Assembly (NCBI GenBank): GCA_002269645.1
Contig: NIVC01004727.1
Location: 1 to 36,934, forward strand
From: Macrostomum lignano
Lineage: Eukaryota
Reading direction: 5' to 3'
DNA: 36,934 nt
Numbering within the stretch: the stretch's first letter is position 1; every line of letters begins with the position of its first letter. The notes beneath the pieces are model-generated. The model saw only the letters and a list, made by a program, of their open reading frames with translations. It was not told the DNA's origin and searched no databases. Made by a program: the position numbers and the translations under genes. Shown here in pieces: positions 1-36,934 of this stretch.

Positions 1-2386
1 GCAGCAGCTGACGGGCCGACCTTCGTCTGTCGGGGCTACGAGCTGTCCGCGCCAGGTTTCAACATCGAAGCCATCGAAGGTGAACTCGGCCTGGCTTGAA
101 AATCGGACCGGCGCTGATGAAGCTGGACCTCAGCTCCAACCAGTTGTCCCTGCTCGACCAGCCTCACTTTGCCTCGCTGCCGAACCTGCACCGGCTTGAG
201 CTGGGCTCCAACCAGATCAGGTTGATCTCGCACCGGCTGTTTGACGGTCTCAAGCAGCTCATCTTTCTGGACTTGGACAACAACCAGCTGCCTGAAGTTA
301 CTCAGGCCACATTCGGGTCTCAGCGAGTGTTCAGCCCTGGCAACCAGTGCAACCTGCGCTCCCTGCTCTACCTCTACTTGGCTAACAATCGTATCGAACG
401 CGTCGATCCCAACAGTTTTGATTGCATGTCGCGGCTCAAAGTGCTCAACTTGCAGCGCAATCTAATTAAGGTGCTGCCGGAATCCACCTTCTCCGGTCTC
501 AGCTCCATCACTAGCCTGAAACTGTATGCTAACCGCATTGACACGGTGCGGGACTCCGCATTCAGCCAGTGCTGCCGGGAGCTGAGATACCTCAGCTTAG
601 TTGACAATCGAATCTCCCATCTGTCGCGTACAATTTTCAACTTCATGGGCAATTTGACTTCGCTCTACCTAGACCGGAACCAATTCGTCCAGGTGCCAAC
701 CTACCTGCTGGCCTACGCAGCCGGCCTCGGGCCAGCCAGCCTCTCCGACGTCCATATTCAGCGCAACCACATCGTGCGCATCCGGAAGAACGACTTCCGG
801 GACGCTGGAAAGATCGACGCTCTGAACTTGTTCGATAACAGCATCCAGCGCATCGAGGACTACAGCTTCGCCAGCCTGTCCTGGACAAGAAGCCTCATCC
901 TACAGAAGAACGAACTTCGCACAATTAACAACCGAACGCTAGCTGGCTTGTCCAACCTTCGCTATCTGGTACTCACGCAGAATCACATCGAATTCGTGGA
1001 AGACTACGCGTTCACTCCGCTGGTCCGCTTGGACACTCTTTCAATAGCGTCGAATCGTCTTACGGAAGTTCGTCAGCTAATGTTCGTCGGACTAAATCAC
1101 ACCTTCTCGTTGAACCTGGCGTCCAACTATATCCAATCGCTGCGCGGGACGAGTTCCAGCTGTTGCCGAGCCTGCGCTATCTGTACCTGGAGAAAAATCA
1201 GCTGATGCGAATCAGGCGCGGCTACTTTTCGGGTCTCACCGGTCTGCGCAAGTTGGACCTCAGCGACAATCGCTTGAACGAGCTGGAGACTCAAGCCTTT
1301 GCCGATCTCGATGAGCTAGCCTTTCTTGACCTCAGTGGAAACAACTTGGAGACCATTTGCTCCGCCAGTCTTCAGGGCCTACGGAGCCTGCAGTCTTTGT
1401 TCCTATCGAAGAACCGTATCGATGCACTGGACCCAACACTGCTAGCCAGTCTTCCCGCGTTGAGCGTGCTCGACCTTCGAGACAACCGCCTGGCCGAATT
1501 CTCCATCAACTGGCCGCTGCCATCCGCCGCAGTGGCCAAAGCTCGTCCTGGCCAGGCGCTGACCCACCTCGACCTCGGCGGGAACAGACTTCGTCTGACC
1601 GACACCGACGGTTGCGGCTTCTGCGGCCTCGACTCGGTCCGTTTCGCCAGCCTGGGCGTCGAGCTGAGCAGCGTCGCTCAGCTGACTGCCGACAGTCTGC
1701 GTGGCCTCGGTGGGCCCGGGCTCGACCTCATCATCAACGAGAAACAGTGGCCACCGGCAGCAACGGCCGCTGCGGCCTCCACGGCAGCCGAGTGTCGAGT
1801 CGCTTGCAAATCGCGGCAGCAGCTGCAGCAGCTACCGAAGGAGCTGACCGACAGAGCCTGCCGGTCTAGACTCAGCCAAGGTCGAAGCAACGTCGCTGGC
1901 GCCGCGGACGCCACCTTCGGCACCGCAGCTGCAGGCGGCGGCAGCTTCGCTCGCCTGATGCTCTACGTGTCTCTGCCGGCCCTGCTGCTGCTGATCCTGG
2001 CCGTGGCCTCCGTCAGCGGATTCTATCTGATGGCACGTCGTCGTCGACGTCAGCGAAGCGCCGCCGCAACAAGAGCAGCGGCAGCGGCGTCTGGTGGTTA
2101 CCATGTCGACCAGCAGCAGTTGCAGCATCTGGGCATGCAGAGCGTGCTGGGCCAGCAGCAGCAACAGCTTGCTGGGCCTCCACTGTTGCCGCAGTCTCAG
2201 TCGCAGCAGCACCTGCAGATGCGAAATCACGGTCATCACCAGCATCACCATCGTCAGCAGCAGCCGCAGCCTGGAATGTCAGCCTACGACACTGAGCCAA
2301 GCCTACTGGAGATGAGCATGGAGCTGACGCCATCAAATTCCGACGTGAAGTTCAATAGCAAAGTGTATGGCAATTTGCTTTCGTGA
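1..2386 (+). CDS. LRR single-pass transmembrane protein, intronless, 5'-truncated by the window edge, with two apparent 1-bp deletions (~96 and ~1146)
   Basis: ORFs 96-1205 and 1163-2386 contain many LxxLxLxxNxL repeats. These are followed by a hydrophobic helix (LMLYVSLPALLLLILAVASVSGFYLM), a stop-transfer RRRRR and a Q/H-rich tail ending VYGNLLS. Frame 1 (1-96, AAADGPTFVCRGYEL...) joins if one T is added at gct-tg; the LRR register is restored if one base is added at cgc-ggg-ac (LRxDEFQLLPSLRYL). Confidence 0.8.
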
Positions 2387-3720
2387 AATAGTTTGATTTC
2401 TTCGTGTCAAATAAGTGAAATTTGGCAAAAACTGCTTCGTACTTTTACTTTTTAATCCAATCCAATGCTAAATTATTGTAATTAGCATCTTGCATCTTCT
2501 CTTCTCTTGCCACTAAGTTTGATCTAACTTGTTTCTCTCACGACACACAGTTGTTTTTTATTTTACGCAAAATAGTTCAGCAAAACCTGCTTCACCCGTT
2601 GAAAATGGTACCGTGACAAAAACCACTGGAGTCTCATCGCAATTACAACTTGCTAGCGTCTCTAGGACGACTCTTGTGACTCGAGCGTCTCTGCAATGGG
2701 ACGGGGAGGCGGCTGTTGAATCACGAGCGCATCAAGTGAGTTGCAGAATCGTAAAAGAGTTGCGAAAAAAGTCATCCAAAAATCGTTGTTTTAGCGCTTA
2801 ACCTTCTACTAATTTAAGTAGACTAAATGGATATAACCCCAGAGTCACTTACGTCGCTTCAGAGAAGAAAATAAGACGCCTCAAATTTACTCTTGGGCGA
2901 CTCTTGAACGACTTTTTGGCGACTTGTGCCGTGAAATCTCATCGGTTTAGAGTCGTCTAGAGAGTCACTTCTTTCCTGTTTCTATTGTGTCCTTGGGTCA
3001 AGACGTGACACTTGAAAAAGCATTAGCGAGATAGAAAATCAAGCATTTTTAAGCACTTAATGAAGGATTTCTAATATGTGGATCACAAAAAGGATGTTTA
3101 ACCTACCCACCAATGTCAAAGGCATAACATTGTAGCTTAGCTTAAGCTCTAAGCACCCTTTTCTTATTTGATTTTTCTAAACATGTTTCTTATCGTCATA
3201 AGATCATGTTAAAGACCCAGTTGATGTAATCTGCTTCTTTTTTTAAGAAAAAGTCCGTTTCAGAATGCGCCCTCCTCCTGCTTTTGCCTGCTTGCTGGCA
3301 GGATACGTCCCAATGCACTGCATCTTCTATTGGTCCTCTTGCTGGCCTAATTGACAGGGTTGGTAAAGAAATCAAGGACTTATTACCTCACCAGAACCAA
3401 TCATCTTTCCAGTTGGAAAGTCTGCAAGCCTAATTATTATTTAATAAGACTCATTAATTTCGTCTGCCAGTTTGGTTTTTCACCATTACTTGCTGTACAA
3501 TTGTGATTTTTTTGTTAAAATGGCTTTATTCTGCATAAATTACATGTACCGTATAACACACGATTGACCCCTGTCTATTTGTAAAAGTTATACAATGCCT
3601 ACATATACTGCCTAATCATTTTCCCCCATATTTTGGAATAAGTATGCAAAAAGCAATGCTTAACTATATAAATGCTGTTCGTTGAAATCCTGTGTAAATT
3701 TTTTTTTGTTATTTAATTAT

Positions 3721-3891
3721 TGTTAAAGAAATAATCAAGTCTAATTGATCTGAGGGTTAGACTTTAACAAAAAAACAGGTAAATGAGCCCTGTGGCTAAA
3801 TTATTGCATATATATTAAATTAAATCGATGTTCTCTCTCTCCAACTCTCTAACTCATCAACGCCTCACGCACATCAACCCCACCCCAACAC
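3721..3891 (-). repeat. Inverted copy of the 3' 171 bp of the BEL LTR
   Basis: Reverse complement of 7729-7899 with 4 mismatches by manual alignment. Confidence 0.9.
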
Positions 3892-4920
3892 GTCCGATCC
3901 TGTCTCCCATCGCAGCCCGAGGACTTTTGACGATACGCCATCTTCGCCCAAGGAGGCGGCTGAATAGCTGGAGGGGTCCTCCGTGATGTCCTTTGTCACC
4001 GCCGACAACGCCGGAGCAAGAACATCACTGTCTAGTGTGCTGGCGCGAACCGCTTTCAATACATTCTTGCTGTTGGACTGCCAGTGTCGCAGATTCATTC
4101 CAGCCTGTTGGAATATGTGCCGGGATTTTTGGATGAGATCCAGGGCCTGCTGTTCATCCACGCACCCAGAGATCAGGTTGTCCACATAGATTTCTTTGGA
4201 CACCTTATCCACGAACTCTGCATGCTGGCCTCGGTGAGATGCCAAGTGGTGTTGAATGACAGTCTCCAGGACGGCAGGTGAGCAGGTGAGTCCGAACACC
4301 AGAGCAGCGTAGCGCAGAACAACGAGAGGTGAATCAGCTTGACTGGGATCCCGTGGCCAGAGGAATCGTAGAGCATCGCGATCGTCTTCTGCAATTCGGA
4401 TCTGCAAAAAAGCCTTCTCAATATCGGCAGTCAAGGCGATCGGATGAAGTCGAAAGGCCTGAAGCAGTCGCGGAATCTCGGCCAACGAACAGGTTCCTGT
4501 TTCCAGACAGTCATTCAGCGATGGACTGCACTGATCTCGCTTGGCACTCGCGTCGAAAACCACTCGAACTTTGGTCGATTCAGCTTCAGGACGGATTACG
4601 GCTCGGTGGGGTAGGTAGTGGATGAGATCGCTGGTCCCATCTGGAGCTTCTTCGACTACGCCAGCTTCCTTCTGACTGGTCAGAATGCGGTGGTACTCCT
4701 GAAGTAGCGCAGGCTCACGACGCAGCCTCGTCAGATTGGTCTTTAGTCTCTTGAACGCTACCTCGAAGTTGTCGGGCAATCTTAATTCCTTTTTGGGAAT
4801 CTTCCACGGCAGCTGAACTGAGTAGCGACCCTCTTGGAACTGGGCATTCAGAGTCAGTGGACGCTGATCAGGCTCGGCTGCACTTCTGATGCCGAGACCT
4901 TCTAAAGTCCAGAACGCCTC
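3887..4920 (-). pseudogene. BEL/Pao pol fragment: reverse transcriptase (inverted segment)
   Basis: Reads EAFWTLEGLGI...LPW...YLPHRAV...KVRVVFDAS...SLNDCL...ADIEKAFLQI...FGLTCSP...YVDNL...VLGLRWETGSD, typical Pao RT motifs. Confidence 0.9.
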
Positions 4921-7292
4921 GTGTTCGTGCTGCAGTTTTCTCCGCCAGAAGATTTGCTCAAGGCGTCGCCCTCCAAGCGTGTCGTGCTACAGCTGCTGGC
5001 CCGTGTCTACGATCCTCTGGGCTTCCTGGTTCCGCTGCTTACGTTGCCGAAATCGATGTTCCAGAAGCTGTGCGTTGAAAAGATCGCTTGGGACTGCCCG
5101 CTAAAGGAGCCGATTAAGCAGCAGTGGCTGAAGTGGTTGCAGGAGATGCTGGCAGGTCGATTTCAAGTTCCAAGGTTGGTGCTTTCGGCGACGAAGGAGG
5201 TCGAGGAGATACAGCTGCATGGGTTCTGTGATGCGTCAATCAAATGCTATGCGGCGTGTCTTTACCTGCGAGTGCAGTACACCGATAGTTCCGTCAGCTG
5301 CAACCTGGTGGCCGCCAAGGCGAGAGTGGCTCCACTGTCGGTTCTTTCAATTCCTCGGCTCGAACTCCTGGGTGCCTTGATACTCGCCAGACTGTTGACA
5401 TCATCCATGAGTCAGTATCCTCATGTTCGCCAGGTGTTTTGCTGGACAGACAGTGCCGACACGCTCTACTGGATCCGGCAGCACAGACCCTGGAAGCTCT
5501 TTGTTCATAATCGGGTGACGGAGATCCGCCGCCTGGTGCCAGAGGATGCCTGGAGACATGTCCCAGGCGAGGAGAATCCGGCGGACGTTGCATCTCGAGG
5601 AACATCAGCGAGCAAGTTGAAGGCGGACGACAGCTGGTGGCACGGTCCAGACTGGCTGGCACGACCTCCTGACGATTGGCCCGACCAATCCTTTCTCAGC
5701 TTACCGACAGCGGCAGTTGCCGAGGAGCAAAAGACACAAGTGAACCGTCCAGTTGTTCTGCTAACTGAAGCCGGTCCTGACATCAGTCTACAGGAAGTTC
5801 TCAATGACACGAACTTCTCATCCTGGATCAAGCTGATTCGGGTGACAGCCTATGTCCTACGCTTCGTCAGAAACCTGCAAGCTAGAACTTCTGCAGCGGG
5901 GGAGGAGCGAGTGGGACCACTGGCTGCAGCAGAAGTCCTTGAAGCTGAAGAGCGCTGGCTGCGAGAAGTGCAGAAACGGAGTTTTCAAGCCGAAATTGCT
6001 CACATTCAGGAGTCAGCGGCCAGTACAGATCTCAGCAGGCAGTTGAATCTTTTTCTCGACAACAAGAGTATTCTCCGAAGCCAAGGTCGATTGAAGGAGT
6101 CCAACGCCTCTGCCGAGGTTGACTGTCCGATTCTGATCCGAGCAAGTCACACCTGGAGCTTCTTCTCATCTGGGACGCTCACGCCAAGGTTCTGCACGGG
6201 GGAGTGCCCAGCACTCTTTGTAAGCTGCGAGAGAGATTCTGGCTAATCAGAGGAAGACAGCGAGTCAAGTCGATCCTGAGAAGTTGCTTTGTCTGCAGAC
6301 GTCTTCAAGGACTACCATATGCAGTGAAGCAAATCCCAGCCTTACCTGAAGCACGCGTGAAGTCTGGGAGAGCCTTTGAGTGGTGCGGACTCGACTACTG
6401 CGGACCTGTCAAACTGATGGAGGACACAGAGATCGAGAAAGGCTATATCCTGGTTTTCACCTGTGCGGCCACGCGAGCCCTTCACCTGGAACTGGTGAGC
6501 GACTTGACGACCGAGACCTTCCTGCGAGCCCTCCGACGGTTCTGTGCTCGGAGAGGAATTCCCAATCTCATCAGTGACAACGCCAAGACATTCACCAAGG
6601 CTGCCAAAATACTTCAGGCGTCGGAGAGTCGACAAGTTCAAGACTTCTGCGCCACCAGGAAAATCACCTGGCAATTCATCGTCGAACGCGCACCGTGGCA
6701 AGGAGGCTTCTGGGAGCGACTGATGAGGGACATCAAGCTGGCTTTGCGCAAGACCATCCTCAACGCAACCCTGACGCTGGACGAACTGCGGACAGTGCTA
6801 ATGGAGGTGGAAGCGGTGCTCAACAGTCGGCCTCTACTCTACGTGGATGCCGAAACCAACGGAGAAGTCCTGACGCCGGCGCACTTTCTGGTCCTGCAAC
6901 GGCTGACGGCGGAGCCAACTTCTAGCGGTACGCCCGAGCTCCTGCTGCCGTTGCCAACACTGCTGAGGCGAATGCGCGCCAGACTGCAAGCCTTCTGGGA
7001 CTGCTGGGAGCGACAGTATCTGACCAGCCTGCGAGAACATAATCTAAGTCCCAAGCATGGCGTAACTCGAGAAGCGACGGCCGGCGACATCGTCCTGGTG
7101 AAAGGTGAGGCCGGGCAGCCGAGGCTTACCTGGTGTACCGGTGTCATCGAGTCGGTGCATCCTGGCCGAGACGGGGCGGTGAGATCTGCAACGGTTCGAG
7201 TCGCGCCCAGACCTGGCCGCGGTCCCAGGAGATGCTTGATTCGCCGACCGGTGGAGAACCTGATTTTGCTGGAAGCTGTGAAAACTGAATGA
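4921..7292 (+). pseudogene. BEL/Pao pol fragment: RNase H/Pao linker, HHCC zinc finger, integrase core and C-terminal domain; one frameshift near 6150
   Basis: Motifs YDPLG, LHGFCDAS, IPRLELLGA, WTDS, NPAD; then HAKVLHGG...CFVC, GLDYCGP, SDNAKTF, GGFWERL, GDIVLVK, RPVENL. Confidence 0.9.
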
Positions 7293-7635
7293 ACTTAAGT
7301 AACTGACTTTCAATGACTGTTCTAATCGTTGTTTCGAGTTTCTGTTTAGTTTTAGTTCGCAGTAATTTTCACTCCCTTTCAATCTTACCTTTTGAGCTCC
7401 TTAGCGCTGATTGGATTTTTTTGAGTTTCGTTTTCCCTTTGTTCCTACTTTTTCGTTAACTCAGTACTCTGGTGATGGTGTGTCACATTTTTAGTCATCA
7501 AGTCTGTTGTAATGTTGGAGCGTTTTTTGTTGTTCATTTGTTTTTTGCTATTCGTTTCGTTTAATTTCATTTAAGTTAATAGCGAGTTTCTTTTTCGAAT
7601 ATCAATGTTAAGTACTGTAATGATGAAGCATCATT

Positions 7636-7899
7636 AGGGGGAGTGTATTGGATTTGGAGTGCCTGCGTACCGACCCTCTGCTATGTGTAGCGTCGCCAGT
7701 GTACACTTGGCGGTCCCCGTCTCAGAGTGTGTTGGGGTGGGGTTGATGTGCGTGAGGCGTTGATGAGTTAGAGAGTTGGAGAGAGAGAACATCGATTTAA
7801 TTTAATATATAAGCAATAATTTAGCCACAGGGCTCATTTACCTGTTTTTTTGTTAAAGTCTAACCCTCAGATTTATTAGACTTAATTATTTCTTTAACA
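7636..7899 (+). repeat. Polypurine tract (7636-7643) and 3' LTR (7644-7899) of the BEL element
   Basis: AGGGGGAG is immediately followed by TGTATTGG; TATATAAG lies inside; the segment ends CTTTAACA. An alternative LTR end at GAGAACA (~7791) cannot be excluded. Confidence 0.7.
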
Positions 7900-8251
7900 A
7901 TTATTAATCACGATTCTATTCGCCATTGAGATGCCAATTAAAGTACATAAAAATTCATTGAATTGGGTGAATTTAAATTTTGAGATTGGTCTTGCTTTCT
8001 GCTTTTTTATGTCAAAAAGCTGACTGGTTGTTTGAGTTCAATTGCAACTACGAATTAAAAAACATTTTTGAGTATTTTGCAATGCATTCTACTATTAAAG
8101 AACTGATTCAGTAAGAATGTCTGAACCAAAAAAGCAAAAGAAATAAAAAGCCGGTTAGTATGCGACACTCACTCTTGACGCTTTTGCAAAAGCCCCGGAA
8201 AGCAGTTTGGACAAACTGAAAGCGTTTCTGACAACTGGTGGAACTTTGGTC

Positions 8252-9065
8252 GAACCGGAAGCAAGTTGGTGGAACCGGAAGCAAGTTGGTGGAACCGGAA
8301 GCAAGTTGGTTTGGAACCGGAAGCAAGTTAGTTTGGAACCGGAAGCAAGTTGGTAGAACCGGAAGCAAGTTGGTAGAACCGGAAGCAAGTTGGTAGAACC
8401 GGAAGCAAGTTGGTAGAACCGGAAGCAAGTTGGTAGAACCGGAAGCAAGTTGGTTTGGAACCGGAAGCAAGTTGATTTGGAACCGGAAGCAAGTTGGTAG
8501 AACCGGAAGCAAGTTGGTTTGGAACCGGAAGCAAGTTGGTTTGGAACCGGAAGCAAGTTGATTTGGAACCGGAAGCAAGTTGGTAGAACCGGAAGCAAGT
8601 TGGTGGAACCGGAAGCAAGTTGGTGGAACCGGAAGCAAGTTGGTGGAACCGGAAGCAAGTTGGTGAAACTGGAAGCAAGTTGGTGGAACCGGAAGCAAGT
8701 TGGTGGAACCGGAAGCAAGTTGGTGGAACCGGAAGCAAGTTGGTGGAACCGGAAGCAAGTTGGTGGAACCGGAAGCAAGTTGGTGGAACCGGAAGCAAGT
8801 TGGTTTGGAACCGGAAGCAAGTTAGTTTGGAACCGGAAGCAAGTTGGTAGAACCGGAAGCAAGTTGGTAGAACCGGAAGCAAGTTGGTAGAACCGGAAGC
8901 AAGTTGGTAGAACCGGAAGCAAGTTGGTAGAACCGGAAGCAAGTTGGTTTGGAACCGGAAGCAAGTTGATTTGGAACCGGAAGCAAGTTGGTAGAACCGG
9001 AAGCAAGTTGGTAGAACCGGAAGCAAGTTGGCCAAACCGGAAGTTAGCTGAACCGGAACCGGAAG
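8252..9065. repeat. Minisatellite, 20-22 bp unit GAACCGGAAGCAAGTTGGT(A/G/TTG), roughly 38-40 copies
   Basis: Directly visible tandem array. Confidence 0.95.
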
Positions 9066-9554
9066 GGGGCCTCTGTCACCCTCAATGTAAAGAGGACTTC
9101 TTGGTTTTTTACATAAAGTTTCTTTCTTAAGCGAATACCGGACCTTGCGCTTCATCAAAGCAACAAAATGAAAGTTTATTACTAAGAGCTATTCGAGCTT
9201 TTATTTAATGAGAATTATTCGTTATAAAAATATTTATTTCTCATTCGGCAACTATCTGCTAAAAACAAAATTTCAATTGAATTCTTTAAAGAATTAAATC
9301 CTAAACAGCATATTATATACTACTGCTGGGACACACGGCCTTGCTGAAATTTCCTGCAGTGATCATTTGAGCAAGAGCGAGTAAGTTACCTTTATAATCT
9401 AGTATTTAAAAAATGAAAATCTTATACTACATGTAAAAATGGTTTTTCGGTAGGTATATGATCGATTTCAGAAAAAATGGCTCAACCGATTTTCTTCAAG
9501 CTTGCACCATTCGATCAGAAACTCTTGTTTCGCTATATAACTCATAGTTTATCT

Positions 9555-9850
9555 TCCATGGCTCATATAGTTATCCTTTTTGACTCATGAACATTCTCAG
9601 CTATGGCTCATAATAATCTTTTATGACGATCATAATCCTCTATGACTCCAAATTATCTTTTATGACTCATAATCTTTCTCTATGACTCACAATTGTATTT
9701 TATGACGATCATAATCATTCTCTATGACTATAAATTATCATTTATGACTCATAAATATACTCTATGACTCACAATGATCTTTTATGACTCATAATCAATC
9801 TCTATGACTCACAATTATCTCAATGACTCACAACCGTTCTTTATGACCCA
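9555..9850. repeat. Degenerate ~20 bp tandem repeat with a TATGACTCA(T/C)AAT core
   Basis: The TATGAC core recurs about every 20-21 bp. Confidence 0.8.
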
Positions 9851-10006
9851 CACAACTATCCATAATTTTAAGCCATACCCCTTTGCTAAATAAGGAGCTC
9901 AAGAGACAGTAACAACAGAGTAAGCATTTATCTGAATATTATCGAACTTCAAATTGTTCGGCCACGAATTCCAGTAGTTATGCAACTCATAAATCCATTT
10001 GTCCAA

Positions 10007-10703
10007 TCAGATTTTCGAATAATTCTCCCTGCCTTTGCACAGGCAGCTCCGAATAGTCTTGAAGCTGAACTCGAACCCATCCTTGATCAGCAGAGCCAGG
10101 TGACACCAGAACTGCCCATTCGGTAGCAGATCGGCGCCACTTCTGCGCCGCACGAGGCCGTTAATGAGCATAGAAACCAGGATGTACAGGGCCACGGAGA
10201 GGCAAAATAGAAGCACAATGACATCGCCCGGGCTCCAGCCAGTGTTGCCACCACTCGGGCTGGGGGTCAGGCAGCAGTAGCGCGAGTGCAAGTCGAATGT
10301 CAGATTGTAATTGCCGCCGTCTGTCAGGACCACGTTGGAAATGCGACCATCTTCGGTTGCGTTGCAAACAAGTCGGACTGTGCTCAGGATGGGCTTGAGC
10401 GGGAGCTGGCTGCTGCCTTTGTAGCGCAGCCTCAGGGAGGACGGCGGCTGACCCTCGATTCTGCTGCTGTTCTGCTCGCCTGCGGGTAGATAGATAGATA
10501 GATAGATAGATGGATAGATAGATAGATAGATAGATGGATAGATAGATAGATAGATAGATGGATAGATAGATAGATAGATAGATGGATAGATAGATAGATA
10601 GATAGATAGATGGATAAATAGGTAGATAGATAGATAGATAGATAGATGGATAGGTAGGTAGATAGATAGATAGATAGATATATAGATAGATAGATAGATA
10701 GAC

Positions 10704-10785
<82 letters not shown>

Positions 10786-10831
10786 GTAGATAGATAGATA
10801 GATAGATATATAGATAGATAGATAGATAGAC

Positions 10832-10878
<47 letters not shown>

Positions 10879-10879
10879 C

Positions 10880-10949
<70 letters not shown>

Positions 10950-10971
10950 GTAGATAGATAGATAGATAGAG

Positions 10972-11013
<42 letters not shown>

Positions 11014-11014
11014 G

Positions 11015-11088
<74 letters not shown>

Positions 11089-11539
11089 CACAGCTCAAGT
11101 TACCCATGCCATAGGTCATTAAGTTGCCAGTGGCACAGATGGAATCGGTCGCAATCACACCGCAATCGAACGGACTGCACGGGTTAAACGACAGGTTGTA
11201 GGAGATCCCCATTATTTGAACTTTAGCAAAGTTTTTGAATCTTGGCTTGTCAGCAGAGTCCAGTGGCGACAGGTCCAGGGTGCCTTGGGCGAAAGTTGCT
11301 TTGCAGGCACCCGCGCTGGCAGAGGCAGCTTCGCTCTCCTGTTGTTGAAGATTTCCTGTGTGAATTGGCAGTGGTGGGTTCGAAAGTTGATCAATTATAA
11401 CAAAAATGTATTAAGTCATTAAAAATGAAGCCGTTTGGCCTGGACCTGATTTACTTGACCACTCGTCGAAGCCGATGCTATCCAAAGATGCTTGGCAACT
11501 AATGGCAGCGCTAAAGAGTACTAAAAATTGAATTAGCAT
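10007..11539 (-). CDS. Cation-dependent mannose-6-phosphate receptor / ATG27-like type I membrane protein, 269 aa; exons 11539-11455, 11355-11104, 10479-10007
   Basis: The exons splice in phase through GT-AG sites (85+252+473=810 nt). The protein has a signal peptide (MLIQFLVLFSAAISCQA), an MRH-like domain (CKATF..GTLDLSPL..RF..SFNPCSPFDC), a TM helix, the LPNGQFW..L..LIKDG motif and a C-terminal YSKI sorting motif. Confidence 0.8.
10486..11088. repeat. (GATA)n microsatellite filling intron 2 of the MPR-like gene
   Basis: About 600 bp of GATA with sporadic GGTA/GACA/GGAT variants. Confidence 0.98.
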
Positions 11540-13218
11540 GGTTAATTAAGAGTAATAATGGGGGGGTCGATCTGTGCAGTGCATATGTTATTATTCAGTA
11601 ATTCGTTCAGTGATGCTTTTTAATTACAGTTTAAATGTGAGGCCTTATAGTGATGCTTTGTTTATTACATGACTGTATTTGAAGTTGTACGGTCGTAAGT
11701 CTCTTACCAATGCATATAAATAAAATAATATCACTACCACCCTTGCGCATTGCACTACGCAAAATAAATACATGCATTTATATATATATCAGCTATAATG
11801 AATTTACATGTATTTAAATGTGACTGATAATGTTACAGCACATGTATCACTTGTATCTTGATACACATATCGTCGTCATGCATATCTAGAAATGCACATG
11901 CAAAATTAGATCAGTAGAATAGATAAAAAGATGCACTGTGTTTGCATATTGTATACAGCAGGTGGATTCTACGCGCATGGAACACATATATGTACATGTA
12001 GTAATGTAGGTGCAGGAAGCAGATAGACAGATTCAAAGACTCGTCTCGTCCCTCGAATGATCAATGGGAGAGACGAGTTATACTGTACAGCGGAAAAGCG
12101 CGCGGATAAGTAACAACATCAAAATTCACAGCCCGCTGTAGTACATAAGTCTGTGGAGACAGTGTCAGCTGGTGCGCCCAGCAGCTGATATGCACGTGTC
12201 TCCCGGGTCCTCCTTTGATCCCGCGTCCGAACGTTCAGCTTATGTGGTTCTCAAGGGCATTAATTGCATGAATAGGTCACCCTGGCCGCGAAATTTAGCC
12301 CCAAATCAATGCACTGACTGATCGTTCATATTCATTGATATACACTATTCGTAAGCAGGTGTTGTATATTTACATGTACATTTTAAATTTCCGTACTACA
12401 TGTATTTACAAAAGCATTATTCAAGTTTCAGTATTTTCGATAAAAAAGAATTGATTAATGTACCGGAAGCAGACCAGGGAAAACACGTACATGTAAAAAT
12501 TATCATTGGCAGTACAAATTTTTGCATGTTACTCGAAAAAAAATGTTAGTATCTTTGATAAAAAAATTAAACTAATTCTTATAAATTTAGATGCGCTAGC
12601 TAGTACGCATGCATACGTTACTTAAATACATGGATAACAATATAGGGGGCCCATTGAGCTTACTCTGGATTGGGTTGCTTGATGCAGGAAGCACAATCAA
12701 TTAAACACATTCTATTCTTGTTGCATGAATAAATTGATGTAGTTTAGATATATATGTGTATAGTTTTCTGCATTTACTGTTTTATTTGATAATAATTAAT
12801 AGAGAATTAGAACGAAAACAGAATTTTTCATTCATGTTCAGGAAATCGAACAATTTCATCTTATAGAATTTTATCGAACAGTTAATCTTAAGTAGCTACG
12901 GATTTTTCCGCAATACCAGTCGGACTCATGATCATAACATTATAATAATTATTCCACTTGACGAACGTGTACGGTGACGGTTGTCTAAACATTAAAACAA
13001 AACTTTATAGATATTACAGTCTAGTTTATAAACAAATGTAAACCATTTTAAAACAAACGTGCTTTTTATACAGAAACAATAATTAGATAAGAATAGTTCA
13101 TACAATTAAAAGCATCCGGTTTAAAAAGAATGCTATCTTTTTCAACTTAGTCTGATCTGCTAATTTTTTGTTCTGTTGACACGAAACTTATACATTTCGC
13201 GATAATAGTAGATTTTTA

Positions 13219-14450
13219 ATGGATCCACTATTTCAAGCTTTGAGCCTTTTTCGCCGAAGAAAATATGAAAAATGCATTGAAAAATGCACAGAAATACTAG
13301 ACAAGAATTCGTATGATGAGGTAATTAGTACAAATTGATCTTTTTCACTAAAAGTTTCTTCCAATTCCATTGAGGTAGTTCGTCAATTCTGAGAAATGCA
13401 CAATTTTTTTATTAACTGTGAGTATGATGCAAATTTTGCGTGTTGCTGTTTATTGATTAAAATGCATGCTTTAGTTATAATTTAAAACCATATGATTTTT
13501 ACACCATTGTAACAAAAATATTAAAAAGTGGCATCTAGAATTTATTGCTTTTTGTAGACAAATGATACAGAATATATACAAGTTAATTTACTCTTTTAAT
13601 TCAAAATTATTTGTATAAAACAGGATAAAGTATACACAAAATATTTTTATTAATTTAAGGTCTTAATATTGCATTATATCAGACTGCTATTTACCTTCTA
13701 TTATAAAATTGGCAAAAAATGCAATTTTAATTTTGTCTAAATTGATAATAAAATAACCTCCATAATCTATTTTCTTTCTCATTCTTTTCTACAGAAAACC
13801 ACTATAGTTTTAAACTTGTTAATAAAGATTCACATATACAATGACGTACACTTCCAGTAGTATAGAGCGCATTTTAAAAAAAGAGAATTTCATTGCATAA
13901 ATTTAAAACAGGCCGCTTGGCTTCTGAAGATGCAGGCCCTCACCGAGCAGGTCTACGTTGACGATATTGAAAATGACGAGGACGGCATGGCCGAGGGCCT
14001 CCTGGACGACTCCGCCATCGCTTCTGTGGCCCGGCCGGGCACCTCACTGAGGGTTGCCACCGCTGGCGGCGGCTCTGGAGGCCTGCAGCAGGCGATGCGG
14101 CCGTCCACTCAGTCTGGCCGGCCCGTCACCGGCTTCGTCAGGCCCGGCACGCAGGGCTCCGGGGCCGGCTCGCTGGAACAGGTCTGCCTGTGTCTGCCTG
14201 TGTGTCTGCCTGTGTGTCTGCCTGTGTGTCTGCCTGTGTGTCTGCCTTTGTGTCTGCCCGTGTGTCTGCCTGTGTGTCTGCCTGTGTGTCTGCCTTTGTG
14301 TCTGCCTTTGTGTCTGCCTGTGTGTCTGCCTGTGTGTCTGCCTGTGTGTCTACCTGTGTGTCTGCCTGTGTGTCTGCCTGTCTGTCTGTCTGCCTGTCTG
14401 TTTTAGTGTCTGTCTGTCTGTCTGTCTGTCTGTCTGCCTGTCTGTCTTAG

Positions 14451-14487
<37 letters not shown>

Positions 14488-17400
14488 GCCTGTCTGCCTG
14501 TCTGCCTGTCTGACTGACTGTCTGTCTTAGTGTCTGTCTGTCTGTCTGTCTTAGTGTCTGTCTTAGTGTCTGTCTGTCTGTGTGTCTGTCTGTCTGTCTG
14601 TCTGTCTGTCTGCCTGTCTGCCTGTCTGCCTGTCTGTGTTATTAGCCTGTCCATAAGCCTGTGCCCGCACTTCACTCATGAATACCCTAACCCTTCCCCA
14701 TCAAACCCTCTCTCAGGCTCTGAAGACGCCTCGAACCGCGTCGAACGCTCGCCCAGTGACGTCATCATCTGGCCGGCTGGTCCGTCTTGGCACAGCCTCC
14801 ATGCTGAGCAGCCCGGATGGACCCTTCATCAATTTGAGCCGATTGAACTTTTCCAAATACGCCCCAAAACCGCAGATGAGTCGGGCGCTATTCGAGTACA
14901 TTTTATATCACGAGAACGACGTTAGAACGGCTCTTCAACTTGCTGCCATGGCGACAGAGGCGCACCAGTTCCAGGACTGGTGGTGGAAGCTGCAGCTGGC
15001 CAGGTGCTACTACAAGCTGGGCCTGTTCAGAGACTGCGAGCAGCAGCTGCGATCTGCCATGAAGCAGCAGGAGTGCCTGGAAAGCTATTTGTTGCTAGGC
15101 AAAGTGTACACCAAGCTCGACCAGCCGCTTGCGGCCATAGACAACTACAATCAGGGCCTCACTAAGTTTCCCAACGACCGCTGTCTGCTTACTGGATTGG
15201 CTCGGATTCAGGAGGTTGGAGACTCTTCGAGTGGCTTGGGGATTGGGGTTGGATTAAGGTTTAGGGTTGGATTAAGAATTAGGGTTAGATTAAGGATTAG
15301 GTTAAACTAAGGATTACAGGGCTAGATGAAGGATTAGGGCTAGATTGGAGATTAAAGTTAGATTTAGTATTAGAGTTAGAGGTTGGAATATGGCAGAGGG
15401 CGGATTGGGGGAGCGGCCAGATCGGGGCAGAGGGCGGATTGGGGGAGCGGCCAGATCGGGGTAGAGGCCAGATCGGGGCAGAGGGGCGGATCGGGGCAGA
15501 GGGGCGGATCGGGGCAGAGGGGCGGATCGGGGCAGAGGGGCGGATCGGGGCAGAGGGGCGGATCGGGGCAGAGGGGCGGATCGGGGCAGAGGGGCGGATC
15601 GGGGCAGAGGGGCGGATCGGGGCAGAGGGGCGGATCGGGGCAGAGGGGCGGATCGGGGCAGAGGGGCGGATCGGGCAGAGGGGCGGATCGGGCAGAGGGG
15701 CGGATCGGGGCAGAGGGGCGGATCAGATGACGTGTTTCGCACCGCCTCTCCCCCACAGGGCCTGGGCAACCTGGAGAAAGCTGCCGAGTGCTACAAAGAT
15801 GTTCTTCGCTACGACGCCATGAATGTGGAAGCGTTGGCGTCCATAGCAACCCAATATTTCTATAACGACCAACCTGAGCTGGCTCTGAAACTCTACAGGT
15901 GAGGGGAGAAGAGCAGAAAAGAGCAATTCCTCCGACTCTCATCACCGCAGGCTGTGGTAGAGAGACTGGTAATTTTCCTCAGAGATTCGTCTTCCTGCCC
16001 GACATCCCCATGCAGTTCGGCCGGCCCTAGAAACCCCTCAGGCCTCCAAAAGAATTATTTTTTACAGTCTCGAGTTTCAAATCCGAGAAGGCTTGCTTCC
16101 TGAAATTAATATTCTTTCCCGTCGAAGAGAGATGCAGAAGCGGTTTCAATTGCTATTCGATTCTGAAGGTGCCGTTAGGTCTGCATGCTGACGTCTTCGA
16201 AAACTACCAGCTTCACTTCTTGACTGACTGGCAGCAAGTGACAGATGTCAGACAAATTTTGGCAAACCTTTTGTATTGCGTGCCAGCGAAACCTCTAATT
16301 CGTTCTAGGATGGGTCATCAATGACCCTAGGTCATCAATGACCCTAGGTAATCAATGACCCTAGATAATCAGTGACCCTAGGTAATCAATGACCCTAGGT
16401 CATCAATGACCCTAGGTAATCAATGACCCTAGATAATCAGTGACCCTAGGTAATCAGTGACCCTAGGTAATCAGTGACCCTAGATAATCAGTGACCCTAG
16501 GTAATCAATGACCCTAGGTAATCAATGACCCTAGGTAATCAATGACCCTGGGTAATCAGTGACCCTAGGTAATCAATGACCCTAAGTCATCAATTACCCT
16601 AATTCATCAATGATCCTAATTAATAAATGACCCTAACTCATCAATGACCCTAGTTCATCATGAATTTCTCATGACCCTAAATCGTTAAAAACCCTACGTC
16701 ATCAATGACCCTAAGTCTTCATGACCCTAACTCATCAGTGACCCTAAGTCTTCATGACCCTAACTCATTAATGACCCTAAATCATTAATGACCCTAAATC
16801 GTTAATGACCCTAGGTCATCAATGACCCTGGCCTAAGTCTCCAATGACTCATTTCTAATGACCCATTATTTCATGAGCCATGCTTAAAAAAATACTATTT
16901 CCAGACGGCTGCTTCAGCTGGGCCTCGCCTCTGCCGAGCTCTACACCAACTTGGCCCTGTGCTGCTTCTACGCTCAGCAGTACGACATGTGCCTGACCTG
17001 CTTTGACCGCGCCATCACCGTGGCTAAGAAGGAGGAGCTGGCTGATGTGTGGTACAACCTGGGTCACGTGGCATTGGTGAGACAGTCTGGGAGTTCAAAG
17101 CTGCTTAAATTAAATAGTGTATATGATTCAGGGCAAAGGTAGAAAACAGTGAGTATTGAGTAGATCACAGTGAGTAGAGAGTAGATTAAAGTGAGTAGAG
17201 AGTAGGTTTCAGTGAGTAGAGAGTAGGTTACAGTGAGTAGAGAGTAGATAACAGTGAGTAGAGAGTAGATTACAGTGAATAGAGTAGATTACAGTGAGTA
17301 GAGAGTAGATTACAGTGAATAGAGTAGATTACAGTGAGTACAGAGTAGAATACAGTGAGTAGAGAGTAGATTACAGTTAATAGAGTAGATTACAGTGAGC

Positions 17401-19216
17401 AGAGAGTAGATTACAGTGAGTAGAGAGTAGATTACAGTGAGTAGAGAGCAGATTAAAGTGAGTAGAGAGTAGATTACAGTGAATACAGTACGAGTAGATT
17501 ACAGTGAGTAGAGAGAAGGCTATAACTTACAGAAGAAAGTGTAGAGGTGAGACAAAACTTCGCCCTTCAAATGTACCCCTAGCCCCACCTTTTCAAGGTG
17601 AGACGCAGATTTCCTTTCAAAGCAGCGTGACCTAGCCGCTAGCTGTGCTGCTTAACCTGAAAATTCACTCAGAAGAACAGCTGCTTAATTCTTGTTATCC
17701 AAAGATAACCCAAGGAAAAATAAACTTGGGATGTTATGTACTTTTACAGTTACTTGCTTGCTTGTATGACATATTCCCAGATAGAAAGAGTAGGATATGA
17801 TTGGTGAAATCTGAGAGAGTTTGAGATCAAAATTGACGAGACAGAAAGGGTTTTAGATGAAGGGATGGGCATGAAGAGATGGACAGGAAGGAACGTGAGA
17901 TGAAGGGATGGACAGGAAAGGATGCGAGATGAAGGGATGAACAGGAAAGGATGCGAGATGAAGGGATAAACATGAAGTGATAAGCATGAAGGGATAAACA
18001 TGAAGTGATAAACATGAAGGGATAAACATAAAGGGATAAACATGAAGGGATGCACATGAAAGGATGGACAGAAAGGGATGTGAGATGAAGGGATGGAAAG
18101 GAAATGATGTGAGATAAGGAGATAGACTGGAAGGGATATGAGATAAAGGGGTGTGAGATGAAGGGGTGCGAGATAAAGGGATGGACAAGAAGGGGTGTGA
18201 GATGAAGGGGTGTGAGATGAAGAGGTGTGAGATAAAGGGATGGACAAGAAGGGGTGTGAGATGAAGGGGTGTGAGATAAAGGGATGGAAAAGAAGGGGTG
18301 TGAGATGAAGGGGTGTGAGATGAAGGGGTGTGAGATAAAGGGATGAATAAGAAGGGATGTGAAATGAAGGGGTGTGAGATGAAGGGGTGTGAGATGAAGG
18401 GGTGTGAGATGAAGGGGTGTGAGATGAAGGGGTGTGAGATGAAGGGGTGTGAGATGAAGGGGTGTGAGATGAAGGGGTGTGAGATGAAGGGGTGTGAGAT
18501 GAAGGGGTGTGAGATAAAGGGATGGACAAGAAGGGATGTGAGATGAAGGGGTGTGAGATGAAGGGGTGTGAGACAAAGGGATGGACAAGAAGGGATGTGA
18601 GATGAAGGGGTGTGAGATGAAGGGGTGTGAGATGAAGGGGTGTGAGATGAAGGGGTGTGAGATGAAGGGGTGTGAGATGAAGGGGTGTGAGATGAAGGGG
18701 TGTGAGATAAAGGGATGAATAAGAAGGGATGTGAGATGAAGGGGTGTGAGATGAAGGGTTGTGAGATAAAGGGATGAATAAGAAGGGATGTGAGATCAAG
18801 CAAGGACAGAAAAGTACACAGTTACACATGGAGACTTCCGCTCTGATTCAAGCCACTTTCCTGACGGCACCAATCCGACTGCCTTCCCGCAGGCGGTGGG
18901 AGACCTCAGCCTCTCCTACCAGGCGTTCCGCTTGGCCCTATCCTACAACAACGATCACGCGGAGGCCTACAACAACTTGGGAGTGCTGGAACTGCGCCGC
19001 AACAATCTGGAGATGGCGCGCTCGTTTTTTCAAGCCGCCAGCACCCTCAGCCCGTCGATGTTCGAGCCGCACTACAATGTGGCAATCATGGCTGAGCGCA
19101 TGGGTGACCTTCAATCAGCCTACCAGTCGGTCAATCGGGCCCAGCAGTTTTTCCCCAACCATTCCGACTCCAAGGATATGCTGAATGCGCTTAAAGTACA
19201 TTTCTCTGAGATTTAA
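13219..19216 (+). CDS. BBS8: Bardet-Biedl syndrome 8 / TTC8 BBSome TPR subunit, 501 aa; exons 13219-13320, 13912-14181, 14717-15214, 15759-15898, 16905-17076, 18893-19216
   Basis: Recognisable BBS8 sequence: MDPLF..LSLFRRRKY..C..SYDE|AAWLLK..ALTEQVYVDD, RPGTSL, RP.TQSGRP.TGF.RPGT, TPRTA..ARP.TSSSGR.VRLGTASM, followed by TPR repeats. All exons join in phase via GT-AG (1506 nt). Confidence 0.95.
14182..14637. repeat. BBS8 intron 2: 12-bp (TGTGTCTGCCTG)n grading into (TGTC)n
   Basis: The array begins at the donor GT itself. Confidence 0.95.
15235..15385. repeat. BBS8 intron 3: degenerate GGATTAGGGTT-like repeat
   Basis: Loose ~17-18 bp periodicity. Confidence 0.6.
15396..15724. repeat. BBS8 intron 3: 18-bp G-rich minisatellite GAGGGGCGGATCGGGGCA
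   Basis: Near-perfect units from ~15466, with diverged units upstream. Confidence 0.95.
16312..16830. repeat. BBS8 intron 4: 17-bp minisatellite ATGACCCTAGGT(C/A)ATCA
   Basis: Tandem array, homogeneous at the 5' end and degenerate at the 3' end. Confidence 0.95.
17147..17515. repeat. BBS8 intron 5: ~21-bp minisatellite CAGTGAGTAGAGAGTAGATTA
   Basis: Tandem array with shorter 19-bp variants. Confidence 0.92.
17855..18797. repeat. BBS8 intron 5: purine-rich 15-bp minisatellite GTGAGATGAAGGGGT with longer variants
   Basis: Tandem array, most homogeneous at 18360-18515 and 18590-18710. Confidence 0.93.
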
Positions 19217-19453
19217 ACACAATTGATGCTCGAGTAAGCATCATGGAGACAGACTTCAATATTGCACTGACGACATCTGCAATTTTACATTAAAATATCT
19301 GGTAAAAAATAAAATTCTAATAAAATTGCACCTGTGATATAGGCTTTTTAAGTGGTATATTACTGCGAGAACAGTTAAAGCCAATCTCTGCTTTCACTGT
19401 TTTCACTTATTAAAGAATGGAAATTTCTTAATGTCTACTTAAAATTATTTTTG

Positions 19454-20820
<1,367 letters not shown>

Positions 20821-21098
20821 AACTTTATTTGGATATGTTGTGTCCCCATTCGATGAGCTTTGACAGTTAATTAACACAGTGGCAGCCCTACAACCTGTGG
20901 TTATACGACCTACAATTCTTGTCTCAGTGCTGCGTGATTAGGAGCCGTATTTGTCCCCGGGGCTGCAGCAGGGAGCGAGTTGTTTTTATTAGAGAGCTGC
21001 ACAGATGAGAATTGAGGAGTATGTGGGAAGCTATCTATGTATTCATCTATCTCTTATCTAAGTAAGATAAGTAAGTCTCATTGAGTGACGTCAAGTGC

Positions 21099-21104
21099 TT
21101 TATT
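21099..21104 (-). terminator. Candidate polyadenylation signal AATAAA for the neuropeptide gene
   Basis: TTTATT on the + strand about 130 nt beyond the stop codon. Confidence 0.45.
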
Positions 21105-21232
21105 TCAAGGGTAAATGAACGAAGAAATTGAGAAGAAAACTCATAGTTATGCAACACTTTCCGCATATATTTAATGATATTTGCTCTCATAGTTGGCTTT
21201 TTCGAATTCAAGGGTGTCAATTGCTCTTGGAC

Positions 21233-21754
21233 TTAGTTCCGGTCGGAATCTCCTGCGCTCAAGCCGCGCTTCCAGAACGGAGCTCGCTTCCAGAACGGAG
21301 CCCGCTTCCAGAATGGGGCGCGCTTCCAGAACGGAGCCCGCTTCCAAAACGGAGCTCGCTTCCAGAACGGAGCCCGCTTCCAGAATGGGGCGCGCTTCCA
21401 GAACGGAGCCCGCTTCCAAAACGGAGCTCGCTTCCAGAACGGAGCCCGCTTCCAGAACGGAGCTCGCTTCCAGAACGGAGCGCGCTTCCAGAACGGAGCC
21501 CGCTTCCAGAACGGAGCCCGCTTCCAAAACGGAGCTCGCTTCCAGAACGGAGCCCGCTTATTTTCGCCATGCAGTCCAGCAGTCCACCGAGCGATGATTT
21601 TCTTTGTCACATCCTCATTCAGGATACTACCGGTACTGCGCATCTCCCGTGTCAGGTGCCTGCTGGTGCTTTCCAAAGCGGAGGAGGCGTCATCCACTGC
21701 AACAACCGCTAGAAGGACCGATGCGAACAACAATGTCAGCGACAACCTTGGCAT
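21233..21754 (-). CDS. Neuropeptide precursor, 173 aa, with a signal peptide and 16 tandem APFW-KR units
   Basis: Starts at ATG with a hydrophobic signal peptide (MPRLSLTLLFASVLLAVVA), then a spacer, then KR-(APFW-KR)x16 and GLSAGDSDRN-stop. Unit-to-unit variation is synonymous only. Confidence 0.9.
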   Translation of the reverse strand: MPRLSLTLLFASVLLAVVAVDDASSALESTSRHLTREMRSTGSILNEDVTKKIIARWTAGLHGENKRAPFWKRAPFWKRAPFWKRAPFWKRAPFWKRAPFWKRAPFWKRAPFWKRAPFWKRAPFWKRAPFWKRAPFWKRAPFWKRAPFWKRAPFWKRAPFWKRGLSAGDSDRN

Positions 21755-22106
21755 TGTAGCGCAGGTTTCACTGCAACATAGATTGAAAAATTCAAACGTA
21801 CCTGGTATATTACGAGCGTAAAAGTCTATACGATGACATCTGAACGTGAATGCATCAAAGACATGTTTACCTTAAAGGCTTTCGATACAGTCAATAATTC
21901 ACAAAATATTTTGCCGCTAATCCGCCTTGTTGACTCAGAGTGGGGCGAGCGGAGCGACCGTGAATTACCGACTTTATAAGATGCTGGTGGATTGTCAGCC
22001 TTTGCCGATTTGCTGGAAGTCTGTGAGCTCTGGTTGGCTCGATGAATACGGATCTTTTGAGGGCTCGTGTCTTCGTTGTCTGCTTCCTGTCTTCTGAAAT
22101 TTTTTC

Positions 22107-22659
22107 TAGTGTCTGGCTTAGTGCACTAGTGACTTAGTGCACTTAGTGTCTTAGTGTCTGGCTTAGTGCACTAGTGACTTAGTGCACTTAGTGTCTTAAT
22201 GTCTGGCTTAGTGCACTAGTGACTTAAGTGCACTTAGTGTCTTAGTGTCTGGCTTAGTGCACTAGTGACTTAGTGCACTTAGTGTCTTAGTGTCTGGCTT
22301 AGTGCACTAGTGACTTAGTGCACCTAGTGTCTTAGTGTCTGGCTTAGTGCACTAGTGACTTAAGTGCACTTAGTGTCTTAGTGTCTGGCTTAGTGCACTA
22401 GTGACTTAGTGCACTTAGTGTCTTAGTGTCTGGCTTAGTGCACTAGTGACTTAGTGCACCTAGTGTCTTAGTGTCTGGCTTAGTGCACTAGTGACTTAAG
22501 TGCACTTAGTGTCTTAGTGTCTGGCTTAGTGCACTAGTGACTTAGTGCACCTAGTGTCTTAGTGTCTGGCTTAGTGCACTAGTGACTTAGTGCACTTAGT
22601 GTCTTAGTGTCTGGCTTAGTGCACTAGTGACTTAAGTGCACTTAGTGTCTTAGTGTCTG
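22107..22659. repeat. 45/46-bp satellite built of TAGTG subunits, about 12 copies, 136-bp higher-order period
   Basis: Unit TAGTGTCTGGCTTAGTGCACTAGTGACTTAGTGCACTTAGTGTCT; the extra-A variant recurs at 22226, 22362, 22498 and 22634. Confidence 0.95.
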
Positions 22660-23342
22660 CGTACAATATTAAAACTAGTGCGGGATACGCCAAAGGCTGC
22701 TTCAACTGATCTAGCCCGTCCAACCAAGGCTCTTTGATGGCACCAGAAGGCGATGCTCACTAGTTGAGTCCAGCATCTTTACAAAATCTCACTAAAAATC
22801 AAAATAACAGGCAACTACAGCCATGGTGCAGCTTCATTCAGTAGACAAGCAGCGAATTACATGTAGCATCAAGCGGCGAATCGAATTGTCTCTCACAGTG
22901 GGTGGAGCAGTGGGCAATTTTTGTTCATTTACTCTCGTTTGGTCTGCTACTGGACTTCACCGGATCTTTACAAGATGTCGGCCGAGTCTGCAGCACAAGA
23001 TTTCAAGGTGACACCGACGATCCAGTTGAAATCAAAGACGCATTCGTTCCTGAGTTCATCTGCGAGGAGTTTGATTTGCCGACTACCGACGACCCTGATG
23101 TACAACGACTTCTCTTGGAGTTCAAAGACTTCAGTAGAGAAAAAGCCGGGGCTAACTCGATCAGCCAGGACAGTGAGAGCTTTTGGCTATGGTTTAGATG
23201 TGGAGGTCCTGCAGTTAAACCTGTGGTCCAGGCTTTGCGAGTGAGGTCCAGGCATTGGACTTGCTTGCTTCTCCATGAAAATTTCCTTTCCATAGAGGGT
23301 ACGAGGGGCTTCGTGGTCCAGAGTAGTCTAGTTTGTTGGTAG

Positions 23343-23516
23343 TGTAGTGAAACTACAAGAAAACTTAAGAGTTGAATGGAAATATATTTTATGAGTTTAA
23401 CGATGTAAGGATTGGGGCGAGAAACTTAGCTGCGAGAAAGAACTGTAAAAGGAAATTAGTCTATGGCAAATTATAACAACTGAGTCGCAAATAAAAAGTA
23501 CAACAAAATACCCATA
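23343..23516 (-). repeat. Gypsy 3' LTR (174 bp)
   Basis: Aligns to 27716-27888 with roughly 7 substitutions and 4 small indels (manual count). Confidence 0.92.
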
Positions 23517-23902
23517 CGACTCCCCCCTCCAATTGCGGAGCTCGGAGAAAACAGACTGTAACCGAAGTCTTAAATGGTTGAATAGCTTATATGATCAAAA
23601 CGAAGCGGGTAGGACAGTTGAAATAAATTCTACATGAGAAATCGAACATTAAAAAAAGAGAGAATATTGAGAAAAACTGTCAGAAGACGTTATACGTTAC
23701 AAAGGTTAATAATAAATGTAATCATTTTGGCGAAAAATAACAAAGAACTTGTCGGTTCGCTGTTTCACGCGATACGGCCCTGAGTACGGCCCTCGAGCGG
23801 CGACCGCACACGATCGACCCGAACCCAGACGAATTCAGCCATTTTCAGGTCCTTGGGTACGTAGCTCCGTGGTTCGTGCGTCGTCGCATGTGGACTCGGT
23901 AG

Positions 23903-26724
23903 CTATGTCAGCAGTTCCTGCAGCCGCGTCCGAATATCCGTTGGGGCGAGTGGTTCGGAAGTCAGAACGCGCGGAACCATCGGAAGCTCGCCGGTAACTC
24001 TGGTGAACGGTGATACTCCTTGATCGTCAGGTGCAACGTGCATCGCGAGAAGAGCCACAGGTAGGTCTGTCAGCCAATCATTGCCTCGAGGACGTAGCAT
24101 CGTCTTCAGGGTGCGATGGGCTCGCTTGAACTTGCCATTGGTTTGAGGGTGGTACGTCGTTGTGCGTAATCGATGAAAACCAATTGATGACGAGACCGAG
24201 TGAAAGAATTCTGATTCGAACTGGCGCCCGCGATCAGTGATTACATACAGTGGCACTCCGTAGCGCGAGACCCAGGACGAGACGAATGCATGGGCGACTA
24301 CTTCCGCGGTTATTGATTCCAGTGGTGTAGCTTCTAGCCAGCCAGTCGAGCGGTCGACCATCGTGAGAAGGTAGCGGGCAGACTGGTGGCCGAAGTGGTG
24401 GCATTAGCTGGTGGGAGTGGTCCTACAATATCGATGTGTACCACCTCAAAGCGATTTGATGGTAGTGCAAAGGCCTGTTGCGGGGAGACAGTGTGACGAG
24501 TTACTTTACTCCGTTGGCAGTCCTGGCAGTTCCAGCAGTAGGTCTTGATGGACTTGCACATTCCGGGCCAAAAGTAACGTTCTGTGATCAGTTTTGCTGT
24601 TTTACGGTAGCCGAAATGACCAAGTCGATGGAAGGAAGCAATCACGGCGTCGCGGAGAGACGGCGGAATGATCGGGCGAGGATACAGCGTTGACGTCTCA
24701 CACCAAACGACGACGTCTTTGTCCAGAGAATACAATCGAATATTTCGTGCCGGTGAGAACGACTCCGGTCGTTGTCCTTCAGCGATACTGGGCAGATCAA
24801 CAGGGAATTGGCTTGATGGGGCAGCGACTACAGCGTCTGTTGCGATGTTGGACACGTGATTATTCACTGGGAAGTCAGGCAGTCGAGAAAGGGCATCTGC
24901 TATTACGTTGTCTGCACCGCGAATGTACTGGAAATCTGCCACGTACTCGGAAAAAAACGGTCAAGTAGTCCTGATTGCGATCTGACGTAGTGGTGCGATT
25001 GGCGTGGAAGGCCTGAGCTAGTGGTTTATGATCGGTGAACAAGGTCACGATCCGTCCTTCAATGAGGCTGCGGAAGTGCAACACTGCCAGGTACGCTCGT
25101 ACGCCGCGAGTAGTTCTCGGTCGAACGTGATGTACGTCCTTTGGGATGACGACAACTTCTTGCTGAACATGCCGAGAGGTGACGTTCCGGTTGAAGAGGT
25201 TTGATGAAGAACGGCACCAACACAGTCGGCTGAGGCATCAGTGTACAGGTATCTCCCCGCAGTACAGTTTGGGTCCGGATGATGCAGAAATAGTCTCTCT
25301 GAGAGAACTTGTTTGATGTTTTCGAAAGATTTCTGATGCTGCTCTGTCCATTGTAAGTTTCCTGCTGACTGTAGTCTTGCAGCGGATAGATGCAGTCAGC
25401 GAAATTTGGAACGAATCGGTGGTAGAACCCGACGACGCCGAGGAAGCGCCGAAGTGCGTTCGAATCCGTGGGTGTCGGTCAGTCAGTGATTATTTGGATC
25501 TTCTTCTGGAGAGGTCTTATTCCTTCAGGAGTCACGCGGTGGCCAAGTAAATCTACCTCGGACTGAAAGAATTCACATTTCTTCAAGTGAACCTGCAGTC
25601 CGTGTGTTCTTAGGCGGTCTAAAACTTGTTCTAAATGCGAGTAGTGGTCCTCTCGAGTCTTCGAGAATGTCAGGACATCAACGATGTAAGAGATAACGAA
25701 TGACAGTCCGTGAAAAACAGAGTCGATGAAATGTTTAAATGTTTGTGCTGCATTCCTCAGGCCGAAGGGCATGCATGTGTACTCGAACAATCTAAACGAT
25801 GTGGTGATAGCGGTTTTTCAGATATCCTCTTCTGCGATTAGAATTTGATGAAAGGCGCGAACAAGGTCTAACTTTGAAAACACAGTGCTTCCGTGTAGGT
25901 ACCGAGTGAAGGTTTGAATATGTGGAACCGGATAGTTGTCCGGCTTTGTTGGTTTGTTCAGTTCACGATAGTCACCGCACGGACGCCAGCCAGCTCCCTT
26001 GGTGCCATGTGGAGGGGTGACGCCCAAGCGCTTGAGGATGGTCTGAGGTAGCCGGCATCGATTAGCTGCTGAAACTCCTGCTTTACAGCCTGCAGTTTTG
26101 CAGGGTGCAGTTGCCGGGGTCGCAAGTGAACCGGTTGTCCACTACCAGTGTCTAGCCGGTGAACAGTGTCGTGCTTGACCTCTGAAGCTGGCGGAAGGGC
26201 TCCGCCTTCAACGAAAGAAAAACAATCTGCAAACTTTGTAAACAGCGTACTCGTCCGAGAATCCAGGTTGAGTGGCAGTTCTACCGACACAGTGAATGGG
26301 CCAGAATGAACATTTGAAATTGACAAGGTAACAGTGGACAGTCCTGTTTCTGAGTCTCGAACGTGTTTGCGCTGGCAATCGACAACTGGCAAATCGACAA
26401 TCTGGCAATCGACAACTAACCCATGGTGAGCCAAGAAGTCGTAACCAATGATGGGTTTTACCACTGAGGCGACGAGAAAGGTCCACTGGAAGCGCGTCGC
26501 AAACGGTGGATTGAGACATCCAGTAGGACCGACCCGCAAACTGGTATGGCGGCTCCGGTAGCAGTAATTAAACGAACGTTTGTATCTTGAACGAGTACGT
26601 TAACGAGGTGAGGTGGAACAATGGAAACCGAAGCTCCGGTATCCACAAGAAACTTGCTGTATGTATTGTTGATTTTAACATCTAACTCCAAACAGGTGGT
26701 CGATGGTATCTTGGCACTGCGCAC
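23903..26724 (-). pseudogene. Gypsy pol (protease, RT, RNase H, integrase) broken by many frameshifts and stops
   Basis: FLVDTGASVS (PR); WRPCGDYRELN, FSKLDLVRAFHQI, MPFGLRNAAQTF, SYIVDVL (RT); TDHKPL (RH); HRLGHFG..C..C, HIDIVGPLP, TDRGRQFES (INT). Confidence 0.9.
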
Positions 26725-26989
26725 CGCGACCTCGGTCGCAGTGCGACTTAGCTTTTTGGCTGTCGAGAAGGTGATGGTGAACGCGACTGAGATGGCGTTT
26801 TTTCATTAGGATGCGGCACTCGGATCGGAAGCGAGCTGTCCTTGGGAAACTGGCACCAGGGGCGACACGACTATGGCGGCCATAGTAGAGGTGTGAGCGG
26901 CAAACGACGGGGCGTTGGCCAGGCTTAAATGGGTCTGTTCCAGTGGGCTTACCAGGTGCATGTCGTTGTGGAGCTTGCTCAGAACGCTG

Positions 26990-27650
26990 TTAGGGTGTCC
27001 GGTCTGCACCGGTCTGCTGAATTGGGCAAACCGTCGCTGGTGATGGAGAGCTAAGGCCTCTAACGATCAACATTGAGTCAGCAATCTCGGAAATTTGCTG
27101 GGATGACTGCTGTTGGAATCCCAAAAGTGCGATACGAAGGTCCTGGGGTAGACAGCGCATCAGCGTGGCGTTGAGGAGTTCCTCGTCGGGCTGTATCCGG
27201 CACTGCTCCATCTTGCTCCGGAGCTTGCGCATGAAAATTGATGGCTTGTCTCCTCCGAGGTCCGAGACTTGCAATACTTCCGAAACCTTCTCCTGCTGGG
27301 ACTTCTGCTGAGTTGATGTTATCGTTGTCTTCAATTGTTCGTACTGTTTTGGGAGTCTGAGCGGACAAATGCAGGGCCGCGATATCTTCCGGTAGATGAG
27401 AAACTAGGTGGTAAAATTTGGCGGTCTCGTTGGTCACCCTGTTGAGCATAAATTGGGCCTCCAGCGTGAGGAACCATGCTTCCGGGTTGTTGCGATAGAA
27501 GATTGGCAGCTTCAGGTGGGCCAGGGAGACTATAGCGGTGTCGGCGGCGTTTCCTAATGCAGGTGTAACCACTGGTGCGGCCGAACTTGGTGCGGCTTGC
27601 GTGGTTGTAGGTGGTGTAGGAGCGGAACTGTTGCTGGCACTGTCCGTCAT
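26990..27650 (-). pseudogene. Gypsy gag, frameshifted near 27335
   Basis: LKLPIFYRNNPEAWFLTLEAQF...KFYHLVSHLP, continuing in another frame as DLGGDKPSIFMRKLR...MRCLPQDLRIAL. Confidence 0.8.
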
Positions 27651-27715
27651 TGGATTCGTCTTATGTGAGTACTGAGTATGCGGGTAATATCTTTCGCCGC
27701 CTCACCAGACCAATT

Positions 27716-27888
27716 TGTAGTAAAACTATAAGAAAACTTAAGAGTTGAATTGCAAATATATTTTATGAGTTAACGATGTAAGGATTGGGGCGAGAAACTT
27801 AACTGCGAGAAAGAACTGTAAAAAGAAAATTAGTCTGGCAAATTATGACAACTGAGTCGCAAATAAAAAGTATAACAAAATACCCATA
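27716..27888 (-). repeat. Gypsy 5' LTR (173 bp)
   Basis: Partner of 23343-23516. Confidence 0.92.
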
Positions 27889-28955
27889 GTAGGTAGACAT
27901 GACCGCTGTGGTTTTCGACTCTGAGAGTCTGAGACCAAGTCTGAGACCAGACACTCTCTGGACAGGTGCAATTTCTGAGCAAGGTGAGTGTGGGTAGCCC
28001 TGGACTCTAAGCTCTCTGCCAAAGGCCTCGAAGAGGACATTTGTCGAAGGCCCCCTGAATGTTCAGGAAAAGCAATCAGTTCAAGACTTGATAGACGACA
28101 CAGGCTAAACAGTCGAGATGTAAGTGTTTGGTATTTAAATTAAGCCGTATGTAATAATAATCGGAATTGATTCTTCAGATGGGATCCTGGGGCATTTTTC
28201 TTGACGCAATAATAATTTGGCGGTACCAGTAAATATAACCAAGAGAAGTAACACAACAGCTAATTGACTCCTATAGTAACTAGTAGCGAGTAACTTCTAG
28301 TGTTCTTTGTGCGGACCTGGAGGAAATGGATGAAGCAACAAGTTAGTGAAACACATCTACCGATGAAAATACCTCGTATTGGCTATCTCATGAAATGCCT
28401 GCATCGTTAAGGACAAAACAGAGCTAGACTAGCTAGAGCAACGCGTAACTCAATACGCGCAGCCTCATCAAGGATGCGGTGGATCAGCTGATAGTGAGAG
28501 CTAGCAAAAACAATTAGATAGCTAAGTGAGTCGAAATTTAGTCATGTTAAAAATAATTTTTACAATTTTATCTGCAGAAACAGTTTTACATGCCCAGCTG
28601 AAAGAACTCACTCAGCTACAAAATTATAGTTGATTTTTTCAACTCGTGAATTTTACATGTATTTAGGTAAAGCACTCTTTTGAGAATCAAAAAAATGTTT
28701 GTTGTCATTTGTATGCATAGATAATCAATTCAAGAATTCCATTCGACAAATTGAATGCTCTGGTAGATTAATGTTTGAATTAAGATAAAATTTTTCACAG
28801 AAAGGAATGTCAGTTTTTGTTTAAATTAAAATTCCATTGTAGCTACTGAAATTCAATAAAAACGACTTTAAAAAGCAAGAACCATTTTAATATTATGTGA
28901 GAAAAACATTTTACCGGCTATAATTAATTTTCTTGATTAAACAGACAAACAAGCG

Positions 28956-30745
28956 ATGCAGATGTCCTTAGCCACAAGCACTGCTGTCTTGCTGATAAGC
29001 GCTGCCATTTTGGCCAACTTCTTTACACACGTGGAGTCCCGTAAGTTGACAACTCAAGATGTTTTCTTGTGTGTTGCTTTTACTGCCGAATTTCAGATGA
29101 TGTCAATCCTACATTGAATTAATTATCTGTCATAAGTCCACCTAGGAAAAAACATACAAGTTAAGTAACTATTTTGTTAAATTTAGCTTAAAATTCTTTA
29201 GCGAGGAATTGGGGGGTCCGTAGGGAATAGCTGAGATGTCAAGACTCAGAGTATGATTGCTGAAATGCTGTGGCTCAAGACTCCTGGAAGAATCGCTTCA
29301 ATTCCAAAGCCCAAAAGGGGGTGCTGTCATGCTGATATCAACTAACAATAGTAACTGTAAAAGGTCAAAAGCCGCATGTTCTAGTTTATTCAAAAAATTG
29401 ATTCCTTACCTTTTGCTTCCCCCAATGAGGGGCGAAGATTGCTAGTCCTATATACTAAATATAGTCCTTATGTATATCCTTAATGTATCTTCTCCAACGG
29501 GTTTTTCTTGACCAAACCTTATGCAGCGCACTATCAAAAATGAAATATTTGCGAAATCTGCTTCATTACTCTTCATTTAGTCTTCTTTTCAATTTTGTCG
29601 TCATTGGAAATAAGCATCGAAAAGCACACATTTGGTTTGTTTTCAAAATAACAAAAACTATCTGGGAATTCAAAATGCATAAATCTCGAGGATTAATTGC
29701 TCAAAAGTTGAGAAAGTTCCACCTCGAGAATGCATTTTGAACCGAAACTGGTTTTCAGTGAAAGTTTCTTGTGCGAGTGTAGCACATTTCTAATTGTGCA
29801 GTTCGATATTTCTCCTATCGCTGTCAGAGTGCTACATATTTTACCTATAATGCGTTTACTTTAACAACATATCACCATCTATCAATACACCCAGTTCGCA
29901 AAAAAAATTGTCAAAACAATTTCAGTCATGATCAGCAAAAAATGTAAGTCTTTTCTTCTTTAAAATTATTCTGCAAATACGTGCACTCGTGGTATAGGCG
30001 TTGCTGCATTTGCAAGCCGCGCAATATCCCCCATTCTGACAATAAAGTTTTTGCCATAGACTACGATGCGGAGGGGCAAAGGAGCTCAACGTTGAACGCG
30101 TCTGACTCCTTCGCCACGAACGTGGAGGAAGGAATAGAATGGAGTGCTAATCTGTGCCAGTTATTTTTGTCTCGCTCGATCGACCTTCACTTTTTTAGCA
30201 TCCCTTTCCTCCCGTTCCTTCCTATTGGCTACATTTATACATTTCAGAGGTAAATGTATGTCCCACAACGGCAACGTCTGCACAGAAAATGAGTGCTTAT
30301 ATTATTTAATTGCTTTACCTAATTGCTCTGATGTGACTTTAGACTGAGACCTACTCACATTGCCGGTAGAGAGTAGTGGGCAACGCAGCGTGTTGGCACT
30401 TTTAACTGTATTATTTTCAGTCGTCTCATGCATTTTTCAGACGAGTACCAAGGTTGCTTCGTACATGCCCGAGAAGCACAAGCAATACCGTTAGGGCACA
30501 AAGTGGACAACTCGTCCAAAATGACTGCGGACGTCTGCGCTGAGGACTGCAGCTGGAATGACTACGCTTACTTCGGGCTAAAGTCCGGTTCAGAGTGCTG
30601 GTGCGGCAACCGAATTAACTCAATCAAAATTTCATTCAACTTTTGCAACAGGATTTGCAATGGCAACTTCCAAGAAACATGCGGCGGGAGCAGTCATGTG
30701 CAAATTTACAAGGGAGTCAGTCTTGCCAGCTTGAAGAAAAAGTAA
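28956..30745 (+). CDS. Secreted WSC-domain protein; signal-peptide exon 28956-29040, WSC exon from 30441; 3' end unresolved
   Basis: Exon 1 reads MQMSLATSTAVLLISAAILANFFTHVES and ends at a GTAAGT donor (phase 1). A phase-1 acceptor TTTTTCAG precedes EYQGCF...MTADVCAEDC...YAYFGLKSGSECWCGN...CNRICNGNFQETCGG, a canonical WSC cysteine pattern. Intervening exons are not excluded. Confidence 0.75.
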
Positions 30746-30767
30746 GTCGCGTGCCATTGTTGAAACA

Positions 30768-31375
30768 CCTCTCTACTACAGCACTCCACTACAGCAACTC
30801 TCCACTACAGCACTCCACTACAGCATTACTCCACTACAGCACTCCACTACAGCACCTCTCCACTACAGCACTCCACTACAGCACCTCTCCACTACAGCAC
30901 TCCACTACAGCATTACTCCACTAGAGCACTCCACTACAGCACTCCACTACAGCATTACTCCGCTACAGCATTACTCCACTACAGCATTACTCCACTACAG
31001 CATTCCACTACAGCACTCCACTACAGCATTACTCCACTACAGCATTCCACTAAAGCTTTACTCCACTACAGCATTCCACTACAGCACTCCACTACAGCAT
31101 TACTCCACTACAGCATTCCACTACAGCACTCCACTACAGCATTACTCCCCTACAGCATTTCACTACAGCACTCCACTACAGCATTCCACTACAGCACTCC
31201 ACTACAGCATTACTCCCCTACAGCATTTCACTACAGCACTCCACTACAGCATTCCACTACAGCACTCCACTACAGCACTCCACTACAGCATTACTCCACT
31301 ACAGCATTACTCCAATACAGCATTACTCCACTACAGCATTTCACTACAGCACAACTCCACTCCACCACTCCACTA
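30768..31375. repeat. 13-16 bp minisatellite (ATT)ACTCCACTACAGC
   Basis: Tandem array directly after the WSC exon. Confidence 0.95.
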
Positions 31376-31728
31376 GTCAAGGACGGCTCCAACAAGATCC
31401 TACTGGACCAGGCTGCCAATAATGCGGCCGTACATAAGAGATTGTGGGCCAGTAGCTGCAACAACCAATGTTCATCTAACTTTTTCAGACTGCATATTAA
31501 TGACACAAAATGTTTCGGAATGCTCGTGTTTGAAATATTGCTCTCTGATCAATCTAATAACCCAAAGCTGCATTCATGATGTGAGAGCCGATAAAGCCAC
31601 AAATAAACTGATTTCGTGCAATCTCAGCCTTTCCTTTTTCCGTTAAAATTTCTTTGACAAACTCTCGGCTGATGCTGAGACAGCATGTCATTACTGTGTA
31701 TTGAATTGCTCGCATTTAGGAGCTAAAT

Positions 31729-31888
31729 ACAGATGAATAACATATCTAACAGCTGAATAGCATATCTAACAGATGAATAACATATCTAACAGCTGAATAG
31801 CATATCTAACAGATGAATAACATATCTAACAGATGAATAGCATCTCTAACAGCTGAATAACAGATCTAACAACAGAATAACATATCAA
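31729..31888. repeat. 20-bp minisatellite ACAG(A/C)TGAATA(A/G)CATATCTA, about 8 copies, alternating variants
   Basis: Directly visible. Confidence 0.9.
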
Positions 31889-32058
31889 ATAAAAATACGC
31901 TCGTACGCATCAAAATCAAAACAGAAGAAGAACAATAAGTAATATTGTGGGTTTTTATTGGATTAATAGAAAAAAGTGGATGAAGGCCAGATTTTGCGGT
32001 TTTTACATCTGTTCATTAGGGCAGGTGTAATCAATTATTGTTATTATTTACATTGATA

Positions 32059-33067
32059 TAGTGCCTTAGTGTACTAGTGCCTTAGTGTACTAGTGCCTTA
32101 GTGTACTAATGCCTTAGTGTACTAGTGCCTTAGTGTACTAGTGCCTTAGTGTACTAGTGCCTTAGTGTACTAGTGCCTTAGTGTACTAGTGCCTTAGTGT
32201 AATAGTGCCTTAGTGTACTAGTGCCTTAGTGTACTAGTGCCTTAGTGTACTAGTGCCTTAGTGTACTAGTGCCTTAGTGTACTAGTGCCTTAGTGTACTA
32301 GTGCCTTAGTGTACTAGTGCCTTAGTGTACTAGTGCCTTAGTGTACTAGTGCCTTAGTGTACTAGTGCCTTAGTGTAATAGTGCCTTAGTGTACTAGTGC
32401 CTTAGTGTACTAGTGCCTTAGTGTACTAGTGCCTTAGTGTACTAGTGCCTTAGTGTACTAGTGCCTTAGTGTACTAGTGCCTTAGTGTACTAGTGCCTTA
32501 GTGTACTAGTGCCTTAGTGTACTAGTGCCTTAGTGTACTAGTGCCTTAGTGTACTAGTGCCTTAGTGTAATAGTGCCTTAGTGTACTAGTGCCTTAGTGT
32601 ACTAGTGCCTTAGTGTACTAGTGCCTTAGTGTACTAGTGCCTTAGTGTACTAGTGCCTTAGTGTACTAGTGCCTTAGTGTACTAGTGCCTTAGTGTACTA
32701 GTGCCTTAGTGTACTAGTGCCTTAGTGTAATAGTGCCTTAGTGTACTAGTGCCTTAGTGTACTAGTGCCTTAGTGTACTAGTGCCTTAGTGTACTAGTGC
32801 CTTAGTGTACTAGTGCCTTAGTGTACTAGTGCCTTAGTGTACTAGTGCCTTAGTGTACTAGTGCCTTAGTGTACTAGTGCCTTAGTGTACTAGTGCCTTA
32901 GTGTAATAGTGCCTTAGTGTACTAGTGCCTTAGTGTACTAGTGCCTTAGTGTACTAGTGCCTTAGTGTACTAGTGCCTTAGTGTACTAGTGCCTTAGTGT
33001 ACTAGTGCCTTCGTGTACTAGTGCCTTAGTGTACTAGTGCCTTAGTGTACTAGTAGTGCCTTAGTGC
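32059..33067. repeat. 16-bp satellite TAGTGCCTTAGTGTAC, about 63 copies
   Basis: Highly homogeneous array. Confidence 0.98.
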
Positions 33068-33622
33068 TTTACTGATAAGTCGTACACGCTGACAGACCCG
33101 CTCGAACAGCAAGCTGACGTGGGAGCGCACTGGCCTACTGCTACCTTCAAGATAATCGCCGATCGATTCACTATCGCGGCACTGCAACGCCGCCCTGGCC
33201 TTGGTCCAACCAAACGACCTGTTGCACCGTCAGGAACTCCAGCTGGAAGCACGCATCATCCGCTCTGAGTCTGCCCTTACCAGAGTTCGACCACCCGCTG
33301 ATTCAACAATGCCTGTAGCGGCCAATTTTTTCCGAACATTCGAAAAAGTTGTTCAGTAGTGACTACTTACAGTAACTTGCTCGCGTGCATACAATTTTAT
33401 TGAGAAAAATTCAATCAAAACAGATGGAACGCGCGCTCTTCAAGTGTTACAGAAACTCCAGGCAAAAACGGAAAATTTGTGGCGTTGATTTTATTTTTAT
33501 TTTACAAATTCGCGAAACTTTCAGCGCCGACTGGAGACACGTACGAGTTCCGTTAGTTTTTTTTGAAGAGAAAAAAAAACTATTTTTAAATGGTGTTTGA
33601 ATGTTCCAAACGCAACGGTTTT

Positions 33623-34036
33623 TCATTCGATCTCGTTGACATTTTTCACGATCCAGTCTACCAGTCGCTGTTTGATGCTATCGTAGCTCATGTTCTCAAA
33701 GTTCAGGTCGAGTCGCAGCGGCTCGTACTCAAAACCGGACGGTGCCCACATCTGCACGTAGGGCACGGTGACTACGTCCTTCACCTCGGGTATGTTTGGC
33801 CGCTGACATTTTGACGTGTCAAGTGCAGACATTCGGATGGCCAGCTTGGCGTTAACCAGGCCCTTGGACTTCCACTGGCCTAATGACCATCTGCTCAGAT
33901 CGTCGAAAATCGGTATGAGCTTACTCTGACAGATCTGGCAGGTCTGGGCGCTGTAGAGCAGCACCTCGACTCGCTGGCTTCTGTACTTGTAGCGCACAAT
34001 CTCCTCTGCGCTGATCCAGGCTAGCGAGGCAGCCAT
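33623..34036 (-). CDS. Small thioredoxin-fold protein (137 aa) with a CQIC motif; may be a terminal exon
   Basis: VEVLLYSAQTCQICQ..LIPIFDDLS matches the strand-CxxC-helix pattern; VTVPYVQMW fits the cis-Pro loop position. Uninterrupted GC-rich ORF. Confidence 0.6.
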   Translation of the reverse strand: MAASLAWISAEEIVRYKYRSQRVEVLLYSAQTCQICQSKLIPIFDDLSRWSLGQWKSKGLVNAKLAIRMSALDTSKCQRPNIPEVKDVVTVPYVQMWAPSGFEYEPLRLDLNFENMSYDSIKQRLVDWIVKNVNEIE

Positions 34037-35067
34037 GACTGCTGGCCGGCTTCCTTGACAAATCGGTCAATTGATAACTCTTGCTTAGCGCATGACTGGA
34101 TGGATTATAATTAAATGCTTACTAGTAGCTCCTACTAGAACTGGCCATAGACTATACACGAGTTCGAGTTGAAGGCGAGATGGGTTAAGTGCCAGGGGCT
34201 ATTTTTAGAACCCGCTTAGCAACTAAAACAATAGGGGGAATATGCTATACGAGTAATAGAATTAGAGTTGAGTTGAATATTCGGCGAGTCGGGTTGTTGG
34301 ATACAAAAGCGGGCCTTCTCTATTGACTATTGTCTCTCCTCTATTTGCTCATATATTGCGACATTCATATTGATAGTTTATACAGTATCAATTATTCAAT
34401 TAATAAAGAAACTCAGAAAAATGGTTTAACTTGTATACATTGTATGAAATTATCGTTGAAAAAAAACTTTTTTTTCAGTACAAATTGCTTCGAGCGGTAT
34501 CTCAGTTTTAATCAGTCTAATATTTCACAGCTACGCTACACACGGTGGGAAGACGACAGACACAAGGGAAGAAGCGCGTGAGCCTCCGGACAGTTGCAGC
34601 AAATAAGTTAAGCCAGCTTTCTTATCTATACGTTGGATTTAATTCCTGCAAACGCTTTTGCTGTCCATGAATAACAGATAAAAGCTGCTGTTTAAAGGAA
34701 TGGAGGGGTATATTGCAGTGTGGACGCTTAACTCTATATTTGCAAACAAATTACACTATGGTTAATATCTCTGTGTCCCATGTATATCCTGCCCTGATAA
34801 GGATAAACGCGAATTTCTGGGCTGCCTAATGTAATGAGTAGGGAAGAGGAGTTGTTTAGATAATAACTGAAGTCTCCATGAAATCTCCTGAAATAACCCA
34901 GATATGATCGAGAGGTTTGGTAGTTTGAGTTGAGGGAGAAATTTACACAAGTTTCTGTTCGGTGTTGAGCCTCTGGGATTCATAAAGGTTTCATGGAAAA
35001 AATATTTTCAATTTGAACTCAAAGCTTGATCTTTTTTAACTCGGTTCATAAATATTGTATCTTCGCG

Positions 35068-35450
35068 TATTGGTGTATTAGATTACGAGCGTATTAGTGT
35101 CTTTGTTTATTTGTGTATTAGTGTGTTAGCGTATTGGTGTATTAGATTACGAGCGTATTAGTGTCTTTGTTTATTAGTGTATTAGTGTGTTAGCGTATTG
35201 GTTATTAGATTATTAGTGTCTTAGTTTATTAGTTTATTAGTGTGTTAGTGTAATTAATTCATTTGTGTATTAGTATATTAGTACATTAGCGTATTAGTAT
35301 ATAAGTATATAAGTATATTATTGTTTTAGTTGATTAGTATATTAGTGTACTAGTGTATTAGTGTACTAGTGTATTAGTGTACTAGTGTATTAGTGTATTA
35401 GTGTATTAGTGTAGTACTGTATTAGTATATTAGTGTATGTTAGTGCAATT
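35068..35450. repeat. Degenerate TATTAGTG/ACTAGTG low-complexity repeat with an internal ~45-bp direct duplication
   Basis: GTATTGGTGTATTAGATTACGAGCGTATTAGTGTCTTTGTTTATT occurs twice; (GTGTACTA/GTGTATTA)n lies near 35345-35410. Confidence 0.8.
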
Positions 35451-35644
35451 AGCTCAATTAAGTGTATAATTTATTTAGGCTTCTAAAATGAGACCCGACA
35501 AAGTTTTTGTAGATACAAAACAAGCCTTGCAAATCTAAAGCGCGCAAAACTGAAAAAACAGCTCGAAGTACTTGGATTCGCTGAGGATACGAAGTTTTGC
35601 ACTCTTAGCACACACGCTCACACAGTAGTGCATTAGTGGGGTCG

Positions 35645-36216
35645 CCATCATAAACCCGAAATATCATAACACCGATAACCGAAATAGTGTCATGGACATT
35701 GCTAGAACTTTCTGAGTTATAATATTTCGGGTTTAGGATATTTCGGTTTGTGATATTTCGGGTTTATGATATTTCGGGTGTATGATATTTCGGGTTTTTG
35801 ATACTTCGGGTTTATGATATTTCGGGTTTATGATATTTCGGGTGTATGATATTTCGGGTTTTTGATACTTCGGGTTTATGATATTTTGGGTTTATGATAT
35901 TTCGGTTTATTATATTTCGGGTTTATGATATTTCGGTTTATTATATTTCGAGTTTATGATATTTCGGGTGTATGATATTTCGGGTGTATGATATTTCGGG
36001 TTTATGATATTTCGGGTTTATGATATTTCGGGTTTATGATATTTCGGGTTTATGATATTTCGGGTGTATGATATTTCGGGTTTTGATATTTCGGGTTTAT
36101 GATATTTTGGGTTTATGATATTTCGGTTGATTATATTTCGGGTTTATGATATTTCGTGTTTATGATATTTCGGGTGTATGATGTTTCGGGTGTATGATAT
36201 TTCGGGTTTATGATGG
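35645..36216. mobile_element. Foldback/MITE-like element: 24-bp perfect terminal inverted repeat enclosing a 16-bp tandem array (TTTATGATATTTCGGG)
   Basis: CCATCATAAACCCGAAATATCATA (35645-35668) is the exact reverse complement of 36193-36216; about 30 tandem units span 35718-36216. No TSD recognised. Confidence 0.6.
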
Positions 36217-36934
36217 AAAGCGCTTTTCGGGATTGTGATGCCCCCCCCTGAAATGGGGTTGGCCCTCTGGGATGAGAATTTCCCAAAATGAAATGTGACC
36301 ACGCGCGCGCGAATGGAACCAGGGGACAACGTAATTGTTCACCTTTGAGCTGCCGATGTTTTCCACTTTTAGCTGGTCTTTACCAAAGTTGGCATAGTAA
36401 TGTGTGCAAGACTCCCAGTGCTTGCAGAAATTTTTTCCACTTGACTGACCAGCTGACCACTTTGACCTTCTCTAGTCAACCTTCTCTGCTGCCCAAAACA
36501 AACTATGCAGGCCTACCGTGGCTTAAGTGAAAGAGGAACCTAAATATAGCCAAGATAAACGTTTTTCTTTTGCAGAAAGTATACTGTGTTGAGCTTTCGT
36601 GAGCTAATATAATTACTAAGTATAGCTTAAATAAAGATATGGACAATGCAGGAAACTTTTAAGGACTACGAGTGTACAGGAAATCTTACATCATGTATTG
36701 CAAATACTTTAACAAAAAATATAAAGTACAGATGGCAGTTTGTCAAGGATGGTCAATGCTTTAAATAGTACGTTTTTAACTTTGCTTTGAGGAACCGGAT
36801 GAAAAACCTGAACGATACTATGAAATACAAAATGGCAAAATTGTGTATTGCTGGAGCCAAACTACATTAACAAACATTAACAAAATATCTGGAATGGCAC
36901 GTTCAAGATCCGATTTGCTCATTCACGATCCGAT

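Follow-up and report, generated by a model that had tools for sequence, protein, structure and literature searches.

Whether a tandem repeat that spells the same few residues again and again belongs to a gene is the question raised by this locus of Macrostomum lignano. Simple and tandem repeats account for 15% of the M. lignano genome (PMC5730564), and the window, meaning the whole 36,934-nt (37 kb) stretch of contig NIVC01004727.1 of assembly GCA_002269645.1 that was analyzed, carries 34 TRF rows, two (TAGA)n arrays, and BEL/Pao and Gypsy-type retroelement ORFs. Many of its minisatellites are open in at least one frame and give meaningless ORFs of 100-480 aa. In so repeat-rich a window and genome, an ORF across a tandem repeat is no evidence of a gene, and a minisatellite null needed testing. 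Our conclusion is that the locus is probably a real, compact, single-exon M. lignano gene whose product is a secreted prepropeptide of a flatworm '-FW' family, with neuronal or neuroendocrine signaling as its most likely role.

The predicted precursor and its surroundings

The ORF listing has one ATG-initiated frame of 173 aa at 21233..21754 on the minus strand. The frame, its predicted parts and the flanking motifs read from the sequence are as follows.

21973..21978, minus strand: TATAAA, candidate core promoter, about 220 nt upstream of the ATG
21771..21801, minus strand: possible 31-nt 5'UTR intron, GTACGT...TTGCAG (speculative)
21233..21754, minus strand: coding sequence of the APFW precursor, complete, single-exon, 173 codons, stop codon at 21233-21235
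21698..21754, minus strand: predicted signal peptide, residues 1-19, MPR followed by LSLTLLFASVLLAVVA; cleavage by the -3/-1 rule between AVVA and VDD, position approximate
21560..21697, minus strand: pro-region or spacer, residues 20-65 (46 aa), containing the KK-flanked IIARWTAGLHGEN
21560-21598, minus strand: IIARWTAGLHGEN, residues 53-65, bounded by KK and KR
21554..21559, minus strand: first dibasic KR, residues 66-67, immediately ahead of copy 1
21266..21553, minus strand: 16 head-to-tail APFW-KR units of 18 nt each, residues 68-163
21236..21265, minus strand: C-terminal tail GLSAGDSDRN, residues 164-173
21099..21104, minus strand: AATAAA, candidate polyadenylation signal, about 130 nt past the stop codon

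The predicted protein reads MPRLSLTLLFASVLLAVVAVDDASS...TKKIIARWTAGLHGEN-KR-(APFWKR)x16-GLSAGDSDRN-stop. Its N-terminal part is non-repetitive over 67 residues, with the stretch MPRLSLTLLFASVLLAVVAVDDASSALESTSRHLTREMRSTGSILNEDVTKKIIARWTAGLHGEN preceding the first KR and 16 unbroken APFWKR units following it. The array starts exactly after that KR, and the frame shuts ten codons beyond the array. One KR site stands ahead of copy 1 and one behind every one of the 16 copies; a Gly before KR is absent from all 16 units, and the 173 residues include no cysteine. A signal peptide followed by KR-(APFW-KR)x16 is what the first-pass annotation had described, and its coordinates, strand, copy number and flanking peptides proved exact.

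The predicted signal peptide consists of a basic n-region, MPR, and a hydrophobic core of 16 uncharged residues (4-19); the highest Kyte-Doolittle 12-residue mean, 2.97, falls on residues 9-20. Signal-peptide calls were made with a simple heuristic of our own, applied to all ATG-initiated ORFs in the window that reach 60 aa, and only one of these 57 ORFs, the APFW precursor, passed it.

The APFW frame lies in a 1.3-kb unique island, with (TAGA)342 on one side and a 45-bp minisatellite on the other. The TTGCAG that would close the possible 5'UTR intron is placed 16 nt ahead of the ATG and might, speculatively, be only a spliced-leader acceptor instead; trans-splicing affects 38.8% of the genes in M. 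lignano (PMC5730564). Searching the window for Rfam families and tRNAs gave no matches. The M. lignano genome is neopolyploid. Two contigs of GCA_002269645.1 encode, without a difference, the 137-aa product of an ORF at 33623-34036, and one of them, the Mlig_3_7 contig NIVC01002656.1, is 99.7% identical to the window across 13.3 kb. Matching sequence from the two contigs concerned reaches window positions 23638 and 22911, 1.2-1.9 kb short of the APFW gene; NIVC01002477.1 ends ahead of the gene, and the NIVC01002656.1 counterpart would fall near 4.9-5.4 kb. The neighboring 218-aa WSC gene allows from 555 to 85,171 possible GT-AG models.

Relatives and family assignment

Relatives were collected with a word index, with phmmer run in full and with a profile that included the window protein; that profile retrieves the tapeworm proteins at E values from 1e-53 to 1e-7. 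The relatives span five tapeworm genera plus environmental and SRA assemblies and have a common architecture: a signal peptide, a spacer, and x1-11-FW units parted by KR without Gly. Their peptides are as follows.

ENA metagenome P0001: GKQFW, APFW, DPFW, EAFW, APFW, EAFW, EPFW and EAFW, with KR after each, and a DGN tail; GKQFW is QFW preceded by GK
Spirometra P0071, Schistocephalus P0137 and P0138, Dibothriocephalus P0139 and P0003: SPHFW, YHAFW, SPAFW, SAFW, ASFW
Echinococcus P0140 and P0144, Taenia P0141 and P0145: SPFW, SSFW/SDFW, YGNQAFW, RANFW/RENFW
Logan (SRA) assemblies P0099, P0142 and P0143: -FW peptides of 4-11 residues, the longest (11 residues) in P0099

The tapeworm precursors annotated 'Neuropeptide', A0A068WEX8 (CDS16177.1) and A0A0R3W293, resemble the Macrostomum protein in having a signal peptide, a spacer and multiple FW-KR peptides without Gly, in being small and, where DNA was seen, in being single-exon. 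Tapeworm orthologues also occur in E. multilocularis, T. solium, Spirometra, Schistocephalus and Dibothriocephalus, and one Dibothriocephalus copy ends in APFW, as in Macrostomum. The spacer is acidic in the tapeworm members. Unit number ranges from 3 to 8 in the twelve relatives against 16 in Macrostomum, and the tapeworm precursors hold 3-6 varied peptides of 4-8 residues where Macrostomum has 16 identical tetrapeptides. Because their unit sequences differ, the relatives are not DNA tandem repeats. Their FWKR strings are written with varied synonymous codons, AGR as well as CGN codons serving for Arg. Inside each tapeworm order, about 85-88% of positions are invariant in the peptide region, compared with 42-47% in signal peptide and spacer; this conservation profile is classic for bioactive-peptide precursors.

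When cut in silico at dibasic sites, every member yields repeat-unit fragments that all end in FW. Nine precursors, namely eight tapeworm proteins and Logan P0099, stop exactly at FW, which is strong evidence that the native end would be a free C-terminal Trp and not an amide. Free-acid APFW, which the first-pass annotation had predicted as the product, is thereby upheld, both by the missing Gly before KR and by the relatives that end ...FW-stop. The Macrostomum protein, in contrast to those of the tapeworms, continues past its last FW with KR and the 10-residue tail, and tails are also found in P0001 (KR-DGN) and P0143, so termination at the last FW is a tapeworm trait and not one of the whole group.

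Across the relatives the F-W pair is invariant while A-P varies (SPHFW, SAFW, ASFW, SSFW, YGNQAFW, RANFW), and no Gly follows. On these sequences the core of the family is therefore FW-OH and not (P)GW-amide.

Two observations bear directly on membership. Behind its signal peptide and spacer, the Macrostomum protein has at least three units of x(1-11)-Phe-Trp with Lys-Arg, and neither it nor its relatives place a Gly between Trp and the basic pair. MAFFT alignment of the Macrostomum and tapeworm proteins gave no convincing conservation of signal peptide or spacer, as would be expected of fast-evolving spacers over that distance. What is shared is the FW-KR motif and the architecture, and short motifs can converge; the Macrostomum gene is thus a likely, rather than a proven, member of the flatworm '-FW' peptide precursor family.

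The first-pass annotation could place the sequence in no described family and suggested a new one, a suggestion overtaken by the relatives in five tapeworm genera. In UniProt the E. granulosus protein A0A068WEX8 and the T. asiatica protein A0A0R3W293 are both named 'Neuropeptide', which is an annotator's label and not an experimental result, and with tapeworm orthologues so annotated the kind is already recognized. The Schistocephalus proteins are named 'RxLR effector protein' there, evidently automatically. What is new here is the Macrostomum member with its 16 identical copies; the family itself is already annotated.

Other sources were silent. Pfam-A at E <= 1 gave no family for the window protein, P0140, P0137 or P0143; a look-up of the exact 173-aa product found no record, and no fragments of it occur among 5.8 billion proteins. 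A protein-based metagenome scan found no relative, and a degenerate FWKRxxFWKR DNA scan of metagenomes found only chance single matches and translated minisatellites. The peptide strings of the family returned nothing relevant from the searchable open literature. Neither Collins 2010 nor the S. mansoni peptide papers examined contain these strings, and the FW family is not among the 30 npp genes of Taenia crassiceps (PMC11196405).

The reach of the family may be greater still. Among the best phmmer matches (E = 1.6e-22) are the 'FY-KR' precursors P0008 and P0037 from Logan, which combine a signal peptide with 19-24 units of the kind APFY, AAFY or SSFY between KR sites, P0008 ending ...SFY-stop. 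They differ in having Tyr for Trp, a far greater length and a Cys-rich N-terminal part, and their relationship is unproven; together with the environmental relatives, they make a distribution wider than the flatworms possible. Most units of the closest relatives start with X-Pro or X-Ala (AP, DP, EA, EP, SP), so that an X-prolyl dipeptidyl peptidase could trim the active product to the dipeptide FW. It is tempting to speculate, although we regard it as rather doubtful, that free-acid peptides ending in Phe-Trp constitute an old signaling family, flatworm-wide from Macrostomorpha to tapeworms and possibly wider, whose product is perhaps trimmed to FW.

Predicted products and alternative readings

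We propose a route to the product that follows established prohormone biochemistry. The signal peptide would be taken off, a PC2/furin-type convertase would cut behind each Lys-Arg, and a carboxypeptidase E/D-type enzyme would strip the K and R. Amidation would not follow, as there is no Gly donor. Each precursor would then release 16 copies of APFW free acid (computed monoisotopic mass 519.248, [M+H]+ 520.256), one spacer fragment and one 10-residue tail, and the tetrapeptide is predicted to act through a receptor in neuronal or neuroendocrine signaling. M. lignano possesses an essential homologue of prohormone convertase 2, with expression in the nervous system (PMC4490696).

Two further ideas of the first-pass annotation concern the products. 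It had named IIARWTAGLHGEN as a possible second peptide; the KK and KR flanks on which this rested are real, and the segment is conserved in no relative. It had also pointed to the FWK string that incomplete trimming would leave, as in somatostatin and urotensin. Peptides of the somatostatin/urotensin II type carry an F-W-K-(T) core inside a disulfide-bonded ring, in a single copy at the C-terminus of the precursor. The APFW precursor, without cysteines, with a K that is part of the KR site and with 16 tandem copies, is of another kind, and a somatostatin-like motif was rejected.

Tetrapeptides without an amide have a precedent among spiralians. Achatin-like precursors of molluscs and annelids (GFAD/GFFD) release multiple copies of a KR-flanked tetrapeptide that carries an aromatic residue and no amide, and are the best-known case of a free-acid tetrapeptide neuropeptide in that group. 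They differ from APFW in their G-[D-Phe]-x-D motif, acidic C-terminus and L-to-D isomerization.

That the APFW precursor is a neuropeptide precursor, and not simply a secreted one, is something we infer from sequence, and a non-neural secretory role is the main rival. The precursor would in that case be equally real, secreted and KR-processed, with its product made in a gland (prostate/seminal-fluid, pharyngeal, epidermal or adhesive) and serving as a pheromone, allohormone, antimicrobial or defensive peptide. Repeat precursors processed by Kex2 or furin are also found in non-neural settings, and the fungal Kex2-processed, alpha-factor-type precursors P0058 (Cadophora) and P0118 (Nemania) share the logic of a signal peptide and short aromatic repeats parted by KR. 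Those proteins belong to another kingdom and have acidic spacers between their copies, so they serve as an analogy only; identity with a fungal RiPP or pheromone precursor was rejected, the organism being a flatworm. The unprocessed repeat is rich in Trp, Arg and Lys (pI 12), a composition seen in antimicrobial peptides, and sixteen identical copies suggest bulk production. The tapeworm relatives, however, have just 3-6 short, varied copies and carry the 'Neuropeptide' label, and conservation of a C-terminal FW beside the cleavage site while the flanks vary is the pattern of receptor-binding signaling and not of bulk material. We therefore consider a gland product unlikely and favor a neuronal or neuroendocrine peptide.

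A resemblance to molluscan APGWamide, raised by the first-pass annotation, leads to the reading of the locus as a highly derived spiralian APGWamide/RGWamide orthologue in which the amidation Gly was lost and G3 became F. The Tritonia tetraquetra precursor (ABU82758.1, P0066) is found by phmmer at E = 4e-6, and BLASTP pairs KRAPFWKR with KRAPGWGKR; both precursors place abutting, KR-flanked tetrapeptides, Ala-Pro first and Trp last, behind a signal peptide. The alignment, however, consists of the repeat motif KRAP.W..KR and a generic signal peptide only. In Tritonia Gly-Lys-Arg comes after APGW, which is amidated, whereas in APFW Phe replaces Gly3 and Gly-KR is missing from all 16 copies, as from all relatives, which keep F-W and not A-P. 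An orthologue of APGWamide is thus improbable, and the free-acid FW family is the better home for the Macrostomum protein.

It remains to weigh the possibility with which the question began, that there is no gene here and that an 18-bp minisatellite happens to be open in one frame beside a chance ATG. The 34 TRF rows of the window and their long, meaningless ORFs speak for it, as do metagenome minisatellites that translate by chance to GFWKRT or LSFWKR; those metagenome repeats in every case lack both start codon and signal peptide, features that the APFW frame has. TRF describes the repeat at 21262-21559 as having a period of 18 bp, 16.5 copies, 89% matches and 0% indels. A 17-nt unit pattern allowing at most 2 mismatches has 16 matches, all in the 18-nt register, against 0.01 expected from shuffles, and the translation is exactly APFWKR in 16 of 16 units. 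At the DNA level there are five versions of the unit, in the order a b c d / a c / a b d e / a b d e / a d. Only unit columns 3, 6, 9 and 18 vary, all of them third codon positions, and every change is synonymous (GCT/GCC, CCG/CCA, TTC/TTT and CGA/CGG/CGC, with TGG constant). At least five independent substitutions separate the units, and a unit admits 54 different single changes, of which only about 12 would be synonymous; we estimate the chance of so wholly synonymous a pattern without constraint at roughly 5e-4, ignoring mutation bias. The order of the unit versions indicates recent expansion by unequal crossing-over, including that of a 72-bp higher-order unit, during which the peptide stayed constant. 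A chance-open minisatellite would not account for the 67-residue non-repetitive N-terminus with a canonical predicted signal peptide, for an array that begins exactly after a KR and varies only synonymously without an indel, for the promoter and poly(A) motifs, or for non-repetitive relatives of the same architecture in other flatworms. We regard it as very improbable, and propose instead that one unit of a coding sequence was amplified in Macrostomum by unequal crossing-over and that selection may have kept the peptide invariant.

The synonymous-site argument backs coding, and alone it cannot fix the strand; read on the plus strand, the array gives (RFQNGA)16 with no more variation, automatically so, as the bases that differ fall on wobble positions there too. 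Features other than synonymous sites do set the strand. Coding on the plus strand, with the array as an internal exon for (RFQNGA)16 in a frame open over 21237-21821, has next to no chance and was rejected, that frame having no Met ahead of the repeat, no signal peptide, an opening right after a stop and no relatives found.

Implications for flatworm peptide signaling

A practical warning follows from the setting of the APFW gene: in a genome with 15% tandem repeats it looks like a minisatellite, and repeat masking may hide the gene, which would explain why no product is on record for the locus. M. lignano is a flatworm model in which transgenesis is available. RNAi knock-down has been applied in it as well (PMC4490696), and the APFW gene, with a predicted product that is high in copy number, free-acid and easy to detect, is a tractable entry to a peptide family otherwise present only as unstudied 'Neuropeptide' annotations.

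The tapeworms that carry the FW family, among them Echinococcus, Taenia, Spirometra and Dibothriocephalus, are medically important, and the receptor of the FW peptides would offer a candidate drug target specific to flatworms. The founding survey of flatworm neuropeptides, of 2009, was reportedly aimed at amidated peptides; if the relationship proposed here is real, a non-amidated class would be added to the flatworm neuropeptide catalogue. If the Macrostomum and tapeworm precursors are homologous, the family would reach an early-branching, free-living flatworm and would be older than the parasitic flatworms.

Tapeworm FW precursors and a possible FY-ending family

The public Dibothriocephalus latus protein among the tapeworm FW precursors (P0003) is chimeric: it joins two tandem paralogues that lie 5 kb apart on contig UYRU01043596.1 (L002, about 9778-10132 and about 15340-15669). 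The second of these is decaying, with units that read FWKQ, FWKH and FGKL and an end that reads ALFE, and this suggests that the duplicate is becoming a pseudogene. In Schistocephalus solidus, two FW-peptide precursors (P0137 and P0138) carry the UniRef name ‘RxLR effector protein’. This is an oomycete term, and an automatic pipeline almost certainly assigned it here in error, prompted by the signal peptide together with a short motif.

Further tapeworm examples of short, non-amidated, aromatic-ended peptides are provided by Taenia crassiceps, in which npp-29 holds one KR-MLYW-KR and npp-43 holds two ...SLAYF units, the final one placed at the stop codon (PMC11196405 supplement). Long precursors are also expressed in an organism sampled by public sequencing runs. 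They carry 19-24 units that are flanked by KR and end in Phe-Tyr (APFY, AAFY and SSFY among them), and are represented by P0008, present in three SRA runs (L008-L010), and by P0037. The C-terminal end of P0008 is ...SFY followed directly by the stop. These ‘FY’ precursors may be a sister family to the FW peptides.

Genes and retroelements around the APFW gene

Features of the window
96-2386 (+): leucine-rich-repeat (LRR) protein, two overlapping long ORFs (LRR_8 at E = 1e-72)
3874-4779 (strand opposite to the domains at 4921-7292): reverse-transcriptase fragment
4921-7292 (+): Peptidase_A17, integrase and DUF5641 domains of a BEL/Pao-type LTR retroelement
10487-11088: (TAGA)150 (TRF)
13930-15310 (+) and about 18774-19184: TPR-containing gene (TPR matches in Pfam)
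19454-20821: (TAGA)342 (TRF)
21237-21821 (+): antisense frame of the APFW array, (RFQNGA)16, open for 195 codons
23903-27650 (-): ORFs of a second retroelement, with integrase zinc-binding and core domains
about 28956-31630 (+): gene for a secreted WSC-domain protein (218 aa in the public call)
33623-34036 (-): 137-aa ORF (loci L003-L006)

The two LRR ORFs probably belong to a single gene in which the frame changes, or a short intron falls, near 1163-1205; the C-terminal part of its product is Gln/His-rich and transmembrane-like. We take an exon of the TPR gene to resemble Bardet-Biedl syndrome 4 protein, the Pfam support consisting of TPR matches only. The sequence flanking this exon, presumably intronic, is filled with minisatellites of 12, 18, 17, 21 and 15 bp.

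The BEL/Pao element (3874-7292) is rearranged or nested, since its reverse-transcriptase fragment lies on the opposite strand. The second retroelement lies upstream of the APFW gene, at a distance of 2 kb, and is probably Gypsy-like. Its ORFs are absent from the public gene calls and include, as judged by eye, protease-like and gag-like frames, the former giving no match in a Pfam scan.

The 137-aa ORF, likewise with no Pfam match, has identical coding in three contigs of the Mlig_3_7 assembly, two of which share 99.7% and 99.3% identity with the window. Such copies illustrate the duplicated, neopolyploid genome of M. lignano.

Repeats that imitate coding sequence

Minisatellites in environmental, eukaryote-like metagenome contigs (L038 2755-3120; L042, L019, L030, L053 and L054) translate to GFWKRT, LSFWKR, SGFWKR and similar strings. 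Their frames lack a start and a signal peptide and have stops on both sides. Their resemblance to the FW-KR motif is due to chance, and they make a serviceable negative control for it. The APFW array is also open on its antisense strand, as an invariant (RFQNGA)16. This frame has neither a Met before the repeat nor a signal peptide and is a by-product of wobble-on-wobble overlap.

Minisatellites are extremely abundant across the window, where TRF gives 34 rows whose periods run from 4 to 190 bp. Within the range of the WSC gene, a 13-bp minisatellite (30771-31375) is open in all three frames, giving STTALHYS-like repeats. Many of the window's minisatellites have one to three open frames, from which spurious ORFs arise, (IYLS)n among them, with lengths of 100-480 aa. 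Open minisatellites are a pitfall for any ORF-based reading of the M. lignano genome.
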